The translations under genes and the position numbers were made by a program. From sequence record MT446412.1: a stretch of 64,000 nucleotides of DNA; one strand, written 5' to 3'. Source of the stretch: Escherichia virus TH41. Every line of letters starts with the position of its first letter. Position 1 is the first letter of the stretch. The notes beneath the pieces were generated by a model. That model had not been told where the DNA came from, made no database searches, and saw nothing but the letters and a program-made list of their open reading frames with translations. Positions 1-64,000 of this stretch are shown piece by piece.

Positions 1-144
1 GGTGTGTTTGATGATGAGAAGATTGCTCAACTCCTGGTTGCGCTTGGTCGCGAATCCCAAATTGGTTTGACCATGCCGCAAGTATTTGCCCCTGATGGAA
101 GTCATATTGGTGGCTTCGACCAACTGCGAGCTTATTTTAAATGA
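1..144 (+). CDS. nrdC: Thioredoxin/glutaredoxin NrdC, 3' end (5' partial)
   Basis: Frame-1 ORF open from window start; C-terminus ...PQVFAPDGSHIGGFDQLRAYFK is glutaredoxin-like and sits upstream of gene 49 as in T4. Confidence 0.6.
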   Translation, partial: GVFDDEKIAQLLVALGRESQIGLTMPQVFAPDGSHIGGFDQLRAYFK

Positions 145-308
145 TTGAATTATTGTTGGGTGTTTTGTATCTTATCATCGGTATTGGTTATGCTAAGACC
201 CTAGCTAAATTAGATGATTTCGGTGCAGGTGACTTTTGTTGGTGGCTGACGTCTATGATTTGTTGGCCTTTATTTCTGGTTGGTGCTTCATTCTGGAACT
301 TTAAATGA
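141..308 (+). CDS. Hypothetical small membrane protein (55 aa)
   Basis: ATG overlaps nrdC stop (ATGA); hydrophobic; ends in ATGA overlap with next ORF; below ORF-track size cutoff. Confidence 0.35.
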   Translation: MIELLLGVLYLIIGIGYAKTLAKLDDFGAGDFCWWLTSMICWPLFLVGASFWNFK

Positions 309-493
309 CCGAATTTGATATGGCTTATGAAACCTGCGCAAGAGAGTTCACAAGAGAGTTTGATACTCCTGCGCTTAGTAAAGAAACCGTATTGGCAAAT
401 CTCCCGGATTGGTTAAAAGAAGAAGCCAACAAATGGGGTTGGACTGATACTTGTGTACGCGACCAGCTATTTGAATTTATGGTGGAATTATGA
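305..493 (+). CDS. Hypothetical protein (62 aa)
   Basis: ORF track; stop-start overlap chain. Confidence 0.5.
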   Translation: MTEFDMAYETCAREFTREFDTPALSKETVLANLPDWLKEEANKWGWTDTCVRDQLFEFMVEL

Positions 494-798
494 GTGAATT
501 AGACGGACAAACAATTTATCTGGGTGACGGTAAAGAAGACGACCTGGAATATAAACTCTATGAATATATGGTAGCCTTGGCGAAAGAAGAAGGTATTGAC
601 TTTGCTGTGGCTAACCCGTATGGCGAGAACACTGTTGTAATCGGCGGCACTGCTTATGAAGTCCAATGGCAATATGTTGGACTTGAATCTGAAATATACG
701 AAGAAGATAAGCATGGCGATTGGCATCCGGTTGGTCCTTGGTACTGGGACGACGGCGAGCCTGATTTTGAAGTATCAAGCTATTGGAGTGACCAATGA
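490..798 (+). CDS. Hypothetical protein (102 aa)
   Basis: ORF track; ATGA overlap with neighbours. Confidence 0.55.
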   Translation: MSELDGQTIYLGDGKEDDLEYKLYEYMVALAKEEGIDFAVANPYGENTVVIGGTAYEVQWQYVGLESEIYEEDKHGDWHPVGPWYWDDGEPDFEVSSYWSDQ

Positions 799-1115
799 CT
801 ATTGAAAATGAATTAGATGTTGATGCTGTTTTAAGCGAAATCATTGAAGACCATGACGCGTTTACTGAATCATACGAGTTTGAATTTTCGGACTACCTGG
901 TTCCGGTTGAATTAGGCGAATGGACACAAACCGGCAAATACCAATATCGCCAGGCAATTTATTTCAGCAAAAAACATAATGTGCATGTGGCTGTAAACGA
1001 AACTCGTACCGGCTCTTATCATACTGACTGGGACCATACGGTCCCGACTGTTGAACTGGTTAAGCTCCAAGAACGTGTCGTAACCCAAACTATCAGAGAA
1101 TGGATTACGCTATAA
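795..1115 (+). CDS. Hypothetical protein (106 aa)
   Basis: ORF track; ATGA overlap. Confidence 0.55.
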   Translation: MTIENELDVDAVLSEIIEDHDAFTESYEFEFSDYLVPVELGEWTQTGKYQYRQAIYFSKKHNVHVAVNETRTGSYHTDWDHTVPTVELVKLQERVVTQTIREWITL

Positions 1116-1232
1116 AACCATGGTATACCGCTCGATGGGAAACTGTCGAGCCAGAGGAACCTGTTTACAACGATTCCGAAATAGATTATAATGAACCTTC
1201 AAACAATGATTTAATTGATATGGAGTTTGGAT

Positions 1233-1406
1233 ATGAGTACCAAAATTGAAGTTGGCCGTCATAAAGGCCGTCTGATTGAGCATTCGCTTTACGAATTGTC
1301 GGATTCTCGTAAGTTACCCGATGAAGAATCTGCTTTAATTTTTGCTGCAGCTGACTACATTCATTGGCTTGAAGCCCAACTCCGCTTTTCTGATGAGGCC
1401 TTTTAA
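1233..1406 (+). CDS. Hypothetical protein (57 aa)
   Basis: ATG at 1233 preceded by GGAG; track start at 1215 is TTG. Confidence 0.45.
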   Translation: MSTKIEVGRHKGRLIEHSLYELSDSRKLPDEESALIFAAADYIHWLEAQLRFSDEAF

Positions 1407-1678
1407 TGTTTTTAGAAATTGTTAATATTCATGCTGCGGCTCAATCAGGTTTTATGAAAGAGCTTCAAGACGCAGGATTTAAAAATGGCGATGTTATCCA
1501 GGCGTTAAGACAACGTTTTGACCCTGATGTTGAATGTAATGTTTGGGACGTTGTTGAAACAGATGAATACCTTTTTGATACCATAGAAATTGAAGGGTCA
1601 TGGACCTGTATCACTGAGTATATGATAATTGATAATGGTAACGTTGACTGCCATTATCCTTGTTTTAGGATTGTTTAA
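1406..1678 (+). CDS. Hypothetical protein (90 aa)
   Basis: ORF track; TAATG overlap with upstream ORF. Confidence 0.5.
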   Translation: MFLEIVNIHAAAQSGFMKELQDAGFKNGDVIQALRQRFDPDVECNVWDVVETDEYLFDTIEIEGSWTCITEYMIIDNGNVDCHYPCFRIV

Positions 1679-1854
1679 TGAAAACTGCATTAGTCTATAC
1701 CGAAAAGTTAAACGGTGACAAGGTCTGGAAACTTCTTATCAAAGGAAGTCCTACTGACCAGTTTATGGCCACCTGTGTGGGATTGTATACTCGTCCTACC
1801 AAAAAGATGATTCGTCAATTTAAACGGTTGCATCGTTCGTTCTATGGGGTCTGA
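1678..1854 (+). CDS. Hypothetical protein (58 aa)
   Basis: ATG overlapping previous stop (TAATG); same strand as neighbours; not in track (under 60 aa). Confidence 0.35.
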   Translation: MKTALVYTEKLNGDKVWKLLIKGSPTDQFMATCVGLYTRPTKKMIRQFKRLHRSFYGV

Positions 1855-1953
1855 TATGGATGCTCTTATTACGGTATTTTGGGCCGGAGTTGCTTTATTC
1901 GGATTGTTGTTAGTGCTAAGTTGCACTGCTAAACTATTAGGATATTAATAAAT

Positions 1954-1978
1954 ACCCTTATCTAATAATGGTAAGGGT
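1954..1978 (+). promoter_or_regulatory. Stem-loop (ACCCTTA / TAAGGGT, 11-nt loop) immediately upstream of gene 49 start
   Basis: Inverted repeat seen directly; ends 5 nt before ATG 1984. Confidence 0.4.
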
Positions 1979-1983
1979 TTATT

Positions 1984-2457
1984 ATGTTGTTGACTGGCAA
2001 ATTATACAAAGAAGAAAAACAAAAACTTTATGATGCACAAGCTGGTAAGTGTCCAATTTGCCACCGTGATTTGGACTCCGATGTTCAGGCCAACCATCTT
2101 GACCATGACCACGAATTGAACGGGCCAAAAGCTGGTAAGGTTCGCGGGTTACTATGCAATCTGTGCAATGGAACAGAAGGACAAATGAAGCATAAGTTCA
2201 GCCGTTCGGGTCTAAAAGGTCGCAATGTTGACTACCTGGAATGGTTAGAGAGTTTGCTTGTCTATCTGAAATCTGATTATACCGAAAACAATATTCACCC
2301 TAATTTTGTGGCAGACAAAGCCAAAGAGTTCGGTCGTCTGGGGAAAGAAGAAATGATTCGGGAAATGCTTTTGAACGGTATGACTTATAATGAATCTGAC
2401 ACAAAAACACAATTAATGGCTTCATTTAAGAAGCAGCTTAGAAAGAGTTTAAAATGA
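1984..2457 (+). CDS. 49: Endonuclease VII (Holliday junction resolvase), gp49
   Basis: 157 aa; MLLTGKLYKEEKQK..., Cys cluster CPICHR...CNLCN, near-identical layout to T4 endo VII. Confidence 0.92.
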   Translation: MLLTGKLYKEEKQKLYDAQAGKCPICHRDLDSDVQANHLDHDHELNGPKAGKVRGLLCNLCNGTEGQMKHKFSRSGLKGRNVDYLEWLESLLVYLKSDYTENNIHPNFVADKAKEFGRLGKEEMIREMLLNGMTYNESDTKTQLMASFKKQLRKSLK

Positions 2458-4271
2458 CAATTGAAAACGAAATTGAAGGATTGATTCATAAAACTAATAA
2501 AGACCTTTTAAACGAGAATGCTAATAAAGATTCTCGTGTTTTTCCAACTCAACGGGACCTTATGGCTGGTATTGTATCTAAACACATTGCCAAAAATATG
2601 GTCGCGTCTTTTATTATGAAAGCACATGAAAGCGGAATTATTCATTTCCATGATATTGATTATTCCCCTGCTCTTCCATTTACTAATTGCTGTTTAGTAG
2701 ATTTAAAAGGAATGCTTGAGAACGGGTTTAAGCTCGGTAATGCACAGATTGAAACTCCTAAATCAATCAGTGTTGCTACTGCAATTATGGCACAAATTAC
2801 TGCGCAGGTTGCTTCCCATCAATATGGCGGAACGACTTTTGCGAATGTAGATAAAGTACTTTCTCCTTATGTTAAACGTACCTATGCGAAACATATTGAG
2901 GACGCGGAAAAATGGCAAATCACTGATGCGTTGAATTATGCTCAATCTAAAACAGAAAAAGACGTATATGATGCATTCCAAGCTTATGAATATGAAGTAA
3001 ATACTCTCTTTAGTTCAAATGGTCAGACTCCTTTTGTGACAATTACATTTGGTACTGGAACTGACTGGACTGAACGAATGATTCAGAAAGCAATTCTGAA
3101 AAATCGTATTAAAGGTCTTGGTCGTGATGGGATAACTCCTATTTTCCCTAAACTTGTTATGTTTGTTGAAGAAGGTGTTAATCTTTATAAAGACGACCCG
3201 AACTATGATATTAAGCAGCTTGCTTTAGAGTGTGCAAGCAAAAGAATGTATCCTGATATCATTTCAGCTAAGAATAACAAAGCTATCACTGGTTCATTTA
3301 TTCCTGTTTCTCCAATGGGTTGCCGTAGTTTCTTGGGCGTATGGAAAGATTCGACTGGTAATGAAATTCTTGATGGACGTAATAATCTTGGTGTTGTAAC
3401 ACTGAATCTTCCTCGCATTGCATTAGATTCTTATATTGGAACACAGTTCAATGAACAGAAATTTACTGAATTGTTCAATGAGCGAATGGATTTATGTTTT
3501 GAAGCTTTGATGTGTAGAATTAGTTCCTTAAAAGGAGTTAAAGCGACTGTTGCTCCTATTCTTTATCAAGAAGGTGCATTCGGGGTTCGTCTTAAACCTG
3601 ATGACGATATAATTGAGTTATTTAAAAACGGTAGAAGTTCAGTATCCCTGGGATACATCGGTATTCACGAATTGAATATTCTTGTCGGTCGTGATATTGG
3701 GCAAGAAATTTTGACTAAAATGAATGCTCGTCTTAAGCAGTGGACTGAAAGAACCGGATTTGCTTTTAGCTTGTATTCTACACCTGCTGAAAACCTGTGT
3801 TATCGCTTCTGTAAACTCGATACCGAAAAATATGGAAGTGTAAAAGATGTTACTGATAAAGGCTGGTACACTAACAGTTTCCATGTTTCAGTAGAAGAAA
3901 ATATTACTCCGTTTGAAAAGATTTCTCGTGAAGCCCCATATCATTTCATTGCGACAGGCGGTCACATTTCTTATGTTGAACTTCCTGATATGAAAAATAA
4001 CTTAAAAGGTCTTGAGGCTGTATGGGATTATGCTGCACAGCATTTAGATTATTTTGGTGTTAATATGCCAGTGGATAAATGTTTTACATGTGGAAGTACC
4101 CATGAAATGACTCCTACTGAAAACGGATTTGTTTGTTCTATTTGTGGAGAAACTGACCCTAAAAAGATGAACACAATAAGAAGAACATGCGGCTATTTGG
4201 GAAATCCGAACGAACGCGGATTTAATCTCGGCAAAAATAAAGAAATCATGCATAGGGTTAAACACCAATGA
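2454..4271 (+). CDS. nrdD: Anaerobic ribonucleoside-triphosphate reductase NrdD (class III), uninterrupted
   Basis: 605 aa; C-terminal glycyl-radical motif RRTCGYLG and Cys cluster CFTCGS...CSICG. Confidence 0.95.
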   Translation: MTIENEIEGLIHKTNKDLLNENANKDSRVFPTQRDLMAGIVSKHIAKNMVASFIMKAHESGIIHFHDIDYSPALPFTNCCLVDLKGMLENGFKLGNAQIETPKSISVATAIMAQITAQVASHQYGGTTFANVDKVLSPYVKRTYAKHIEDAEKWQITDALNYAQSKTEKDVYDAFQAYEYEVNTLFSSNGQTPFVTITFGTGTDWTERMIQKAILKNRIKGLGRDGITPIFPKLVMFVEEGVNLYKDDPNYDIKQLALECASKRMYPDIISAKNNKAITGSFIPVSPMGCRSFLGVWKDSTGNEILDGRNNLGVVTLNLPRIALDSYIGTQFNEQKFTELFNERMDLCFEALMCRISSLKGVKATVAPILYQEGAFGVRLKPDDDIIELFKNGRSSVSLGYIGIHELNILVGRDIGQEILTKMNARLKQWTERTGFAFSLYSTPAENLCYRFCKLDTEKYGSVKDVTDKGWYTNSFHVSVEENITPFEKISREAPYHFIATGGHISYVELPDMKNNLKGLEAVWDYAAQHLDYFGVNMPVDKCFTCGSTHEMTPTENGFVCSICGETDPKKMNTIRRTCGYLGNPNERGFNLGKNKEIMHRVKHQ

Positions 4272-4738
4272 ATTATGATAGAATTTATCCTTGCGATTTT
4301 GTGAATGGCCCTGGTTGTAGGGTCGTTCTTTTCGTTACAGGTTGTTTGCATAAATGCGAAGGGTGTTATAATAAATCAACATGGAATGCTAGAAATGGTG
4401 TTCCATTCACTGGTGAAACACTAGAACAATTAATTGAATGTTTGAATAATGATTATATAGAAGGATTAACTATAACCGGAGGAGACCCTCTCTATCCTGA
4501 TAACCGAGATGTTATTCACTCTGTGGTTCAAACTATTAAAAATCTTTATCCCAATAAAAGCATTTGGATGTGGACAGGATATAAGTTTGAAGATATTAAA
4601 CAACTAGAAATGCTTAAATATGTTGATGTTATTATTGATGGGAAGTATGAGAAAAATCTTCCGACCAAAAAACTGTGGCGAGGGTCAGATAATCAGCGAC
4701 TTTGGTCAAATACCGATGGGGTGTGGAAACATGATTAA
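4268..4738 (+). CDS. nrdG: Anaerobic RNR activating protein NrdG (radical SAM)
   Basis: 156 aa; Cys cluster GCLHKCEGCYN; immediately downstream of nrdD with ATGA overlap. Confidence 0.9.
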   Translation: MNYDRIYPCDFVNGPGCRVVLFVTGCLHKCEGCYNKSTWNARNGVPFTGETLEQLIECLNNDYIEGLTITGGDPLYPDNRDVIHSVVQTIKNLYPNKSIWMWTGYKFEDIKQLEMLKYVDVIIDGKYEKNLPTKKLWRGSDNQRLWSNTDGVWKHD

Positions 4739-4852
4739 ATTGAATTACATTATGGGTACTATAAATGATATGATTTTTCATTTTGGTCCAGAATTTTATT
4801 CGCAGTATAGTTTAGTGCTTATCAATGCTTGGTTAATCAATTAAGGGTAAAT

Positions 4853-5068
4853 ATGGATAAATTTCGTAATGCTGCAGCAGATATTCTGGCAAACATAACG
4901 CTTGTGTTGTTCATCGTTTGCCTGCTTATTCTGGCTATTCCGTTTGGTTTGCTGTTTGTTATCATCGGTTGGTTAAGTACCAATCCTGGCCTCGAAAGCT
5001 CTGAATTCAACAAACGAATCCAGGCTATCCATAATACCATCGCAAAAATGATGAAGGTGAAAGAATGA
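4853..5068 (+). CDS. Hypothetical membrane protein (71 aa)
   Basis: ATG preceded by AAGGG; strongly hydrophobic core LVLFIVCLLILAIPFGLLFVIIGWL. Confidence 0.45.
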   Translation: MDKFRNAAADILANITLVLFIVCLLILAIPFGLLFVIIGWLSTNPGLESSEFNKRIQAIHNTIAKMMKVKE

Positions 5069-5364
5069 AACGTTTTGAAGAATATGTAACTACTAATTGG
5101 ACCGCGTGGGACAAGTTCGGTGATGAATGGTACTTCCACGACTGTGACCTGAACCCGGAATTCTTTGTCGATAAGGAAGAAGACCTTAAAGACATCTATG
5201 CTCTATCAGAGATTCACGGAATCAAACCGACGGTTTATTTCAGCTTCGACGATACCAGATTTCTTATTCGGATTTATGTTCCATACGAAACCGTTGATGA
5301 TGAAGAAGATATTACAACCTGGGACTACCAAGGAGTGATTTCCTGTGGACCAAAAGTTAACTAA
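5065..5364 (+). CDS. Hypothetical protein (99 aa)
   Basis: ORF track; ATGA overlap. Confidence 0.5.
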   Translation: MKRFEEYVTTNWTAWDKFGDEWYFHDCDLNPEFFVDKEEDLKDIYALSEIHGIKPTVYFSFDDTRFLIRIYVPYETVDDEEDITTWDYQGVISCGPKVN

Positions 5365-5662
5365 GATTGAAATCTATGGTATCCCCGAAGAAGTCGGTCG
5401 ATGCCCCGGTTGTATGCACGTCAGGAGCCTTCTGGGCTCCTTAAACCTTCCTTATACATTCTATTCAGTCCTTAACAAACAAGGCTCTGAAATCGCTTAT
5501 GACAGGCCTTTAATCGTGTCTTTGGCTAAGCGTGCTGGATATCCTACCCTTAACATTCGTTACCCAGTGATTTTTGTCAATGATGAAAAAATGACCAATA
5601 TTCCTGCCTTTAAAACAAAACTGATATCCCTGGGGTATGACCAGGACTTAATTGAAGATTAA
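5345..5662 (+). CDS. nrdH: Glutaredoxin-like protein (NrdH-like)
   Basis: KIEIYG...CPGC redox motif near N-terminus; GTG start after AAGGAG; position after nrdG as in T4. Confidence 0.55.
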   Translation: MDQKLTKIEIYGIPEEVGRCPGCMHVRSLLGSLNLPYTFYSVLNKQGSEIAYDRPLIVSLAKRAGYPTLNIRYPVIFVNDEKMTNIPAFKTKLISLGYDQDLIED

Positions 5663-5685
5663 AAAGGGGTGTACAAGCCCCTTTG
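5662..5685 (+). promoter_or_regulatory. Stem-loop AAAGGGG/CCCCTTT enclosing the -35 element of the next promoter
   Basis: Inverted repeat read directly; no T-run follows. Confidence 0.45.
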
Positions 5686-5698
5686 AATGATGTATCAT
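5669..5698 (+). promoter_or_regulatory. Early sigma70-type promoter (GTGTAC-N18-TATCAT), PeSL-like cassette
   Basis: Family consensus shared with at least 15 other sites; followed by conserved leader CCATCAACTACTGATGAGGA and ATG 5730. Confidence 0.6.
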
Positions 5699-5729
5699 TA
5701 TCCCATCAACTACTGATGAGGAGAACATT

Positions 5730-5906
5730 ATGACTATCCAAGATAAAGAAATTAAAGTCAACCAGTATTATTCAATCAACGGCAAAGCTGTTCTAGTAAC
5801 TGAAATATCTAGCCTGGATGTGTGGTATACCATAATTGACCTTAATATTAAAATGATTTGTGACCGTGGTGTATTTTGCTCGATAGCTAAGGAAATTAAA
5901 TTATGA
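5730..5906 (+). CDS. Hypothetical protein (58 aa)
   Basis: ATG 8 nt after GAGGAG in conserved leader; ATGA overlap with next ORF. Confidence 0.5.
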   Translation: MTIQDKEIKVNQYYSINGKAVLVTEISSLDVWYTIIDLNIKMICDRGVFCSIAKEIKL

Positions 5907-6157
5907 GCCTGAAATTACATTCAATGAAAAATGTCGCCACCCTTAATCTGGATGATGAGCGCCTAATTTTTATCACCGTCACTGATAAGAATATTGAAAT
6001 TGCAAATGGTCCTAAGACTTATTGTTGTCCAGTGAAGAATTGGAAACATGTAACCTTTTTGACCCTGGGTGACCGTCTGAAAGACCTTAAGTTGGATTTG
6101 GATGTCAAAGATATCCAGTACATTAAAAATCTTATTGGATACAAACTGCTGAGGTAA
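5903..6157 (+). CDS. Hypothetical protein (84 aa)
   Basis: ORF track. Confidence 0.5.
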   Translation: MSLKLHSMKNVATLNLDDERLIFITVTDKNIEIANGPKTYCCPVKNWKHVTFLTLGDRLKDLKLDLDVKDIQYIKNLIGYKLLR

Positions 6158-6159
6158 CT

Positions 6160-6453
6160 ATGGGTAAAACTATTCGTCGCAAAGAATTGTCTGTAAAAGA
6201 TTTTTATTATTCAGGGCGTCGTCAGGCGCCTGATGGTGTAAGTCAAGAACAAGTTGAAGAAAATATCTTCCGTTCAGACAAATGGAAGCGTATGCGTGGC
6301 GTTGATTCAGAAGTCAAGAATGAGATGAATCGTCAACTGCGTAAAGAAGTTCGTCAGTTGAAAAAAGATGTATACGTTGAGGATGATTTGGATTATAATA
6401 CTTCTCATCGTGTTGCAAAACGTAAATCAAACGAGTGTTATCGTTACAGCTGA
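6160..6453 (+). CDS. Hypothetical basic protein (97 aa)
   Basis: ORF track; GAGG upstream of ATG. Confidence 0.5.
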   Translation: MGKTIRRKELSVKDFYYSGRRQAPDGVSQEQVEENIFRSDKWKRMRGVDSEVKNEMNRQLRKEVRQLKKDVYVEDDLDYNTSHRVAKRKSNECYRYS

Positions 6454-6460
6454 GGAAAAT

Positions 6461-6658
6461 ATGAATCCACAATCTAAATTATCACAGCGAATTGCTGAAT
6501 CTCGTCGTCAGTTCTTTGAAAATATGATAGCTCAAGGTATTGATGACGAAGTTTTTCTAAACTGGTTTTGGAATCTCTATTATTCAAAATGTGCAGGAGC
6601 AATATTAATTTCTGCCGCGATGATGTATGAAGGTTGGAAAGGCGCAAAAGCGCAGTAA
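6461..6658 (+). CDS. Hypothetical protein (65 aa)
   Basis: ATG preceded by GAGGAAAAT; track start 6368 overlaps previous ORF and is less likely. Confidence 0.4.
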   Translation: MNPQSKLSQRIAESRRQFFENMIAQGIDDEVFLNWFWNLYYSKCAGAILISAAMMYEGWKGAKAQ

Positions 6659-6666
6659 AAACCAGC

Positions 6667-6688
6667 GGGGTCATGGTATAATGACCCC
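6667..6688 (+). promoter_or_regulatory. Perfect 8-bp inverted repeat GGGGTCAT/ATGACCCC enclosing TATAAT
   Basis: Read directly; same architecture as hairpins at 36894 and 47923. Confidence 0.45.
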
Positions 6689-6730
6689 AGGATAATAAAA
6701 TTTTAATTTAATGAGACTGAGGAATATATC

Positions 6731-7057
6731 ATGACTGCATCTATCACTAACACCATCGCTAATTTCGCATTTGCTAAAGTTAACACTCTGATGAAATCTG
6801 GTTTCGTTACCCCTGAGATTCTGGACCAGTGGGAAGGCGATGTACAGAAGCTGATTATTGCAGAAGGTCAGACAATGGGTAAAGCGCGTATTCGTGAAAG
6901 CCTTGTTCAGTATATCCTGAATGAATTTGATGTAGTAGCGTTTGGTCTGCCGCTTCCACGCGAAAACAAAGAAGTTTCTGACAAAGCCATCAAGCGCATG
7001 AACTCCCAACGTAAGAAAGGTTTTGTTGACCTGAAAATTATTAAGGGTGCGAAATGA
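6731..7057 (+). CDS. Hypothetical protein (108 aa)
   Basis: ORF track; GAGG 10 nt upstream. Confidence 0.55.
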   Translation: MTASITNTIANFAFAKVNTLMKSGFVTPEILDQWEGDVQKLIIAEGQTMGKARIRESLVQYILNEFDVVAFGLPLPRENKEVSDKAIKRMNSQRKKGFVDLKIIKGAK

Positions 7058-7317
7058 TGTGTCCTGCTATTGAATTACCTGAAGGTGTTGCGGTAATAGT
7101 ATCATACAAACATACGTATGCTAATGGAATTCGCCGAGCTCATAAAATTAGTCAAGGTTACTATTTACAAAGGACTTTAAATTATTTCATTTCAATGGGA
7201 TATGAATTCAGAATCTATCCTATGTGTACTAAAACCAAGTACACTAAAATCGATGCTTGGGAAGCTTGGGCGGAAGGCATGACATTAGACGAATTCCTGG
7301 ACTACTTAAATGATTAA
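7054..7317 (+). CDS. Hypothetical protein (87 aa)
   Basis: ORF track; ATGA overlap. Confidence 0.45.
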   Translation: MMCPAIELPEGVAVIVSYKHTYANGIRRAHKISQGYYLQRTLNYFISMGYEFRIYPMCTKTKYTKIDAWEAWAEGMTLDEFLDYLND

Positions 7318-7576
7318 AATAAAACTCTCTAATTACGATAAAAACTTGGAAATGATTACTATGAAAGAAGAACTCCTGAATGATGTTCGCTTTACGGGTT
7401 ATGCAGTTCAATTTAATGGTGATGGGGTTCTCCAGATTGAAGGTGACCACTTTATTATTGAATATGAATTCCACCAATATTGGTTGTATGCTAAAGATGA
7501 AGTTGGTGGGATTGATTATATTGACCAGTTTGATAAGCTTGATGATGTTTTAGAAGCTGCTCAATTGGTGTACTGA
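7310..7576 (+). CDS. Hypothetical protein (88 aa)
   Basis: ORF track; start overlaps previous stop. Confidence 0.45.
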   Translation: MIKIKLSNYDKNLEMITMKEELLNDVRFTGYAVQFNGDGVLQIEGDHFIIEYEFHQYWLYAKDEVGGIDYIDQFDKLDDVLEAAQLVY

Positions 7577-7842
7577 TGCACATCAATCATACAATGATAT
7601 CTATCCAGGACCTGGGAACGTTTTGGGTGGATGAATTCATGAAAATAACATTCTTCCCACACGCAGAAGGGTATGGCTCTTGGGAGTCTCATATCGGCAT
7701 GTTGAATGAAGGACAATACCGCAACGAGCATGACCGTCTGATGGAATTCATTAGTGATGCCGAGGTTATCCCTTATATTGACATCCATGAATTTAAGGCA
7801 ATTATGGAGAAGGTCTTCCAGGCTTACTGTTTACTTCGCTAA
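7576..7842 (+). CDS. Hypothetical protein (88 aa)
   Basis: ORF track; TGATG overlap. Confidence 0.45.
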   Translation: MHINHTMISIQDLGTFWVDEFMKITFFPHAEGYGSWESHIGMLNEGQYRNEHDRLMEFISDAEVIPYIDIHEFKAIMEKVFQAYCLLR

Positions 7843-7867
7843 TGCTTTGTATCAAGGATGATATAAT
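7843..7867 (+). promoter_or_regulatory. Candidate MotA-dependent middle promoter (TGCTT box, 14-nt gap, TATAAT) upstream of gene 55
   Basis: TGCTT 7843-7847 and TATAAT 7862-7867; same 14-nt gap as sites at 20200 and 38957. Confidence 0.4.
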
Positions 7868-7890
7868 ATTCATATACTAAGTGAGGCGAT

Positions 7891-8448
7891 ATGAACGAAA
7901 TTAAATTAACCAAGAATAACTATGTAAATAATAAAGAGCTTTTGAAAGCTATTTCGGAGTGGAAACAGAAGCTGAATGCGAACACCGACCCGAACAAAAT
8001 TATTCGCCAGAACGATGTTATTGGTCTGGCGATTATGCTTATAGCCGAAGGTCTTAGCAAACGTTTCAACTTCTCCGGATATACCCAATCCTGGAAGCAA
8101 GAAATGATTGCTGACGGTATTGAGGCCGCAATAAAAGGTCTTCACAACTTCGACGAAACAAAATACGATAATCCACATGCTTACATAACAATGGCTTGCT
8201 TCAATGCTTTCGTTCAGCGTATCAAAAAAGAACGTAAAGAAATGGCAAAGAAATATAGCTACTTCGTCCATAACGTATATGATTCACGTGACGACGATAT
8301 GGTGGCTCTGGCTGATGAAACATTTATCCAGGACATCTATGACAAAATGACACAGTACGAATCCTCTTTAGTTAAAGCGCCAGGGTCTGATAAGAGCGCC
8401 AAAGATAAAGAAGGTGATTTGGATTTTTTATATGGAACATCAATTTGA
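7891..8448 (+). CDS. 55: Late-transcription sigma factor gp55
   Basis: 185 aa (same length as T4 gp55); position between nrdH region and gene 47. Confidence 0.88.
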
Positions 8449-8665
8449 TATTACCGATTTTTTAGATAAAATCGAGGAAGACTTTACGGCTCTCCCATAT
8501 TTCATTAAACTTTATCTGCGAGACATAAAAGGTCTTCCAATTGATATCGACCCTTTAAACGTCCGGAATCTGGAATTTACTTCTCCGGACAATAACGTTG
8601 ATTACCGTTATCATGTGGATAATGCTAATCTATATTTTACAATTGAGTTAACTCCCAAGGATTAA
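8432..8665 (+). CDS. Hypothetical protein (77 aa)
   Basis: First ATG in track ORF; overlaps gp55 3' end. Confidence 0.4.
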
Positions 8666-8666
8666 T

Positions 8667-8978
8667 ATGCAAGCTCCAGATATTTCTCAACTGACCGATA
8701 AGCAGATTGAAGAAGCACAGGAACGTCTCGAAGAAGCGAACGCACTCGAAGCAACCAGTCAAGCAGCGAAGATTCTGAAAAAGAATGCTCGTGAAATTGC
8801 ACGACTGAATAAGCATGCTCAAGGCGCAGTGCTGGAAAACAATTTTGAAGCATACAAATACGCTTTAGTTAAACTGCGTGGGATTTACCGCCAACCCGTT
8901 ACGGAAGACCTGATTAAGTTGATGTGGGATTCTACTCGCAAACAAATTTGGGAAATCGTAAATGGCATTAGTAAATAA
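8667..8978 (+). CDS. Hypothetical protein (103 aa)
   Basis: ORF track; AAGGA upstream. Confidence 0.5.
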   Translation: MQAPDISQLTDKQIEEAQERLEEANALEATSQAAKILKKNAREIARLNKHAQGAVLENNFEAYKYALVKLRGIYRQPVTEDLIKLMWDSTRKQIWEIVNGISK

Positions 8979-9162
8979 ACCCTTTAAACGGCTTCTTATT
9001 GGAGCCGCTTTCAGACTTCGCTCATATGGTAATATCTGTATCAAGCAGACCGAAACCGAATACAAAATGATGGGCCAATATTCTGATGGTATTTTTAAGA
9101 TTGAGCCTGTAGCCAAGGTTTGGGTAGATTCTCATCAACTTAAGAAATGGTGGCAACGATGA
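8962..9162 (+). CDS. Hypothetical protein (66 aa)
   Basis: ORF track. Confidence 0.35.
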   Translation: MALVNKPFKRLLIGAAFRLRSYGNICIKQTETEYKMMGQYSDGIFKIEPVAKVWVDSHQLKKWWQR

Positions 9163-9220
9163 TAACATGGACAGGTGGCTAATGAACGACGAACATCCAG
9201 ATTTTTAAGAGGTCATATGA

Positions 9221-9394
9221 ATGACGAATTCGACGGATTTTGATAAGATTAAATCTGACAAAAACGAGATGATTCTTCAATTTGAAGCTGCTCGTATTAA
9301 AGCAGAAAATGAAGGTACTATTACCTATAAGCCTATCAAGTTCAGGTCTTCTCACGAACCTCTGTACGGTGTATTAATTGGAAAGGAAGCCTAG
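9221..9394 (+). CDS. Hypothetical protein (57 aa)
   Basis: ATG preceded by GAGG at 8-nt spacing; followed by terminator. Confidence 0.4.
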   Translation: MTNSTDFDKIKSDKNEMILQFEAARIKAENEGTITYKPIKFRSSHEPLYGVLIGKEA

Positions 9395-9407
9395 TGCTTC
9401 CTTTTTT
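9385..9407 (+). terminator. Rho-independent terminator (GGAAGC-CTAGT-GCTTCC + T6)
   Basis: Perfect 6-bp stem followed by TTTTTT. Confidence 0.7.
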
Positions 9408-9451
9408 GCTTTATATTCGGGATGATAAAATGAACCAACTGAGGAGAGTAT

Positions 9452-9595
9452 ATGGAATTATTTTTAGGATATGTCGTGTTATTCATGGCATTCTACACAT
9501 TCACAAGAGCTTGTTGGATAGGATTCTTTTCTACTCCTGACGGGTTCATTTCAGTAATTTTATTTTGCATTGCAATAACGGTGCTTGGCTTATGA
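9452..9595 (+). CDS. Hypothetical small membrane protein (47 aa)
   Basis: Strong SD GAGGAG 7 nt before ATG; hydrophobic; ATGA overlap with gene 47 start. Confidence 0.45.
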   Translation: MELFLGYVVLFMAFYTFTRACWIGFFSTPDGFISVILFCIAITVLGL

Positions 9596-10611
9596 AAATT
9601 TTAAATTTAGGTGATTGGCACTTAGGTGTCAAAGCTGACGACCCATGGGCTCAAAACATTCAACGCGATGGTATTTTACAGGCGATTGCATATTCCAAAG
9701 CGAATGGGATTAAAGTCTGGATTCAATATGGTGATATTTTTGACGTCCGTAAGGCCGTAACGCATAAGACGATGGAATTCAGCCGTGAGATTATGGAACT
9801 CCTTCGTGAAGCAGGAATTACTATGCACACGATAGTCGGGAACCATGACATGAATCTGAAGAATAAGATTCATCCTAATGCTATCACTGAGCTCCTGAAT
9901 AAGTATGACCATGTTAAAATCTATGATAAGCCAACGACTGTTGATTTTGACGGTTGTCAGATTGATATGATTCCATGGATGTGCGACGAGAACGCAACTG
10001 ACATTCATCAACACATCAAAACTTCTGGGGCTGAATATTGCATCGGTCACTGGGAATTAACCGGGTTTTATTTCTATAAAGGATTGAAATCCCACGGACT
10101 TGAGCCTGATTTCCTTAAGAAGTACAAGCAAGTTTGGTCTGGTCACTTTCACACAATTTCAGAAGCTGCAAACGTTAAGTACATCGGGACCCCATGGACA
10201 TTAACAGCAGGTGATGAGAACGACCCACGCGGGTTCTGGGAATTTGATACCGAAACCGAAGAGATGAAATTTATTCCGAATGAAACCACCTGGCATCGGA
10301 AGATTTTTTATCCAAACGAAACTATTAACTACGACGACTTCAAAGACTTATCAGTCCGTGTTATTGTAGAAAAAGTCGATAAAGACCTGACCAAGTTCGA
10401 ATCTGAATTAGAAAAGCGTGTACATGAATTGCGTGTTGTCAATAAGGTTGATAACAGTGTTGATACGACTGACTCCGAAGAAGAGTTAGACATAAAACGC
10501 TTAACTGATATGATGGCAGAATATATTGATGCATTACCTGACACCAATGAGAAAGAATCAAAAGCTCTTAAAGCATTGGCCAACAAATTATATCTTGAGG
10601 TGCAACCGTGA
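9592..10611 (+). CDS. 47: Recombination endonuclease subunit gp47 (Mre11/SbcD-like)
   Basis: MKILNLGDWHLG... phosphoesterase N-terminus, GNHD motif; 339 aa; precedes gp46. Confidence 0.92.
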   Translation: MKILNLGDWHLGVKADDPWAQNIQRDGILQAIAYSKANGIKVWIQYGDIFDVRKAVTHKTMEFSREIMELLREAGITMHTIVGNHDMNLKNKIHPNAITELLNKYDHVKIYDKPTTVDFDGCQIDMIPWMCDENATDIHQHIKTSGAEYCIGHWELTGFYFYKGLKSHGLEPDFLKKYKQVWSGHFHTISEAANVKYIGTPWTLTAGDENDPRGFWEFDTETEEMKFIPNETTWHRKIFYPNETINYDDFKDLSVRVIVEKVDKDLTKFESELEKRVHELRVVNKVDNSVDTTDSEEELDIKRLTDMMAEYIDALPDTNEKESKALKALANKLYLEVQP

Positions 10612-10871
10612 GACTTTATGATTTTAATGAAGCGGGGCTTGAACATATCCGCGAATGTGATGTGGTTGACGACGATAATCAACCGAATACTATTAAGTAT
10701 TGGTTTGAAGCTATCACTGACCGGGAAACTGGTCAACTTATCAAAGTCTATGTAGTCACCGATTGGGCCGTAGAATTTAGCTTTAATGTAATGGAAGATG
10801 ATACTCCAGAGACATTAATCCATATGGCTGAATCATGTATCAAGGATGCTTATTATGATGAAAATGTATAA
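10608..10871 (+). CDS. Hypothetical protein (87 aa)
   Basis: GTG start overlapping gp47 stop. Confidence 0.45.
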   Translation: MRLYDFNEAGLEHIRECDVVDDDNQPNTIKYWFEAITDRETGQLIKVYVVTDWAVEFSFNVMEDDTPETLIHMAESCIKDAYYDENV

Positions 10872-11070
10872 ACATGATTTTCATATTGGCGATGGCTGGT
10901 TCGGTAATGTAGAATGGGACGTGGATGGTTCTTGGTATACCGGAACTATGTATGTCACTTCTGAATATTCTGAAGGTGTTTCATGGGCCATGGAACTTGA
11001 CGACGTGTTTGCTTCTTCCGAAGAAATGCTAGAATATGCTGAACAAACAATTCGTGAGAACAATACATGA
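10858..11070 (+). CDS. Hypothetical protein (70 aa)
   Basis: ORF track frame; start uncertain among 10846/10858/10864. Confidence 0.4.
   Translation: MKMYKHDFHIGDGWFGNVEWDVDGSWYTGTMYVTSEYSEGVSWAMELDDVFASSEEMLEYAEQTIRENNT
11009..11035 (+). promoter_or_regulatory. Candidate middle promoter (TTTGCTTCT box, 15-nt gap, TAGAAT) upstream of gene 46
   Basis: TGCTT 11010-11014, TAGAAT 11030-11035; gap is 1 nt longer than the other three candidates. Confidence 0.25.
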
Positions 11071-12749
11071 AAACGTTTAAGTTAAAGAAAGTAACGTATA
11101 AAAATATTATGTCGGTAGGCCAGCAACCTATTACAATCCAACTTGATAAGGTCCAAAAGACCTTAGTCACCGGTAAAAATGGCGCTGGGAAATCTACGTT
11201 CCTTGAAGCTGTTACATTTGCTCTGTTTGGTAAGCCTTTTCGTGATGTTAAGAAAGGGCAATTAATTAACTCAAGTAACAAGAAAGACCTTTTGGTCGAA
11301 CTGTGGATGGAATATGATGGAAAAGAATACTATATCAAACGCGGGCAAAAACCCAATGTTTTTGAAATCTCTTGTGGCGGTAAACGTCTTGATGAATCTG
11401 CCAGCAGTAAAGACTTCCAAGCGGAATTTGAACAGCTCATCGGAATGTCCTATGCAAGCTTCAAACAAATTGTCGTACTCGGCACAGCTGGATATACCCC
11501 TTTTATGGGCCTATCCACTCCTGCAAGAAGAAAACTCGTCGAAGACCTTTTAGAGGTTTCTGTACTGGCCGATATGGATAAGCTGAACAAATCTCTTATC
11601 CGCGAAGTCAATAGTCAAATCCAGGTGCTGGATGTGCAGCATGATGGTATTGTTCAACAGATTAAAATCTATCAGGACAACGAAGACCGTCAAAGAAAAT
11701 TATCAGGTGATAATCTGTTGCGGCTGCAAACGATGTATGATGAACTTGCCACAGAAGCACGTGGAATCAAAACGACTATCGAAGAAGCAACGACAAGACT
11801 GACCGAGATAATCTTGGGAGAAGACCCTGAGCATGAACTCACGAAGTTAAAGCAAGAATCATTCCTGATTAAGTCGAAGATAGACGATTACCGAAAGGTT
11901 GTTGGTCTGTACGAGAAAGGTGGTTGTTGTCAGACTTGTGCCAGCCAGTTGCATCCAGGAGACCCTATTGTCGCCAGGATTGAGTCAAAGATTGAAGAAT
12001 GTAATGTATCAGCTGATAACCATAAAGCTCGCCAGAACGCTGTTCAGGAGCAATTTGATGCGTATTCTGCTGCAAGACAAAAACAACGTACAATAGCTCA
12101 AGACATTCAAACTAAGAAACAAACCTTAGTTCAGACTGTCGAAAAAGCTAAAAAGGTTAAAGCATTAATCGAGCAAGCTAAGTCAGAATTCATTGACCAT
12201 GCGGCAGACATTAAAATGCTTCAAGACCAGCTTGATAAAATAGTCAAACAGAAATCCGACCTTGTGATGGAAAAATATCAACGTGGTATCCTAACGGATA
12301 TGTTGAAAGATTCCGGTATCAAAGGTGCGATTATTAAGAAATATATTCCTATCTTTAATAAGCAGATAAATGCTTACCTTAAAGTTATGGAAGCTGATTA
12401 TAGTTTTACGTTAGATGAAGAGTTCAACGAAACGATTAAATCTCGTGGACGTGAAGACTTCAGCTATGCATCATTTAGCCAGGGTGAAAAAGCTCGTATC
12501 GATATTGCATTGCTGTTTACATGGCGTGATATTGCTGCGAAAGTATCTGGTGTTAATATTAACACCTTGATTCTGGACGAAGTTTTCGATTCAGCTACTG
12601 ATGTAGAGGGGGTTAAAGCAATTGCTACCATCCTGAACAAATTGGAAGACACCAACATCTTTATTATCAGTCACCGAGACCATGACCCGGAAGCATACGG
12701 GCAACATCTCCAGATGAAAAAAGTTGGTCGATTCACTGTTATGGAATAA
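11067..12749 (+). CDS. 46: Recombination endonuclease subunit gp46 (Rad50/SbcC-like ATPase)
   Basis: 560 aa (same as T4 gp46); Walker A GKNGAGKST; C-terminal LILDEVFD. Confidence 0.95.
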   Translation: MKTFKLKKVTYKNIMSVGQQPITIQLDKVQKTLVTGKNGAGKSTFLEAVTFALFGKPFRDVKKGQLINSSNKKDLLVELWMEYDGKEYYIKRGQKPNVFEISCGGKRLDESASSKDFQAEFEQLIGMSYASFKQIVVLGTAGYTPFMGLSTPARRKLVEDLLEVSVLADMDKLNKSLIREVNSQIQVLDVQHDGIVQQIKIYQDNEDRQRKLSGDNLLRLQTMYDELATEARGIKTTIEEATTRLTEIILGEDPEHELTKLKQESFLIKSKIDDYRKVVGLYEKGGCCQTCASQLHPGDPIVARIESKIEECNVSADNHKARQNAVQEQFDAYSAARQKQRTIAQDIQTKKQTLVQTVEKAKKVKALIEQAKSEFIDHAADIKMLQDQLDKIVKQKSDLVMEKYQRGILTDMLKDSGIKGAIIKKYIPIFNKQINAYLKVMEADYSFTLDEEFNETIKSRGREDFSYASFSQGEKARIDIALLFTWRDIAAKVSGVNINTLILDEVFDSATDVEGVKAIATILNKLEDTNIFIISHRDHDPEAYGQHLQMKKVGRFTVME

Positions 12750-12783
12750 TGCTTTAAACAAGGATGTTATAATAGAGGCTATT

Positions 12784-12975
12784 ATGGCTGACTTCTTAAC
12801 CGGGCAGCATTTACTGGCTGTCCCTGAAATTAAACGGTATGTGTTAGTTAATACCTTTTCGAAAGATGAACACCTTGTTACTGAACGTGACTTACAAAAC
12901 GCTTTCGGTGAAGAATATGTTAAAATAATCGCGAACAGACACAAAGCCTGGTTCGCATATGAATACTTTGATTAA
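12784..12975 (+). CDS. Hypothetical protein (63 aa)
   Basis: ATG preceded by GAGG at 7 nt; track start 12724 overlaps gp46. Confidence 0.4.
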   Translation: MADFLTGQHLLAVPEIKRYVLVNTFSKDEHLVTERDLQNAFGEEYVKIIANRHKAWFAYEYFD

Positions 12976-12999
12976 TTGATAATGAATAGAGAGAATATT

Positions 13000-13407
13000 A
13001 TGAACAACGTAACTGCTAAAGATATCCAAGTTAAAACCATCCGCACCGACGCCAACCCACATAACCAAAACCGCATCCGCAAATCCTGGGTCCTGGCATG
13101 TGATGAAGCATCTGCTACCCGTCTGCAGTCTCTGCCGCAAGAAATTAAATTCATGCTGTACGGTGTGATTGATACTGATGTATCTGATAAGTGGATTGAA
13201 CTGATGCGTAATCACTACAACGATTCACTGGCTGCTGGTGCTAAACTGGTTATCGACCGTGACGGTTCCGAACGTCTTGAAGATGATTATTGTGTTAACT
13301 CTGACGACCATCTGGTGCAAGCTGGTTCTATTATTGCTGCGCAACTTCCAGAGTATATTGAATCTCTTCCGGAAGCTATCCGCAAACAAATGGCAGTTGT
13401 TGCTTAA
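13000..13407 (+). CDS. rpbA: Putative RNA polymerase-binding protein RpbA (synteny-based)
   Basis: 135 aa ORF between genes 46 and 45 as in T4; no sequence-level recognition. Confidence 0.4.
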   Translation: MNNVTAKDIQVKTIRTDANPHNQNRIRKSWVLACDEASATRLQSLPQEIKFMLYGVIDTDVSDKWIELMRNHYNDSLAAGAKLVIDRDGSERLEDDYCVNSDDHLVQAGSIIAAQLPEYIESLPEAIRKQMAVVA

Positions 13408-13434
13408 TTTTTGATTTGAATAAAAGGTAATTAA

Positions 13435-14130
13435 ATGAAATTCTCTAAAGACACTATCGCAGTTCTGAAAAACTTCACCTCCATTTACTCTGGCATTATG
13501 CTTAAGCCGGGTAATACCATCCTGACTCGTTCTGTAACCGGAGCGTCATATGGTGAATCTGAAATCAATGATACAATCGACTTTGAAGCTGCAATTTATG
13601 ACCTGAACGGCTTCTTAAGTATCCTGGGTCTGGTAACTGACCAAGCTGAAGTATCTCTGGCTGAAGATGCATCGAATATCATTATCAAAGACCAACGTTC
13701 AACGATTCACTGGCCTGCAGCTGACCCGAGCACTATCGTGTTCCCTGCTAAGAAGATTCCTTTCCCGGTAGCTAAGGTTATCTTCGACCTGAAAGGTAGT
13801 GACCTGCAGCAGCTTCTGCGTGTGGCTGGTGGGTTGTCTCTGGATACTTTTGCAATCACCAACAAAGACGGTAAGATTGTTATCCATGGTTATAACCAGC
13901 TCGAAGATAAAGAATTAGCACGCCCATTGTATTCCCTGGTGTGTGGCGATTACGAAGGCGATGCAGCGTTTAAATTTATCATTAACAAACTGAACATGAA
14001 AATGATTCCGGCTGATTACCGTGTTATGCTTTGGGCGAAAGATGATAAATTTGCTACGAAGTTTGAAGGCACACAAGCAAGCTATGTGATTGCAATGGAA
14101 CAAGGCTCTAGCCACGAATTCCAAGATTAA
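13435..14130 (+). CDS. 45: Sliding clamp gp45
   Basis: 231 aa; MKFSKDTIAVLKNF... and IHWPAADPSTIVFP closely match remembered T4 gp45. Confidence 0.95.
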   Translation: MKFSKDTIAVLKNFTSIYSGIMLKPGNTILTRSVTGASYGESEINDTIDFEAAIYDLNGFLSILGLVTDQAEVSLAEDASNIIIKDQRSTIHWPAADPSTIVFPAKKIPFPVAKVIFDLKGSDLQQLLRVAGGLSLDTFAITNKDGKIVIHGYNQLEDKELARPLYSLVCGDYEGDAAFKFIINKLNMKMIPADYRVMLWAKDDKFATKFEGTQASYVIAMEQGSSHEFQD

Positions 14131-14135
14131 TAAAT

Positions 14136-14149
14136 GGGGCTTCGGCCCC
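14136..14149 (+). promoter_or_regulatory. UUCG-tetraloop hairpin (GGGGC-TTCG-GCCCC), no U-tract
   Basis: Perfect 5-bp stem with TTCG loop between genes 45 and 44. Confidence 0.6.
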
Positions 14150-14188
14150 ATGGAGTACAAAGTAGAAACTAATATGAGGAAAATAATA

Positions 14189-15166
14189 ATGGCAACAGTA
14201 ATTAACGGTTTGACAGTCAACGAATCCGACTTCATGTGGGAACAAAAATACCGCCCAGGTACATTATCAGAGTGTATTCTCCCGGCCCATGATAAAGAAA
14301 CATTAGAGGCGATTGTTAAAAAAGGTTTGATTCCTAACTTGATTCTGGTCAGTAGTTCCCCTGGTACTGGTAAGACAACAGTTGCAAAAGCTATGTGTGC
14401 AGATACGAATTCTGATATGCTGTTTGTTAACGGCTCCGATTGCCGAATTGACTTTGTGCGTAATGAATTGACTCGCTTTGCATCATCCAAATCAATCGAA
14501 GGTCGCCGCAAGGTAATCGTTATCGATGAGTTTGACCGTGCAGGTCTGGCTGAATCACAACGGCACCTCCGTAGCTTTATGGAAGCTTATTCGAGTAACT
14601 GTTCAATCATTATGACCGCGAACAATATTGATGGCATCATCACTCCGTTGCAGTCTCGTTGTCGCGTCATTAAGTTCGGTGAAGCAACTCCGGCTGACCA
14701 GACTACCATGATGAAAGAGATGATTCATCGTGCAGTTGCGGTATGTAAAAATGAAGGCGTTGAAATCGAAGACCTGAAAGTTGTTGCTGCTCTGGTTAAG
14801 CATAACTTCCCGGACCTGCGTAAGACAATTAACGAGCTTGACCGTTACTCTGCAAAGGGTGTTATCGATTCTGGTATTCTGAGTATCGTGACAAACAATC
14901 GCACGCCAATTGATGATGTGATTGATGCCCTTAAGGACCGTAATTTTAAAGTTCTCCGTGGTCTGGCTCCTAAGCATGCAAATGATTATTCAAGCTTCAT
15001 TGCAAAGCTGGCTGATGAAATGTATGGCAAACTGACTGGTGCAAGTATCATCCGCATGTATGAGATTGTAGGTGAGAATAATCAGTATCATGGCATTGCG
15101 GCCAATACCGAAGTTCACTTGACTTATCTGTTTGCTCAACTGGCTGGGGAAATGAAATGGCTGTAA
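14189..15166 (+). CDS. 44: Clamp loader large subunit gp44 (AAA+ ATPase)
   Basis: Walker A SSPGTGKTT, DEFDR, SRC motif; ATG 14189 preceded by GAGGAA; track start 14090 is upstream read-through. Confidence 0.92.
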   Translation: MATVINGLTVNESDFMWEQKYRPGTLSECILPAHDKETLEAIVKKGLIPNLILVSSSPGTGKTTVAKAMCADTNSDMLFVNGSDCRIDFVRNELTRFASSKSIEGRRKVIVIDEFDRAGLAESQRHLRSFMEAYSSNCSIIMTANNIDGIITPLQSRCRVIKFGEATPADQTTMMKEMIHRAVAVCKNEGVEIEDLKVVAALVKHNFPDLRKTINELDRYSAKGVIDSGILSIVTNNRTPIDDVIDALKDRNFKVLRGLAPKHANDYSSFIAKLADEMYGKLTGASIIRMYEIVGENNQYHGIAANTEVHLTYLFAQLAGEMKWL

Positions 15167-15735
15167 GTCTCTTTGATGATGACGTTCAATTAAACGAACA
15201 TGAGGTTGCGTGGAAATCACGCGACTTTAACAAAATTCAGGAATTGTCCGATTCATACAAAGAGAAAGCAGAAAATGAATTGTTCGCGATTCTTAACGAC
15301 ATAACCGTTAGCAAAAAACCACGGAACCTGATTCAATCGGAAAACTACAATAAATTCTGGCTGGATAACGCATTGAGTCAACATGTTGATTGCATCATGC
15401 AGGTGAACGTGATGAACTTAATCGGTTCCGGGTTAACAGACCAGCAGCATTATAATTATTTGCTGCATGCAGTTCCGCAAGGTAAGCGTTACGGCAAATG
15501 GGCGAAGGCTGAACCGGATGTAGTCAACGTCCAGCTTGTGCTCAAGCTTTTAATGAAATATTATACAATTAATGCAGATGATGCTTTGATGTATATGGAA
15601 ACATTGAAAGTCAAAGGTAGTCTTAAAGATGTTTTGAAAAAGACAAAAGGTCTGGTAACGGATGAATTCTTAAAGACCGTTACCAGTAATGTGAAAGAAC
15701 AAAAAGAAATTAAAAAACAAATATTGGAATGGTAA
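15157..15735 (+). CDS. 62: Clamp loader small subunit gp62
   Basis: 192 aa; overlaps gene 44 stop as in T4 operon 44-62-regA. Confidence 0.88.
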   Translation: MAVSLFDDDVQLNEHEVAWKSRDFNKIQELSDSYKEKAENELFAILNDITVSKKPRNLIQSENYNKFWLDNALSQHVDCIMQVNVMNLIGSGLTDQQHYNYLLHAVPQGKRYGKWAKAEPDVVNVQLVLKLLMKYYTINADDALMYMETLKVKGSLKDVLKKTKGLVTDEFLKTVTSNVKEQKEIKKQILEW

Positions 15736-15736
15736 A

Positions 15737-16105
15737 ATGATTGAAATTACATTAAAGCAACCTGAAGACTTCCTGAAAGTTAAAGAAACTCTGACCCGTA
15801 TGGGCATCGCAAATAATAAAGACCGTGTGCTGTACCAGAGCTGCCACATCCTCCAAAAGCAAGGTCGTTATTATATTGTTCACTTCAAAGAAATGCTGCG
15901 CATGGATGGTCGTCAGGTTGATATTGACGGTGAAGACTATCAGCGCCGTGATTCCATCGCCCAACTGCTTGAAGACTGGGGCTTAATCGCTATCAAAGAA
16001 GAAGAGCATAATGAATTGTTCGCAGTAACAAATAACTTCCGTGTTATTTCATTCAAACAAAAAGACGACTGGAAGCTCGTAGCCAAATATACAATTGGTA
16101 ATTGA
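15737..16105 (+). CDS. regA: Translational repressor RegA
   Basis: 122 aa (same as T4 RegA); immediately after gene 62. Confidence 0.88.
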   Translation: MIEITLKQPEDFLKVKETLTRMGIANNKDRVLYQSCHILQKQGRYYIVHFKEMLRMDGRQVDIDGEDYQRRDSIAQLLEDWGLIAIKEEEHNELFAVTNNFRVISFKQKDDWKLVAKYTIGN

Positions 16106-16106
16106 T

Positions 16107-16322
16107 ATGAAGCATGAAATTGAAACATGTGAACGCCTTAAAGAAGTATATGGACTTTCCCCAACTCAAACTATTTTTGACCTTTCCGAAGAACTTCAAA
16201 TAGAATTTCAAAAGGAACTCAATAAATTATTGCATCCTGGACAGAGAGTCTTCCAGGCTATGGTTAGAACTAAAGATGAAAATGGTAATCCGACCATCGA
16301 ACGTCGTACAATAGAAATTTAA
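16107..16322 (+). CDS. Hypothetical protein (71 aa)
   Basis: ATG 2 nt after regA stop; track start at 16095 is TTG. Confidence 0.45.
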   Translation: MKHEIETCERLKEVYGLSPTQTIFDLSEELQIEFQKELNKLLHPGQRVFQAMVRTKDENGNPTIERRTIEI

Positions 16323-16325
16323 AGC

Positions 16326-16346
16326 AAAGGGACTTCGGTCCCTTTT
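16326..16346 (+). terminator. Rho-independent terminator (GGGAC-TTCG-GTCCC + TTTT)
   Basis: UUCG tetraloop hairpin with T-run; TATAAT follows at 16351-16356. Confidence 0.7.
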
Positions 16347-16407
16347 GTAGTATAATAGCGTCAAGTCATAAAACAAAAGTCAATCACTCGACTATAAAGG
16401 AAATCAA

Positions 16408-19122
16408 ATGCAAGAATTTTATTTAACTATCGAACAAATCGGTGACAACCTACTCGAACGATATATTGACAAGAATGGTCATGAACGTGTTCGTGAAATC
16501 CCTTATGCTCCATGCTTGTTTATGCACGCCCGCGAAGACCAAGCTGCAAAGTATACAGACATCTATAATAAAGGTTGTGTGAAAAAAGAATTCGATTCCA
16601 TGCGTGATGCATCCCAGTGGATGAAGCGAATGAATGACATGGGTCTCGAAGCTATGGGTATGGACGACTTTAAACTCGCATACTTGTCCGACCGTTACCC
16701 ACACGAAATCAAATATGATTCAAGTAAAATCCGTGTTGCTAACTTCGATATCGAGGTGACATCTCCTGATGGGTTCCCTGAACCGTCTGAAGCACGTCAC
16801 CCTATTGACGCCCTGACGCACTATGATTCGGTAGACGATAAATTCTATGTCTTTGACCTTTTGGGCTCACCATACGCCACTGTGGAGCAATGGTCTATTG
16901 ATATTGCTGCTAAGCTGCAGGAAGACGGTGGTGATGAAGTCCCGGAAGAAATCCTGGAAAAAATTGTTTATATGGCTTTCGATTCAGAAGAAGAAATGCT
17001 CCAGCAGTATTTGGTATTCTGGAACGAGAAAACTCCGGTTATGTTAACTGGTTGGAACATCGAGAAGTTTGATATTCCATATATCTACAACCGCCTTAAA
17101 AATGTATTTGGTGAAGCTACAGCAAAACGTCTGAGCCCACATCGTCGTACAAAAGTTAAGGTCATTAACAACGGCTTTGGCGAAGAACAAGAAATCATTC
17201 AGATTCTGGGTATCTCTGTTCTGGATTATCTGGACCTGTATAAAAAGTTCAGCTTCACAAACCAACCGTCTTATTCGTTGGATTATGTTGCGGAATCTGA
17301 ACTGGGTGTTGGTAAACTCCCGTATGATGGCCCGATTTCTAAACTGCGCGAATCAAATCACCAGCGGTATATTTCTTATAACATCATCGACGTTTATCGT
17401 GTTGTGCAGATTGACCGTAAGCGACAGTTTATTAACCTGAGTCAGTCAATGGGTTATTACGCAAAAATGCAGATTCAGTCTGTATTCAGCCCAATCAAAA
17501 CTTGGGATGCGATTATCTTTAACAGCTTGAAGACTCAAAACAAAGTTATTCCGGAAACCAAATCGCATGTTCGCCAATCGTTCCCTGGTGCATTTGTTAA
17601 GGAACCTATTCCGAACGCATACAAATATGTAATGAGCTGTGACTTAACATCTCTGTATCCGAGCATCATCCGACAGATTAACATCAGTCCAGAAACGATT
17701 GCCGGGTCATTTGCGCCAGCCCAGATGTATGAATACATCGCAGGAACTGCTGACCGTCCATCTGATACATTTAGTTGTGCTCCAAATGGTATGATGTATT
17801 TTAAAGATGTTGCGGGTATTATTCCGACAGAAGTCACCAAGGTGTTTAATCAGCGTAAAGAGCACAAAGGCTATATGCTTGCGGCTCAACGTAATGGTGA
17901 ACTGATTAAGGAAGCTCTGCGTAATCCAGGAACTGGCACAACCGAACCAGAAGTTGATTATCGTCATGACTTTGATGACAATATGAAAACGGCCCTGCAT
18001 GGTCTGAATCAAACAGTCCTAAATGGTATGCTGTACAAAGCGCAGATGGAAGAAGTTGCAGGCATGACCGCACAGATTAACCGTAAACTGCTTATCAACA
18101 GTTGTTATGGCGCTCTGGGTAATATCTGGTTCCGTTACTTTGACCTGCGAAATGCAACCGCGATTACATCTTTCGGACAACTTGCACTGCAGTGGATTGA
18201 GCGTAAAGTTAACGAATACTTCGATAGTGTTTGTGGTACAAGCGGTGAAACTTATGTGTTCTATGGCGATACTGACTCCATTTATATCCAGTGCGATAAC
18301 CTGATTAAAAAGGTTGGTGGCGAATCTAAATTCCGCGATACAAACCACCTGGTTGACTTCATGGACAAGTTTGCGAAAGACCGTCTGGAACCGGCAATCG
18401 ATAAAGCTTTCCGTGAGCTGGCTGAATACATGAACAACAAACAGCACCTTATGTTTATGGACCGTGAGGCGATTGCATGTCCTCCGCTGGGTTCGAAGGG
18501 TGTGGGTGGATTCTGGACGGCGAAGAAGCGTTATGCGTTGAACGTGTACGATATGGAAGGCACACGTTATGCTGTTCCAAAATTGAAAATCATGGGTCTG
18601 GAAACTCAAAAGTCGAGTACTCCAAAGGCATGTCAGAAAGCTCTGAAAGAATGCATCCGCCGTATGCTGCAAGAAGGTGAAGAATCTCTGCAGACATACT
18701 TCAAGGAATTCAATAAGGAATTTAATGAGCTTAACTACATGACCATCGCAGGGGTATCATCGGTTAACAACATCCAGAAATATAATGAAGGTGGTTTCCC
18801 TGGATTTAAGTGCCCGGCTCATATCAAAGGTGTGCTTGCATATATGCGTGCAACTAAAGGTCTGAAGACTGTTCCGCAAATCATGGAAGGGGAAAAGGTG
18901 TATGTACTTCCTCTTAAAGTCGGCAACCCATTTGGTGAAACCGTGATTGCATGGCCATCAGGGATTGAACTCCCGATTGAAATTCGTGACCAAGTCTTGC
19001 AGTGGATGGACTACAACACACTGTTCCAGAAGACTTTTGTCAAACCGTTAACAGGTTTCTCTGAAGCTGCAAAGGTTGATTACGAAAAGAAAGCAACTCT
19101 TTTTGATATGTTTGACTTTTAA
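16408..19122 (+). CDS. 43: DNA polymerase gp43 (family B)
   Basis: 904 aa; exo motif FDIE, polymerase motifs DLTSLYPSII, KLLINSCYGALG, YGDTDS. Confidence 0.97.
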   Translation: MQEFYLTIEQIGDNLLERYIDKNGHERVREIPYAPCLFMHAREDQAAKYTDIYNKGCVKKEFDSMRDASQWMKRMNDMGLEAMGMDDFKLAYLSDRYPHEIKYDSSKIRVANFDIEVTSPDGFPEPSEARHPIDALTHYDSVDDKFYVFDLLGSPYATVEQWSIDIAAKLQEDGGDEVPEEILEKIVYMAFDSEEEMLQQYLVFWNEKTPVMLTGWNIEKFDIPYIYNRLKNVFGEATAKRLSPHRRTKVKVINNGFGEEQEIIQILGISVLDYLDLYKKFSFTNQPSYSLDYVAESELGVGKLPYDGPISKLRESNHQRYISYNIIDVYRVVQIDRKRQFINLSQSMGYYAKMQIQSVFSPIKTWDAIIFNSLKTQNKVIPETKSHVRQSFPGAFVKEPIPNAYKYVMSCDLTSLYPSIIRQINISPETIAGSFAPAQMYEYIAGTADRPSDTFSCAPNGMMYFKDVAGIIPTEVTKVFNQRKEHKGYMLAAQRNGELIKEALRNPGTGTTEPEVDYRHDFDDNMKTALHGLNQTVLNGMLYKAQMEEVAGMTAQINRKLLINSCYGALGNIWFRYFDLRNATAITSFGQLALQWIERKVNEYFDSVCGTSGETYVFYGDTDSIYIQCDNLIKKVGGESKFRDTNHLVDFMDKFAKDRLEPAIDKAFRELAEYMNNKQHLMFMDREAIACPPLGSKGVGGFWTAKKRYALNVYDMEGTRYAVPKLKIMGLETQKSSTPKACQKALKECIRRMLQEGEESLQTYFKEFNKEFNELNYMTIAGVSSVNNIQKYNEGGFPGFKCPAHIKGVLAYMRATKGLKTVPQIMEGEKVYVLPLKVGNPFGETVIAWPSGIELPIEIRDQVLQWMDYNTLFQKTFVKPLTGFSEAAKVDYEKKATLFDMFDF

Positions 19123-19124
19123 GT

Positions 19125-19154
19125 GTTTACAACGGCAATGGATTGCCGTATGAT
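19125..19154 (+). promoter_or_regulatory. Early-type promoter (GTTTAC-N18-TATGAT) with small internal hairpin
   Basis: Directly after gp43 stop; followed by CCCCATCAACTGATGAATAACTTGAGGA leader and ATG 19192. Confidence 0.5.
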
Positions 19155-19191
19155 TACCCCATCAACTGATGAATAACTTGAGGATATTAAA

Positions 19192-19434
19192 ATGGAAACA
19201 TTAATTGCGGGTACTGTTGTTCTTGGTGCAGGTTCTTTCTTCCTGGCTGCACTGGCATATTTTCTGCCGTGGATTATCGCGCTACTGCGTGGAACCAAAA
19301 GTAATTGCGGAATCTTCTTTGTTAACCTCCTGTTAGGTTGGACAATGGTCGGATGGTTTATTGCATTTATCTGGGCACTCGTTGCTGAACGTAAATCAAA
19401 CGCACAAGTAATTATCATCAAGGAATCAAAATGA
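19192..19434 (+). CDS. imm: Superinfection immunity protein Imm-like (two-TM membrane protein)
   Basis: 80 aa; two hydrophobic segments, motif NLLLGWTMVGWFIAFIWAL; adjacent to gene 43 as in T4. Confidence 0.55.
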   Translation: METLIAGTVVLGAGSFFLAALAYFLPWIIALLRGTKSNCGIFFVNLLLGWTMVGWFIAFIWALVAERKSNAQVIIIKESK

Positions 19435-19574
19435 AGATAATTACAATTATTGTATTGATTGCATTTTTTAGTATGTCAATCTATTGGGCAATAATGACTC
19501 CACATATGATTCCAACTTTAATTTTGGGTTGGGTATTTTTGGGGCTCCAAGCCCGCTATGAATGTTTTAATTAG
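19431..19574 (+). CDS. Hypothetical small membrane protein (47 aa)
   Basis: ATGA overlap with imm; hydrophobic; under 60 aa. Confidence 0.35.
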   Translation: MKIITIIVLIAFFSMSIYWAIMTPHMIPTLILGWVFLGLQARYECFN

Positions 19575-19582
19575 GAAGCAAA

Positions 19583-20086
19583 ATGAAAAAGTTAGCTATC
19601 GCAGCTGTTATGCTGCTATCTGGTTGTGCTTACCAGGGTGATGTTGTTAATGCCAACGAGATTGGTAAAGCGCGAATTGCTGCAGACCGTCAGGTGCATA
19701 ATGGTTCCTTTGATTTCAAAGGTGGTACTGGACTTATCTACAAACGCGACAACAATCAATGTGGAAACAACTGCGCGAAATATGCTCAACAAGAAATTGA
19801 GTACAAACGCGAGCAAGCTGCGAAGCATGACGAAATCATTGCCAAGCTGGAAGCAGAAACCAAGCGACAAAATGACCTGGACACTGTTAACCAGATTTCA
19901 CAGGTCTGCATGTCATACATCAATATGCAGATAAACATCATGCGCGCAGAAGCTTATCAGGCAGCGGAGATGGGTTCTCCAAAAGCTAATGAGTACCGCG
20001 ATATGTATCAGCGTTCTGCTCAAAACCGTCTGAGCTATATTAATAAATGTGTAGCTAAAGAGAAAGCACGCCAAGGTATTAACTGA
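19583..20086 (+). CDS. Putative lipoprotein (167 aa)
   Basis: Signal peptide MKKLAIAAVMLLSGC with lipobox LSGC; occupies slot where T4 has gene 42 and beta-gt. Confidence 0.6.
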   Translation: MKKLAIAAVMLLSGCAYQGDVVNANEIGKARIAADRQVHNGSFDFKGGTGLIYKRDNNQCGNNCAKYAQQEIEYKREQAAKHDEIIAKLEAETKRQNDLDTVNQISQVCMSYINMQINIMRAEAYQAAEMGSPKANEYRDMYQRSAQNRLSYINKCVAKEKARQGIN

Positions 20087-20197
20087 TGTTATTATTACTT
20101 CTGATTGTTGTAACAGTAATTGGTTTGCTGCTATTAGAAAAGCGTAATAAGCATTTGGCTGAAGAAAACTGGAAATGTGGTAACGTTTACTGAGTTA

Positions 20198-20224
20198 ATT
20201 GCTCTAAAAATACAGTGATATAAT
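20198..20224 (+). promoter_or_regulatory. Candidate MotA-dependent middle promoter upstream of uvsX (TTGCTC box, 14-nt gap, TATAAT)
   Basis: TGCTC 20200-20204, TATAAT 20219-20224; same gap as gene 39 and gene 55 candidates. Confidence 0.4.
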
Positions 20225-20277
20225 TATCCTATCTTAAACCTGTGAGAAAAATATAATGGTGCCTATGGAAAAAATGA

Positions 20278-21456
20278 ATGTCTATTGCAGATTTGAAATC
20301 CCGTTTGATTAAAGCTTCTACATCCAAAATGACTGCGACTCTTACCAAGTCCAAGTTCTTTAATGATAAAGATGTAGTTCGTACAAAAATCCCGATGCTG
20401 AACATTGCAATCAGCGGTGCACTAGATGGTGGTATGCAGTCAGGTTTGACTATTTTTGCTGGTCCGTCAAAACACTTTAAATCCAATATGGGTTTAACGA
20501 TGGTCTCTGCATATATGAACAAATACCCCGATGCAATCTGTTTGTTCTATGATTCAGAATTTGGTATCACAGAAGCATATCTTCGTGCAATGAAAGTTGA
20601 CCCGGAACGTGTTATCCATACACCAATCCAGTCGGTTGAACAATTGAAAGTTGATATGGTTAACCAGCTTGAAGCAATTGAGCGTGGTGAAAAAGTCATT
20701 ATCTTTATTGACTCAATCGGTAACATGGCGTCGAAAAAAGAAACAGAAGATGCGATGAACGAAAAAGTTGTTGGCGATATGACTCGTGCTAAATCCCTGA
20801 AATCTCTGTTCCGTATTGTTACCCCATATTTTAGTATCAAGGATATTCCTTGTGTCGCGGTTAACCATACAATTGAGACGATTGAGATGTACAGCAAAAC
20901 CGTTATGACCGGTGGCACAGGTGTTATGTATTCCGCAGACACCGTATTCATTATCGGCAAACGCCAGATTAAAGAAACTGGTAAAGAACTTGAAGGCTTC
21001 CAATTTGTTCTGAACGCCGAAAAATCTCGTATGGTCAAAGAGAAAAGTAAATTCTTCATTGATGTAAAATTCGATGGGGGTATTGACCCGTATTCTGGCC
21101 TGCTTGATATGGCAATGGAAATCGGATTTGTGGTGAAACCAAAAGTTGGTTGGTATAACCGTGAATATCTTGATGTTGAGACCGGCGAAATGGTCCGCGA
21201 AGAAAAATCATGGCGCGCAAAAGATACTAACTGCACCGAATTCTGGGGTCCGCTGTTCAAGCACGAACCTTTCCGTGATGCAATTAAACGCCATTACCAA
21301 CTGGGTGCAATCGATAGCAATGCTGTTGTTGATGCTGAAGTTGATGCGCTTATTGCCTCCAAGGTTGAAAAATACTCTGCTCCTGAAGGTAAGACAAAAC
21401 CGTCCGCTGCAGATATCGAAAACGATTTAGATATGATGGAAGACCTTGATGAATGA
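20278..21456 (+). CDS. uvsX: Recombinase UvsX (RecA-like)
   Basis: 392 aa; DLKSRLIKASTSK N-terminus, Walker A GPSKHFKS; very close to remembered T4 UvsX. Confidence 0.95.
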   Translation: MSIADLKSRLIKASTSKMTATLTKSKFFNDKDVVRTKIPMLNIAISGALDGGMQSGLTIFAGPSKHFKSNMGLTMVSAYMNKYPDAICLFYDSEFGITEAYLRAMKVDPERVIHTPIQSVEQLKVDMVNQLEAIERGEKVIIFIDSIGNMASKKETEDAMNEKVVGDMTRAKSLKSLFRIVTPYFSIKDIPCVAVNHTIETIEMYSKTVMTGGTGVMYSADTVFIIGKRQIKETGKELEGFQFVLNAEKSRMVKEKSKFFIDVKFDGGIDPYSGLLDMAMEIGFVVKPKVGWYNREYLDVETGEMVREEKSWRAKDTNCTEFWGPLFKHEPFRDAIKRHYQLGAIDSNAVVDAEVDALIASKVEKYSAPEGKTKPSAADIENDLDMMEDLDE

Positions 21457-21790
21457 TATCGATTTATCTGATTTAGATAATTTCGAGAAAGATGCGGAGG
21501 GAGCTAAGGCTCCTTCTGTACCTTACTACGAAAAAAGTTTGGAGATTATCCGGCAATCCATGGGAACCGTACGACAGGAAATTCTGTTATCACTCCCTGA
21601 TGGGTCCAGTCACATTGTGTACGTAACCGGAATTAAAATTGAACCATCTGGAAAAGTTTCAGTTGATTTCGGCACCCCTTCTGAAGACCGCAAAGCGGAG
21701 CTTGCAGTGCATGTAGAAAAGTGTGTTACAATGCAAATACAAGATGAAATTGATAAGATTAAAATGAAAAAGAGGTGGTGGAAGTGGTAG
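21449..21790 (+). CDS. Hypothetical protein (113 aa), syntenic with T4 gene 40
   Basis: Between uvsX and gene 41; basic/hydrophobic C-terminus KKRWWKW; no sequence-level recognition. Confidence 0.4.
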   Translation: MNDIDLSDLDNFEKDAEGAKAPSVPYYEKSLEIIRQSMGTVRQEILLSLPDGSSHIVYVTGIKIEPSGKVSVDFGTPSEDRKAELAVHVEKCVTMQIQDEIDKIKMKKRWWKW

Positions 21791-23214
21791 AAACTATTTT
21801 ATCCCAGCTACTCTTTAACAAGGAATATTTTGTTAAAGTCTGGCCATATCTGAATAACACATATTTTGAAAAGGGTCCAGCAAAGACCCTTTTTAATACG
21901 ATTAACGAACACGTAAAAGAATATCAAGCGGTACCAACTAAGACTGCACTTGATATCGCGCTCGACAGTTCTGACCTTTCTGAAGTCGAATATGAAGGCA
22001 CAAAGAAACTCTTAGGAGTCCTGGCCGATACTCCAGAAGACCAGGAATGGTTGGTTAAAGAAACCGAGAAGTATGTACAGAAGTCTGCGATGTTCAATGC
22101 CACATCCAGGATTATCGAAATCCAGAGCAATGCCGAACTTCCGAAAGATAAACGTGATAAACGAATCCCGGATATTGGTGCTATCCCTGACATCATGCGC
22201 GATGCATTGTCTATCTGTTTTGACTCTGCTCTGGGCCATGACTGGTTAAACGATTACGAAGCTCGATTCCAGACTTATCTGAACAAATCGAAGAAGGTTC
22301 CGTTCCGTATTAACATCCTGAATAAAATCACGAAGGGCGGGGTTGAGTACGGTACAGAGAACGTTTTACTGGCCGGGACGAACGTCGGCAAATCCCTTGG
22401 ACTTTGTTCGCTGGCGGCTGACTATCTTCAGACTGGTCATAATGTGCTTTATATAAGCATGGAAATGGCTGAAGAAGTATGTGCCAAACGTATTGATGCC
22501 AACTTGCTGGATGTGTCTCTGGATGATATTGATGAAGGTCATGTGTCATGGGCGGAATACAAAAGTAAGATGGAAAAATGGCGTGCAGCCGGGACCCTTG
22601 GGACTCTGAAGATAAAACAATATCCAACTGGCGGTGCTCATGCGGATACCTTCCGTGCATTGCTGAATGAATACAAACTGAAGCAAGGGTTTGTGCCGGA
22701 TGTGATTATTGTTGACTACCTGGCAATCTGTGCAAGCTCAAGACTGAAAACGTTTACCGAAAACAGTTACGGCCTGATTAAGATGGTTGCAGAAGAACTT
22801 CGTGGTCTGGCGGTCGAGAAAAATGTGGTCCTGTGGACTGCAGCGCAGACAACCAGGGGTGCGAACGTTGCAGCTGAGATTGATATGGCTGACATCGCTG
22901 AATCTTTTGGTATTGCTCACACGGCCGACTTTATGTTGGGTGTTGTTGAGACCGAAGAATTCGCTCAAATGGGACTACAGTTAATCAAACAGCTTAAGTC
23001 TCGTTACGGCGATAAGAACTACTATAATAAATTCAAGATGGGTGTTAAGAAAGGTAATCAGCGCTGGTACGAGGTTGATGATGATTCAGCTCCTAAACAA
23101 GGCCCTACGGTTAAAGAAGCCACTGGTGAGATGAATCGCCAGGCTGAAATGAATAGACAAACCAGGGTCAACAGGAGCGACCTGGACGACCTTGCTGCTC
23201 AAATGAAATTCTAA
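21784..23214 (+). CDS. 41: Replicative DNA helicase gp41 (DnaB-like)
   Basis: GTG start giving MVETILSQLLF (T4: MVEIILSHLIF); Walker A GTNVGKSLG; near-identical blocks to T4 gp41. Confidence 0.93.
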   Translation: MVETILSQLLFNKEYFVKVWPYLNNTYFEKGPAKTLFNTINEHVKEYQAVPTKTALDIALDSSDLSEVEYEGTKKLLGVLADTPEDQEWLVKETEKYVQKSAMFNATSRIIEIQSNAELPKDKRDKRIPDIGAIPDIMRDALSICFDSALGHDWLNDYEARFQTYLNKSKKVPFRINILNKITKGGVEYGTENVLLAGTNVGKSLGLCSLAADYLQTGHNVLYISMEMAEEVCAKRIDANLLDVSLDDIDEGHVSWAEYKSKMEKWRAAGTLGTLKIKQYPTGGAHADTFRALLNEYKLKQGFVPDVIIVDYLAICASSRLKTFTENSYGLIKMVAEELRGLAVEKNVVLWTAAQTTRGANVAAEIDMADIAESFGIAHTADFMLGVVETEEFAQMGLQLIKQLKSRYGDKNYYNKFKMGVKKGNQRWYEVDDDSAPKQGPTVKEATGEMNRQAEMNRQTRVNRSDLDDLAAQMKF

Positions 23215-23233
23215 AGACCTTCGGGTCTTTTTC
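23213..23233 (+). terminator. Rho-independent terminator (AAGACC-TTCG-GGTCTT + T-run)
   Basis: UUCG hairpin followed by TTTTTC directly after gp41 stop. Confidence 0.7.
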
Positions 23234-23241
23234 ATTTAGAG

Positions 23242-23274
23242 GTTTACAACACCATAAAAAGGGTGTACTATTAT
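23242..23274 (+). promoter_or_regulatory. Degenerate early promoter (GTTTAC ... TATTAT) with conserved leader
   Basis: Spacer about 21 nt (long); followed by TATCCCATCAACTACTGATGAGGATAATAAA-ATG 23303. Confidence 0.35.
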
Positions 23275-23302
23275 CCCATCAACTACTGATGAGGATAATA
23301 AA

Positions 23303-23551
23303 ATGTTATTAGTTAATGTGCAGTACCAGTTCAAATCTGAAGAAGCTCTCCAAAAGTATGCTGATATTTGTGAGCATAATAAAAGAACAGCTGCCATTGT
23401 TGGTCTGAAGCCTTTTAAAATTTTGGATTGCTCCTTGAACAGAGCAAGACGCTGGTGTAGTGTTGCCTGTCATGCTTCAGTTGAAGGGAATGATTATTTT
23501 TTCATTACTTTCAATGCACAAGATTTTCATTTAATTAATGAATTAAAATAG
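23303..23551 (+). CDS. Hypothetical protein (82 aa)
   Basis: ATG after conserved leader with GAGGA. Confidence 0.55.
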   Translation: MLLVNVQYQFKSEEALQKYADICEHNKRTAAIVGLKPFKILDCSLNRARRWCSVACHASVEGNDYFFITFNAQDFHLINELK

Positions 23552-23580
23552 TGTACAAGCCCCTTGTCTTAGGACATAAT
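23551..23580 (+). promoter_or_regulatory. Early promoter GTGTAC-N18-CATAAT (PeSL-like)
   Basis: Followed by conserved GATTCCATACTGAGTTACAC block; ATG 23630. Confidence 0.6.
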
Positions 23581-23629
23581 GATTCCATACTGAGTTACAC
23601 AATAAACCAACTGTTAAAAGGAAAACCAT

Positions 23630-23932
23630 ATGTTTAATCAAACCGATATGAACCGTTACTATTTTGGTCAGTTCGCTCGCCGTGATGAAAACTGTGCTGC
23701 TCTTATCGCATCAGGCATTCAAACTGGTAAATTAATAAAGCTCAAAAGCGATGTTCAACCTTCATCTGTTCGCAGCTCTCTTCGTGAGTATCTGCTTGCA
23801 GGCGGGGCAGTATATGTTATCGCTGAACCTTTTGTTAACGTGTGCGACGATTACACAATTAGTGTGACTGTTATGCACCCAACTACTGGGAAAATTCGTT
23901 GTCTGACTATGCACAACTATGAGTTGGCGTAA
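23630..23932 (+). CDS. Hypothetical protein (100 aa)
   Basis: ORF track. Confidence 0.55.
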   Translation: MFNQTDMNRYYFGQFARRDENCAALIASGIQTGKLIKLKSDVQPSSVRSSLREYLLAGGAVYVIAEPFVNVCDDYTISVTVMHPTTGKIRCLTMHNYELA

Positions 23933-23937
23933 GTGAA

Positions 23938-23961
23938 TAAAGGGGCTTACAGCCCCTTTTT
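23938..23961 (+). terminator. Rho-independent terminator (GGGGC-TTACA-GCCCC + T5) overlapping the next -35
   Basis: Stem plus TTTTT; loop CTTACA doubles as -35 of promoter 23946-23974. Confidence 0.65.
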
Positions 23962-23974
23962 CTTATGTTATAAT
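23946..23974 (+). promoter_or_regulatory. Early promoter CTTACA-N17-TATAAT
   Basis: TATAAT 23969-23974; leader CTATCAACTACTGGAGAATAAA then ATG 24001. Confidence 0.55.
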
Positions 23975-24000
23975 GACTCTATCAACTACTGGAGAATAAA

Positions 24001-24318
24001 ATGAAAACCATTGATTGCAAGGCAGAATACAAAGTTTATTATCATGGGTCAAGTTCTAATGCTGGAATCCAAAATATGCTTTGTCCTCCTGATGCAACTG
24101 GTGTTCTGTCAGAAGTTGGGCGTAAGAAAAATTTAGGGCGTGTGTTTTTTACTGAAGATATTGGTTTGGCGCGTATCTATGCAGGAAGAGCAGCTCGCTC
24201 ATATGGAGGAGAACCCCGTCTTTATCGTGTGATTGCACCTGTTGACGTGGTTTGTTTAAATGATACTAAAGGCGCAACAGTTTATCACGCTGACTGGGCC
24301 TTCTGTGAGGAAATCTAA
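24001..24318 (+). CDS. Hypothetical protein (105 aa); possible minimal ADP-ribosyltransferase-like fold
   Basis: Motif order YHGS ... FFTED ... LYRVIAP recalls small H-Y-E class ARTs; unverified. Confidence 0.55.
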   Translation: MKTIDCKAEYKVYYHGSSSNAGIQNMLCPPDATGVLSEVGRKKNLGRVFFTEDIGLARIYAGRAARSYGGEPRLYRVIAPVDVVCLNDTKGATVYHADWAFCEEI

Positions 24319-24522
24319 ATGTATAAATTAGAGAACGTAGTATTTATTGGTTGGTTTGAAAATGGTAATATGTTTACCAAAGAAACCGCGCTGGATGTCA
24401 GTGACAAAAATATGATTGAATGGGTTACAGTGCAGTATGCGGAAGTGAATAATGCGCTGGTTAAAGCCTTTGTTAATGACAATAAAGTTTTTGAATATGA
24501 TGCCCGCATTGAGGAAATCTAA
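24319..24522 (+). CDS. Hypothetical protein (67 aa), paralog of next ORF
   Basis: Shares segment WVTVQYAEVNNALVKAFVND with 24523..24864 (WYVQKTADNYNALVEAFVDG). Confidence 0.5.
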   Translation: MYKLENVVFIGWFENGNMFTKETALDVSDKNMIEWVTVQYAEVNNALVKAFVNDNKVFEYDARIEEI

Positions 24523-24864
24523 ATGACTTTTAATCCAGAAGACCGCGTAAAAGTAACAATCAAAGTGAGTGCCGTTGGCGTTCCATCTTTTGAGCGCTCA
24601 AGTATGTTCCATCCCGCAGGTATTCACTGGTATGTTCAGAAGACTGCTGATAACTATAATGCGCTTGTTGAAGCTTTTGTTGATGGCGAGCTAATCCATA
24701 AAGTAGACATGCGTAAGGGCACTGCATTGCGTAATCTTATCTTGACCGTTGAAGCTCAACTGGTAAATGAAGAAATCTGCCTTACTGATATTGAAGCAGC
24801 TCTTCATATTGCACGTGCTGAATATTACAAATTGACTGGTTTTTCAGTTGAAGGTGAAAAATAA
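24523..24864 (+). CDS. Hypothetical protein (113 aa), paralog of previous ORF
   Basis: ORF track; shared N-terminal block with 24319..24522. Confidence 0.5.
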   Translation: MTFNPEDRVKVTIKVSAVGVPSFERSSMFHPAGIHWYVQKTADNYNALVEAFVDGELIHKVDMRKGTALRNLILTVEAQLVNEEICLTDIEAALHIARAEYYKLTGFSVEGEK

Positions 24865-24894
24865 GTGTACATCAAAGGGGTAATGCAGTATATT
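24865..24894 (+). promoter_or_regulatory. Early promoter GTGTAC-N18-TATATT
   Basis: Leader ATCCCTATCAACTACTGAGGAGATTGAA then ATG 24923. Confidence 0.55.
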
Positions 24895-24922
24895 ATCCCT
24901 ATCAACTACTGAGGAGATTGAA

Positions 24923-25216
24923 ATGAAAAAGTTATTAATCGCAGCAATTCTTACCGTAGCATCATGTGGTACAGCCCCAGTTACTGCTGGGCTTGATAAA
25001 GACCTTTGTGAGTGGTCCATGACTGCGGACCAGACTGATGTTGAACACCAGATTTATGCTGACATCATGAACATTACTAAACGTGACCACCCAGATATGG
25101 TTAAAGAAGTATCTGACCAACTGGCTTCTGGTGACGTTATGCAGTATAACTATGTTCTGTATTGCGATGCTTCATTTGACAACAGCAAGATTGTTCAATG
25201 GGTTACAGGTGAATAA
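24923..25216 (+). CDS. Putative lipoprotein (97 aa)
   Basis: Signal peptide MKKLLIAAILTVASC with lipobox VASC. Confidence 0.55.
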   Translation: MKKLLIAAILTVASCGTAPVTAGLDKDLCEWSMTADQTDVEHQIYADIMNITKRDHPDMVKEVSDQLASGDVMQYNYVLYCDASFDNSKIVQWVTGE

Positions 25217-25217
25217 A

Positions 25218-25658
25218 ATGATTAACAGAAATTTAGTTATCAAAAAACTTCGTTGTAAAAATCAAAATGCACAAGCATACAGGATGTTTTGGAGCGACGA
25301 ACCCATTCAATACCTGGGTTATTTTCTTGTTGATAGTGATAATAGAATTACGTTTGCTCATAAACTTCTTAACAAAGAATTAAACCATTGGCAAGAACTT
25401 ATTGCGGTCAAGTCTAAATTATTTTCGCGCAATACAATGCACCAATTGGTTTATTTTTTCGCTGACGGTATTCCTGACAAGGTTGAGTTTGATGGGTTTG
25501 AATTTAAAGACATCACCCCTGATAATGAATTGAATGACAGTATTGTTAATATGGGTATCCCGGGTAAGTACATCAAAAACAGTCTTTTGAAACTTCTGGA
25601 AACCCCTGTATATTCAGTTGACGACCAGATTTTTAATGCCTTCATGAAGCGAGATTAG
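25218..25658 (+). CDS. Hypothetical protein (146 aa)
   Basis: ATG preceded by GGTGA; C-terminus DDQIFNAFMKRD shared with next ORF. Confidence 0.5.
   Translation: MINRNLVIKKLRCKNQNAQAYRMFWSDEPIQYLGYFLVDSDNRITFAHKLLNKELNHWQELIAVKSKLFSRNTMHQLVYFFADGIPDKVEFDGFEFKDITPDNELNDSIVNMGIPGKYIKNSLLKLLETPVYSVDDQIFNAFMKRD
25618..25653 (+). repeat. 36-bp direct repeat, copy 1 (TTGACGACCAGATTTTTAATGCCTTCATGAAGCGAG)
   Basis: 35/36 identical to 25979-26014; 3' end of gene 25218..25658. Confidence 0.85.
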
Positions 25659-25659
25659 T

Positions 25660-26019
25660 ATGAGTTATTATAATTTTCTGAATTTTGAACTGGCGAGCAA
25701 TAATGATGGTAATGCTCATTATGAATTTCGTGAGCCACGGTTTAATCAAGCGATTGGTTATATTATCGTCAAAGATGATGTTATCATAAAGGCTCGCTCA
25801 TTTATGGTAATGAATGGACCTTATGAAGATACTCGCGGCTATCCATTTGATAAAAAGAATGTGCGCGATTGTGCAGCATGGATAACCGGAAACCCCGAAA
25901 TTGGGGTCATGATATCTACTGAAGCGAATGACATTCTGGAAGGGGTTTGGGCCAAAGCTCAAGAATCGTCTATTGCTATTGACGACCAGATTTTTAATGC
26001 CTTCATGAAACGAGGTTAA
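25660..26019 (+). CDS. Hypothetical protein (119 aa) flanked by 36-bp direct repeats
   Basis: ORF track; C-terminus DDQIFNAFMKRG. Confidence 0.5.
   Translation: MSYYNFLNFELASNNDGNAHYEFREPRFNQAIGYIIVKDDVIIKARSFMVMNGPYEDTRGYPFDKKNVRDCAAWITGNPEIGVMISTEANDILEGVWAKAQESSIAIDDQIFNAFMKRG
25979..26014 (+). repeat. 36-bp direct repeat, copy 2
   Basis: 35/36 identical to 25618-25653. Confidence 0.85.
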
Positions 26020-26020
26020 T

Positions 26021-26242
26021 ATGTTTGTTTTAACTCAATTTTCTAAAGCAACATATAGCTACTCTTGTCAATGGGAAGTCTTCATTGATACACCGTCTCC
26101 CAAGTATGGAGTTTTCGGACGAGTAACTACACAAGCTTATGTTGCGCGACCAACCAAACGTCAGATTCGTAAGCTTAAAAAGGCGCATCGCCAACTGATT
26201 AAAAGAAGGGAACAATATGAGTGCAATGTGTACGGGCTCTAA
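26021..26242 (+). CDS. Hypothetical basic protein (73 aa)
   Basis: ORF track. Confidence 0.45.
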   Translation: MFVLTQFSKATYSYSCQWEVFIDTPSPKYGVFGRVTTQAYVARPTKRQIRKLKKAHRQLIKRREQYECNVYGL

Positions 26243-26408
26243 GATTTCCGTATTCGAGATTTTTGAAGAATATGAAATCGTGTCGCAAGACCAAGAAGCA
26301 ATCCATGTTATCGCTGATGATGGTGTTACCTGGATTATTCCGTTGTATCATGAAGACACTTATGAAGTGACTGATGCAAATGGTGATAAAGCTGTCTTCG
26401 TTGTATAA
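26217..26408 (+). CDS. Hypothetical protein (63 aa)
   Basis: ORF track. Confidence 0.45.
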   Translation: MSAMCTGSKISVFEIFEEYEIVSQDQEAIHVIADDGVTWIIPLYHEDTYEVTDANGDKAVFVV

Positions 26409-26427
26409 ATAGCGGAAAGGGGGTGTT

Positions 26428-26595
26428 ATGAAAACATTCAAAGATTTTATCAACGAAAATATGGTTGCCGGTGATGCAGGTGGAAATCCAACTAATATCG
26501 CAACAGGTACCACTTCCGGGGCAGTTGTCAATAAAGGCCCTGAACAAATCCCATCAAAAAAGCGTAAGAACAAAGACGATAAACCTACAGTATAA
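26428..26595 (+). CDS. Hypothetical protein (55 aa)
   Basis: ATG preceded by GGAAAGGGGG; under track cutoff. Confidence 0.4.
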   Translation: MKTFKDFINENMVAGDAGGNPTNIATGTTSGAVVNKGPEQIPSKKRKNKDDKPTV

Positions 26596-26627
26596 TGGTC
26601 CTCCGGGGCCATTGAAATGAGGAAACT

Positions 26628-27656
26628 ATGTCATATATTGATAAAGAATTTGCGGTTAGAGCTTTATCGTATCAACCACGTTATAGAGAAGTCACCGGGA
26701 GCACATTTAAAGCAAACTGTCGTTGCAAGGTTTGTGGGGACTCCCAGAAAGATTCACACAAGGCTCGATTCTGGGCGTATACTAATCCGGCTGATGGCGC
26801 GGTTTACGTGAAATGTTTTAACTGTGACTACTCCACGCATATAAGCAAATACATAAAAGAGTTTGAGCCGGATTTACACTGGGAATATATGGTTGAGAAG
26901 TATAAGGAGAATGCCTTTGGCAGACAACGTAATGAAGTTGCCGAAACTCCGAAAGAACCAGAAAAAACTCCGGTTATCGAAGAGCTTGCTTTTTGTGAAA
27001 GACTCGATACTTTACCAGAAGCGCATCCTATAATTAAGTATGTAAAAAGTCGGTGTATTCCTAGCAATGTTTGGAACCGGTTATGGTTTACAAACAAATG
27101 GCCTGCATTAGTTAACTCCGTTAATCCTGGGACGTATAAGAATGAAACGAATGAACCACGCTTGGTTATTCCTATCTTCAACGGCAAAAAAGAAATCGAA
27201 TCTTTCCAAGGACGAGCTCTTCGCAAAGATGCACCACAAAAATATATCACAATCAAAGCTCACCCAGAAGCTTCCAAAGTCTATGGTGTAGACAAGATTG
27301 ATGAGCGCAAGCGCGTGTGGGTAATGGAAGGTCCGATTGATAGTTTGTTTATCCCTAACAGCATTGCGATAACTGGTGGAACATTGTCATTGGAAGCCGT
27401 TCCTTATCCAGAAACCAGAGTATGGGTAATGGACAACGAACCAAGACATCCGGATACGATTAAACGTATGAAGAAGCTCGTTGAAGCTGGCGAAGCTGTT
27501 ATGTTCTGGGACAATGCACCATGGCATACGAAAGACATAAATGAGATGGTTAAATCAGAAGGAGCAACCCCTGAACAAATCGAATCATATATGGCTGATA
27601 ACGTTGCCCAAGGATTGATGGCGAGAATGCGACTTTCGAAGTACGCAAAAGTTTAG
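26628..27656 (+). CDS. 61: DNA primase gp61
   Basis: 342 aa (same as T4 gp61); N-terminal zinc ribbon CRCKVCGD...CFNCDY. Confidence 0.9.
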   Translation: MSYIDKEFAVRALSYQPRYREVTGSTFKANCRCKVCGDSQKDSHKARFWAYTNPADGAVYVKCFNCDYSTHISKYIKEFEPDLHWEYMVEKYKENAFGRQRNEVAETPKEPEKTPVIEELAFCERLDTLPEAHPIIKYVKSRCIPSNVWNRLWFTNKWPALVNSVNPGTYKNETNEPRLVIPIFNGKKEIESFQGRALRKDAPQKYITIKAHPEASKVYGVDKIDERKRVWVMEGPIDSLFIPNSIAITGGTLSLEAVPYPETRVWVMDNEPRHPDTIKRMKKLVEAGEAVMFWDNAPWHTKDINEMVKSEGATPEQIESYMADNVAQGLMARMRLSKYAKV

Positions 27657-27853
27657 GAAGGGATTCCGGTAAAGTAACCAATAATAGAATGGATATGTTC
27701 CATTGTGACCTGAGGTAAGTGCACCCCTTGTGTTGCGGCGATGGGTACAACCAGTAAGTTCCACAGGAAAACATCAAGAGCTAAAAAGCCCATGATGAGC
27801 TTCTTGTCTTTCTTACTGGTTAATTTCCAAATCTGATAGAATAATGTTCCCAT
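27653..27853 (-). CDS. Small membrane protein (66 aa), paralog of 27862..28059
   Basis: Opposite strand to all neighbours; single hydrophobic helix; GGTGG SD. Confidence 0.5.
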   Translation of the reverse strand: MGTLFYQIWKLTSKKDKKLIMGFLALDVFLWNLLVVPIAATQGVHLPQVTMEHIHSIIGYFTGIPS

Positions 27854-27861
27854 AGTTCCAC

Positions 27862-28059
27862 CTATATAAGGCCGATTAATGCCAGTGAAACATCTACAAC
27901 TGATTCGAGCGCGACGACTGGTAATATAACACCATGTGCCAATGCAATAGGGGCAACAATGAAATTCCAGAGTAGAACTAAACAGAGTACCGAAAGGACC
28001 AGAATCGTTCGCTTACGACTGCCTTTGATGGCTTGAATTAGACTAGATAGTTTTAGCAT
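27862..28059 (-). CDS. Small membrane protein (65 aa), paralog of 27653..27853
   Basis: Strong SD AAAGGAGG 4 nt before ATG; ATAAATA late-promoter-like motif upstream. Confidence 0.55.
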   Translation of the reverse strand: MLKLSSLIQAIKGSRKRTILVLSVLCLVLLWNFIVAPIALAHGVILPVVALESVVDVSLALIGLI

Positions 28060-28075
28060 ACATCCTCCTTTCTTG

Positions 28076-28082
28076 TATTTAT
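28076..28082 (-). promoter_or_regulatory. Late-promoter-like motif (cATAAATA, 7/8 of TATAAATA) upstream of the minus-strand pair
   Basis: Read on minus strand about 17 nt upstream of ATG 28059. Confidence 0.3.
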
Positions 28083-28143
28083 GCTTTAAACCAATACGAT
28101 ATAATTAACATACAAACAACATGAATTGATAAGGAAAAATATA

Positions 28144-28662
28144 ATGGCACATTTTAACGAATGTTCTCAACTGATTGCTGGTGTTGATAAAGCTCAAGGC
28201 GCTTATGATAATGCAATTTTTGAAGGCACTGACCCACTGCAAATTATGCTTGATATGCAGAAATCGTTGCAGGTTCGTCTGGCTAAAGAAAAACCAGAAT
28301 ATAACGAACATCCTGATAACCTGGCGACTGCTGGTGAAGTTGTTACCTGGCTCCGCAACCAGAAAGATTATATTGATGATGAATTCCGTGAACTGATTAC
28401 TGCATTAGGTGGCATGTCCAATGGCGAGAAAGCTGCCTCGGCCGTATGGAAGCCTTGGAAAGCACAACATGGCGAAATGCAGCAAACCCTAATTAATGAT
28501 TTATCTCCTGAAGACCAGCTCGAAATTAAATTTGAGATGATTGATATCCTGCACTTTGTTCTGAATATGTTCCATGGCCTTGGACTGACTGCAGAAGAAA
28601 TCTTTAAATTGTATTACCTGAAAAATGCTGAGAACTTTGCTCGTCAAGACCGAGGTTATTAA
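28144..28662 (+). CDS. 56: dCTP pyrophosphatase gp56 (MazG-like dCTPase/dUTPase)
   Basis: MAHFNEC N-terminus and EIFKLYYLKNAENFARQDRGY C-terminus match remembered T4 gp56. Confidence 0.85.
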   Translation: MAHFNECSQLIAGVDKAQGAYDNAIFEGTDPLQIMLDMQKSLQVRLAKEKPEYNEHPDNLATAGEVVTWLRNQKDYIDDEFRELITALGGMSNGEKAASAVWKPWKAQHGEMQQTLINDLSPEDQLEIKFEMIDILHFVLNMFHGLGLTAEEIFKLYYLKNAENFARQDRGY

Positions 28663-28943
28663 TGGCTCGTTTAAATAAACGTCAGCTTAAGAAAGCTCGC
28701 AAGAAATATATTAACGATATAATTGAAAATGTTAATACCGAAATCTTCGTAGAACTCTTATCTAATCAACTAAAACATTTATCTAAACATGAAATTGATA
28801 TGAATACTGAAAATGCTAAAAATGTAATTGAAACTCATAATGCTTTTGCTAATGCAACAGCAGAATGGATGGCGAATCCTACTGCTGAAAATCTAGCTAA
28901 AATGACTGAAGCCAATAAAGCAGTTCAAGCCATCAAATTGTAA
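28662..28943 (+). CDS. Hypothetical protein (93 aa)
   Basis: ORF track; TAATG overlap with gene 56. Confidence 0.5.
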   Translation: MARLNKRQLKKARKKYINDIIENVNTEIFVELLSNQLKHLSKHEIDMNTENAKNVIETHNAFANATAEWMANPTAENLAKMTEANKAVQAIKL

Positions 28944-28945
28944 GT

Positions 28946-28953
28946 TATAAATA
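28946..28953 (+). promoter_or_regulatory. Late promoter TATAAATA upstream of soc
   Basis: Exact TATAAATA 31 nt before soc ATG. Confidence 0.6.
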
Positions 28954-28984
28954 CACCTGTAATTAAACAACAAAGGAGTTAATT

Positions 28985-29218
28985 ATGGGTGGTTTCGTTA
29001 ATATCAAAACCTTTACGCATCCAGCTGGTGAAGGTAAAGAAGTTAAAGGTGTTGAAGTATCTGTTCCGTTTGAAATCTATTCAAATGAGCACCGTATTGC
29101 CAATGCTCATTATCAGACTTTTCCTTCCGAAAAGGCCGCTTATGTCACCGTAGCGTCTAGTGCAGCTGATTGGCGAACTAAGAACGCGGCGATGTTTACG
29201 CCTACCCCAGTAGTTTAA
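28985..29218 (+). CDS. soc: Small outer capsid protein Soc
   Basis: 77 aa; VNIKTF and AHYQTFPSEKAAY blocks match remembered T4 Soc. Confidence 0.8.
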   Translation: MGGFVNIKTFTHPAGEGKEVKGVEVSVPFEIYSNEHRIANAHYQTFPSEKAAYVTVASSAADWRTKNAAMFTPTPVV

Positions 29219-29223
29219 TTATA

Positions 29224-29246
29224 GGGAACCTTCGGGTTCCCTTTTT
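29224..29246 (+). terminator. Rho-independent terminator (GGGAACC-TTCG-GGTTCCC + T5)
   Basis: 7-bp stem, UUCG loop, T-run, directly after soc. Confidence 0.75.
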
Positions 29247-29294
29247 GCTTTTAATAGAAGCGGTATAATTATTTCAATTACAGAGGAGAATACT

Positions 29295-29492
29295 ATGTTA
29301 AACCGTTGGATTAAACCAAATAAAACTTTAGATGAAGTTATTGCCCATGATGTCCATTTTAAGTATGGTCTGGGTGTGTTTGATGAGGTTGTCGTACATT
29401 CATTCATGATGCACGATGATGATTCTTTAGAATTCAATATTGAAATCCGTTGTGATGATGGTAAAGTTGAATTTAAACGAGGTTTTCTATGA
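29295..29492 (+). CDS. Hypothetical protein (65 aa)
   Basis: ATG preceded by GAGGAG; TATAAT at 29264-29269. Confidence 0.5.
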   Translation: MLNRWIKPNKTLDEVIAHDVHFKYGLGVFDEVVVHSFMMHDDDSLEFNIEIRCDDGKVEFKRGFL

Positions 29493-29830
29493 TTAGTTGG
29501 CTCAAGAATTTATTCAAGACCAAACCGAATGAAGGTGTGGTTCCCGTTAGCCTACCGGATGTTAAGCTAAGAGAATATGTTTACATGGGCGATGGCATGA
29601 TGGAAGAAGTGGTCAAATCAAAATCAAAAGACCTATATTCTACAATGTCAGAAGAAGACTTACAAAAACGTTTAACTCGACTGCAAGAACAAAGAGCTCA
29701 AGCCCAAAGCAGTATCGATACTACTTCGATTGTGGTTACCGCTGCTGCAGTTAGTTCGTGGACTGGTGATTCGTCTTATTCCTCCTATGATTCAGGAAGC
29801 TGCGATTCGTCTTCCAGCTCGTGTGATTAA
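29489..29830 (+). CDS. Hypothetical protein (113 aa), Ser/Cys-rich C-terminus
   Basis: ORF track; ATGA overlap. Confidence 0.5.
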   Translation: MISWLKNLFKTKPNEGVVPVSLPDVKLREYVYMGDGMMEEVVKSKSKDLYSTMSEEDLQKRLTRLQEQRAQAQSSIDTTSIVVTAAAVSSWTGDSSYSSYDSGSCDSSSSSCD

Positions 29831-30025
29831 ATGAGAATTACAAGTTGGCTTAAAGATTGGTTGGTTACTCCAGGGATTGATGATTCCTGGGTGGCCAGAG
29901 CCGAGGAAGAAATGCAGCGCGAAGCTGAAGAATGGGCTGCTACAGGGCTTAAAGCTATGCAGGAAAAGAAGACCGAACGAGCTGCGCTTAAACTGATGCG
30001 TGATATCTACGGAGATAAATCATGA
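29831..30025 (+). CDS. Hypothetical protein (64 aa)
   Basis: ORF track. Confidence 0.45.
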
Positions 30026-30171
30026 CACAAGAAGAAGCTGAACGCCGGGCAAAAGAAGCACTGGATTTGCTTTTGAAAATTGGCAGTAAAATGATGGAAG
30101 AAAATGAAAAGTACATCAAGGAAAATAAAGTTCCTGATGGTCCATTAGTTGGTAAGAGGAAAACATTATGA
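30022..30171 (+). CDS. Hypothetical protein (49 aa)
   Basis: ATGA overlaps on both sides; under track cutoff. Confidence 0.35.
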
Positions 30172-30656
30172 AAGTATATGAATTAGAATTCTATGTCCGT
30201 GATTCTGCTGGGCAAACACGACCTTACGATGCAACAGCCTGTCTTATCTTTGCATATAATGGCATGGATTCGGTTACTGAGTTGGAAACAAAATTAATGA
30301 ACCTGACGATGCCAGAAAACGTTATGCTGAAGGTATTTCATAGAAAAAACGTTAATGTGGCTGAAGGGTGTCCGTTTACTGTTTCCGAAGCTCTGCATAT
30401 CAAAGGCTATCGTCACCCGGACCCATATGCAGAAGGTACTGCGGATATTTTCTATAAAGATAGAGATAAAATGGCCACTGAACGTCTCCAAGGTCGCACA
30501 TATCTGATTTCCACTACCGACGACCTTGCTGAAGTTGAACGTCAGATTTGGAAGCACTTTGATATCGGCTTGCGCTTTACTTTAACAGAAGAAGCTATTC
30601 AAGATACTAAAATGCGTGCTCGTATGTATGGTTACGGTCCTATCGGTGGCTACTAA
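30168..30656 (+). CDS. Hypothetical protein (162 aa); size and position correspond to T4 mrh
   Basis: ORF track; synteny only. Confidence 0.55.
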
Positions 30657-30835
30657 TGGATTTATTTGAACTTTTTGAAGAGCCTAAAGCTCCTACGGAA
30701 GCCCGTGTGGACCTAGTTGACGAACTTGATGCGATTATACAGAAGCATGGTTTTAGTCTCCCAATGGAAGTTCTACGCGACCTGGCCTCATATTACGACG
30801 ACCCACCTCCATGGGCACCATGGGTGAAACGATGA
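30656..30835 (+). CDS. Hypothetical protein (59 aa)
   Basis: TAATG overlap upstream, ATGA overlap downstream. Confidence 0.4.
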   Translation: MDLFELFEEPKAPTEARVDLVDELDAIIQKHGFSLPMEVLRDLASYYDDPPPWAPWVKR

Positions 30836-31065
30836 ACTGGTTAACAAATATCCCCACATCGGCGCTGGATATCGACCGTAAACACGCTCATAAGGAAATT
30901 GAGCAACAAAAAATTAATCGCTTACAAAGGATTAAGACTGAATCCAAGACAATTAAAGCCGAACGCCCGACAGAATCGAAAAGTTCTTACTCATCATATC
31001 AATCTCCGATTGGCATGGCCGCAGACATTGCAGTCTTTGGCGTCCCACTTGGAGTATTTAAGTAG
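30832..31065 (+). CDS. Hypothetical protein (77 aa)
   Basis: ATG within track ORF 30811..31065. Confidence 0.45.
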   Translation: MNWLTNIPTSALDIDRKHAHKEIEQQKINRLQRIKTESKTIKAERPTESKSSYSSYQSPIGMAADIAVFGVPLGVFK

Positions 31066-31121
31066 TTTACTTACTCCCCTCCTAATGACATAATGGTCTT
31101 TCTTACAACAGAGAGGCCATT

Positions 31122-31682
31122 ATGAACATCATCAAATCTGATACCGAACCCAACCAGTTAAAATTTAATGAAATGGAGATAGCTTCATTATTTGAATGCC
31201 GCGCATCAAAGGTTGATAAGACCTTACATTCAAACATCAACTCAATCATCAAGTCAAGGTTGTCTATACCTGATACAGTCTTGTATCGTGGGGTAACCCA
31301 GCAAGAGATTGATTTGTTAGATGAAGCAAAAGAATCAATGCAACCTTTTGAATTTGGAAGGATAACCTCCTTTACAGAAGACTATGGTATTGCCAGGGAT
31401 TTTGCTGCAATGGAATATGTGTCAAGGACTATCATCAGATTGAATCATACAAAAGCTTTTTGTTATCATGATGCGATGCGCAAAATCGCGCTTGACGTTC
31501 CACTGGAATTCTTCAATACAGCCTCTGGTTCCGAACAGGCAGCAACGTTAAGGCGTGAAGAATACATGGACATGATTGATTCTGAGCTTGAATGGTTTGT
31601 TCCAGTTGACCAGAAATTCGTGATAGTTGATGCTGGATTTGTTGATGATTATTATGTTCTTGACTGTGTACAAGAGCAATAA
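31122..31682 (+). CDS. modA: ADP-ribosyltransferase, ModA-like
   Basis: 186 aa; R-S-E triad candidates LYRG, ITSFTED, ELEWFVP; adjacent paralog; syntenic with T4 modA/modB. Confidence 0.6.
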   Translation: MNIIKSDTEPNQLKFNEMEIASLFECRASKVDKTLHSNINSIIKSRLSIPDTVLYRGVTQQEIDLLDEAKESMQPFEFGRITSFTEDYGIARDFAAMEYVSRTIIRLNHTKAFCYHDAMRKIALDVPLEFFNTASGSEQAATLRREEYMDMIDSELEWFVPVDQKFVIVDAGFVDDYYVLDCVQEQ

Positions 31683-31695
31683 GACACGTTAAGAT
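31666..31695 (+). promoter_or_regulatory. Early promoter GTGTAC-N18-TAAGAT inside 3' end of modA-like gene
   Basis: Followed by leader TCCTATCAACTACTGATGAGGATAATAAA and ATG 31727. Confidence 0.5.
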
Positions 31696-31726
31696 GTTCC
31701 TATCAACTACTGATGAGGATAATAAA

Positions 31727-32341
31727 ATGCTGTACACTGATGACGTTTTGAATGGAATTATTGACATTGCCGCTTCTAGTGAGTCTTTTCGTAACCAATG
31801 TCAAGCGGAGATTGATGCTCTTTATACAGATAATGAACAATCAGTACTCTGGCAGTGTATGGAAAATAAACCCGACCTGATTCAAGAAGACTTAACCAGG
31901 ATTATCCGCAACAATCTGAATACTGCACCACCTGCGGCATTGTTCCGTGGTATATCAAAGAAAACTATGGAATACCTGGAAGATTTCAGATATGTTGGTG
32001 CAACGATTGAGTTCAATCGTGTGATGAGTTTTTCCAGGGACTGGCAGGTTGCAAGAAATTTCGCATCATACAGTTTCTATGGCACAAGGAATATTTTCTG
32101 CATAAACAATGCACCATATGCGTATAACTATCAGGAAGCAATCTTTAAAATGATTTGTGGCGCTCCTCCTGAAGAGTTCAATGGTGCATATCCAGAAGCA
32201 ACCAGGAAGTCAAACTTACACCTGGTTAATGATGAGGATGAGTTTATGTTTCCCGCTGGGACTACGCTTCGCGTAGACTTGATTGAGACACACCCATTGA
32301 ATAACCTTTATACTGTTTGGCATTTGACTGTTTTGAACTAA
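31727..32341 (+). CDS. modB: ADP-ribosyltransferase, ModB-like
   Basis: 204 aa; LFRG, MSFSRD, EDEFMFP motifs; ATG follows conserved leader (track start 31694 is upstream). Confidence 0.6.
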   Translation: MLYTDDVLNGIIDIAASSESFRNQCQAEIDALYTDNEQSVLWQCMENKPDLIQEDLTRIIRNNLNTAPPAALFRGISKKTMEYLEDFRYVGATIEFNRVMSFSRDWQVARNFASYSFYGTRNIFCINNAPYAYNYQEAIFKMICGAPPEEFNGAYPEATRKSNLHLVNDEDEFMFPAGTTLRVDLIETHPLNNLYTVWHLTVLN

Positions 32342-32400
32342 CTAAAGACCTTAGAACCATTATACACAGTAAAAATAAAAGCGTTAAAGGCGAAAAAGTA

Positions 32401-32429
32401 GTGTACACACCCAATGGATGGTGTATAAT
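32401..32429 (+). promoter_or_regulatory. Early promoter GTGTAC-N17-TATAAT
   Basis: Preceded by AAAAGTA; followed by GAATCCATACTGAGTT block; ATG 32477. Confidence 0.6.
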
Positions 32430-32476
32430 GAATCCATACTGAGTTGCCAAATCGTCCGTAAGATGAGAAAAATATC

Positions 32477-33223
32477 ATGACTTTATCAAAAACCAAAACG
32501 TTGAAAGTTAAACGTCGTCTGGAACACACTCAAGCTTCCGCTAAACGCCGCGGTAAAGACTTTAACCTGGATTTTGATTATCTGGTTAATATTCTTGACC
32601 AAAAAGTTTGTGCTTATTCTGGTGAGACATTTAATAACTCTATTGAAGGTGAGAAGTTATCATTAGAGCGTTTTAACAATGATATTGGTTATATCAAGGG
32701 TAATGTTATTCCTGTTAAAAAGAAATACAATACCATGCGTTCTGATTGGTCCTTGGATGAGCTTAAACAACGTCGCGATGATGTTGCTGTAAAAATTGCT
32801 CGCCCCTCTGCCAAGAAGATTGAAAAGTTAAATCTGACTTCAGAGAAATGGGAACAGATTAAAAAGTCATATACTCATATCAAGAACATCCAGCACAAAC
32901 GTGATAATCGCGTTAAGCATTATGCTCAAATGAGTAAATCAGAGCAGTCCAAAGAAAACCAATTAAAAATGGTTGCTCTGAAGGCTCGCATTGATGGTTC
33001 CCGTGTTGCGGAAGGACATGAGCTTACTAAATTGAATGTCCTGCTCAAAGGTAATGACTGGAAAGTTACCAAGAAATTAACTGATGCTGAAACGCTTTTT
33101 GATTGCTATGATAAAATCATTCAAGGTCTTGAGCGTTTTGAGAAGATTGGTTTTATTGGTAAATTAAAACTGAAACGTGGTCTGCCTTTGAACGCGTCAA
33201 TTTTTAAACTGATTAGAGGTTAA
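32477..33223 (+). CDS. Hypothetical basic protein (248 aa); position corresponds to T4 srd
   Basis: ORF track; synteny only. Confidence 0.55.
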   Translation: MTLSKTKTLKVKRRLEHTQASAKRRGKDFNLDFDYLVNILDQKVCAYSGETFNNSIEGEKLSLERFNNDIGYIKGNVIPVKKKYNTMRSDWSLDELKQRRDDVAVKIARPSAKKIEKLNLTSEKWEQIKKSYTHIKNIQHKRDNRVKHYAQMSKSEQSKENQLKMVALKARIDGSRVAEGHELTKLNVLLKGNDWKVTKKLTDAETLFDCYDKIIQGLERFEKIGFIGKLKLKRGLPLNASIFKLIRG

Positions 33224-33227
33224 TGTG

Positions 33228-33524
33228 ATGTACTACGCATATGTGCTGGTTCACAAAGATAAAGATGGTTTTGAACGCCCATTGGAGTATGATGGAAAGG
33301 TTACCTTATACACCACAAAACCGGGCGCAGAGTATGAACTTGCCAACTATTTATATACTACAAACCGCTATTTACGCATGGGACGTATTGAAACACGGTA
33401 TACTCCCAGAAAATGGTGGTTTGATAAGCGGGAAACAAAAACTGTTTTTCCTACTGAAGAACACGCACGAGAATTGAAATTAGTTTTAGATACTTTATAT
33501 GTTAAGCGAGTAAAATTGGCATGA
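33228..33524 (+). CDS. Hypothetical protein (98 aa)
   Basis: ATG preceded by GAGG; track start 33225 is GTG. Confidence 0.45.
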   Translation: MYYAYVLVHKDKDGFERPLEYDGKVTLYTTKPGAEYELANYLYTTNRYLRMGRIETRYTPRKWWFDKRETKTVFPTEEHARELKLVLDTLYVKRVKLA

Positions 33525-34849
33525 TTAAATTTGAAGACTTGAACACAGGACAAAAAGAAGCTTTTGATTATATCACTGAAGCTATTCAGCGACGTTCAGG
33601 GGAATGTATCACTCTGAATGGTCCAGCTGGTACAGGTAAGACCACTCTGACAAAATTTGTCATTGACCATCTAGTGCGTAATGGAGTTATGGGAATTGTG
33701 CTTGCTGCGCCAACTCACCAGGCGAAAAAAGTTTTATCTAAATTGTCTGGTCAAACCGCGAATACAATCCATAGTATCCTGAAGATTAACCCGACCACAT
33801 ATGAAGACCAAAACGTTTTTGAACAACGCGAAATGCCTGACATGTCAAAATGCAATGTTCTGGTTTGTGATGAAGCAAGTATGTATGACGGGTCTCTGTT
33901 TAAGATTATTCTTAACTCTGTTCCTGAATGGTGTACTATTCTTGGGATTGGTGATATGCACCAGCTGCAGCCAGTTGACCCAGGAAGCACACAACAAAAG
34001 ATAAGCCCATTCTTTACGCATCCTAAGTTCAAACAGATTCATCTGACTGAGGTCATGCGAAGCAATGCTCCTATCATTGAAGTGGCGACAGAAATTCGTA
34101 ATGGTGGTTGGTTCCGTGACTGTATGTATGATGGTCATGGTGTACAGGGTTTCACCTCACAAACCGCTTTAAAGGATTTCATGATAAACTATTTCAGTAT
34201 TGTAAAAGATGCTGATATGTTGATGGAAAACAGGATGTATGCGTACACGAATAAATCAGTTGAAAAACTGAACAATATTATTCGTCGCAAGCTCTATGAA
34301 ACGGATAAAGCATTTTTACCGTATGAAGTCCTGGTTATGCAAGAGCCACACATGAAAGAGCTGGAATTTGAAGGCAAGAAATTCAGCGAAACCATTTTTA
34401 ATAATGGTCAGTTGGTTCGCATCAAGGATTGCAAATACACTTCCACCATTCTCCGTTGTAAAGGCGAATCGCACCAGTTAGTGATTAATTACTGGGACCT
34501 GGAAGTTGAGTCAATTGATGAAGATGAAGAATATCAGGTTGACCGCATTAAAGTTTTACCAGAAGACCAGCAACCAAAATTCCAGGCATATCTGGCTAAA
34601 GTTGCTGACACATACAAACAGATGAAAGCCGCTGGTAAACGTCCGGAGTGGAAAGACTTCTGGAAAGCTCGCCGGACCTTCTTGAAAGTTCGTGCTCTTC
34701 CGGTCAGTACAATTCACAAGGCCCAGGGCGTTTCAGTGGACAAAGCATTCATCTATACTCCATGCATCCATATGGCCGAAGCTTCATTAGCGAGCCAGTT
34801 GGCTTATGTAGGAATCACACGAGCGAGGTACGACGCATATTATGTATAA
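33521..34849 (+). CDS. dda: DNA helicase Dda (SF1)
   Basis: 442 aa; Walker A GPAGTGKTT, blocks AAPTHQAKK, LKINP, FHKAQG, YVGITRAR match T4 Dda. Confidence 0.93.
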   Translation: MIKFEDLNTGQKEAFDYITEAIQRRSGECITLNGPAGTGKTTLTKFVIDHLVRNGVMGIVLAAPTHQAKKVLSKLSGQTANTIHSILKINPTTYEDQNVFEQREMPDMSKCNVLVCDEASMYDGSLFKIILNSVPEWCTILGIGDMHQLQPVDPGSTQQKISPFFTHPKFKQIHLTEVMRSNAPIIEVATEIRNGGWFRDCMYDGHGVQGFTSQTALKDFMINYFSIVKDADMLMENRMYAYTNKSVEKLNNIIRRKLYETDKAFLPYEVLVMQEPHMKELEFEGKKFSETIFNNGQLVRIKDCKYTSTILRCKGESHQLVINYWDLEVESIDEDEEYQVDRIKVLPEDQQPKFQAYLAKVADTYKQMKAAGKRPEWKDFWKARRTFLKVRALPVSTIHKAQGVSVDKAFIYTPCIHMAEASLASQLAYVGITRARYDAYYV

Positions 34850-35087
34850 AGTACATAAAGAAGATTTAGATACTCTTATCTATGGTATTCAGGACGCGGT
34901 TGAATTTTTCGAAGATAATCCGACTATCGTCGTGCAGGGTAATTACGTTTTACTGGAACTGAATCTTATTCGGAAACGTATGGCCGCGATTGAATATTTT
35001 AACAATGAAGAGCCAGGGATTTTTATCTCCGACTATGTTGCTGGTGAAATTCAGAAATTAAAAGAGATGTGCGATGGTTGCTGGTGA
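34842..35087 (+). CDS. Hypothetical protein (81 aa); 3' end lies in 40-bp tandem duplication
   Basis: ORF track. Confidence 0.45.
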   Translation: MYKVHKEDLDTLIYGIQDAVEFFEDNPTIVVQGNYVLLELNLIRKRMAAIEYFNNEEPGIFISDYVAGEIQKLKEMCDGCW

Positions 35088-35116
35088 AATTCAAAAATTA
35101 AAAGAGATGTGCGATG
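35037..35116 (+). repeat. Tandem duplication, 2 x 40 bp (one mismatch) spanning the dexA start
   Basis: Units 35037-35076 and 35077-35116; unit 2 ends with the dexA ATG. Confidence 0.9.
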
Positions 35117-35797
35117 ATTGATGCTATTATTGACTTTGAAACTCTGGGAAACGGCTCGAAGGGAGCCGTTATTGACCTGGCTCTGATTACATTCGAATCT
35201 GACCCTGCTATTGTGGAATCATTCGAAACCCTGGTTAATCGCGGCAAACGTATCAAGTTTAGCCTTGAATACCAAAAAGGTAAGCGTCTGTTCGATACAA
35301 CAACCATGAGTTGGTGGAAAAAGCAATCAGCAGAAGCCCGTGTTAACTTGGCTCCTTCTGCGCAAGATGTTGATACTCTGACCGGTATCCAACAGGCAAT
35401 TGATTATCTGAATGGTAATGGAATTAACAAATACGAAAGCCTTATGTGGTGTCGTGGAATGTCTTTTGACTTCCCGTTGTTTGTTGACCTTATCCGTGAC
35501 CTACAGCGCAATGAGGGTATTCCCGAGCGTGAATTGAATACATATGGCCTGGAGCCGGTTGTATTCTGGAACCAGCGAGATATCAGGACAGCAATCGAAG
35601 CCCTATCACTCGTCCGTAAGATGTGTGAAACTCCATTACCAAAGGGGGCTTTAGATGGATTTGTGGCGCATGATTCGGTGCATGACTGCGCGAAAGATAT
35701 TTTGATGCTTAAGTATGCCCAGCGCTATGCTCTTGGTTTGGATGAAGTTCCTTCCGAAGAAGATGCAGACCCGTTATCTTTACCGAAAAAACGATAA
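35114..35797 (+). CDS. dexA: Exonuclease A (DexA, DEDD 3'-5' exonuclease)
   Basis: 227 aa (same as T4 DexA); N-terminal IDFETLG motif. Confidence 0.85.
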   Translation: MIDAIIDFETLGNGSKGAVIDLALITFESDPAIVESFETLVNRGKRIKFSLEYQKGKRLFDTTTMSWWKKQSAEARVNLAPSAQDVDTLTGIQQAIDYLNGNGINKYESLMWCRGMSFDFPLFVDLIRDLQRNEGIPERELNTYGLEPVVFWNQRDIRTAIEALSLVRKMCETPLPKGALDGFVAHDSVHDCAKDILMLKYAQRYALGLDEVPSEEDADPLSLPKKR

Positions 35798-35803
35798 AAA
35801 GTA

Positions 35804-35833
35804 GTGTACAAGGCCAATGGAAAGAGACATAAT
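35804..35833 (+). promoter_or_regulatory. Early promoter GTGTAC-N18-CATAAT
   Basis: Preceded by AAAAAGTA; leader CATCTCATCAACTACTGATGAGGATAACAAA; ATG 35865. Confidence 0.6.
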
Positions 35834-35864
35834 CATCTCATCAACTACTGATGAGGATAACAAA

Positions 35865-36122
35865 ATGATTACTTCTTTTGAAATTGGCCAACAATATGAA
35901 ATGTCTGCTTTTCAAGCTGCTGAAGCAGGTCTGACTGAAGCGTTTGAATGTGCATTTACAAATATTCGTGGTAAAATCTTTACTGTCAATAAAATTGCGG
36001 TATATGATAAAGAAACAGACATGAACAAAGGCATCTACTTGAACGTGTCAAACGCAAAAGGCCGTCGTGAAATTATGGTTGTACAACCTAACCAACTGGC
36101 GATGTTCAATAAGGTTACATAA
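35865..36122 (+). CDS. Hypothetical protein (85 aa)
   Basis: ATG after conserved leader; in frame with track ORF 35817..36122. Confidence 0.5.
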   Translation: MITSFEIGQQYEMSAFQAAEAGLTEAFECAFTNIRGKIFTVNKIAVYDKETDMNKGIYLNVSNAKGRREIMVVQPNQLAMFNKVT

Positions 36123-36877
36123 TGAAACCAGAATTTATTGACTTTGATGTTGTAAGCATGTATGTTCGCCCAATTAAACCATTAAAACTTGAGAAACAAA
36201 ATATGACTATTGAAATTAACAAAACTTATCAACTGATTGAACCTATTATTCAAAACGCAGCTATGGTTTCTGGGTATAATACTCTGACTGATGCTTTAGG
36301 CGAAGGTGAATTTATTGTTGAAACTTTTGTAAAAAGTAACTGGTTTGATAAAGCATATATTTTGCATGCACGTCGCCTTGATACAAATGAAGTAGAAAAA
36401 ATTATGGTTTATGAAGCTGAGATTGAACTCTTCAAAGAAGTTGAAGAAACTCCCATCAAAGTTGGTAAAACCTATCAGCTTATTGAAGATGCCAGTCAGT
36501 TTGGAAAGACTGTTGCAATGCATGCCGGGTGGCGGGTACTGAAAGGTATTTTTGGATTTGCTCCATTTACCGTTAAAACAGTTAAGTACCACAATCACCA
36601 AAGCATCTTTGAATTTACTGCGGTCAATGAATCAGGTGACAATCTTGAAGCTATCCTTTATCCGCGTGAATCTGTACTGCTGGAAGAAGTTAGCGAGCTT
36701 GGCGACCCTATTGACTTGCTATGTAAACCAGTTCAAATCAAACGCCCATTTAACAGTTCCATTTGTGGTTGGGTAACAGACCAGTGGATTGAAGATGGTG
36801 TTGAACTCCTGAACGTTGTTCATTGTGGTAGTTTTACTGTTGTACCACGTTCCATGGTTGTTGAAATTTTTAATTAA
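36122..36877 (+). CDS. Hypothetical protein (251 aa), C-terminal domain paralogous to next ORF
   Basis: C-terminus GWVTDQWIEDGVELLNVVHCGSFTVVPRSMVVE vs GYITDQWVEEGVKLYNIVFLGTFKVVPESFIVE. Confidence 0.55.
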   Translation: MKPEFIDFDVVSMYVRPIKPLKLEKQNMTIEINKTYQLIEPIIQNAAMVSGYNTLTDALGEGEFIVETFVKSNWFDKAYILHARRLDTNEVEKIMVYEAEIELFKEVEETPIKVGKTYQLIEDASQFGKTVAMHAGWRVLKGIFGFAPFTVKTVKYHNHQSIFEFTAVNESGDNLEAILYPRESVLLEEVSELGDPIDLLCKPVQIKRPFNSSICGWVTDQWIEDGVELLNVVHCGSFTVVPRSMVVEIFN

Positions 36878-36881
36878 ATTT

Positions 36882-36911
36882 GTGTACAAACTCGTGGGGC
36901 CAGAGTATAAT
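36882..36911 (+). promoter_or_regulatory. Early promoter GTGTAC-N18-TATAAT with -10 inside inverted repeat GTGGGGCC/GGTCCCAC
   Basis: Read directly; ATG 36954. Confidence 0.6.
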
Positions 36912-36953
36912 GGTCCCACTGGAGAATAAACTTATTAATCAAGAGAGAAAATT

Positions 36954-37445
36954 ATGAAAGTTGAAGCTGGTGATATTGTACGCGTTTCTAAAGAATCTCG
37001 TTCTAAAGCTGCTGGTCGTTTTGTTGAGGTTGTGGGTCTTCGCACTAATTTAGTAGGTGGAATTAAAGAAGTTAAAGTGCGTATTATTCCTAAAAATGGC
37101 CAGACTGAAACTCAATTGGCTTATGTACATCCTAAATTCCTGGAATCAACTGAATTTACTGGATATATCGCTCCTGTGGTTGAAGAAGTTGAAACCATTG
37201 ACCAGTCTCATGTTGGGGTTGATTTTAAATGGAAATTAGGTAAAGGTGTCTTTTTCGTTTCACCTAAACCGTTTGAATACAATTGCAAGTATGGTCCGAC
37301 TTATGAAACCACTAGCATGTCTGGTTATATCACAGACCAGTGGGTTGAAGAAGGGGTTAAACTGTATAATATTGTGTTCCTTGGAACCTTTAAGGTTGTT
37401 CCTGAAAGTTTTATCGTTGAGTATGCTGATATTCATTTTGCCTAA
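36954..37445 (+). CDS. Hypothetical protein (163 aa); size and position resemble T4 motB
   Basis: ORF track; paralogous C-terminus with 36122..36877. Confidence 0.55.
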   Translation: MKVEAGDIVRVSKESRSKAAGRFVEVVGLRTNLVGGIKEVKVRIIPKNGQTETQLAYVHPKFLESTEFTGYIAPVVEEVETIDQSHVGVDFKWKLGKGVFFVSPKPFEYNCKYGPTYETTSMSGYITDQWVEEGVKLYNIVFLGTFKVVPESFIVEYADIHFA

Positions 37446-37495
37446 ATTATAAAATAATGATAGGGTAATTTTGCCCTATCAATGAGGAGAATATT

Positions 37496-37726
37496 ATGTT
37501 TAATGAAGATTGCGTGACCACTTCCCTGACCGCTGAAGAGTTCTGGGAAACCGCTGAAAGTGATAAAGTGATTGTTAAGAAAAACATCAATGAATTTCTT
37601 TGCACCACTGATATCATTTATGTGTATGCGTATGAAGGCGCGGAATTACCTAGCTATGCACTGTTCCGTGAAGAATCAGAAGATGGCACAGATTTTTGGA
37701 AGGAGACTTATCATGTTGAAATTTGA
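37496..37726 (+). CDS. Hypothetical protein (76 aa)
   Basis: ATG preceded by GAGGAG. Confidence 0.5.
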   Translation: MFNEDCVTTSLTAEEFWETAESDKVIVKKNINEFLCTTDIIYVYAYEGAELPSYALFREESEDGTDFWKETYHVEI

Positions 37727-38087
37727 AACTGATAAATGGTATTATTTTAAAGATAATGTTGCTGAAAGCAGATTTCGTTTGTTATGCTCTGATAATGATA
37801 ATATAGCTGATGCTATAATCAATGGTGAAGGATTTAGACCAGTCGGAATTGAAGGTGGTGATGTATATCGGATAGAATTTTCGACCGGTGGAATAGAGAG
37901 AATATTCATAAAGGAAGATGAGCGTCGTTTCTTTGAAGAAGAAAAAGATGACGATACTGAAGACGAATGCGAAGACGCTGATGAAGCATTTGAACCAAGC
38001 GAATTCCCTTTGACTAAAATCACCATTTCTAATAACTCTGAAGCCTGGACCGTTTACCAGATGTTGAAAGCACACTTTAAGGAATAA
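37713..38087 (+). CDS. Hypothetical acidic protein (124 aa)
   Basis: ATG preceded by AAGGAG; track start 37572 is upstream read-through. Confidence 0.5.
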   Translation: MLKFETDKWYYFKDNVAESRFRLLCSDNDNIADAIINGEGFRPVGIEGGDVYRIEFSTGGIERIFIKEDERRFFEEEKDDDTEDECEDADEAFEPSEFPLTKITISNNSEAWTVYQMLKAHFKE

Positions 38088-38088
38088 C

Positions 38089-38265
38089 ATGCCACTTTAT
38101 GATTACAAATGCCAATCCAATGACTGCGCGAAAGAATACGAAAAAATCAAGAAAATCTCTGAAAGAGATAATGATGTTTGCCCTGATTGCCATCGGCTGG
38201 CTGTTCGGTTAGTCTCGGCTCCTAAACATGTTAATGGCGGTTTTTACGACCTGCTGACTAAGTGA
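38089..38265 (+). CDS. Zinc-ribbon protein (FmdB-like CxxC...CxxC, 58 aa)
   Basis: MPLYDYKCQSNDCAKEYE...CPDCH pattern; ATG preceded by AGGA; under track cutoff. Confidence 0.5.
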   Translation: MPLYDYKCQSNDCAKEYEKIKKISERDNDVCPDCHRLAVRLVSAPKHVNGGFYDLLTK

Positions 38266-38271
38266 GGAATT

Positions 38272-38532
38272 ATGAAATACATTAATCGTTCTATTGCAGC
38301 ACTGGTACTGGCGGTTTCATTGGCTGGTTGTACTGATGCAGATAATGCCATTCGTGTATTAGATGCAAACGGCTATGAGCAAATCCAAATCACCGGATAT
38401 AATTGGTTCTCTTGCGGTAAAGATGATTTTCAACACACAGGTTTTACAGCCGTGGGCCCAACTGGTAAGAAAGTTGAAGGAACCGTTTGTTCTGGATTGC
38501 TGTTTAAGAATTCAACCATCCGATTCGAATGA
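38272..38532 (+). CDS. Putative lipoprotein (86 aa)
   Basis: Signal peptide with lipobox LAGC. Confidence 0.5.
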   Translation: MKYINRSIAALVLAVSLAGCTDADNAIRVLDANGYEQIQITGYNWFSCGKDDFQHTGFTAVGPTGKKVEGTVCSGLLFKNSTIRFE

Positions 38533-38539
38533 GGATATT

Positions 38540-38938
38540 ATGTTTAAAATTGGAAAGAGTTATTGCATTAAAGATTTAGATGGCTTCCTTAAACATGTCG
38601 GTATGCCTGGTAGCATTTTGAACCAACAAGGAACCTCTATCATTGATTTGGTTACTACCAAAGAGTTTTCAGTCACTAAGATGGAAGCAAATGTTGTTAC
38701 GGAATTTAGTACTATAGATGGAACTGGATTTTCTTTCCATAGTCGTAATGGAACCGGTCTTATTTTTGGTGATGAATTTAAATATTTTGAAGAAGTCCCG
38801 GAATGTGATTCTGAAATAACCGAACAGGAATCAAAAGAGGATATCGTTGTTACCGGCGGCGATGTTATTATTACGGTTAAAACTGAAGCCGGCCGTCTAC
38901 AAGCTATTAAAATGTTAGAGCAGCTTCGATTCAAATAA
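38540..38938 (+). CDS. Hypothetical protein (132 aa)
   Basis: ATG preceded by GAGGA; track start 38363 is in-frame read-through. Confidence 0.5.
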   Translation: MFKIGKSYCIKDLDGFLKHVGMPGSILNQQGTSIIDLVTTKEFSVTKMEANVVTEFSTIDGTGFSFHSRNGTGLIFGDEFKYFEEVPECDSEITEQESKEDIVVTGGDVIITVKTEAGRLQAIKMLEQLRFK

Positions 38939-38957
38939 AAGGCCTTCGGGCCTTTTT
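38937..38957 (+). terminator. Rho-independent terminator (GGCC-TTCG-GGCC + T5)
   Basis: UUCG hairpin with T-run directly after stop. Confidence 0.65.
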
Positions 38958-38981
38958 GCTTTAAAATATGTGACTTATAAT
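38955..38981 (+). promoter_or_regulatory. Candidate MotA-dependent middle promoter upstream of gene 39 (TTTGCTTTA box, 14-nt gap, TATAAT)
   Basis: Exact match to remembered MotA-box consensus; TATAAT 38976-38981. Confidence 0.5.
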
Positions 38982-39006
38982 ACCTCCATACACAAGAGGA
39001 AAGATG

Positions 39007-40836
39007 ATGATTAATAATGAAATTAAAGTACTCTCGGACGTCGAGCATATCAAAAAACGTTCCGGGATGTATATTGGTTCCAGTTCAAATGAAGCGCATG
39101 AGCGATTCTTGTTTGGTGAATATAAGTCTGTAAGCTATGTTCCTGGTATTGTAAAACTGATTGATGAAATTATCGATAACTCTGTTGATGAAGCAATTCG
39201 CACCAGTTTTAAATTTGCCAATAAAATTGATGTTCAAATTAAAGATAATCAGATTTCGGTTTCTGATAATGGTCGTGGTATTCCTCAAGCAATGGTTACA
39301 GACCAAAACGGTGAACAAATCCCTGGCCCTGTTGCAGCATGGACTATTCCAAAAGCCGGTGGCAACTTCGGTGATGATGCTGAACGTAAAACTGGCGGGA
39401 TGAATGGTGTCGGGTCTTCTCTGACCAATATTTTCTCTGTATTGTTCACCGGGATTACCTCTGATGGAGCAAACGAAATTACTGTTAACTGCTCCAACGG
39501 TATGGAAAACAAAGGTTGGTCCACCAAGAAATCTAAGGGCAAAGGTACAACTGTTATATTTGTTCCAGATTTTAGTCACTTTGAAGAAAATAGTCTGTCC
39601 CAGATTTATCTGGATATTACATTGGACCGTTTACAGACTCTCGCGGTTGTTTATCCGGATATTCAGTTCACCTTTAATGGTAAAAAGGTTGATGGTAATT
39701 TCAAGAAGTTCTCCAAGCAATTCGGAACCGAAGTTGTTATCCAGGAAACTGATACAGTATCAATGGCTTTTACGACCAGCCCGGATGGTTTCCGTCAGTT
39801 GACTTATGTCAACAACATTCATACAAAGAATGGCGGACACCACGTTGAATGTGTTATGGATGATATCTGTGAACACCTTCAGCCTGCGATTAAGCGCAAA
39901 TATAAAGGCATCGAGGTGACCAAGGCACGAGTTAAAGAATGCCTCACCATGCTTATGTTCATCCGCGATATGAGCAACATGCGATTTGATTCCCAGACCA
40001 AGGAGCGATTGACTTCTCCGGCTGGTGAAATTCGAAATCACATTAAGATTGATGCTAAGAAAATCGCACAAGCTATTCTGAAAAATGAACCGCTGATTAT
40101 GCCGATTGTTGAAGCTGCATTGGCTCGTAAATTGGCTGCAGAGAAAGCAGCAGAGACCAAGGCGAATAAGAAAGCTTCGAAGGCCAAGGTGCAGAAACAC
40201 ATCAAGGCAAACGAATGGGGCAATGATAAGCTGGAAACGACTCTATTCCTGACCGAAGGGGATTCTGCAACTGGTCCATTTATCAAGGTTCGCGACCGTG
40301 AATTGCAAGGTGCTTATCCATTACGTGGTAAGTTTAAAAACACATGGGGTCTGAAAGCTGTTGAAGTTATGAAGAACGCTGAAGCCTTTGATGTGTGTGC
40401 AATTACTGGGTTAACGATTGGACAACCGGCCGAGAATATGAATTACCGAAACATTGCTATCATGACAGATGCGGATGTGGATGGTGTCGGTAGTATCTAT
40501 CCATCGTTATTGGCGTTTTTCAGTAACTGGCCAGAGTTGTTCCATGAAGGACGAATTCGCTTTGTGAAAACACCTGTTATTATTGCACAGCTCAAAGATA
40601 AACAAGAATGGTTCTATTCTCTTCCTGACTATGAAGAAGCTAAGGATAAACTTCCGAAGCACACCATCCGATATATCAAGGGGCTTGGTTCTCTGGAAGA
40701 TTCCGAGTACAAACGCGTATTGCTCGAACCGGTATTCGAAGTTGTTCAATTGCCCGACAACTGGAAAGAACTGTTCGAAATGCTATTCGGTAAAGATTCC
40801 CAGCAGCGTAAAGACTGGATGAATGCGACGCTATAA
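39007..40836 (+). CDS. 39: DNA topoisomerase II large subunit (GyrB-like), continuous equivalent of T4 gp39 + gp60
   Basis: 609 aa from second ATG; GHKL ATPase motifs; T4 gp39 is shorter and completed by gp60, here one uninterrupted ORF. Confidence 0.9.
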   Translation: MINNEIKVLSDVEHIKKRSGMYIGSSSNEAHERFLFGEYKSVSYVPGIVKLIDEIIDNSVDEAIRTSFKFANKIDVQIKDNQISVSDNGRGIPQAMVTDQNGEQIPGPVAAWTIPKAGGNFGDDAERKTGGMNGVGSSLTNIFSVLFTGITSDGANEITVNCSNGMENKGWSTKKSKGKGTTVIFVPDFSHFEENSLSQIYLDITLDRLQTLAVVYPDIQFTFNGKKVDGNFKKFSKQFGTEVVIQETDTVSMAFTTSPDGFRQLTYVNNIHTKNGGHHVECVMDDICEHLQPAIKRKYKGIEVTKARVKECLTMLMFIRDMSNMRFDSQTKERLTSPAGEIRNHIKIDAKKIAQAILKNEPLIMPIVEAALARKLAAEKAAETKANKKASKAKVQKHIKANEWGNDKLETTLFLTEGDSATGPFIKVRDRELQGAYPLRGKFKNTWGLKAVEVMKNAEAFDVCAITGLTIGQPAENMNYRNIAIMTDADVDGVGSIYPSLLAFFSNWPELFHEGRIRFVKTPVIIAQLKDKQEWFYSLPDYEEAKDKLPKHTIRYIKGLGSLEDSEYKRVLLEPVFEVVQLPDNWKELFEMLFGKDSQQRKDWMNATL

Positions 40837-40839
40837 ATA
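40832..40839 (+). promoter_or_regulatory. TATAAATA late-promoter motif overlapping gene 39 stop
   Basis: Exact TATAAATA; followed by 10-bp palindrome ACGGGAGAAT/ATTCTCCCGT and SD-ATG 40879. Confidence 0.3.
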
Positions 40840-40878
40840 GATACGGGAGAATATTCTCCCGTCTTATAGGAGAAGTCC

Positions 40879-41031
40879 ATGAAAAAGTGGTGGGTTACGT
40901 TGTCAAATGGCGAATACGGTTATCTGTGGGCCGATACTAAACCCCTGTTTGCATCCTTTGTCACCATTATGTGCGAGACCTGGGATGGTGAATACTATAC
41001 CGCGTATGGGCAAGTCTATAAAGTTGAGTAG
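40879..41031 (+). CDS. Hypothetical protein (50 aa)
   Basis: ATG preceded by AGGAGAAG; followed by terminator; under track cutoff. Confidence 0.4.
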   Translation: MKKWWVTLSNGEYGYLWADTKPLFASFVTIMCETWDGEYYTAYGQVYKVE

Positions 41032-41033
41032 CC

Positions 41034-41057
41034 AAAAGGACCTTCGGGTCCTTTTTT
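41034..41057 (+). terminator. Rho-independent terminator (GGACC-TTCG-GGTCC + T6)
   Basis: UUCG hairpin plus TTTTTT. Confidence 0.75.
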
Positions 41058-41060
41058 ATT

Positions 41061-41090
41061 ATGTACAAGCCATAAAAATTGCGTTAAGAT
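41061..41090 (+). promoter_or_regulatory. Early promoter ATGTAC-N18-TAAGAT
   Basis: Same architecture as GTGTAC family; ATG 41108 after GAGGTGAAAAT. Confidence 0.45.
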
Positions 41091-41107
41091 GTCCTTGAGG
41101 TGAAAAT

Positions 41108-41392
41108 ATGATTATGTCTGACGGAAGTTTAGTTAATCTACAGAATGTTGCTCGTTGTATTATGGAAGCAGGCCTGAGGAAGGTGCAGGAGCTCCCAGAT
41201 AGCGACAGGAAGCGAAGTTACTTGTTGGCTGTAAGAGCATCAGCCATGAGCATTAAGGCTGGCCAGAAGGTTCCTGAGGAGCGAATTGAAGCACTCCTTG
41301 CATTGATATACCATGGCCAAGAACATAAAGCTACCATGCGTAGTATGAGAAAAATATTACAGGAGATTGGAAATGACGAACTTCAAAGTTAA
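41108..41392 (+). CDS. Hypothetical protein (94 aa)
   Basis: ORF track. Confidence 0.5.
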   Translation: MIMSDGSLVNLQNVARCIMEAGLRKVQELPDSDRKRSYLLAVRASAMSIKAGQKVPEERIEALLALIYHGQEHKATMRSMRKILQEIGNDELQS

Positions 41393-41576
41393 TATGGAAC
41401 TGTTTGATAAGGCTATCCATAAAGAGTACCGTGTTATCCAACGATTTTTTGATATAAGAGAAGCTGAAGAGTTTAAAGAACGCTTCAAAGAAATCCGTAT
41501 TAAAATAGCTTCAGACACCGCAACAAAGGATGAACTTCTTGAAGTTGCAGAATTAATCAAACGTAACATAAAGTGA
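41370..41576 (+). CDS. Hypothetical protein (68 aa)
   Basis: ATG preceded by GGAG; track start 41367 is TTG. Confidence 0.45.
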   Translation, partial: EMTNFKVNMELFDKAIHKEYRVIQRFFDIREAEEFKERFKEIRIKIASDTATKDELLEVAELIKRNIK

Positions 41577-41583
41577 GAAAAAC

Positions 41584-43818
41584 ATGATTTTAGAAACTGA
41601 AAAGGAAACAATCCTTGGTAATGGTGCCAAGGCATCAGCATTCACAATCCAGGCATCTCCAAAGGTGTTTAAGATTCTGACCAGCGACCTTTATACAAAC
41701 AAGGTGCGTGCGGTTGTTCGTGAGCTGATTACCAATATGATTGATGCTCATATGCTCAATGGTTGTCAGGATAAATTCATTGTGCAAGCTCCTGGTGAAC
41801 TGGACCCACGTTTTGTATGCCGTGACTTTGGTCCGGGTATGAGTGATTTCCAGATTCGTGGTGATGAAAATACCCCAGGTCTGTATAACAGTTTCTTTGC
41901 ATCATCCAAGGCTGAATCCAACGATTTTATTGGCGGCTTTGGTCTGGGCTCTAAATCTCCGTTCAGTTATACAGAGACGTTTAGCCTGATTTCATATCAC
42001 GATGGTCAAGTTAATGGTTATGTCGCTTATATGGACGGCGATGGCCCACAGATTAAACCAACCTTTAGCGAACCAATGAAACCTGGTGACCGCACGGGGA
42101 TTGAAGTTGTTGTCCCGGTTGATAGTAATGATTTTGGTAAGTTCCGCTACGAGATTGCATATATCATGCGTCCATTTGCTGGACTGGCTGAAGTGCAAGG
42201 CGTAAGCGAAATTGAATACTTCCCGGAATTTGATGATTATTATGCTCCAGAGCGTATTAATTATAGCAGCCCAGAACGTTATGGTCTTTATGCAATTTAC
42301 GGTGGAATTGTTTATCCAATTGCCGACGGTTATACAAAGAAAACCTGGATGACTGCCAAAAACGATGTTGTCTTTATTAAGTTCCCGATGGGTTCGTTGG
42401 ATATTGCACCTTCTCGCGAAGCATTATCACTGGATAAACGTACGGTCGCAAATATCGTTGAACGTATTGAATCCCTTGATAAGAAAGTCATGGAAGATGA
42501 TTGTAAGAAATGGCAGGAATCAGAATGTATCCGCCACACGTATCGCGAATTACAGAGTCTGAGTTATGAAGCTCGTAATTTTCTGAAAGCTCGTAATGCT
42601 GAAACGAAATTTACGAAATCGCAATTGACCTTTAACCAGATGTATGAAATGTTCGAGCTGGACAAAGACCTTATTAATGCCGGGGTTGTCTATGATATCT
42701 ATAGCACTACCCGTCTGAAACGTCTGCGTAACTCAAGCTCGAACACGAATACTGCAAGTCTGACGAGCATGTTTGGTATTCAGAATAATACCTTGAACAT
42801 TGTTATTGACGATGCTAAAGGGCGAATTGCGATGATTCGTGGTATCAGTTCAATGCTATATGACACCAGCGCGAAAGCCAAAAAGCTCAAAGCATCTGGT
42901 AAAGTCCCGACTGTACAAGGTAGTAGTCTATTGTTCGTTGACCCAACCAGCGAAATTCAAACACGTCTGATGGTTCAACTTCAAGAACGATTTAAAGGCG
43001 ATACAGTTAATATCTATCGTACGTCTGAACTGACCGCCCTTGTAAAAGACTGGATTCCGGTTGCTGACCCGAAAGCGCGCGTTAAGTCAAAGACTCCATC
43101 ATTGATTCGTTGGACTAAAACTAATGGCAAATGGCAGTCTGTTGAAGAATTTACATGTGCAGCTGATGCAGAGGAAATCGATGGTTATGCTGTATTCATT
43201 AACCGCAGTAGCATTTCCCCGTTGAATCAAGAATATGGCACCACGACCTTCGGGACCCAGACATTGTGTAAACTGGCAAACCTGTTGGAAATCAATGAAT
43301 TCTGTGTTATTCGTCCACAGCTTCAGAAAAAGATTACCAAGCTGGCGCAGTGTGATTGTCTGATTGAAGCTGCAGTCAATCGTTATGTGGAATTGATTGA
43401 TGCGGTTGATGCGGACCAGTACATTGCCGCTTCAAGCCGTTCGCGTTATTATATTCCTATCCTGTCTGAATATGCAGAACTGAATTTTATGTTCAAGTAT
43501 TTTTATGCAAAAGATGTTCAGAAAGATGTGAATACTGACTATGCCGAATTAATGCAGTTCAATAAGTTCTTTGCTTATAACGCATATAACAGTGGAACAG
43601 TTGATAAGACCATGCAGGAAACTCTGGTCCTTTGTAATAAGATTTATGACGACCTGACCAAAAACGCTTCGGTAACAAGCGATAAAATGGTTTTTGAATT
43701 TGAAAAGAATCACCCGATTGTTTCACACTTTTTATATAACCGTAACGCCATGTCAACTGAACAAGTACAGAACGTTGCTCAAATCATGAAGGCCGTGGAA
43801 GCGGCCAATAAGGAATAA
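41584..43818 (+). CDS. rIIA: rIIA protein (membrane-associated, GHKL ATPase-like N-terminal domain)
   Basis: 744 aa; N-terminal HATPase-like motifs; follows gene 39 and precedes rIIB as in T4. Confidence 0.85.
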   Translation: MILETEKETILGNGAKASAFTIQASPKVFKILTSDLYTNKVRAVVRELITNMIDAHMLNGCQDKFIVQAPGELDPRFVCRDFGPGMSDFQIRGDENTPGLYNSFFASSKAESNDFIGGFGLGSKSPFSYTETFSLISYHDGQVNGYVAYMDGDGPQIKPTFSEPMKPGDRTGIEVVVPVDSNDFGKFRYEIAYIMRPFAGLAEVQGVSEIEYFPEFDDYYAPERINYSSPERYGLYAIYGGIVYPIADGYTKKTWMTAKNDVVFIKFPMGSLDIAPSREALSLDKRTVANIVERIESLDKKVMEDDCKKWQESECIRHTYRELQSLSYEARNFLKARNAETKFTKSQLTFNQMYEMFELDKDLINAGVVYDIYSTTRLKRLRNSSSNTNTASLTSMFGIQNNTLNIVIDDAKGRIAMIRGISSMLYDTSAKAKKLKASGKVPTVQGSSLLFVDPTSEIQTRLMVQLQERFKGDTVNIYRTSELTALVKDWIPVADPKARVKSKTPSLIRWTKTNGKWQSVEEFTCAADAEEIDGYAVFINRSSISPLNQEYGTTTFGTQTLCKLANLLEINEFCVIRPQLQKKITKLAQCDCLIEAAVNRYVELIDAVDADQYIAASSRSRYYIPILSEYAELNFMFKYFYAKDVQKDVNTDYAELMQFNKFFAYNAYNSGTVDKTMQETLVLCNKIYDDLTKNASVTSDKMVFEFEKNHPIVSHFLYNRNAMSTEQVQNVAQIMKAVEAANKE

Positions 43819-43819
43819 T

Positions 43820-44794
43820 ATGTTTAATATCAAATGTATGTCTAAAGCCGAACAAGCTGATGTGGTCCAGATGTATTCAACGGGCAATTATACCCAGCCT
43901 GAATTGGCAGAATATTTTGCTGTGTCCGTTGACACCATTCGTCGCGTTTTGAAAAATGATAAAGAATCAAAATTAGCTAAAACCATTTCTGCATCACTGA
44001 AAGCCGCTGTCGGGGTGGCGATTAATGCTCCGGTGACAGTAACGGTTGAAGTCCCGGTTGTTGAAGATACAATCGGCGGTAGCCGTCCAGAAATCGTATG
44101 GAACGCCTCAAGCAAATTCGTTTCCATCACTGAAGGTCGTACAGTCTGGAACGCAACAAAAGACCATAAACACTTTGATGATATTATTCAGGCACTCAAA
44201 GAATCTCGTTTTGATGATGCTATCGAGTTTATCTCAATCAAAGCTGCAGTACAAAAATATGTGAAAGGTGATGTGCGTATTGAAGGTGGTAGTTTGTTCT
44301 ATCAGGGAATTGAACTGCGCTCTGGCCTGGTTACTCGTATCATTGATTCAATGCAAAATGGCGAAGACTTTGAATTCTATCTACCGTTCCTTGAGAATCT
44401 CCTTGAGAACCCGAGTGAGAAAGCCGTACAGCGTTTGTTTGACTTCCTGGTTGCGAACGATATCGAAATCACCGAAGACGGCCATTTCATCGCATGGAAA
44501 ATGGTTCGTGCAACTTACAAAGATTGTCACTCAAACACATTCGACAACAGCCCTGGTCAATATGTTAAAATGCCGCGCTCTCGTGTGAATGATAATGACG
44601 AACAGACCTGTTCAACCGGGTTGCATGTTTGCTCTAAAGGCTATATCGGAAGTGGTTTTGGTCATGGTGATGGACGCATCGTATCCTGTAAAGTTCACCC
44701 GCGTGATGTTGTAAGTATCCCGGTTGATTATAACGATTCCAAAATGCGGGTCTGTGGTTACCTGGTTCTTGATGATGTAACTGAACAATTCTAA
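43820..44794 (+). CDS. rIIB: rIIB protein
   Basis: 324 aa; N-terminus MFNIKCMSKAEQADVVQMYSTGNYTQPELAEYFAVSVDTIRRVLKN matches remembered T4 rIIB. Confidence 0.85.
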   Translation: MFNIKCMSKAEQADVVQMYSTGNYTQPELAEYFAVSVDTIRRVLKNDKESKLAKTISASLKAAVGVAINAPVTVTVEVPVVEDTIGGSRPEIVWNASSKFVSITEGRTVWNATKDHKHFDDIIQALKESRFDDAIEFISIKAAVQKYVKGDVRIEGGSLFYQGIELRSGLVTRIIDSMQNGEDFEFYLPFLENLLENPSEKAVQRLFDFLVANDIEITEDGHFIAWKMVRATYKDCHSNTFDNSPGQYVKMPRSRVNDNDEQTCSTGLHVCSKGYIGSGFGHGDGRIVSCKVHPRDVVSIPVDYNDSKMRVCGYLVLDDVTEQF

Positions 44795-44801
44795 ATTAAT
44801 C

Positions 44802-44815
44802 GGGGCTTCGGCCCC
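44802..44815 (+). promoter_or_regulatory. UUCG-tetraloop hairpin (GGGGC-TTCG-GCCCC), no U-tract
   Basis: Identical hairpin sequence to 14136-14149. Confidence 0.55.
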
Positions 44816-44827
44816 TAATGAGGCTTT

Positions 44828-45025
44828 ATGTTAGGTTTCCAAGCACGTGTAGTTGAAGAACATGACCAGCTGGTTTTGAAAATCAATGCTCTTGAAGAAT
44901 TTATTAAGGGCGGTGTTTTTGAAACTCTCGATGCTCGTCAACAAGGTCTTTTGATTGCCCAGTTAGATGCGATGGGCGCATATGCTCATATTCTGGCAAC
45001 TCGTATCTCTTATTTTGGTGAATAA
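44828..45025 (+). CDS. Hypothetical protein (65 aa)
   Basis: ATG preceded by GAGG. Confidence 0.5.
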   Translation: MLGFQARVVEEHDQLVLKINALEEFIKGGVFETLDARQQGLLIAQLDAMGAYAHILATRISYFGE

Positions 45026-45028
45026 ATT

Positions 45029-45349
45029 ATGATTAACTATATGAACGTTGGCGATGAATCTATTAATGAAATTCGGTTGCATGGTAATCATGTTGCGGAT
45101 ATTGTTTATTGTGTTGATTGTCATTATGCTTCTACAAAGTCAACTGGCCGGTTATATGCGAGAGACATCATTCTTGCAACGAAAGAAGAACTTCGTAGTC
45201 TGGACCATTCTACTCTAGCCGAAAGTGCCAGAATTTATTATGGCGTCGTTCATGTAGACAAAGTTTATATTGGCAGTGATTATCAAGAGCAAGCTGAGCA
45301 AAATTCTTTGGATATTGTCGAAAAATCCGATATGTATTTTAAAGGATGA
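45029..45349 (+). CDS. Hypothetical protein (106 aa)
   Basis: ORF track. Confidence 0.5.
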   Translation: MINYMNVGDESINEIRLHGNHVADIVYCVDCHYASTKSTGRLYARDIILATKEELRSLDHSTLAESARIYYGVVHVDKVYIGSDYQEQAEQNSLDIVEKSDMYFKG

Positions 45350-45353
45350 GCTG

Positions 45354-45947
45354 ATGATTCAGAAGAGTAAAACATGGGAGCATCTGAAAAAGATGCCCTC
45401 CTTTCTTTATACAAAGGAAGACTTAACCCCCGAATCCCTGCAAAAGATTGTAGATACAGCCAGGTATTCATTGCGTAAAGACCCGGGTCAGGACCGTGAG
45501 CAAGTCATGCAAAGATGTATGGTGGCTACAATGGCTGAACAAGCTATTGCTAAATGGACTTCAGGTTTTTTATGTGGCGGTGATGAAGATTACGATAATC
45601 CTTATTCCTTTGCATTTGATGTAGTTTCGAAGGAAGGGGTAAGAATCGAAGTCAAGACTCATCAGTCTGGTTCCAAATGGATATCCGTACATACTGGTCA
45701 CCAGGGTGATTATCCACATGGTTACGGGGTTAATCTTGGCCCTTTTATGCAGCACAAGCTTGCTGACCTTATGATTATGTTTAATGTAAAAGAGACTCTC
45801 AAAGGTTATAGATTTAAACCAAAATTCCTTGCTGGGCCTGGTGCTTTCGTTCCTGAGTCTGGTCTTGTGCAGAAATCACAAGGGGATGGCTGGTACCTCC
45901 GTTCTTGTTCAGAAGAAAAATTTCCCTATCACCGGTTTACAAGCTGA
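45354..45947 (+). CDS. Hypothetical protein (197 aa); size and position compatible with T4 denB
   Basis: ATG preceded by GGATGAG; no sequence-level recognition. Confidence 0.5.
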   Translation: MIQKSKTWEHLKKMPSFLYTKEDLTPESLQKIVDTARYSLRKDPGQDREQVMQRCMVATMAEQAIAKWTSGFLCGGDEDYDNPYSFAFDVVSKEGVRIEVKTHQSGSKWISVHTGHQGDYPHGYGVNLGPFMQHKLADLMIMFNVKETLKGYRFKPKFLAGPGAFVPESGLVQKSQGDGWYLRSCSEEKFPYHRFTS

Positions 45948-45964
45948 ACCAACTGTGTAATAAT
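45935..45964 (+). promoter_or_regulatory. Early promoter GTTTAC-N17-TAATAAT
   Basis: Inside 3' end of previous ORF; followed by RBS-containing hairpin. Confidence 0.4.
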
Positions 45965-45991
45965 GTCCTCATACCAACAAATGAGGACATT
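45962..45991 (+). promoter_or_regulatory. Perfect 11-bp stem-loop (AATGTCCTCAT/ATGAGGACATT) with the SD GAGGA in its 3' arm
   Basis: Read directly; ATG 45995 is 3 nt after the stem. Confidence 0.6.
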
Positions 45992-45994
45992 ATC

Positions 45995-46270
45995 ATGGAA
46001 CACGTTACTACTCACAACATCAAACAAATTCTTATCCAAGCACTCAAAAACAACAACATCAATTTTCCAACCCATGAAATTTTTGATGTAGCATTCAACG
46101 AAGTCCAGGGTCAAGTTGCATATTATGACGTTATCGTTTATCTTTCAGAATTTGAAGTCTACCACCTGACTGAAATTGCTTTCTATCTCTATCGTGGGAC
46201 TGCAGATTTTACTGGGGTCGTGAATGCAGTTGGCGCATATAAAGAAGTTAAAGAACAAATGCACAATTAA
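45995..46270 (+). CDS. Hypothetical protein (91 aa)
   Basis: ATG in frame within track ORF 45905..46270. Confidence 0.5.
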   Translation: MEHVTTHNIKQILIQALKNNNINFPTHEIFDVAFNEVQGQVAYYDVIVYLSEFEVYHLTEIAFYLYRGTADFTGVVNAVGAYKEVKEQMHN

Positions 46271-46280
46271 TTAAAAAGTA

Positions 46281-46310
46281 GTGTACATCAGTATGGAGTC
46301 TATGTATAAT
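46281..46310 (+). promoter_or_regulatory. Early promoter GTGTAC-N18-TATAAT
   Basis: Preceded by AAAAAGTA; followed by GATTCCATACTGAGTTACC; ATG 46345. Confidence 0.6.
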
Positions 46311-46344
46311 GATTCCATACTGAGTTACCAAACTGGAGAATAAA

Positions 46345-46500
46345 ATGAAACCTGCTCAATATGCAATGACTTTATACCTTGAAGTTAATGGCGATATTAC
46401 TGAATTTTTTAAATTAATGCAACAGCGCGGAAAAAGTTTTGCAGTTACTGAGCGTCAATTTTACGCTTGCCGTAAAAATACATACAATCGTTATGCGTGA
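46345..46500 (+). CDS. Hypothetical protein (51 aa)
   Basis: ATG after promoter and GGAGAATAAA; under track cutoff. Confidence 0.4.
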   Translation: MKPAQYAMTLYLEVNGDITEFFKLMQQRGKSFAVTERQFYACRKNTYNRYA

Positions 46501-46510
46501 GGAAAACAGA

Positions 46511-46777
46511 ATGGATATTAAATTATACTACGCCAAACACAAAGTTACAGGTATGGTTGTTGCTGCTATGTATGATGCGTCAGGTGATGGTGATGATATT
46601 ACTACAGAATTGTCTCTTTCTGAATGTAAATTTCTTCGCCCGCTAGTTGCCTCAAAGCGTGATTTAAAAAAGCTTATTGATGGAAAACTGGATAATGTTG
46701 ATGGCATAGATATTCTTTATGACCTTCGCACCGCATTGCACAGGGGTCTGATTGAAATAAAAGAGGTGATATTTTGA
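46511..46777 (+). CDS. Hypothetical protein (88 aa)
   Basis: ATG preceded by GAGGAAAACAGA; track start 46439 is upstream. Confidence 0.5.
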   Translation: MDIKLYYAKHKVTGMVVAAMYDASGDGDDITTELSLSECKFLRPLVASKRDLKKLIDGKLDNVDGIDILYDLRTALHRGLIEIKEVIF

Positions 46778-46867
46778 GCAGCAAAACCTGGTGTCTTATC
46801 TGGATGTTGTGTATCCCAGTAATTTGCGTTTGTTTTAGTTTATTATTAATGAAACTTGCATAAAAGA

Positions 46868-46896
46868 GTGTACATCTCCGGTGGTTGTAGTATAAT
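46868..46896 (+). promoter_or_regulatory. Early promoter GTGTAC-N17-TATAAT
   Basis: Leader CTATCAACTACTGGAGATGATT; ATG 46923. Confidence 0.55.
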
Positions 46897-46922
46897 GAAC
46901 CTATCAACTACTGGAGATGATT

Positions 46923-47039
46923 ATGAAAAAGTTACTTAAAGCCATTTGGAACATGTTTGTACTGTTTGTTGTCCTGAGCATTTTCCCAATTGTTTTTATG
47001 ATTGACCATGTACGCGTTTACTTTAACTATTTCTTTTGA
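46923..47039 (+). CDS. Hypothetical small membrane peptide (38 aa)
   Basis: Follows promoter and GGAG; hydrophobic; very short. Confidence 0.3.
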   Translation: MKKLLKAIWNMFVLFVVLSIFPIVFMIDHVRVYFNYFF

Positions 47040-47049
47040 GGATAATATT

Positions 47050-47256
47050 ATGAATTACAATTCACAATTTCAGAAATCTAATCGTCGCTTTGACTTTATG
47101 TTCAAGTTTATTGTGGCAATGATTATCCTGATTTTCATTGGTGCCATTGCAATGATTGGTTTCCAGCTCTGGATTGCTGCTGAAGTGTTCACACAAATCC
47201 AGGATAATGGTTTGAAGTCTGTTGTTGATGTAATTTGGAATGGTGCTAAGCAATGA
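47050..47256 (+). CDS. Hypothetical membrane protein (68 aa)
   Basis: ATG preceded by GAGGATAATATT; hydrophobic core. Confidence 0.45.
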   Translation: MNYNSQFQKSNRRFDFMFKFIVAMIILIFIGAIAMIGFQLWIAAEVFTQIQDNGLKSVVDVIWNGAKQ

Positions 47257-47498
47257 AACTTTTTAAAGACATTGCAGTTGGTGAAAAATTTGTCCTGGGT
47301 AATGGTCAACAACTGATTCGCATTTCGCCTTTAATGGATAACAGTGAGCGCCCTGTGCGTACTGAAAACTGTTTGGATTATCCTTTTTATCAGAAACGTT
47401 TTGCAATTGAAAATAATACTGAGTGCTTCACAGTTGATGAACTGATGGAATCATCAGAAGAAGTTGACTTGTGGGATGGCGCGGTAGATGTAGAATAG
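47253..47498 (+). CDS. Hypothetical protein (81 aa)
   Basis: ORF track; ATGA overlap. Confidence 0.5.
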   Translation: MKLFKDIAVGEKFVLGNGQQLIRISPLMDNSERPVRTENCLDYPFYQKRFAIENNTECFTVDELMESSEEVDLWDGAVDVE

Positions 47499-47527
47499 TG
47501 TACAAACTCATGGGAGCAGAGTATAAT
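47498..47527 (+). promoter_or_regulatory. Early promoter GTGTAC-N18-TATAAT with -10 flanked by imperfect inverted repeat
   Basis: Near-identical to cassettes at 36882 and 47910; ATG 47566. Confidence 0.6.
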
Positions 47528-47565
47528 GTTCCCGTGGATAATAAAATTTAATTGAGGAAAATATT

Positions 47566-47910
47566 ATGTCTAAAGTATTTTTTGGTAATCGCAACATTAT
47601 GTTCTTTAAACAGATTAGCATATCAGAAGCATTTGATTTAAGTTATTCAGGTGGTACAAAAGCTGTTAACCTTAAAAATTTGATGTCTGCAGAATTTGCA
47701 TTCTATCAGGACCCTGAAACTGGTTTCTATAAATTTATTAAGTTCCGCATGACTATGGACCGCGATTATCGCGATGTTTATTATACAAGTTATGAAAGTG
47801 TTGTGAATGCAATTCGTGAAGCTTATGGGTTGGATTCGTTGTCTCTTGACCGTCTGTATAATGCAAGCCTTTACACCAGTGGATTTATTTTAGAACAACT
47901 ACAAAAATAG
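47566..47910 (+). CDS. Hypothetical protein (114 aa)
   Basis: ATG preceded by GAGGAAAATATT. Confidence 0.55.
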   Translation: MSKVFFGNRNIMFFKQISISEAFDLSYSGGTKAVNLKNLMSAEFAFYQDPETGFYKFIKFRMTMDRDYRDVYYTSYESVVNAIREAYGLDSLSLDRLYNASLYTSGFILEQLQK

Positions 47911-47939
47911 TGTACAAACTCTTGGGGTCAGAGTATAAT
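47910..47939 (+). promoter_or_regulatory. Early promoter GTGTAC-N18-TATAAT with -10 inside perfect 8-bp inverted repeat TGGGGTCA/TGACCCCA
   Basis: Read directly; ATG 47984. Confidence 0.6.
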
Positions 47940-47983
47940 GACCCCACTGGAGCACAAAACTTTAACTTACTGAGGAAATTAAT

Positions 47984-48433
47984 ATGACTACTTACATGAC
48001 CCGTCGTGACGTACTGAATGCTGGTGCTACCACTGTTGCTTATATCCATAATGGTAATTATGTTGCCGGTCGCCCAACTAAAGAAGCTATCGCTCAACCA
48101 GGTTTTTATTTCGTGGTTAAAGGTGAAGGCGAATCACGTATTGTTGCTGCACGTTTTTATGTTGGTAACCAACGTTCACAACAAGGGTTTGACACTGTAT
48201 TAAGTCACATCCGCAAACAACGTTCACAATTGTCTCGCACAATGGCGAACAATGGTGTTATCTATGAAGTCCTGTTTGTTCCAGTTTCTAAAATGAAACC
48301 CCTGACAACTGGTTATGGTAAAGGTCAAATTGCGATGGCGTTCACTCGCTCACATAGTTCTGATTGCCAGACCCTTTCAGAAATGAATCGCATGCTTGCT
48401 GATAACTTTAAATTCATTCTGCAGAGCTATTAA
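47984..48433 (+). CDS. ndd: Nucleoid disruption protein Ndd
   Basis: 149 aa; blocks [52 protein letters not shown] match remembered T4 Ndd. Confidence 0.82.
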
Positions 48434-48434
48434 T

Positions 48435-48608
48435 ATGAGACATTTCTTTACAATGGGTTACCTATTTGTTTTAGCCCTATTTGTTATTACAGGAGCCTTT
48501 ATAGCCTTTGGTGCTCCATTTAATGATAAAGTTGCTGTTACTATGTGCTTTAGTGGTGGGTATATCTGTTTTGAACGCTTATGCAAAATGTGTGGTATAT
48601 ATGAGTAA
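48435..48608 (+). CDS. Hypothetical small membrane protein (57 aa)
   Basis: ATG 2 nt after ndd stop; hydrophobic. Confidence 0.35.
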
Positions 48609-48688
48609 TTTCCATAACGAACATGTGATGCAATGGCATCGTCATAATCTGAAATTAACCGGCGTCTTCGGACGTCCTTGAGGAAAAT

Positions 48689-48844
48689 ATGAATAAATTT
48701 GTTCATGGTGTAGCTTTTTTCTGCTGGTCATTTTTATTTGTTGGAACATTAATAACTGGTGAAACTTCAGTATTTCTGCAGTCAACAGCTCAAGGTGTAT
48801 TAGCAGTTTTATCACTATTTAAATTATTGGATAAAAATGATTAA
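48689..48844 (+). CDS. Small membrane protein (51 aa), Ac-like by size and position
   Basis: ATG preceded by GAGGAAAAT; hydrophobic; upstream of gene 52 where T4 has ac. Confidence 0.35.
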   Translation: MNKFVHGVAFFCWSFLFVGTLITGETSVFLQSTAQGVLAVLSLFKLLDKND

Positions 48845-48977
48845 GAAAATCCTGGGCTACTCGTTAGCCCTTGCTGCCTTATTGGTGGCGCTGTATTATG
48901 GAGTTGTATTTGCATTAGTGCAGGTTGTGCTTTTTATTTCTGATGCTATAATGGCAGTACATTCGTTAATCTGGTAA
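48837..48977 (+). CDS. Hypothetical small membrane peptide (46 aa)
   Basis: Overlapping start; hydrophobic; directly upstream of gene 52. Confidence 0.3.
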   Translation: MIKKILGYSLALAALLVALYYGVVFALVQVVLFISDAIMAVHSLIW

Positions 48978-48985
48978 GGTGATAT

Positions 48986-50365
48986 ATGTCTGACGTTTTA
49001 AGTATGATGTCCAAACAGTTCAGTGATTCTATGGGGACCCTTAACCCACGCAGTCTAAAAGACATTATTGACGTGGAAGCATTGTCATATGCTATCTACA
49101 CTGTGGAAGGTCGTGCCATTCCAAACATGATTGATGGTTTTAAACCAGTTCACAGATTTGTTATGGCGAGAGCATTAGACCTGGCTCGTGGTGATAAGAA
49201 TAAATTCCATAAGGTTGCATCCATTGCAGGTGGCGTAGCTGATTATGGTTATCACCATGGCGAAGCATCAGCGGAAGAAGCAACTTCTGGTTTGGTCGCA
49301 ACATATAAAAATGAATATCCTATGTTTGATGGGCAAGGTAACTTTGGTTCCAGAATGGTTCCAGAAGCATCATCAGCTCGTTATGTATTCGCAAGGGTTT
49401 CAAAGAACTTTTACAACTTGTTTAAGGATACAGAATATGCTCCGGTCCATCCTGATGAAGAACATAAGCCTCCTGCTTTTTATCTTCCTGTTATTCCTAC
49501 TGTATTACTTAACGCCACTTCTGGGATTGCTGTTGGCTTCGCTACTGATATCCTTCCTCATTCGTTCCAGGACGTCAAGGAAGCTGTTAAAGCTATCGTG
49601 GAAGGTCGTGAGCCGGTTGCTCCGAAAGTAAAATATCCAGAATTCCGTGGTAAAGTTGTTGAGCTGGAAGAGCCTGGTAAGTATGAACTTCACGGCACAT
49701 ACAAAATGACCTCAAGGACTCAAATGGAAATTACTGAAATCCCGGTCCAATGGAACCTGGAAAAATATACAAGTAAAATCCTGGACCCACTGGAAGAGAA
49801 AGGTTTTATCACCTGGAAAGATAACTGCGGCGAGCATGGTTTTGGGTTTAAGATTAAATTCCGCAAAGAATACAAGTTGGATGGCACTGAAGAAGAGAAT
49901 CATGAGAAAATCATGAAAGACTTTGGTCTGATTGAGAAACTCTCCCAGAACTTAACTGTGCTTAATCACAAAGGCAAATTAGCTGAATACACCAACACGC
50001 TTGACCTGATTCGCGATTTCGTTGATGTCCGTAAGACCTATGTTCAAGTGCGAATTGACAGTAAGATTAAAGAAACTGAAGCGGCATTTAAACTGGCCCG
50101 GGCAAAAGTCTTCTTTATTAAAGAAGTGATTGATGGTAAGGTTGTTATCCAGGGGAAACCTCGTAAGAAGTTGATTGAGGAACTCCAGGCGAGTGAAATA
50201 TATGGCGATTATGCAGAGAAGTTAGTGGCGATGAACATCTACCATATGACCTCTGATGAAGCCAAGAAGCTTGCAGACGAAGCAAAGGCTAAGAAAGCTG
50301 AGCATGAGTACTGGAAGACAACTGATGTTAAAACTGAATACCTTAATGATTTGGAGGCTCTATGA
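48986..50365 (+). CDS. 52: DNA topoisomerase II medium subunit gp52 (GyrA-like)
   Basis: 459 aa; RAIPNMIDGFKPVHRFVM breakage-reunion motif. Confidence 0.92.
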   Translation: MSDVLSMMSKQFSDSMGTLNPRSLKDIIDVEALSYAIYTVEGRAIPNMIDGFKPVHRFVMARALDLARGDKNKFHKVASIAGGVADYGYHHGEASAEEATSGLVATYKNEYPMFDGQGNFGSRMVPEASSARYVFARVSKNFYNLFKDTEYAPVHPDEEHKPPAFYLPVIPTVLLNATSGIAVGFATDILPHSFQDVKEAVKAIVEGREPVAPKVKYPEFRGKVVELEEPGKYELHGTYKMTSRTQMEITEIPVQWNLEKYTSKILDPLEEKGFITWKDNCGEHGFGFKIKFRKEYKLDGTEEENHEKIMKDFGLIEKLSQNLTVLNHKGKLAEYTNTLDLIRDFVDVRKTYVQVRIDSKIKETEAAFKLARAKVFFIKEVIDGKVVIQGKPRKKLIEELQASEIYGDYAEKLVAMNIYHMTSDEAKKLADEAKAKKAEHEYWKTTDVKTEYLNDLEAL

Positions 50366-50457
50366 GTTTTGGAGTTGAGTTTGCATTGCTTTGTATTTTT
50401 GCGGCAATCGCAGGTGTGATTGTTGGTATGTTTATTGGCAATAAGATAGATAAAGAC

Positions 50458-50480
50458 TAGGACCCTTCGGGGTCCTTTTT
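50458..50480 (+). terminator. Rho-independent terminator (GGACCC-TTCG-GGGTCC + T5)
   Basis: 6-bp stem, UUCG loop, T-run. Confidence 0.75.
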
Positions 50481-50494
50481 ATTTTAAAAAAGTA

Positions 50495-50524
50495 GTGTAC
50501 AAGTCCCTTGACCTGATGCATAAT
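50495..50524 (+). promoter_or_regulatory. Early promoter GTGTAC-N18-CATAAT
   Basis: Preceded by AAAAAAGTA; followed by GATTCCATACTGAGTTACAC; ATG 50574. Confidence 0.6.
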
Positions 50525-50573
50525 GATTCCATACTGAGTTACACAATGAATCACAAAAACTTTGGAGAATAAA

Positions 50574-50789
50574 ATGTTTACTGCACAACAGAATGAAGGT
50601 CAAGAATACATTAACGCTAAATTCAAATCTAATAAAGAAGCTTGCTATTACTACTTTGACATGTTCAAACTGGCAAACTCTAAAGAAGAACGTAAACAAG
50701 CGATTGATGTGATTGTTTCTACTTCCCATATGAAACGTACTGTGGTACAATCATATGCATCAAATTATATGAAATCTATTAAGGGATAA
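50574..50789 (+). CDS. Hypothetical protein (71 aa)
   Basis: ATG preceded by GGAGAATAAA. Confidence 0.5.
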   Translation: MFTAQQNEGQEYINAKFKSNKEACYYYFDMFKLANSKEERKQAIDVIVSTSHMKRTVVQSYASNYMKSIKG

Positions 50790-50791
50790 TT

Positions 50792-51400
50792 GTGAACAAG
50801 TTAAATTATATCGTTAAATGCTCCCAGAATGCTCTACATGAGACTGATGTTAATGCTCTGGTGTTTGTATACAAAAACAACTTCGTGCGTCCTGAGGTTG
50901 TTTTAGGCCAGCAGAACACGTCAATTGATAGCGTGCAGACATTGTTGAATAACAACTATGTTGAAGCTTCTGGTGATGGTTTGATGGTTACAGAAAAAGG
51001 TGTTGACCTTATTCTGGATGCAGCTGAACTTTGGGCAAATGAAAATAATCCTGACCTTCTGGAAGTGAAGAAGACAAGAACAAAACGCGGTGTGACTGAT
51101 GAAATGGAAGCGACTGCAGAATATATCAAAGAGCAATTGTTGTCTATTGGTATTGACTTTAAGAGCATTTCAGAAGACCGCAGCAATCTGATTGTGAAGT
51201 TCAAGCGTGTCAAGACATTAAAACAGATTGATGTTCGTCGTGATGGTCAGATTCGCGTGCATGCGTATAATACTGAACAAAAGATAGTAAAACAGTTTAC
51301 AGACGTGGGATTTAGCGTTAAAGTAGGTGGATTGAATACCTACATTGACAATCATATGTCAACTGAAAACATTCAACATGTTATTAACATCTTAAAGTGA
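50792..51400 (+). CDS. motA: Middle transcription activator MotA
   Basis: 202 aa, GTG start; blocks SGDGLMVTEKGVDLI and KQFTDVGFSVKV match remembered T4 MotA. Confidence 0.75.
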   Translation: MNKLNYIVKCSQNALHETDVNALVFVYKNNFVRPEVVLGQQNTSIDSVQTLLNNNYVEASGDGLMVTEKGVDLILDAAELWANENNPDLLEVKKTRTKRGVTDEMEATAEYIKEQLLSIGIDFKSISEDRSNLIVKFKRVKTLKQIDVRRDGQIRVHAYNTEQKIVKQFTDVGFSVKVGGLNTYIDNHMSTENIQHVINILK

Positions 51401-51407
51401 GGAAATT

Positions 51408-51740
51408 ATGAATAAGCTGAATATTGTTAATGAATTGCGTGCTTGTGTAGAACCCACTCAAGAGGGTTGGGATGTTTGGTATCATGGCGCTTACCTTGGG
51501 ACTATTGTCAAGGTCAAAGCTGGTCAGTATCTTATCCATCGCCAGGATGATGCAGTAGCTCCATTTGGTGCTCGCAAGAACTTCATGGCGGCGATTGGTG
51601 CCTTTGTTCCAGCAGCATATGAAGTCTATAAAGCTGACTATAAAGAATACCTGGAATCACAACCAGTTATTCGCTCAATTGGTGTTAATAAAGCTCAACA
51701 GAAAAGTCTGTGGCAACGTGTTAAAGGTTGGTTCAAATGA
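51408..51740 (+). CDS. Hypothetical protein (110 aa)
   Basis: ATG preceded by GTGAGGAAATT. Confidence 0.5.
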   Translation: MNKLNIVNELRACVEPTQEGWDVWYHGAYLGTIVKVKAGQYLIHRQDDAVAPFGARKNFMAAIGAFVPAAYEVYKADYKEYLESQPVIRSIGVNKAQQKSLWQRVKGWFK

Positions 51741-52075
51741 TTCCTATGGAACTAAATTGGGATGGCGAAGGTCATTCCCTTAAATTGATTGAAGAACAAC
51801 GTAACGCTTGGGATGAGCGCTGTGCCCTGGTGAATGGTATTAAGAAAACTTATCAACTTAACCTCCAGATTGATAATGTTACTCTTGAATTTGGTATGCA
51901 GCTATTGCGATTTCTTGAGCTTATTTTTACGGAAAAAGTGAATATAACTTCGTATGGCGAAGGCAAAACAGTTGATATTAAATTATCATCCTATTATAAA
52001 GGTGATTTAATTGAAACCGCCGCTAAAATTCAAGAATTCGCTAAAGATAACGGTTATAAGGTGATTTTCAAATGA
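51737..52075 (+). CDS. Hypothetical protein (112 aa)
   Basis: ATGA overlap; track start 51728 is TTG. Confidence 0.5.
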
Positions 52076-52683
52076 ATCCATTAAAAGGTAAAGCGTTATC
52101 CTTTAAAGACCGTATGGCCTTGTTAGATAAAGCTCTTTCTCGGGAGACTCCTGAAAGTCTCGCTGCTAAATTACATGCATACGGTGATTACACCGAATAT
52201 AATGAAGAAGGTAATTGTGAAATGAATCCGTTTATCACTCGTTTAGAAATGTTACCAGCACCAGAATCGCGTGAAACCCCCAAAAGCCTCGCTGAAAAAT
52301 TTAAAGCACATGGATACACATGCGATGAAAAAGATATTCTGGAAGAAGTCCCAGAAATCTGTTGGCAGATTGCACATTGGAATAACAATGAAAAATATCA
52401 GCGACGGATTGTATGTGCCGCCAACCGATTTAAGTTAAAAGATGGTGGGACTCTGGTTATTCCTGGTGCCAGACATTATTCCAAGGATATGGCAGAAGTG
52501 CTTGACCAAGTAAGTGATAAACTTGTGTCAGACCATGTTTGTGGTGTTAATCAAGGATTCATTGACCAGTACAGCAATTACTGGACCCGCGAAGAAGCAA
52601 TGATTATTGCGACTTATGCAAATCAAGTGCGTATTGAACGTGGCGGTAGTGAAAAAGAACTTTATTCAGAGGACCTTTATTAA
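52072..52683 (+). CDS. Hypothetical protein (203 aa) with internal tandem sequence repeat
   Basis: Repeat [15 protein letters not shown] / [15 protein letters not shown]; ATGA overlap. Confidence 0.55.
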
Positions 52684-52961
52684 TGAACCTTAAACAACTC
52701 CAGATTGATGCAATCGAAACCCATATCAATCATATCAAACGTCTGAACACTATGATGGAAGACAACTGGGGAACTTATGTTAACCAGCCGGCTTGGGATG
52801 CTTTAGACCATGAATATATAAAGGATATTAGTGATAACACGTATAGAGTTAGAGAAGGTCTGAAACCCTTCCTACGTGATATGTATATTGCAACTAATAA
52901 AGAAATTATCAGTTCTCTTGAATATCAATTAAGGAAATTGCATGAACAATCTGGTAGCTAA
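52683..52961 (+). CDS. Hypothetical protein (92 aa); size and position compatible with T4 arn
   Basis: ORF track; synteny only. Confidence 0.5.
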   Translation: MNLKQLQIDAIETHINHIKRLNTMMEDNWGTYVNQPAWDALDHEYIKDISDNTYRVREGLKPFLRDMYIATNKEIISSLEYQLRKLHEQSGS

Positions 52962-53050
52962 GCACGATTTCAATAAGGCGTCTGTCCATAAGGACAAGAA
53001 GAAAACCAAAATGCAGTCCAAACGTAAGCAGAAGCACAAAGGGAATCATT

Positions 53051-53215
53051 ATGAGCCATAACTTAGAGAACACCATCACCGGTCAACGTACGCACGAGCA
53101 GGCTTGCTTTGAGGAATTCCTTGGAGCTGATTTTAAGTTCCAGGAACCAGTTGAACAGATGTATCAGGAATATGTTGTACAGATGGAAAATCATGTGTAC
53201 AACCCAGAGGAATAA
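53051..53215 (+). CDS. Hypothetical protein (54 aa)
   Basis: ATG preceded by GGGAATCATT; under track cutoff. Confidence 0.35.
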   Translation: MSHNLENTITGQRTHEQACFEEFLGADFKFQEPVEQMYQEYVVQMENHVYNPEE

Positions 53216-53273
53216 TAGTATAATACCCTTACTGAATAATTGAATGTCTTATTGAATACTTGAGTAAATTAAA

Positions 53274-53549
53274 ATGACTAAATTTGAAATCGTTTCTGAA
53301 ATTGTTACTATAACTTCAATTTTGATTAAAACCGACCGGGAAGATATTACGATGAAGCGCGATGTGTTTATCGCGTTTTTGAATGAGTTGGGATTGAGAA
53401 ATGAGAATGGGAATGAGTTAAACAATGTATCGTTTAACAAGTTGTTTAAAAGTTTATCTGAAGATGAAATTGAACAAATTATTGAACAATTTAACGAAGG
53501 ATTCGAAGATATACACCGTTATCTTATGATGTATACCTCCGGATTCTAA
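53274..53549 (+). CDS. asiA: Anti-sigma70 factor AsiA
   Basis: 91 aa; blocks ILIK..REDI, FIAFLNE.G, NEGFE..+RYL.MYT match remembered T4 AsiA; convergent with holin t. Confidence 0.8.
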   Translation: MTKFEIVSEIVTITSILIKTDREDITMKRDVFIAFLNELGLRNENGNELNNVSFNKLFKSLSEDEIEQIIEQFNEGFEDIHRYLMMYTSGF

Positions 53550-54199
53550 CGTGTACGCCCAAGCGTACGACCTGCTTGTCCACACATAGAAGAAAGCCTA
53601 TCAAAACCAAGGTCGGGTTTTTGCTTATACCAGTACAGTGAGACTGTGCCTGCATAAACGTTTTCCAAATTAAAGAATGGGCAGCTGAACATATATGTGA
53701 AGCTGCTTTTTTTCTTTGTTGGTAAGAATACAGATTCCACACTGGATTCAAAATAATTACCATTAACCCCCGCCAAATATTCCGCTGAAGTCTTATCTAT
53801 TGGAAACCCACCTAAATTTTTTTCGTCGACTGTATCAGGCAATATCCCCTCGTAACCCACCATATCCACAAAGTAGTTAAGGTTAGTTGGCCTAAAAGAA
53901 TATATTGCTGTAAAGTCTGCCCCACTTGACGAGTGGACTATCTGGATTTGCTCGATAGCTGCAATTTTAAATCTGTTATCCTGGTCTTGCCTTATCATTT
54001 CAGTGTATGAGGCATATGAAGCATCCCTGTACGCATCTAAAAGTGCATCACCTTTATACCAGATTACCGCCATTAAAAATAATAGAACAATAACTAGTAC
54101 CCGGGAAAAAACAACTTTCCCGGTCGCATTATCTTTAAAAATTCTATCAAGAAGTCCAAAAAGTAGGTCGGGTATTGATATTCCTACTTTTGGTTCCAT
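53546..54199 (-). CDS. t: Holin T
   Basis: 217 aa; single N-terminal TM then large domain; last gene of late block next to asiA as in T4. Confidence 0.75.
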   Translation of the reverse strand: MEPKVGISIPDLLFGLLDRIFKDNATGKVVFSRVLVIVLLFLMAVIWYKGDALLDAYRDASYASYTEMIRQDQDNRFKIAAIEQIQIVHSSSGADFTAIYSFRPTNLNYFVDMVGYEGILPDTVDEKNLGGFPIDKTSAEYLAGVNGNYFESSVESVFLPTKKKSSFTYMFSCPFFNLENVYAGTVSLYWYKQKPDLGFDRLSSMCGQAGRTLGRTR

Positions 54200-54217
54200 A
54201 CTTTTCTCCTTTAAAGA

Positions 54218-54225
54218 TATTTATA
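54218..54225 (-). promoter_or_regulatory. Late promoter TATAAATA upstream of holin t
   Basis: Exact TATAAATA on minus strand about 18 nt upstream of SD AAAGGAG and the ATG. Confidence 0.6.
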
Positions 54226-54236
54226 GCGCTTATGTA

Positions 54237-55016
54237 CTATAACCATGAGCCGTAAATTGTGCCTGTAGCACCCCATGATGGGGAGGAACCGAATACTGCT
54301 CTACCAGGAGCACCACCACCCGACCTGGATAAGTTATTACCCCATCCATTGCCACCAGCGCCTCCAGCATCACCGCCATTGCCACCGCCAAATTGGCTTG
54401 CATTACCACCGCCACCTGGACCATCATAACTAGCATTGCCGCCTGGCCAATTAACACCACCGCCGCCGAGACCAAATGGTCTGCCGCCACCGCCACCTGC
54501 TGTAGCATTTGCAGGCCAACTATTCTGTAATGATGCGGCACCGCCGCCACCACCACCGGAGGCTATCACACCATAATTCCAAATGCGAAGTCGTCCACCA
54601 ATATCATTTTGGATTACGTCACCACCATTAGTGCCCGGGCTTCCATTTACTGTACCGTTGCCACCTCGGCCCCACATATGAACACCACCATGAATATTCA
54701 AAGTAACATATTCGTTAGGGGTATCACCGTACATAAAGAACAACGGAACATCTTTAGTATATGATACTAAGTTGCCTGTGATATTAAACACTATAGGAGC
54801 ACCGCCGGCTTCAAAGCAACGGTCTCTAAACCATTGCCCGTTAAAGTTGTGGTCCGCACCAAGTGTGTGAATAATCTCACGGGACCGACCAGCAAATTGC
54901 GACATTGATACCGGTAGTCCCAATCTTAACTGTCCAGCCGCTGCAGACATCCATCGCTGGCCTGTTTCAGCCACTGCTGATGTTCCAATCCAACCAGGAA
55001 TTCCTACTACTGCCAT
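54237..55016 (-). CDS. 38: Tail fibre adhesin gp38 (T2-type, glycine-rich motifs)
   Basis: 259 aa; N-terminus [24 protein letters not shown], poly-Gly blocks; follows gene 37. Confidence 0.85.
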
Positions 55017-55027
55017 AAAAACCTCCA

Positions 55028-55041
55028 GGGCCCGAAGGCCC
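55028..55041 (-). promoter_or_regulatory. UUCG-tetraloop hairpin (GGGCC-UUCG-GGCCC) between genes 37 and 38
   Basis: Read on minus strand; followed by SD GGAGG and gene 38 ATG, no U-tract. Confidence 0.55.
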
Positions 55042-55045
55042 TTTC

Positions 55046-58000
55046 TTATAATAATGATTTAATTAATGCTTTCAACTCAGCAATTTCAGATTTCAATTCC
55101 TTGATTTCGTCAGTATGCTCGTTGATAGTAGCAGTATTTAAACCGATAATACCGTTATAGTTTAAACGAAGTAAGCCGGTCTCTTTATCTTCAGTCACAA
55201 GTTCAGGCAATACTTCTTGAACTTCCTGAGCAATTAAACCAGCAGACGGTTTAACTTCATCTGTGACAGAGTTTTTAAGCAGATAAGTATAACCGCCTAA
55301 GAGTTTAGATTTCTCTTGGGCATTTTCTATAAGCTTAATTTCTGACTTACAGCGAATATCAGAACGGATATAAACGTCGTTAACATCGATGTTGTCACGA
55401 ACATACATACCGGCGTTAACGTTTAGAAACTTATTTTGCTCGGTCGTAATACCGCCAGCTTCCCAGAAAAATACACTCTGCGCATTAGCATACGCGCCTA
55501 GACTACCATCACCTCTAGTAGCAAGACCTGTATCGTTATCGCCAATAGCAATAGAAGCATTTGGTAATGAACATGATGTACCAATGCCCATTCGAGACGC
55601 AGCATTCAAAGCATTAGGGGCGGTTAAGGTGCCGTCGGCGCCAAAAACGTATATCGCATTAGGATGGCTTGCATCGCCGCTTTCAGCAGAACCCACACGA
55701 ATAACAGCAGAACCCCAGGTAGCCGCTCCACCTAATCGAATAATACCGAAGTCTGCTTTAGTAGAATATCCTTCAGTAGCTAGAGTGCTTTTTCCTTTGA
55801 TAATTGGCATATAACTATCTTTAGGAACGGATTCACCAAAGTCAACGAAATAAGGAGCTTCTGTTTGCCATTGGTTTCCGTAACCATGACCTTGAGTATT
55901 AACCCATGCTCGACCGTTAACATACATGCGATAATAATTCATTTGCATTGCCAGACCAGCACCAGAAAGGTCTACGTTGAATTCACCGTTATTGGTGATA
56001 TACAGGCCACAGTTAGTAGCATAGCTGTAAAGGCCTATTCCATTATCGCTGCCACCTTTACCGACATACCAGTTGCCGGTACCATTTACATCAGAACGGA
56101 TATGTGAACTATTACCTGTAGTTGTTCTTAATACTAAAGCATCACCAGGGGCTTCTATTGTCAGCTTGCCTGTCATTGTATCGCCTTCTTTAGCAACACG
56201 AGTAGCAATGGCATCGCGAATATTAGTTACATCGCCTGCTGAAGTAAACGTTTTCCAAATATCGGACCAGATATTACCATTTCGGGCAATAGTAGCTTCA
56301 CCACCACCAACCTGCACGTTATCGGGGAAGTTAACTGTACCATCGGCATTAAATCTTGAGGTATGACCTTCGGTCCCGTCTTCTTTAAGATGGTGTAAAA
56401 CAAAAGTCCCGGAATTAATTTCAGTACCTAAAGACCAAACAGCTTTTCCTTGTAAGAATTTCTGCTTAACAATAGGATAATATTTACTTACTGCGGCATC
56501 ATCAATTTCTTGGAAAATAGGAGCTGCTTGTGCATATTGAATATCGTAACCGCCTGCACCAGCCCCATGACCAACAAATTTAATATAGCCGTTTGCTGCG
56601 AACGTATTGTAACTTGATTGTAAATCTGGAATAGTAACTTTACCAGTATCTAAAGCCATACTAAATGGGCGAAGTGGACCGATATCACCGCCCTGTCCTT
56701 CACCAAACGCTGTAGGAATAATATGAAGACTTCCTTCTGAGCGACGGAAAATAGCACCGTAATCGTCGTTCCAAATTCTAAGGGCATTAACAGCATTACC
56801 TGCAATTTCACCATGTGCGCTGATTGTACCATCAAATGTAGCATTTTTTACTACGGTCAGGTTTTCATTAACAATCTGGGAGCCATTTAGAACCGATTCG
56901 ACTTTACCAGCAGTTGTTCGTTGAATATATTGCATCCAGCTAGTAGCATCAGATATTTCCATTACGTTTTTGCGAGTACCGTCTACAGTGGTAAAAGTAT
57001 CGCCCCAAACGCGTATATTCATATTATCGACAGAGCTTTGACCAGACGTATAGCTACTAAACAGTAAGGTTGAAGCATTACTGCGGCCGTCGATATTAAT
57101 TAAACCGCCAATCACATCGATATTACCCGGAGTAACCAACAAACCACCCGTGGTGTTAATGTTTGTAGTGCCTTTACCACGAAAATAGTGGTGATATGCT
57201 CCACCTTGATAATATCCTAAAAGAGTTTGTCCATCACCGAAGGCATTATTATCATGATAAGTAACAACGGTACCAAGCGCATAGTTTTCTGTCGGCGGCG
57301 TAGTTAAATCGTTACCGTTTACAGAATAACCCATGACCATTTTTCTAAGGCTTACAGTTGATTCAGGGCTGTAAAGGAAAGTTCTCGTACCATTGTTTAC
57401 TGCATAGAAATAACCATCTTGGTACCATTTTAACCCGGTGTCATTATCACCAAGAGCAATAGAACCCTTACCTAAGGCTGAATATGTCATAGGCCCTGAT
57501 TCCATACCCACTGCAATCGAATGTCCAGCTTGAAAACCACCTGAATAAGCAAAAGATAACATATAATCAGTAGGGGTTGAACCAGAATACCAACTGATAC
57601 CGTTATTTTCACAAATTTCATGGAGCATTGCGGCGGCTGCATCAGTACGCACAACACGTAAATTATTTTTATCTGTGTTAGAATTATTATTTGCTAATGA
57701 ATAGATATCATAATCACCAGCTTTCTTACCATTTGTAATAACTTTATCAGTCAGAATTTGTGGGGATGAAATAGATTTCCATGCTGATACTTCAGGTGAA
57801 GTAAATTGACCATTGCCTGAAAACGCGTAAGTGCTTTCGCTACCAGCGGCATAATCTTGCACTCGTATATTAACTACCTGAGTTGTCAAACCCGCATTGT
57901 TAGGAGAAAAGATAATACCGCGTTCGCGTGATGCACCATCAAAAAAACGAAGATGCGAAGTCGATGCACTCTTAGAAATAAGTTCACCACCTTCAGTCAT

Positions 58001-58312
58001 TATCTGACCCGCGGCAATAATATCGCGAGCTACACGAGCAATGCCGGTTAAATTAAAATCACCAGTTTGGGTAAAAGTACCATTCAGGGTATAATCACCA
58101 GTTTGATTGTAATTACCGTTATGAATAACATTACCATCAATATTACCGCCTTTGGCAAAACCAAGGTCGATAATGGCGCCGGTGTCATCTTTAGTAAAAA
58201 GTAAGCGGTCTTTCAGGTTGATAGCCAGTTCACCTTCAGCAAGAACTGTTGGCGCCGGACGAACGCCGGCAACCTTACTTCTTTTAAATTGTATTTGTTT
58301 TAAAGTAGCCAT
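55046..58312 (-). CDS. 37: Long tail fibre distal subunit gp37
   Basis: 1088 aa; N-terminus [36 protein letters not shown] matches remembered T4 gp37; C-terminus differs. Confidence 0.93.
55049..55363 (-). other. C-terminal intramolecular chaperone / autoproteolysis domain (peptidase S74-like) of gp37
   Basis: Motifs [11 protein letters not shown] and [15 protein letters not shown] in last 105 residues. Confidence 0.6.
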
Positions 58313-58320
58313 AATGCCTC

Positions 58321-58968
58321 TTAATAATATCCAAAATCTTGTACGGAGTCTTTAAGAACGATTTGGTCAAAACGAGGCACATGGGCCGGGTCTGATGCTG
58401 GGTTCCTAGAGAAGAAATTAGGTGCTGACAAGTTACCTGTCATTGTTTGCAATGTACTATTATTTAGTTCTACCTGTTGCTGGTTAGTTACATTACCAAG
58501 ACCAACTTGAGCTTTTGACGGAGTATTCCCTGGAGAAAATACACGACCTGTTTCATCATAAATTTGTCGAGCTAACGTATCACCCATAACAGTAAGACGT
58601 TTTGCTCCTGTCGTAGTATCAGGGTCAAAAATAACAAATGGTGTTCCCGTTTCAGTCTCAAATCCGAATGGTCCTTTAATACGGAAAGATGCTGTAAATG
58701 GTGTTCCGCCTGTTCTTGCTCCTAACTTAATCCCGTAACCATTTGAATCGTTAAATGTCAGACCCTGTTCGAAATACACATTTGCTTTATAATTACCACC
58801 CAGAGCTTTAGAAACAAAATCGTTATCGACTGCTTGTGGCTTGTTATATTCGGAATAAATTTTATAAGTTTTGAAATATAAGTCATTACTGACTGGTGTT
58901 AATGGGAAATTACCCTGGTGCCAGAGGACCGAACCTCCGGCTGTTGAGCCTAGTTTTAAATCTGCCAT
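58321..58968 (-). CDS. 36: Long tail fibre distal connector gp36
   Basis: 215 aa; N-terminus MADLKLGSTAGGSVLWHQGNFPL and C-terminus PRFDQIVLKDSVQDFGYY match remembered T4 gp36. Confidence 0.92.
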   Translation of the reverse strand: MADLKLGSTAGGSVLWHQGNFPLTPVSNDLYFKTYKIYSEYNKPQAVDNDFVSKALGGNYKANVYFEQGLTFNDSNGYGIKLGARTGGTPFTASFRIKGPFGFETETGTPFVIFDPDTTTGAKRLTVMGDTLARQIYDETGRVFSPGNTPSKAQVGLGNVTNQQQVELNNSTLQTMTGNLSAPNFFSRNPASDPAHVPRFDQIVLKDSVQDFGYY

Positions 58969-59003
58969 TTATAAGTCCTCTTCAACCGGCATATGATATT
59001 TTG

Positions 59004-59011
59004 TATTTATA
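59004..59011 (-). promoter_or_regulatory. Late promoter TATAAATA upstream of gene 36
   Basis: Exact TATAAATA on minus strand about 35 nt upstream of gene 36 ATG. Confidence 0.6.
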
Positions 59012-59014
59012 ACG

Positions 59015-59036
59015 AAAAAAGGACTCCGAAGAGTCC
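59015..59036 (-). terminator. Rho-independent terminator after gene 35 (GGACUC-UUCG-GAGUCC + U6)
   Basis: Read on minus strand; hairpin plus U-run. Confidence 0.7.
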
Positions 59037-60166
59037 TATTGTTTTTCTCGTAGTTCGGCTGCGTATATCTTGCCGGCTCTTGGAGCTTGCGCATCCGGGA
59101 ATGTTACAATTGTATTGCCTGTATTTGTTGCATCGTTTGCATATGACATCCTTATGCCGTTGACACCAAATTCAGCCGGTTTGAACGCAGAGTCACCTCT
59201 GGTTATCTCACCAATAACAATATTGCGTATTGACCCAGTTCCGGTAGCTACAGTTCTTGATGTTACTACTGTAAAGCCATCAGCTCCTGGCGGAATCTCG
59301 ACATATCTTTCGAAACTCGCCCAAGCCCCGGCAGGAATGTTTGCTGCGATATCGATGTTTGTATTTGATATCGGCGAAGTGCTGGGGCTTTTAAAGAATC
59401 GAACCGAAGTCCTTACGGTCCCCGCAGCTTTCAGTGCAGCGTCAAATGACATCTGAAACTTCAAGTAAAGCACATCCAAAGGTAAAAGGTTATAGGTGTC
59501 CATAGGAGTCACCAGGTCCTCTGTGGGGAACCTTTTAATTGTGGTTGATGTTCCATCACCTGTTGATGAATACGTGCTCTCGTCTTCCGTTATGCGTACA
59601 GGATAGCCTGTTGCTCCTATATCACTAAAGGTATCATAAATGACTTCAAGCGGAGTCGAAACATCCTCAACTAACTTCCCGTCATTATACTTAACATGCT
59701 CCGAAACAATTACATTCCGGCCGGTTATGTAAAAAGCCGAGTACGATGTATCAACTTTATCAATCAGCCATTTATCTGGGAATGCTCTTGAACCACATTT
59801 ACGGAACCAATCAATTAATGGCTGTGATGCGTTTAGTTTCCCTGAAGAAATAAAAGCAATCAATCTTCCGGCTGGAACAGATTCCACAAAGGTGATTAAT
59901 GCCTGACTGATTGCATCATGTGTGCTAGTTAATGAATAGTTTTTCGTGTTAACAATTTTATTCGTAGTTGTATCAATTTCCAATAGAGTCAGACCATTAC
60001 CAAAAGTAGTTGGTCCAATTCGTTCATCCTGAAATTTGATATACGATTTCACCGTGGAAAGAGTACAGCTCCCTGCTATACTCATTTTAAATTTAACGGC
60101 ATTATTTTCTGATATAACTGGCGTTTGGACGTATCCTTGTCCAAACTCTGCCATAAATTTTTCCAT
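59036..60166 (-). CDS. 35: Long tail fibre hinge connector gp35
   Basis: 376 aa; N-terminus MEKFMAEFGQGYVQTP and KPAEFGVNGIR block match remembered T4 gp35. Confidence 0.92.
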   Translation of the reverse strand: MEKFMAEFGQGYVQTPVISENNAVKFKMSIAGSCTLSTVKSYIKFQDERIGPTTFGNGLTLLEIDTTTNKIVNTKNYSLTSTHDAISQALITFVESVPAGRLIAFISSGKLNASQPLIDWFRKCGSRAFPDKWLIDKVDTSYSAFYITGRNVIVSEHVKYNDGKLVEDVSTPLEVIYDTFSDIGATGYPVRITEDESTYSSTGDGTSTTIKRFPTEDLVTPMDTYNLLPLDVLYLKFQMSFDAALKAAGTVRTSVRFFKSPSTSPISNTNIDIAANIPAGAWASFERYVEIPPGADGFTVVTSRTVATGTGSIRNIVIGEITRGDSAFKPAEFGVNGIRMSYANDATNTGNTIVTFPDAQAPRAGKIYAAELREKQ

Positions 60167-60174
60167 ATTACCTC

Positions 60175-63100
60175 TTATTCAATCCATTCAAACTTAACGG
60201 ATTTAGTGGTCGGGTCTGGGATGATACGCACGTTACCGATACGCAACCAATCAAGAATGGTTAAGTTCCCCATCGTTGTGTTGTCAGCCGGTAATGCGCC
60301 AACATCCTCTGCAGACGGAGGGTTATCCGCGGTATAAACCATTGCGAAAGTCGTCCATGCTGATTTATTTTTCTGCCATGTACGAGTATAACGAATAGTA
60401 CCACCGTTCAATCCAGTTGGATAACAAACCCAATCTTGATAGCACGAATCCAGCGTATTACCAAACTGAGTCAATGTACCAGGATATTTAATTTGTTTAT
60501 CACGAACTGAATAGTCAAACCAGGTTCCGCGCAGTTTCTGTCCGGAGCTACCTAATACTTCATCACCGAGTGTACCATCATCAGTACGATAACGAATAGC
60601 GGGCGAGGCAAAAGTTCCGTTTTCAGTTAACCAACCAGAAGCATTCCAAACTTCATCAGTTACCCCAGCAGGTTTAGTTTGAACCGTATCAATGTTTACT
60701 TGACGTTTTAACTTCATTGTCCAATAACCAGGGAACTGGCTATAAGTCGGTTCATCATTGATATCGACAGACCAGAAACCAACAGTATCCGCAGTCGGAG
60801 CTTGTGCGATAAGACTTGGTTTCGTACCGAATACACGGACCGGAGCATTCACACGGAGCACACCAGACATTGTATCACCGGCTTGGTTAACAAAGTTTCT
60901 ATCTACAATCTCAACAGCGTTTTTCTCGGTCAGGACTTTAAATGCGCCGCCACCATTTGCTATGATATTGCCAGCATCAAGAGTTTTAAGCACTAAATTC
61001 TGCGAGTTATCACCCAGAGCCAGAGTTGCACCAGAAGCTTCACCCGTTGTGGTTGCGATAGTACGACCATTTAGAACGTAATTATTTTTGGCTTGAACAT
61101 CATTTCCGGCGCTAAGGTTGTTCAATACAGCAGCATTACCCGAGGCGGTGTTTAATGTCAATACGTTAGTCGTATCGCCAATAGTCATTGTCGTTCCGGT
61201 GGAAGGAGCGGTGATTTTCCACTTGTTAGTTCCGTTAACAACATTCACAGTTCCGAACGTCGAAGTGCCAGCCGTTACATCAGTAAACACTGCAGTGCTC
61301 GTCGATACAACCGGAGCAGATATATTTGTCTGTTTAGTAAGAGTTAACACACCTTCAACAGTCTGAGCAATATCACGACGAATAAACTGGGTCGAATCAA
61401 GGTTATCCAGTTTTTCAGCATTAACAGCCATCGCATTTATCGGTAAGAAGTTTTGCAATACGCGGTTTAATTCGTAAGGCGAAACTGCATAACCAGATTT
61501 TGAATAGCTAACCAGTTTACTTGGGTCCGGAGTATACACACCATTTGCATATGTAAATCCTGCACCAGTCGTTGTAGTTGCGGCCGAAGTAGCTGTACCA
61601 GAAGATAAACGAACAAATCCACGTAGGGTTTCAGATGCTTCCCAGGTTGTTTCCGTTTGGGCAATATATTTCAGCGCCGACGGACTGATGGCCAAGACTT
61701 TTGATGTGCCTGCTGTTGCTTCTGCGTTTGTCGCGATGCGAACAATACCTTCGGCATTTTCAGTGGCTTTTTTCGACATCAATTTAAGCGGAGTAACGAT
61801 TGTTTTATCGTCAGTGCCGGTATTGACTTCACCCTGAGTTGCTAATCTTGCCGTACCACGTTGAGTCTCATTTGCTTCAAGAATATTCAGGCTATAATGG
61901 TCCCAGAGCGTCCCTGTTTCTACTAAACCACTTAATGCATTAACAGAAGTGCGAGCAGTATTATTAAATCTAGTTTTAATTTTTAATGGAGTTGAGATAC
62001 GAGTATCATCAGTTCCAGTATCAAATTCTGATTGCGTAGCAATCTCGGCTATGCCGGTTAACGTTTCTGATGCTTTACGGTCATTTAACGTTTTAGGAGT
62101 CACAGCTCTGGTATAATCAGTTCCTGCATCTGTTTCCACCTGAGTAGCAATCTCGATTAAACCGATACGGGAATCAAGAGCAGTTTTGCGATGCAACATT
62201 TCTGGAGTAACGACTGCGTTTGCCCATCCAGATTGAGAAGTACCAGCAATTACTTCACTTTCAACCGCAAGAATAACCGCACCTTGTTGGGTGTAAGTAG
62301 CTTTATACTGGTCAAGAGCTTTCGGAGAAACAACCAGATTAACCGTATTTTTATTATAAACGTTTGTACCATTTAATTCACGCGAAGCAGCAGGAGTTGT
62401 ACCGGTTGTTGAAACGTAAGTTACAATACCAGATAGCGATTCTGAGCCCTGGCGCGCTTGCAGTTTCTTCGGAGTGATAATTGTGGTATCATCTACACCT
62501 GCATCAGTTTCTTGCTGTGTGGCGAGTTCTGCGAGCCCACGTCTCGTTTCTGTTGCCGTACGTTCATTGAGTTTTTTCGGAGAAATAATTACATCATCAA
62601 CAAATGCAAAATCACTGTTCTGATTTACTTGAGCAGTCGTTGCGATTCTGGCAATACCTCGTTGGTTCTCTTTAGCAACACGGTTGGCCAAAGTCTGAGG
62701 GGTAATTGCAAGTTCTTTCTCTGGGTTATTTTCATGGTCAACGTTTGCCTGAGTCTGGTTTGCCAGAGCAATAACACCAAGACGTGCGCGCGTGGAATCA
62801 TTTAATGAGTCAACTCGTTCAACAGTCGGAACGTTTTGAGCAACAACCCAATAACTTGTTCCAGACACTGTATCTTCTGCATATGATAATTCAATAACCG
62901 GAGTATAACTGATGTTGCCATTAAAGGTCAATGAATCAACCAACACCCAAGTTGTATCCGGTGGATACTCGGAACGTTTAGGGAATTGTAGCAATTTAAT
63001 GTCAGATGCAATCTTATCGCCAACAGCAGCTCTTATATTAACAGTCTGCGATTTACGGAGATAGTTCAATGCAATTTTAACAATATCACCTTGTAAAACA

Positions 63101-64000
63101 TTAGTTGGTAAATCGATATTAATCGTTGCTGGAGTTGAGTTATCTTCACCAAATACAATGATACTTTCGTTTGGTAAAAGTTTAACGCTGTCACGAATAA
63201 CGCGCAGACGAGTTTTAAAATCGCCATCCCAAACATACCAGAGTTTTTCGGCAGCATTATAAACGAAGAAACCATCACCTGTAGTACGGAATTCCATTTG
63301 ATGCTGACCAGCTTTACCAAGACTAGAACTGGTGTCAAAGGTTTCAACCATCAGGTGGAACGTTGGTCCCATGCCATCGATATCAACAGATTTGACAATA
63401 TCACCCTGGTTTGCATACTTAGGAAGAATGAAAGTAATCGGTGCACCAGTTGTATAACGACGCATAATAAAGTCGCCAGCTTGTGCATGGAAACGACCTG
63501 TCGATGGTTCTACTCTGATGCCACGTTCTTCGTTGCCAGCTTCCCAAAATTGCCATAAGCGGTTTGAAAAGATAAGCATGTTATAAGAGAATGGTTTGGT
63601 AATTAAAATTTCCGGATACTGATTACCAAAGCGAACAATCTTTTGGTTACCTGCCCCTGGTACGTTGCTTGACTGGATTTTAATTTCATTGTAACCAACA
63701 TTCCCACCGATATCTTTAATAACGATGGTATCACCATCAACCGGGTTTGGAGGCAATGTAAATGTGGTAAAGCTTGCAGCAGAGTCGACGGCGATAAATT
63801 CGCCCGAGTTAAGCTGACGAGTTGGAGATGCAACAGTTTCCCATTTAGGGTCAGTACGAGTTGCTAACCAATACTGAGGGGTAAATTCTCCGGCAGGAGC
63901 CGCGATATCACGTTGAGCAACCCAAATACGGTTATCGTTAATAACTACAAAGTTCTTTTTGTATCCGCGTGTTGCATCATATTGTTGAACTGTGTTTTCT
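60175..64000 (-). CDS. 34: Long tail fibre proximal subunit gp34 (N-terminus beyond window end)
   Basis: Frame open to position 64000; long identical blocks to remembered T4 gp34 incl. C-terminal GNVRIIPDP..KFEWIE. Confidence 0.93.
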   Translation of the reverse strand, partial: ENTVQQYDATRGYKKNFVVINDNRIWVAQRDIAAPAGEFTPQYWLATRTDPKWETVASPTRQLNSGEFIAVDSAASFTTFTLPPNPVDGDTIVIKDIGGNVGYNEIKIQSSNVPGAGNQKIVRFGNQYPEILITKPFSYNMLIFSNRLWQFWEAGNEERGIRVEPSTGRFHAQAGDFIMRRYTTGAPITFILPKYANQGDIVKSVDIDGMGPTFHLMVETFDTSSSLGKAGQHQMEFRTTGDGFFVYNAAEKLWYVWDGDFKTRLRVIRDSVKLLPNESIIVFGEDNSTPATINIDLPTNVLQGDIVKIALNYLRKSQTVNIRAAVGDKIASDIKLLQFPKRSEYPPDTTWVLVDSLTFNGNISYTPVIELSYAEDTVSGTSYWVVAQNVPTVERVDSLNDSTRARLGVIALANQTQANVDHENNPEKELAITPQTLANRVAKENQRGIARIATTAQVNQNSDFAFVDDVIISPKKLNERTATETRRGLAELATQQETDAGVDDTTIITPKKLQARQGSESLSGIVTYVSTTGTTPAASRELNGTNVYNKNTVNLVVSPKALDQYKATYTQQGAVILAVESEVIAGTSQSGWANAVVTPEMLHRKTALDSRIGLIEIATQVETDAGTDYTRAVTPKTLNDRKASETLTGIAEIATQSEFDTGTDDTRISTPLKIKTRFNNTARTSVNALSGLVETGTLWDHYSLNILEANETQRGTARLATQGEVNTGTDDKTIVTPLKLMSKKATENAEGIVRIATNAEATAGTSKVLAISPSALKYIAQTETTWEASETLRGFVRLSSGTATSAATTTTGAGFTYANGVYTPDPSKLVSYSKSGYAVSPYELNRVLQNFLPINAMAVNAEKLDNLDSTQFIRRDIAQTVEGVLTLTKQTNISAPVVSTSTAVFTDVTAGTSTFGTVNVVNGTNKWKITAPSTGTTMTIGDTTNVLTLNTASGNAAVLNNLSAGNDVQAKNNYVLNGRTIATTTGEASGATLALGDNSQNLVLKTLDAGNIIANGGGAFKVLTEKNAVEIVDRNFVNQAGDTMSGVLRVNAPVRVFGTKPSLIAQAPTADTVGFWSVDINDEPTYSQFPGYWTMKLKRQVNIDTVQTKPAGVTDEVWNASGWLTENGTFASPAIRYRTDDGTLGDEVLGSSGQKLRGTWFDYSVRDKQIKYPGTLTQFGNTLDSCYQDWVCYPTGLNGGTIRYTRTWQKNKSAWTTFAMVYTADNPPSAEDVGALPADNTTMGNLTILDWLRIGNVRIIPDPTTKSVKFEWIE

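Follow-up and report, generated by a model that had tools for sequence, protein, structure and literature searches.

A tandem pair of Mod-family ADP-ribosyltransferase genes in Escherichia virus TH41 and a predicted promoter-leader cassette between them

The 64,000 nucleotide stretch of Escherichia virus TH41 analysed here (sequence record MT446412.1, referred to as the window) very probably encodes two tandem arginine-type mono-ADP-ribosyltransferases of the Mod family, their activity being predicted, at the slot held by modB and modA in phage T4. In the order of transcription, the first gene (g1; 31122-31682, plus strand, 186 aa) takes the modB position and the second (g2; 31727-32341, plus strand, 204 aa) the modA position. 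Sequence, catalytic motif, predicted fold and synteny together support the membership of both proteins in the T4 Mod family. The 44-nt spacer separating the genes appears to hold one of the early promoter-leader cassettes that recur in this phage, and g2 is therefore predicted to be transcribed probably alone as well as by read-through from g1. Both genes are already known as annotated modB/modA homologues of a sequenced phage genus and, because of this existing annotation, the finding is correct but ordinary. What sets this locus apart from T4 is its expression layout, with the second gene having its own cassette as opposed to a 4-nt overlap with the first, and this cassette also marks a border of allele exchange within the genus.

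Genomic locus and family membership

The source of the window is a T4-like coliphage of the genus Gaprivervirus. Three genomes of this genus, UPEC01, VR20 and VR7, share 93-97% identity with the window, and nucleotide identity over 30000-34000 amounts to 97.4% for UPEC01 and 96.7% for VR20. The annotated genes of the UPEC01 and VR20 records run modB, modA, srd, dda as in the window, and T4 has this order too. The first-pass annotation had described two adjacent open reading frames of 186 and 204 aa lying between soc and dda. Both frames are indeed present, and homology has placed soc upstream (28985-29218, plus strand; 47% identity to T4 Soc, E 3e-23) and three genes downstream, namely srd (32477-33223), dda.1 (33225-33524, between srd and dda) and the dda helicase gene (33521-34849, plus strand; Pfam Dda SH3_14 at 2e-33 along with AAA_30, and PHROG 325 at 3e-167). 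Inside this soc-to-dda interval, the pair is located between homologues of modA.2 and srd. A predicted early-type promoter of srd (32401-32429, plus strand), comprising GTGTACA, a 16-nt spacer and TATAAT with 10 of 12 consensus matches in a promoter scan, bounds the pair downstream, and the blocks flanking it have been kept in T4, RB69 and IME08. An Rfam scan of 30500-33000 returned no meaningful match.

The R-S-E triads that had been quoted for the two proteins were all found, in the right order. The arginine belongs to an aromatic-R-G motif in both (LYRG from residue 54 in g1, LFRG from residue 72 in g2), followed by an S-x-S/T motif (S83-F-T, with SFT starting at residue 83 in g1; S101-F-S, with SFS starting at residue 101 in g2) and an E-x-E motif (E155-L-E157, within ELEW from residue 155 in g1; E170-D-E172, within EDEF from residue 170 in g2). 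The corresponding codons are located at 31287-31289 (R56), 31368-31370 (S83), 31584-31586 (E155) and 31590-31592 (E157) in g1, and at 31946-31948 (R74), 32027-32029 (S101), 32234-32236 (E170) and 32240-32242 (E172) in g2. Alignment to T4 ModA and ModB, which had been suggested as a check, showed the catalytic arginine and glutamate residues to be conserved, with R73/S99/E171/E173 of T4 ModB and R72/S96/E163/E165 of T4 ModA matching R56/S83/E155/E157 of g1 and R74/S101/E170/E172 of g2. None of the columns holding the R, S and E-x-E residues varies across alignments of 11-19 Mod proteins, and R73 of T4 ModB has been reported to be important for catalysis (PMC10468400).

Profile comparisons place both proteins in PHROG 832, "RNA polymerase ADP-ribosylase", with E-values of 2.8e-27 for g1 and 2.1e-38 for g2. 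The Pfam family PF26816 (Mod_ADP_RT) is assigned to relatives of both, including g1 relatives with 96% and 61% identity; these precomputed assignments cover the genes of phage L016 as well as relatives that share 96-99% identity with the window proteins. Local Pfam-A and NCBIfam scans of g1 and g2 gave nothing above threshold, with DRAT sub-threshold in Pfam, and a PDB sequence search with both proteins found no relatives. The alignments used for AlphaFold had just 18 rows because the word-indexed homologue search yielded only 2, 12 and 17 clusters. The resulting AlphaFold2 models reached a pLDDT of 86.7 and a pTM of 0.80 for g1, and a pLDDT of 92.1 and a pTM of 0.85 for g2, with the arginine and serine modelled on the first two core strands and the E-x-E motif at a strand start. 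Foldseek comparison with the PDB produced 88 matches at E<=1e-3 for g1, the best 50 of which are all ADP-ribosyltransferases headed by HopU1, C3 and iota Ia, and 105 matches at the same cut-off for g2, the best 50 of which belong to the R-S-E type of ADP-ribosyltransferase, with C3, Certhrax, Tre1 and CDTa among them. The proposed fit to the T4 ModA/ModB pair is one on which PHROG 832, PF26816, the invariant catalytic residues, the predicted fold and synteny all agree.

Predicted expression of the two genes

The candidate early promoter of g2 (31666-31695, plus strand) consists of GTGTACA (31666-31672), a 17-nt spacer and the -10 element TAAGAT (31690-31695). It precedes a stereotyped leader, CCTATCAACTACTGATGAGGA (31699-31719, plus strand), which ends in the Shine-Dalgarno sequence GAGGA (31715-31719) and is separated from the g2 ATG at 31727 by TAATAAA. 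The cassette as a whole can be written as GTGTACA-17-TAAGAT, a 25-nt leader with GAGGA, and ATG. The promoter and leader of the second gene had been thought to be embedded in the 3' end of the first. A promoter-like site does exist there, but only its -35 element lies inside g1, over the codons C-V-Q, with the g1 TAA stop (31680-31682) falling in the spacer and both the -10 element and the leader sitting in the 44-nt intergenic gap. On sequence grounds, the internal early promoter of g2 is a good prediction that is partly supported, being only partly internal. A longer form of g2, starting at ATG 31694 and giving 215 aa with the same end at 32341, is unlikely to be used, judging from the sequence: this ATG falls inside the promoter's -10 hexamer, the MLY start of the shorter form is common to SEA1, EcS1, Pp2 and VR20, and the longer start has no ATG counterpart in IME08.

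With up to 3 mismatches allowed, the leader occurs six times in the window where 0 copies are expected, each copy following a -10 element and standing at a fixed distance before an ATG. Sites of the form GT[GT]TAC-16/18-TAnnnT, a family to which the srd promoter belongs, number 17 on the plus strand and 1 on the minus strand, with 2.8 expected per strand. In this promoter family, the g2 -10 element is the weakest, agreeing with the consensus at 4 of 6 positions, and the g2 promoter agrees at 8 of 12 positions overall and stays below the threshold of a generic promoter scan. That scan gave 18 sites in total, against 18.6 by shuffle; one of its sites, located inside g1 at 31627-31655 (TTGATG-17-TATTAT), was rejected, having none of the phage early-promoter features. 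Folding of the g2 cassette gave a z-score of -2.06, with 6 of 200 shuffles as good.

The weak -10 element, which has no TGn extension, and the sub-threshold score are also what would be seen if the cassette were a decayed relic and g2, lacking a working promoter, relied entirely on read-through from the g1 promoter, in the manner of the overlapping modB-modA of T4, a phage that does without a promoter between these genes and whose records AF158101 and NC_000866 annotate no promoter features in this region. No terminator was predicted between g1 and g2, and the g2 ribosome binding site has an unpaired probability of 0.46 on read-through RNA (control 0.52+-0.15, which does not support masking); it is about half accessible on the long transcript, so read-through RNA could be translated. 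Nonetheless, we regard expression by read-through alone as rather unlikely, since the most critical -10 positions (T1, A2 and T6) and the 17-nt spacing have been retained, and the cassette is invariant across five Gaprivervirus genomes, the promoter being identical in VR20, VR7, UPEC01 and CJ20 apart from spacer changes. The divergent relative L016 has a near-consensus version at the same site (GTGTACA-17-TGT-TATGAT), IME08 and RB69 have clear intergenic promoters of the same geometry before their downstream mod gene, and the g2 leader is an exact copy of leaders found behind stronger promoters. Taking both sides into account, transcription of g2 from its own predicted promoter in addition to read-through is the reading we prefer.

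The cassette coincides with a change in sequence relatedness inside the genus. Phage CJ20 is about 98% identical to the window through g1, falls to 46-82% within g2 and to 38% around the g2 stop, and returns to 76-98% downstream of g2, by about 32350-32475. This drop starts with g2, just past the cassette. At the protein level, g2 shares 98% identity with its VR20 counterpart, and the allele found in CJ20, also a Gaprivervirus, is a different one, with 68% identity to g2 and 81% to the protein of the Dhakavirus IME08. From these alignments, the g2 cassette lies at the border of a module exchanged within the genus.

For the first gene, transcription is predicted to start from an early-type promoter (31065-31094, plus strand) made up of GTTTACT (31065-31071), a 17-nt spacer, TGa (31086-31088) and CATAAT (31089-31094), which scored 9 of 12 consensus matches, with TG, in the promoter scan. 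The TAG stop of the upstream open reading frame (31063-31065) abuts the -35 element, and T4, RB69, IME08, VR20, CJ20 and L016 show the same TAG-GTTTAC...-10 arrangement 5' of their first mod gene.

A separate observation concerns a hairpin, supported by covariation across T4-like genera, in which the -10 element of g1's own promoter pairs with the ribosome binding site and start codon of g1. In the window this leader hairpin (31089-31124, plus strand) has 15 bp, its 5' arm CAUAAUGGUCUUUCU (31089-31103) being formed by the -10 hexamer and a further 9 nt, and its 3' arm AGAGAGGCCAUUAUG (31110-31124) by the Shine-Dalgarno sequence and AUG of g1. The transcription start predicted for g1, at about 31101, is inside the 5' arm. 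Folding of 31040-31125 gave a z-score of -4.6, with 0 of 200 shuffles as good, and the same pairing folds in 13 phages. The proportion of paired cells over 11 distinct sequences is 96.2%, compared with 35-51% in slid controls, and compensatory changes were detected in 5 of 12 pairs. The unpaired probability of the g1 ribosome binding site is 0.13 on a long transcript and 0.65 on a promoter-proximal one, the control value with the upstream sequence shuffled being 0.42+-0.09, which suggests that this site would be masked by the conserved hairpin on longer read-through RNAs. A general rule by which all early cassettes mask the downstream ribosome binding site on read-through RNA was rejected (14 cassettes, p = 0.27 against a shuffled-upstream control), g1 being the only one of the cassettes tested with a clear masking effect. 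The conserved pairing 5' of the first mod gene offers a testable explanation for the tight timing of these toxic enzymes.

Relationship to ModA and ModB

In these genomes, modB and modA are positional names and do not constitute statements on targets. T4 ModB RNAylates host proteins, a property which makes this caveat matter more. By analogy with T4, both enzymes would be early products that use NAD+ to modify arginine residues of host proteins, with the ModB-like enzyme possibly also using NAD-capped RNA. Likely targets would be Arg265 of RNA polymerase alpha for one of them and the translation factors S1, EF-Tu and trigger factor for its partner, and the sequence does not decide between the two assignments.

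Pairwise comparison gave g2 a score of 229 with T4 ModB (36% identity) and of 172 with T4 ModA (34%), and the best score of g1 was likewise with T4 ModB (199, compared with 118 for T4 ModA). In a neighbour-joining tree, g2 and the downstream genes of RB69, IME08 and CJ20 form a clade at 100% bootstrap, which T4 ModA joins at 46%, and g1 is a long branch placed with T4 ModB at 8%. As the deep nodes have bootstrap values of just 8-46%, the use of this tree for a ModA/ModB assignment was abandoned, and neither the tree nor the scores assign g1 and g2 one-to-one to T4 ModA and ModB.

The higher score of g2 with ModB raises the question of whether the positional names might be functionally wrong, g2 being a ModB-like enzyme acting on translation factors and performing RNAylation and g1 a separate, lineage-specific Mod subtype with other targets. 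In addition to its long branch with no supported partner, g1, which is annotated as modB in VR20 and VR7 and is 97% identical to the VR20 protein, has at most 30% identity to the Mod proteins of other phage genera in a comparison of 19 proteins. It also lacks the N-terminal helices found in other Mod proteins, and only three g1-like proteins, at about 40% identity or above, were present among 1.84 billion representative proteins. The relationships of T4 ModA point the other way: it shares 29-35% identity with the downstream genes, whose clade it also joins, but only 22-28% with the upstream ones, and it has the NKPD and PAG motifs and a loop deletion in common with g2. Synteny also favours orthology by position. 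Such a reversal of roles is judged rather unlikely, if worth bearing in mind when the names are read. It is far less credible that g1 is a degenerating, catalytically dead paralogue, given that this short (186 aa) and fast-evolving protein, with its disordered N-terminus (residues 1-11, pLDDT <50), has R56, S83, E155 and E157 kept in relatives at 61%, 39% and 38% identity, an open reading frame that 33 phage records carry intact at 90-99% identity, a confidently predicted fold, and its own conserved promoter and regulatory hairpin, both predicted.

Two bolder readings are tentative, and we give them somewhat less than an even chance. In one, a conserved hairpin whose 5' arm is the -10 element of the gene's own early promoter would gate the mod gene that comes first, or stands alone, in T4-like phages; in the other, g1 would act on host targets of its own and represent a third Mod subtype, not an orthologue of ModB. 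If the gating is true, the ribosome binding site would be exposed only on transcripts begun at the gene's own early promoter, and synthesis of a toxic ADP-ribosyltransferase would be limited to the period of early promoter activity.

Comparison with known systems

The closest characterised counterparts are T4 ModB (NP_049636) and ModA (NP_049635), which share with g1 and g2 the slot between modA.2 and srd, the tandem order, PHROG 832 and PF26816, the R-S-ExE residues and a length of about 200 aa. Nonetheless, g1 and g2 are only 28-36% identical to the T4 proteins, and in T4 the two genes share 4 nt and have no promoter between them, whereas a 44-nt spacer with the candidate promoter-leader cassette separates g1 and g2. 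The modB/modA genes of the Gaprivervirus phages VR20, VR7 and UPEC01 present essentially no difference, gene order and intergenic sequences being as in the window. Resemblance extends to bacterial ADP-ribosyltransferase toxins of the R-S-E clade (C3 exoenzyme, iota toxin Ia/CDTa/VIP2, HopU1, Tre1 and Certhrax), which have in common with the two phage proteins the predicted fold, the arginine on strand 1, the S-x-S/T motif on strand 2 and the E-x-E motif. Sequence identity to these toxins is only 9-16% and TM-scores are 0.4-0.55 and, unlike them, g1 and g2 have no toxin delivery or immunity partners, being predicted early proteins of a phage that would act inside the infected cell.

The g2 cassette is similar to the PeSL, or promoter-early stem-loop, cassettes of T4-type phages (Arbiol et al. 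2010, PMC2839356; Comeau et al. 2014, PMC4122927). Both comprise an upstream stop codon, sigma70-like -35 and -10 elements 17 nt apart, a Shine-Dalgarno sequence and an ATG, both are repeated, and both occur at the borders of exchanged modules. The stem-loops of PeSL overlap the promoter, whereas that of the g2 copy is weak (z -2.1), and the g2 cassette further differs in its -35 consensus, GT(G/T)TACA, and in having this element in coding sequence instead of an intergenic region.

For the g1 hairpin, the nearest parallels are the T4 genes e, soc, 49 and I-TevI, where transcripts from distal promoters fold into a hairpin that hides the Shine-Dalgarno sequence and AUG, and a proximal promoter that starts inside the hairpin frees the ribosome binding site (PMC3014915). 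The mod genes are absent from the cases given in that review. By analogy, the same masking logic is proposed for g1, with one difference in timing and construction: the T4 cases use late promoters to delay expression, whereas the promoter embedded in the g1 hairpin is of the early type and its -10 element is itself the 5' arm.

Genomic setting and family membership of the tandem pair

Two adjacent ORFs on the plus strand, g1 (31122-31682, 186 aa) and g2 (ending at 32341), had been described in the first-pass annotation as tandem ModA/ModB-like ADP-ribosyltransferase paralogs lying between soc and dda, and the coordinates, lengths and motifs claimed for both match the sequence exactly. The motifs are LYRG (R56), SFT (S83) and ELEW (E155, E157) in g1, and LFRG (R74), SFS (S101) and EDEF (E170, E172) in g2. 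Across 30000-34000, identity reaches 97.4% with UPEC01, 96.7% with vB_EcoM_VR20 and ~94% with VR7, which are Gaprivervirus phages (Straboviridae, Tevenvirinae). The position also holds, with the T4 gene order kept from soc to dda when read along transcription: soc (28985-29218, plus strand, 47% identity to T4 Soc) is followed by homologues of mrh.2, mrh.1, srh, modA.4, modA.3 (30168-30656) and modA.2 (30656-30835), a small ORF (30811-31065), g1, g2, srd (32477-33223), dda.1 (33225-33524) and dda (33521-34849, plus strand). Since the records of the near-identical phages VR20 and VR7 name g1 modB and g2 modA, the tandem pair is genuine, and public genomes already carry its annotation. The observation is confirmed for a pair already known, and the value added here is small, consisting of regulatory details and the question of which Mod type g1 is.

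Other features of the region have also been observed. The modA.2, modA.3 and modA.4 homologues (30022-30835) are labelled [quoted passage not shown] in MW233709 (UPEC01), MW250787 (UPEC07) and PP582757 (KLB31), evidently an annotation error caused by a name collision with bacterial ModA. Two small ORFs of the mrh-modA.2 region (29489-29830 and 30811-31065) have a Ser/Tyr-rich low-complexity motif, SSYSSY, in common; the former carries a C-terminal tail rich in Ser/Asp/Cys, while the latter is without a counterpart in T4, and phage CJ20 has other sequence in its place. Upstream of srd (32401-32476) there is a strong early-type promoter, GTGTACA-16-TATAAT, with a stem-loop between its -35 and -10, followed by a leader, CGTCCGTAAGATGAGAAAAATATCATG, which is almost identical in T4, RB69, IME08 and the divergent metagenomic relative L016, the surroundings having diverged.

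Several lines of evidence support the Mod ADP-ribosyltransferase interpretation, with profile match, motifs, predicted fold and synteny in agreement. Both proteins match PHROG 832, "RNA polymerase ADP-ribosylase" (E 2.8e-27 for g1, 2.1e-38 for g2), and their relatives in a large protein collection carry Pfam PF26816, Mod_ADP_RT; scans of both proteins against local Pfam-A and NCBIfam copies gave no match over threshold, and a search of solved structures by sequence found none related to either. In an alignment of 19 Mod proteins, representing ten Tevenvirinae genera, the Arg (aromatic-R-G), the Ser (S-x-S/T) and both Glu (E-x-E) are invariant, as they are in further Mod alignments, and those of g1 and g2 align with R73/S99/E171/E173 of T4 ModB and R72/S96/E163/E165 of T4 ModA. 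The R-S-EXE motif of arginine-specific transferases is present in both T4 proteins, and R73 of ModB is catalytically important (PMC10468400). Loss of the catalytic Arg or Glu, the observation that would have overturned the proposal, is not seen in either protein. Confident AlphaFold2 models (g1 pLDDT 86.7, pTM 0.80; g2 pLDDT 92.1, pTM 0.85) were compared with the PDB using Foldseek, where the matches listed were only R-S-E-type ADP-ribosyltransferases, including HopU1, C3 exoenzymes, iota Ia, CDTa, VIP2, Certhrax and Tre1 (E-values to 1e-6 - 2e-7, TM-scores 0.4-0.55). In T4, the mod genes are expressed early; ModA uses NAD to ADP-ribosylate the arginine Arg265 of RNA polymerase alpha, and ModB modifies S1, EF-Tu and trigger factor and also performs RNAylation (PMC2988021, PMC3014915, PMC10468400). 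By analogy, g1 and g2 would be expressed early and would ADP-ribosylate host proteins on arginine in an NAD-dependent fashion, the putative targets of the pair being those of the T4 enzymes, with RNAylation as a further possible activity.

ModA versus ModB assignment

By position, g1 occupies the modB slot and g2 the modA slot. In Smith-Waterman comparisons with the T4 proteins, g1 scores 199 against ModB and 118 against ModA, and g2 scores 229 and 172, respectively. A neighbour-joining tree (300 bootstraps) groups g2, at 100% support, with the downstream mod genes of RB69 (Mosigvirus), IME08 (Dhakavirus) and CJ20; T4 ModA attaches to this clade at just 46%. g1 forms a long branch without a supported partner, does not exceed 30% identity to the Mod proteins of other genera compared, and lacks the N-terminal helices found in other Mod proteins. 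A search of 1.84 billion representative proteins yielded only three relatives at ~40% identity or above, and because these retain all catalytic residues, g1 is very unlikely to be a decaying gene. Two mod genes occupy the locus in Tequatrovirus, Mosigvirus, Dhakavirus and Gaprivervirus, and a single one in Kanagawavirus, Jiaodavirus, Gelderlandvirus, Kagamiyamavirus and Mosugukvirus (compared loci L005-L009, L011 and L012). As sequence gives a less clear picture than position, the modB and modA names in Gaprivervirus records should be read as positional; sequence does not assign the targets.

A predicted promoter-leader cassette ahead of g2

The only report of a generic promoter scan near g2 was a site at 31627-31655, rejected as chance-level given a scan total of 18 hits against 18.6 expected from shuffles. 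In both IME08 and RB69, a clear intergenic early promoter precedes the second mod gene (GTTTACA or GTGTACA, 17 nt, TGnTACTAT), and alignment revealed a plus-strand site of this geometry at g2, comprising a -35 element GTGTACA (31666-31672), a 17-nt spacer, a -10 element TAAGAT (31690-31695) without TGn, and the leader CCTATCAACTACTGATGAGGA (31699-31719), followed by TAATAAA and ATG 31727. Two start codons had to be considered, ATG 31694 (215 aa) and ATG 31727 (204 aa). Since the former falls within the predicted -10 hexamer and the latter has GAGGA 8 nt upstream, the cassette settles the predicted start as ATG 31727, whose MLY start agrees with other Mod proteins.

The motif GT[GT]TAC-16/18-TAnnnT occurs 17 times on the plus strand of the window and once on the minus strand, with 2.8 expected per strand. 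The 21-nt leader CCYATCAACTACTGATGAGGA has six plus-strand copies against none expected (5702, 23275, 24898, 31699, 35837 and 46900), each with a GT(G/T)TACA-17-TAnnnT promoter before it and an ATG at a fixed distance after it; g2 and the copy at 23275 have the same 28 nt immediately ahead of the ATG. The g2 cassette is invariant, spacer changes aside, in VR20, VR7, UPEC01 and CJ20. L016, whose g1 homologue is 61% identical, has GTGTACA-17-TGT-TATGAT at this site, with a near-consensus extended -10, and as in the window its -35 lies in the first gene's last codons (C-V-Q) and the stop codon in the spacer. Shared geometry, repetition, conservation and the L016 site therefore make the candidate g2 promoter well founded as a prediction. 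An early promoter embedded in the 3' end of g1 had been proposed, and this stands in part: the cassette is repeated and conserved, but only its -35 lies within g1, and its -10 is the weakest of its promoter family.

Promoter-early stem-loop (PeSL) units combine the stop codon of the upstream gene, a sigma70-like promoter and a stem-loop with a Shine-Dalgarno sequence and start codon, and are repeated across plastic regions, where they mediate module exchange (Arbiol et al., 2010, PMC2839356; Comeau et al., 2014, PMC4122927). The g2 cassette fits this concept in its stop codon, promoter-like site, Shine-Dalgarno sequence and start codon, its stem-loop being weak (z -2.06, with 6 of 200 shuffles folding as well), and on sequence grounds the six promoter-leader units are PeSL-like cassettes of predicted early expression. 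Compared with CJ20, of the same genus, identity is ~98% through g1, 46-82% within g2, and again 76-98% from ~32332 on, downstream of g2 and upstream of srd. The exchanged stretch (31700-32350 compared) starts just beyond the cassette, and the CJ20 g2 allele has 81% protein identity to that of IME08 (Dhakavirus), a profile consistent with module exchange at PeSL-type cassettes.

A conserved hairpin at the start of g1

An early-type promoter (GTTTACT, 31065-31071; TGa-CATAAT, 31086-31094; plus strand) also precedes g1, where 31089-31103 pairs with 31110-31124 in a perfect 15-bp plus-strand hairpin (region folding z-score -4.6). Its 5' arm is the -10 hexamer with the next 9 nt, and its 3' arm contains the g1 Shine-Dalgarno sequence and AUG. 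The arrangement folds in 13/13 phages examined and in L016, with differing stem sequences, and lies upstream of the first mod gene in L002 (T4), L003, L005-L012 and L016. In an alignment of 11 sequences, 96.2% of cells are paired (35-51% in slid controls), compensatory changes are seen at five of the 12 pairs, and none of 500 shuffles reaches the covariation score; in the T4-like genera examined, such changes have preserved the hairpin.

A sigma70 RNA beginning ~7 nt past the -10 would be devoid of the 5' arm, and the computed unpaired probability of the g1 ribosome-binding site is 0.65 on the promoter-proximal RNA and 0.13 on a longer RNA, against 0.42±0.09 with shuffled upstream sequence. 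This points to translation of the first mod gene from promoter-proximal transcripts alone, and we infer that read-through transcripts would be translated poorly. The computed probabilities do not support such masking on read-through RNA for g2 or as a general cassette property. The logic proposed at g1 is that of T4 genes e, soc, 49 and I-TevI, hairpin cases listed in a review that does not count the mod genes among them (PMC3014915), although at g1 the promoter is early. In T4, modB and modA share a 4-nt overlap with no intervening promoter, whereas one is predicted ahead of g2.

Follow-up and report, generated by a model that had tools for sequence, protein, structure and literature searches.

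Results

Gene content and a tandem repeat at the dexA junction

The window analysed here is a stretch of 64,000 nucleotides from Escherichia virus TH41 (MT446412.1), and in the part of it considered below the gene order is dda, a small ORF of 81 codons, dexA, a second small ORF and a gene for a MotB-domain protein. At the boundary between the first small gene and dexA, two 40-bp units abut head to tail (Table 1). The copies are identical at 39 of 40 positions; unit 1 reads GTTGCTGGTGAAATTCAGAAATTAAAAGAGATGTGCGATG, and the sole difference lies at unit position 18, which is G in unit 1 (35054) and A in unit 2 (35094). A preliminary description of this DNA had reported two adjacent 40-bp units that differ at one base, the second ending on the dexA ATG, and both observations were confirmed: Tandem Repeats Finder returned the array at 35037-35120 with a period of 40, 2.1 copies, 95% matches and a score of 154, and the final base of unit 2 is the G of the dexA start codon at 35114-35116. 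The array is the top-scoring tandem repeat of the whole window, with the runner-up scoring 55, and a search of the window allowing up to 3 mismatches found no copy of the unit beyond these two (0.00 expected, from 100 shuffles). A T precedes unit 1 where the unit ends in G, and an A follows unit 2 where the unit begins with G; because these flanking bases extend the repeat in neither direction, the boundaries of the array are uniquely defined. Microhomology at the duplication junction amounts to 0 nt, the nearest similarity being a TTG that is one mismatched base off.

Table 1. Coordinates of genes and features around the duplicated dexA junction (window numbering)
Feature	Position	Strand	Description
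dda helicase, upstream neighbour	33521..34849	+	
Small gene between dda and dexA	34842..35087	+	81 aa, ending ...MCDGCW; 79 aa, ending ...MCDD, in single-copy relatives
Unit 1	35037..35076	+	codes for the last residues, VAGEIQKLKEMCD, of the upstream small protein; holds a silent copy of the dexA start region, with its ATG at 35074
Predicted mini-ORF	35074..35121	+	15 codons, MVAGEIQKLKEMCDD and stop; starts at the duplicated dexA ATG
Unit 2	35077..35116	+	first 11 nt form the new small-protein tail G-C-W-stop; the remainder is the working dexA start region
New non-coding spacer, small-gene stop to dexA ATG	35088..35113	+	26 nt, made by the duplication
dexA (exonuclease A)	35114..35797	+	227 aa; Pfam Rv2179c-like exonuclease domain; PHROG 'exonuclease'

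The small gene reads through all of unit 1 and 8 nt of unit 2 before reaching a TGA at 35085-35087, and its product ends in ...KEMCDGCW. A unit of 40 bp shifts the reading frame, its length not being divisible by 3, so that in unit 2 the ORF continues with GGT TGC TGG and ends at TGA. The earlier claim that an 81-aa ORF runs through unit 1 and acquires a changed C-terminus, ...CDGCW in place of ...CDD, was therefore correct; the change consists of the replacement of the last residue (D79G) and the addition of two residues, C and W. The resulting CDGC motif contains the only two cysteines of the protein, arranged as a CxxC pair. The tail beyond KEM differs between genera.

The small ORF is a real gene, on the grounds of its conserved position in Karamvirus, where a homologue of about 32% identity likewise lies upstream of dexA, and of its low pN/pS (0.08-0.19 within the genus), which indicates purifying selection. 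Its product falls in phrog_5263 (E = 3.8e-32) and carries the precomputed Pfam annotation PF26837, Phage_T4_Y00H_G. A local Pfam hmmscan of the 81-aa protein returned no family; PF26837 may be newer than the local copy of Pfam and so have been missed by our own scan. Some GenBank records label the ORF 'similar to T4 DexA.2'. At E <= 1e-3, the tblastn matches listed for the small protein came from Gaprivervirus, Karamvirus-like phages and some phages of Klebsiella, Cronobacter, Aeromonas and Erwinia, and none of the listed records was T4-type.

The dexA gene is intact. Its length does not differ between duplicated and single-copy genomes, and it is under strong purifying selection (pN/pS 0.03-0.08), so that in the carriers of the duplication both neighbouring genes are full-length and under purifying selection. 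The native start region of dexA is also retained, because the duplicated segment includes the 37 nt upstream of its ATG.

The duplicated junction is shared by about one third of related phages

Megablast placed the region in the T4-like genus Gaprivervirus, among SP18, VR7, VR20 and their relatives. The nearest record is about 95% identical to the window over 22 kb and none is closer, which identifies the window as a separate isolate. Besides the window, 9 of 27 distinct GenBank Gaprivervirus genomes, deposited by several laboratories and sampled on several continents, carry the duplicated junction: TH22, TH55, TH54 and TH57 from sewage in the USA, UPEC07 and UPEC01 from Uganda, MN01 from Bangladesh, VR20 from Lithuania, and ECML-359. 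Comparison with related phage genomes, which the preliminary description had proposed as a check, shows the duplication to be shared: adding the window and one JGI contig to the 27 distinct GenBank genomes gives a census of 29, of which 10 are carriers.

The same allele is found outside the named isolates. At least seven metagenome or raw-run assemblies carry the duplication, among them ENA metagenomes (ERZ27239197, ERZ28618124, ERZ27274741 and ERZ27235397) and Logan assemblies of raw runs (SRR25011057, SRR11772948 and SRR29999943). In six of the seven, the 227-aa dexA begins 27 nt past the stop of the 81-aa ORF, and the contig of the seventh (L040, ERZ27239197, 679 nt) ends before dexA can be called. 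The exact 81-aa product is present in a collection of 15 billion proteins, in which it is indexed in 31 blocks, compared with 41 for the matching 79-aa product; the loci L039-L050 were fetched by exact protein identity, and any non-synonymous changes in the new tail would therefore escape notice among them. A protein from a third-party metagenome-assembled genome, DAH51000.1, is likewise 81 aa long and ends in ...CDGCW. Scanning IMG/VR with the junction pattern recovered VR20, VR25 and VR26 only, all already known, and the same scan of JGI metagenomes gave one true Gaprivervirus contig, which is single-copy, and seven chance matches. The duplication is an old variant common to approximately one third of the related SP18/VR7-like (Gaprivervirus) phages worldwide.

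The ancestral junction is an overlap

Between the same anchors, the junction measures 93 nt in single-copy genomes and 133 nt in duplicated ones. The 93-nt form is present in 18 of the 27 distinct GenBank relatives, in the JGI contig and in the single-copy ENA and Logan contigs that were examined. In every single-copy genome examined, the small ORF encodes 79 aa ending in ...KEMCDD, and its TGA overlaps the dexA ATG (ATGATTGA), as is also evident from the annotated coordinates in single-copy relatives (small ORF 1643-1882, dexA 1875-2558). These genomes therefore have an 8-nt overlap at the site where the window has a 26-nt spacer, with the stop at 35085-35087 and the ATG at 35114 neither overlapping nor abutting. 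In the Karamvirus outgroup myPSH1140, the homologous ORF ends ...KEMT followed by a stop codon and overlaps dexA as ATGA. Since both the single-copy relatives and the outgroup have overlapping genes, the overlap is ancestral and the duplication derived. The ...CDD terminus that had been predicted as ancestral from the TH41 sequence alone is the one encoded by every single-copy relative.

At its other end, the start of the small gene overlaps the dda stop by 8 nt (ATGTATAA, 34842-34849), with a geometry identical to that of the ancestral overlap on dexA. From this likeness it follows that the small gene originally overlapped its neighbours at both ends.

Haplotypes point to an old, probably single event followed by recombination and probable loss

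Every carrier has the same junction, GATG/G, and yet the carriers differ elsewhere in the array: at least seven duplicated haplotypes were distinguished, with 0 to 3 differences between the two units. The haplotype of the window, shared with seven GenBank genomes (type A), has A at position 18 of unit 2, and that of VR20 and UPEC01 (type B) has T at position 36 of unit 2. Metagenome haplotypes add C at position 2 and T at position 5 of unit 2, and C at position 9 and T at position 36 of unit 1. The position 2 C and position 5 T occur in unit 2 only. The position 18 A is also found in single-copy alleles (pEC-M719 and one Logan contig), as is the position 36 T (PSD2001, DK-13 and one JGI contig). 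In one further haplotype from a metagenome, L049, the two units are identical and the background matches the single-copy phage DK-13; this haplotype looks like a fresh duplication, which would fit a recurrent origin.

In a neighbour-joining tree of either 1.8-kb flank, the carriers are not monophyletic. Recombination between co-infecting T4-like phages is frequent, and mosaic flanks are to be expected. Because the junction is identical everywhere, we read the scatter of carriers as recombination mosaicism and not as independent origins. The region 33200-36600 of the window is itself a recombination mosaic, in which the left 1.8 kb is nearest to UPEC01 (0.8% divergence) and the right to ECML-359 (1.4%), and the switch of nearest relative falls near the duplicated junction.

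These data revise two aspects of the preliminary description, which had seen a recent event of slippage or recombination. At least seven haplotypes, on differing flank backgrounds, do not agree with a recent event, and the samples that contain the carriers span Lithuania, the USA, Uganda and Bangladesh. Simple slippage is not clearly supported either, given that the junction has no microhomology; slippage with a later point change is possible. The identical blunt breakpoints would be explained most simply by a single event.

Loss of one unit appears to occur as well. Within +/-400 bp, YenM_P8, EAWsc9 and pEC-M719, which are single-copy, hardly differ from TH22, UPEC07, TH55 and ECML-359, which carry the duplication. 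The single unit of pEC-M719 retains the A at position 18 that otherwise marks unit 2, as a crossover between units upstream of position 18 would leave it, and those of YenM_P8 and EAWsc9 retain G, which fits either a crossover downstream of position 18 or the ancestral state. These near-identical pairs support occasional collapse of the array to a single copy, which is the presumed direction of change.

A predicted mini-ORF restores the ancestral stop/start geometry

The duplicated ATG in unit 1 opens a predicted mini-ORF (Table 1) with the same 37 nt upstream as dexA itself, and its TGA overlaps the true dexA ATG exactly as the ancestral stop did. Positions 35074-35121 have the form expected of a uORF or leader peptide acting on dexA, in that the short ORF is preceded by start signals and ends at the downstream start codon. 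The mini-ORF is presumably translated. The predicted peptide varies among carriers (V2A and A3V, in L039, L040, L044 and L048), and this variation suggests that it has no function of its own.

A structured RNA or regulatory element within the repeat was considered and rejected. RNA folding of the duplicated and single-copy junctions was no better than that of shuffled sequences (z = 0.12, -0.58 and 1.11), no promoter-like or terminator-like site was found within 35037-35116, and the repeat had no match in Rfam, the best score being that of isrF, at 12.9 bits (E = 0.62) where the gathering score is 40.

Discussion

A probably near-neutral structural polymorphism

The interpretation that we consider likely, with good though not complete confidence, is that the duplicated junction is a nearly neutral, old structural polymorphism of single origin, which recombines through the genus and sometimes collapses. 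In the starting state, the last codons of the 79-aa gene would have been ...TGC GAT GAT TGA, overlapping the dexA ATG. A single event of illegitimate recombination or replication would then have duplicated the 40 bp ending at that ATG, throwing the small gene out of frame in unit 2, where it would have stopped after three codons and exchanged the tail ...CDD for ...CDGCW. The 8-nt overlap would have become a 26-nt spacer, with the dexA start region preserved. Ribosomes terminating at 35087 could restart at 35074 or at 35114, and coupling may then persist by being relayed from the small gene to the mini-ORF and from there to dexA. Homologous recombination between co-infecting phages would have spread the allele to other backgrounds, on which it gained point variants of its own, and recombination between the units would at times have returned the array to one copy. 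The duplication is probably nearly harmless; it can be tolerated because the only effect on the small protein is an ending of ...CDGCW instead of ...CDD, and because the region upstream of the dexA start is retained in full.

For a neutral allele subject to one-way loss, a worldwide frequency of about one third over many backgrounds is somewhat surprising, and it leaves room for weak positive or balancing selection. The leading alternative is accordingly that selection keeps the duplication through changed expression or function, either because the spacer and the 15-codon uORF retune DexA synthesis or because of the new C-terminal C-x-x-C (CDGC). The frequency itself (10 of 29 genomes, and 31 against 41 blocks in the protein collection) speaks for selection, as do the presence of the allele on several backgrounds, the exactness with which the mini-ORF rebuilds the ancestral stop/ATG overlap, and the CxxC pair formed by the only two cysteines of the small protein. 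We nevertheless regard selection as unlikely: single-copy and duplicated alleles coexist in near-identical haplotypes, and the products of collapse persist; the mini-ORF peptide is not conserved (V2A, A3V); the tail of the small protein beyond KEM varies between genera; and dexA is dispensable in T4. In its fullest form, such an account would make the duplication a positively selected allele that resets DexA relative to the upstream early protein, or that supplies a functional CxxC, with balancing selection across hosts and collapse acting as a one-way switch, and to this we give a slightly lower probability still.

Recurrence at a hotspot, in which the same 40-bp duplication arises repeatedly by slippage or by nuclease- or topoisomerase-directed illegitimate recombination, would account for the scattering of carriers over the flank trees, for the identical units of L049 on a DK-13-like background and for the imperfect ATG/TTG similarity near both breakpoints. 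The junction itself makes this improbable, since it has 0 nt of microhomology, and slippage mediated by TTG would predict GATGATTG and slippage mediated by ATG a 39-bp unit, whereas all carriers have GATGG. Variant breakpoints were seen in no genome examined, and the mosaic flanks are those expected from the known high recombination of T4-like phages.

The two last explanations have hardly any probability left. The scar of a mobile cassette, such as a homing-endonuclease gene, inserted with a flanking duplication and later deleted, has a possible parallel elsewhere in the window, where a 119-aa ORF whose presence varies among relatives is bounded by a 45-nt repeated gene junction, but no relative has an insert between the units, all matching records spanning 708, 711 or 751 nt, and deletion between flanking repeats would restore one copy and not two abutting ones. 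A sequencing or assembly artefact of this genome, as the preliminary description had allowed, has in its favour nothing more than the general proneness of short tandem repeats to mis-assembly, and is contradicted by the same allele and junction in other GenBank phages, seven of which share even the G/A difference between units, and by other variants in two further GenBank genomes and several metagenome and Logan assemblies made with different assemblers. The odd repeat being no assembly error, the annotation of the genome, with its 81-aa ORF and intact dexA, can stand.

Comparison with other repeats and junctions in T4-like phages

Spontaneous tandem duplications are classical in T4, notably in the rII region, and short indel polymorphisms are known among T4-like genomes. 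As a tandem duplication in a T4-type early region, the event described here is of an ordinary kind. Like the rII-type duplications, it is arranged head to tail, is attributable to illegitimate recombination, can be lost when its copies recombine, and lies in an early region that is dispensable in T4. Unlike them, it measures 40 bp and not kilobases, is stable enough to have spread and diverged throughout a genus, and sits exactly on a stop/start overlap with both genes surviving.

The ancestral arrangement belongs with the coupled overlapping gene pairs of the ATGA and ATGnnTGA types, which are represented here by ATGATTGA in single-copy relatives, ATGA in Karamvirus and the dda/small-gene overlap ATGTATAA in the window. 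The duplicated junction departs from this pattern in having a 26-nt spacer, so that any coupling must pass via the 15-codon mini-ORF.

Promoter-early stem-loop (PeSL) repeats reportedly mediate modular shuffling in T4-type genomes. The dexA-junction repeat resembles them as a short repeat at a gene boundary in the plastic early regions of T4-like phages, and differs in having no promoter-like site or stem-loop and in that its copies abut with nothing between them.

A bypass like that of T4 gene 60 was also considered: both cases concern an early gene of the T4 family in which a segment of 40-50 nt could in principle be skipped between identical codons. In the window, the stop comes three codons after the duplicated GAT and no take-off hairpin is predicted. 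The comparison was dropped, as the defining features are absent and skipping would merely turn CDGCW into CDD.

Among the titles and abstracts listed for Gaprivervirus, VR20, VR7 and duplication, overlap or coupling in T4-like phages, none describes the variant, and public records annotate the duplicated allele without comment (e.g. VR20_014). The junction is a natural example of a small, out-of-frame tandem duplication that separates overlapping coupled genes and damages neither, and of a new intergenic spacer, created by duplication, that has endured and been passed on by recombination within a phage genus. The difference between the 93-nt and 133-nt junctions could serve as a PCR-length marker for recombination among Gaprivervirus isolates.

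Other repeats and annotation of the window

A second repeated gene junction is formed by a 45-nt direct repeat at 25618-25662 and 25979-26023, the copies of which are 93% identical and 361 nt apart. It encodes the last 13 codons (..DDQIFNAFMKR[D/G] and stop) of the ORFs 25083-25658 and 25660-26019, together with the ATG of the next gene. These two ORFs are adjacent and distantly similar, and their DNA identity falls sharply upstream of the repeat. At this site, the matches in VR26 and the more distant phages E33, C6 and AnYang are approximately 365-370 bp shorter, and those in MN01, YenM_P8, EAWsc9, pEC-M719 and ECML-359 approximately 190 bp shorter; from these length differences, a cassette bounded by junction repeats seems to have been gained or lost. 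Near the end of the window (62003-62539), three diverged copies of a 54-nt unit, with 61-72% identity to the first and spacings of 108 and 375 nt, are probably an internal repeat of a protein-coding gene.

Downstream of dexA, the ORF at 35817-36122 is annotated in relatives with two different starts, which give products of either 101 or 85 aa. Alignment to the PHROG profile begins at residue 17 of the longer product, and for this reason the 85-aa form, with its start near 35865, may be the genuine one.

Follow-up and report, generated by a model that had tools for sequence, protein, structure and literature searches.

The DNA considered here is a stretch of 64,000 nucleotides from Escherichia virus TH41 (MT446412.1), referred to below as the window. 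On its plus strand it carries two adjacent genes whose products, 251 and 163 amino acids long, resemble each other at their C-termini, and the ORF list contains both reading frames as an earlier sequence-only reading had described them (Table 1). Across positions 35800-37500, Escherichia phage UPEC01 matches the DNA at 98.6% identity and Shigella phage SP18 (Gaprivervirus, Tevenvirinae) at 96.1%; judged by these identities, the window is from a Gaprivervirus, an SP18/UPEC01-like T-even phage. All of the genes around the pair lie on the plus strand, in the order dda, small ORF, dexA, 101-aa ORF, motB.1, motB, cef, goF, followed past goF by 39.2, 39.1, a 132-aa ORF and gene 39. In T4 the order is dexA, motB.2, motB.1, motB, cef, and the setting of motB in the window, flanked by motB.1 and cef within the region from dexA to gene 39, agrees with both SP18 and T4.

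The sequence-only reading had placed the pair in the region where T4 encodes MotB, and the smaller gene proves to be motB itself. Its product matches the Pfam family PF17613 (motB; gathering cutoff 25 bits) over nearly its entire length (residues 1-162 on profile 1-161/162, 173.6 bits, E 3.7e-51), as well as phrog_1671 (E 3.9e-67), and it is 52.7% identical to T4 MotB (E 9e-57). By these profile matches and its synteny, the smaller protein is MotB. The 251-aa protein matches PF17613 only at profile positions 118-154 (residues 211-247, 36.3 bits, E 6.7e-9), which indicates that it has a domain in common with MotB but is itself no MotB; both the Pfam and the PHROG profiles of MotB reach it in its last ~40 residues only. 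Over residues 2-251 it belongs to phrog_2333 (E 1.9e-77), and the SP18 ortholog of its gene carries the annotation motB.1. By family assignment, the 251-aa protein is thus MotB.1, the known neighbour of MotB. The ATG of motB.1 shares bases with the stop codon of the ORF in front of it (TAATG). That 101-aa ORF (35817-36122) probably starts at Met17 (35865): its match to phrog_17795 is confined to residues 17-100, and its first ATG is overlapped by a promoter-like TGTACA-17-CATAAT (35805-35833).

Table 1. Positions in the window of the two genes, their predicted protein domains, and the elements preceding motB
Feature	Position	Strand	Description
motB.1 (251 aa)	36122..36877	+	leader, barrel A, barrel B and shared C-terminal domain (CTD)
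MotB.1 leader, residues 1-27	36122..36202	+	conserved motif IDFDVvSMYv.PiKPL
MotB.1 barrel A, residues 28-110	36203..36451	+	predicted small beta-barrel, LSm/SH3-like
MotB.1 barrel B, residues 111-194	36452..36703	+	predicted small beta-barrel, tandem homolog of A
MotB.1 CTD, residues 195-251	36704..36874	+	shared core = residues 199-251 (36716-36874)
motB early-type promoter	36882..36911	+	GTGTAC(A) -35 region 36882-36888; TATAAT -10 36906-36911
Stem-loop GTGGGGCC / GGTCCCAC	36894..36919	+	-10 hexamer inside loop; PeSL-type cassette
motB (163 aa)	36954..37445	+	assigned by PF17613, phrog_1671 and identity to T4 MotB
MotB N-terminal barrel, residues 1-64	36954..37145	+	predicted, basic, KOW/SH3-like
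MotB CTD, residues 86-163	37209..37442	+	shared core = residues 94-159 (37233-37430)

The two proteins carry the same CTD. In a single BLASTP comparison, residues 211-248 of the 251-aa protein align without gaps to residues 119-156 of the 163-aa protein, with 20/38 residues identical (53%) and 30/38 positive (79%), and the match is significant on its own (E 4e-13). Comparison of the two family alignments by hhalign (A3, 41 sequences; A2, 43 sequences) extends it to 53 columns, joining residues 199-251 to residues 94-159, where the 163-aa protein has an insertion of 11 residues (probability 98.65%, E 4.8e-16). The similarity first noticed is therefore real, but the figure of about 35 residues given for it was too small, since it spans the whole CTD, some 53-66 residues. 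Eight columns are invariant across both families (D, W, E, G, L, N, V and G), falling in the motif (T/S)DQW.E.G..L.N.V. The insertion is a lysine-rich hairpin, FKWKLGKG…KPFEY.CKYG, which is specific to MotB and missing from MotB.1 (alignment A4). The two versions of the domain, the MotB-type (…GVKLYNIVFLG…) with the hairpin and the MotB.1-type (…GVELLNVVHAG…) without it, are kept separately across the aligned members, which stem from several phage genera. The MotB.1-type follows the pattern DPxDLL…CGWVTDQWIEDGVELLNVVH…, and the CTD of the window's MotB.1 aligns with 40 family members, with many residues invariant.

AF2 models give both CTDs five strands, at residues 203-206, 214-224, 227-234, 237-242 and 246-248 of MotB.1 and at residues 98-110, 116-132, 135-142, 145-150 and 154-157 of MotB. 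The first hairpin is longer in the MotB model than in that of MotB.1, and the MotB domain is modelled with block-mean pLDDT values of 84-95 over residues 91-160. When the CTD profile and MotB.1 were searched against the PDB by sequence profile, nothing meaningful was found (best E 0.56 and 0.041).

MotB as a whole is modelled with a mean pLDDT of 80.3 as an N-terminal barrel of four to five strands, a disordered acidic linker (residues 68-84) and the five-strand CTD. Its N-terminal domain (NTD) has a net charge of +5 and a pI of 9.99, and the linker a net charge of -5. Calculated for the shared core within MotB (residues 119-163), the pI is 4.35, while the MotB.1 CTD has a net charge of -3 and a pI of 4.65; from composition, the shared core is acidic, unlike the basic KOW-like NTD of MotB. 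T4 MotB is an abundant early protein which binds both modified and unmodified DNA tightly and non-specifically, co-purifies with H-NS and StpA only when DNA is present, and shifts the H-NS footprint, its overproduction de-repressing part of the H-NS regulon (PMC6070864; PMC7827196). By orthology, the MotB of the window should have the same DNA binding and the same effect on H-NS. The two proteins occupy the same position, after dexA and motB.1 and before cef, and have the same predicted arrangement of a KOW-like NTD and a beta CTD. About half of their residues differ, however, and the DNA binding and H-NS effects have been shown for T4 MotB only.

MotB.1 is built differently in front of its CTD. 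Its model (mean pLDDT 74.9) begins with a leader of pLDDT <50 (residues 1-27) in which I6, D7, F8, D9, S12, Y14, K19, P20 and L21 are nearly invariant. Two barrels follow, both with the same order of one strand, a long helix, three strands, a short helix and a last strand, after which comes the five-strand CTD; in barrel A the main elements are a strand at residues 35-38, a helix at 46-59, and strands at 63-71, 78-85, 91-97 and 104-106. In this predicted fold, the N-terminal part of MotB.1 shows the bent five-stranded antiparallel sheet of the LSm/SH3-like type. The two barrels are 32% identical to each other, and their local alignment (score 75, z 11.6) was matched by 0/2000 shuffles. At the DNA level, the only recurrence between them is the stretch coding for KTYQLIE, repeated at a spacing of 246 nt. 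These tandem barrels account for the length of the 251-aa protein, which exceeds that of most MotB.1 proteins. Neither barrel has detectable similarity to the NTD of MotB (z -0.6 for A and -1.2 for B in local alignments), so that the sequence-only reading's description of the N-terminal regions as unrelated stands at the sequence level; it fails in fold, both being predicted small beta-barrels.

Each of the window's barrels has closer relatives among single-barrel proteins: MotB.1 proteins of 171-180 aa have a barrel with 55-65% identity to barrel A, and the 165-aa protein P0094 has one with 54% identity to barrel B. Barrel B was also considered as the counterpart of the NTD of T4-type MotB.1, to which BLAST matches it at 36.5% over 115 aa, but the linker and the first part of the CTD contribute most of that score, and the candidate was rejected. 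When only the barrels are compared, the T4 type (P0244, P0253) is about 23% identical to A and to B alike, and thus represents a third subtype. Barrel A has a weak match to the GoF-like phrog_622 (E 0.005) and barrel B none, with pairwise z values between -1.0 and 2.5 for the barrels against the GoF NTDs of the window or of T4. The window itself contains two GoF-like genes, at 37713-38087 and 38540-38938: the 124-aa goF ortholog (phrog_622, E 1.3e-29; 33% identical to T4 GoF) and a 132-aa GoF-like paralog (phrog_622, E 1.2e-17; goF phrog_13003, E 8e-8). With these two genes and the two MotB.1 barrels, the number of GoF/MotB.1/Frd.2-type barrels encoded within 3 kb may reach four. Whole MotB.1 is strongly acidic (net charge -13, pI 4.9), and for this reason it probably lacks non-specific DNA binding of the MotB kind.

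The same modules are found in other combinations elsewhere. A census made with module HMMs on 268 retrieved proteins and the window's own proteins counted 128 of the form KOW+CTD, 103 of leader+A+CTD, nine with an extra domain in front of leader+A+CTD, eight of the window type leader+A+B+CTD (window protein included), three of KOW+leader+CTD and a single leader+B+CTD. The A+B form, at >=90% identity to the window's MotB.1, occurs in 28 phage records. Among the small proteins examined, the CTD stands behind at least six different N-terminal arrangements. The family is nonetheless tiny: searched against 1.84 billion representative proteins, the CTD profile retrieves 35 at E <=0.001, of which about six are probably spurious. 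These are long tail-fibre-like proteins (361-862 aa), judged to match via a repeated short motif only; in P0259, the one examined, this motif is SGYATEQWVE. In the small CTD proteins examined (101-251 aa), the domain lies at the C-terminus or no more than about 15 residues from it. In the KOW+leader+CTD hybrids (P0247, P0255 and P0257), the leader motif (D.DvaSMY…P) directly precedes the CTD, as it also does in the barrel+leader+CTD protein P0253. Since the leader adjoins the CTD in these hybrids, the barrels of the window type appear to have been inserted between the two, and the MotB.1 leader may pack against the CTD. For the additional N-terminal domain in MotB.1 forms of ~248 aa, an origin by fusion of the 101-aa upstream ORF found no support (BLASTP E 0.78, no PHROG match).

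motB is separated from motB.1 by a gap of 76 nt which contains a promoter-like sequence, TGTACA-17-TATAAT (36883-36911, 10/12 matches). It is kept in SP18, T4_ev240 and T4 (GTTTAC...TATAAT). The pattern GT[GT]TAC-N16-18-TA[TC]AAT occurs nine times on the plus strand of the window and never on the minus strand, with 0.085 expected per strand, and all nine sites have an ATG within ~60 nt downstream; a search of the window for GTTTAC…TATAAT with a fixed 17-nt spacer missed the motB promoter and performed no better than chance. The conservation of the site and the strand bias of the pattern lend good in silico support to what had been proposed from the letters, that the second gene has an early promoter of its own.

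The -10 hexamer of this promoter lies in the loop of a stem-loop whose predicted RNA fold has a free energy of -18.0 kcal/mol (z -4.4) and whose stem shows compensatory differences between phages (window GGGGCC/GGTCCC, SP18 GGGGTC/GACCCC, T4 GGGACC/GGTCCC). Cassettes of this kind recur on the plus strand: the copies at 36882, 47498 and 47910 agree almost completely over about 45 nt and that at 46281 is similar, all four with strong stems (-15 to -18 kcal/mol, z -4.4 to -6.9), and another at 32401, again with the -10 hexamer in the loop, has a weaker stem of 6 bp (-5.3 kcal/mol, z -0.6). A GGAG follows the stem-loop at 36921-36924, near the predicted transcript start, and the cassettes at 46281, 46868 and 47910 likewise have one downstream; GGAG is the motif at which the T4 endoribonuclease RegB cleaves early mRNAs. 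By its sequence features, the element before motB is a member of the PeSLs, the promoter-early stem-loops of T4-type phages, for which a part in the modular shuffling of genes has been proposed (PMC2839356; PMC4122927). It has their early sigma70-type promoter, their stem-loop with one G-rich and one C-rich arm, their intergenic position in a hyperplastic region and their repeated occurrence (Arbiol 2010; Comeau 2014), although its -35 element is GTGTAC(A) and not TTTACW as in the PeSLs of the PST/T4 pair. On the other side of motB, between its stop codon and the ribosome-binding site of cef (GAGGAG), an 8-bp stem-loop, TGATAGGG…CCCTATCA (37458-37481), is scored as terminator-like on the minus strand only.

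The relationship between the two proteins is already in the literature. Patterson-West et al. (2021) sorted MotB homologs into categories, one resembling MotB across both domains, and described the relation of one CTD to different NTDs (PMC7827196). Their Table S4 includes SP18 gp011 (MotB) and gp012, together with the VR20, VR7, VR25 and VR26 orthologs, and gp012 and its orthologs match 35% of the MotB query. The finding for this gene pair is thus real but is a rediscovery of a relation published in 2021. For MotB itself, the same study predicts a KOW-like NTD and an OB-fold CTD. Kim et al. (2025) recognised in the MotB.1 NTD a five-stranded barrel of the LSm-like/SH3-like kind, as in GoF and Frd.2, and report that T4 deleted for motB.1 has no laboratory phenotype and that MotB.1 has no effect in an RNA reporter assay (PMC12152347); given these two results, an RNA role of the N-terminal barrels is only putative. 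The window's protein shares with T4-type MotB.1 (phrog_2333; "Category 2-4" of Patterson-West et al.) the location of its gene directly upstream of motB, the MotB.1-type CTD and an LSm/SH3-like barrel. It departs from the Tequatrovirus type, and from the GoF/MotB.1/Frd.2 LSm-like family of Kim et al., in that the barrel is duplicated, A and B together giving 251 aa, whereas single-barrel MotB.1 proteins measure about 180 aa with A, 165 aa with B and 144 aa with the T4-type barrel. The tandem barrels, the acidic core, the tiny size of the CTD family and the PeSL setting of motB do not figure in the excerpts of the 2021 and 2025 papers on which this comparison draws. To the published picture, the present analysis adds only a little: a MotB.1 with two barrels, a shared core that is acidic, and a mosaic of domains.

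One further observation concerns the T4 reference itself. There, motB.1 (NC_000866.4, about 7142-7650; L003 2643-3151, minus strand) encodes 119 aa ending …GWVTDQWIGRWR at the stop codon, and the +1 frame continues …EDGVELLNVVHAGEYSVVPRSAVVAILN up to two consecutive stops. An early stop with an open +1 frame points to a one-base frameshift that removes most of the shared CTD from the reference protein, which is cut short inside the shared motif, leaving a 149-nt "intergenic" gap. An intact 144-aa protein of the T4 type exists (P0244), and another T4 record aligns unbroken (H47). The published experiments used the 13.8-kDa form of MotB.1.

We consider it probable that the pair represents motB.1 and motB, early genes of a T-even phage of the Gaprivervirus type, and that the two are old paralogs which have a common C-terminal beta-domain and different N-terminal small-barrel modules; that one CTD sits on different N-terminal modules, as the sequence-only reading had it, is borne out by BLASTP and by the profile-profile comparison. 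MotB would then consist of a basic KOW-like barrel, an acidic linker and a CTD with an extra lysine-rich hairpin, and MotB.1 of a leader, two homologous LSm/SH3-like barrels and a CTD core devoid of the hairpin. Transcription of motB would start from its own early promoter in the PeSL-type cassette and be supplemented by read-through from upstream. That BLASTP aligns only 38 residues could suggest a chance match over a short hydrophobic stretch, an idea to which we give practically no credence: the two E values, the cross-matches of the Pfam and PHROG profiles and the eight invariant columns rule it out. A recent exchange between the two neighbours in this phage, by gene conversion or recombination, in place of an old duplication with conserved function, would be conceivable in a family where domain-level recombination does occur, as in the hybrids joining KOW and leader to a MotB.1-type CTD, and beside a PeSL cassette, a proposed recombination substrate (PMC4122927). 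Nevertheless it is very improbable, given that the two CTD types are separately conserved in members from several genera, that the window's own two CTDs are only 53% identical, and that no DNA repeat joining the two CTD-coding stretches was found in the window DNA.

That the shared domain serves in binding or targeting, as the sequence-only reading suggested, is plausible. From its charge and conservation, the acidic core could be a module for protein docking or self-association, bringing nucleic-acid-binding barrels of different kinds to a common partner or complex, a proposal to which we give somewhat less than an even chance. DNA binding by MotB would in that case reside in the KOW barrel, perhaps with help from the hairpin. 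Patterson-West et al. assigned the MotB CTD to a cold-shock-like OB fold, possibly DNA-binding (PMC7827196), and the domain might accordingly bind nucleic acid in both proteins, with the N-terminal barrels modulating it or adding specificity. We find this rather unlikely, because the conserved core is acidic (pI 4.35-4.65), with D or E at three of the eight invariant positions, because the lysine-rich hairpin is confined to MotB, MotB.1 lacking it and having a net charge of -13, and because the basic part of MotB is its KOW NTD (pI about 10); the argument from charge is indirect, however, and the CTD of T4 MotB is near neutral (pI 7.7). Building on the docking proposal, the CTD might bring together MotB, with its DNA-binding KOW barrel, and MotB.1, with its one to two LSm-like and possibly RNA-binding barrels, either at one host target or by direct heterodimerisation, while T-even phages shuffle the N-terminal barrels. 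This last step is speculative, and we hold it to be distinctly improbable.

For annotation, the practical value is that the pair can be labelled motB.1 and motB and not hypothetical paralogs; otherwise this identification is of little significance. For those who study the early host-takeover proteins of T4, three modest points are useful. The frameshift in the T4 reference MotB.1 could explain the negative results obtained with that protein. An acidic CTD core without the basic hairpin of MotB would offer a testable split of labour between the domains. The MotB.1 proteins emerge as mosaics, each with one or two barrels, drawn from at least three subtypes, on a constant CTD; and if T-even phages do shuffle these N-terminal barrels, then the two-barrel MotB.1 of Gaprivervirus and the hybrids of KOW, leader and CTD would be snapshots of barrel swapping.
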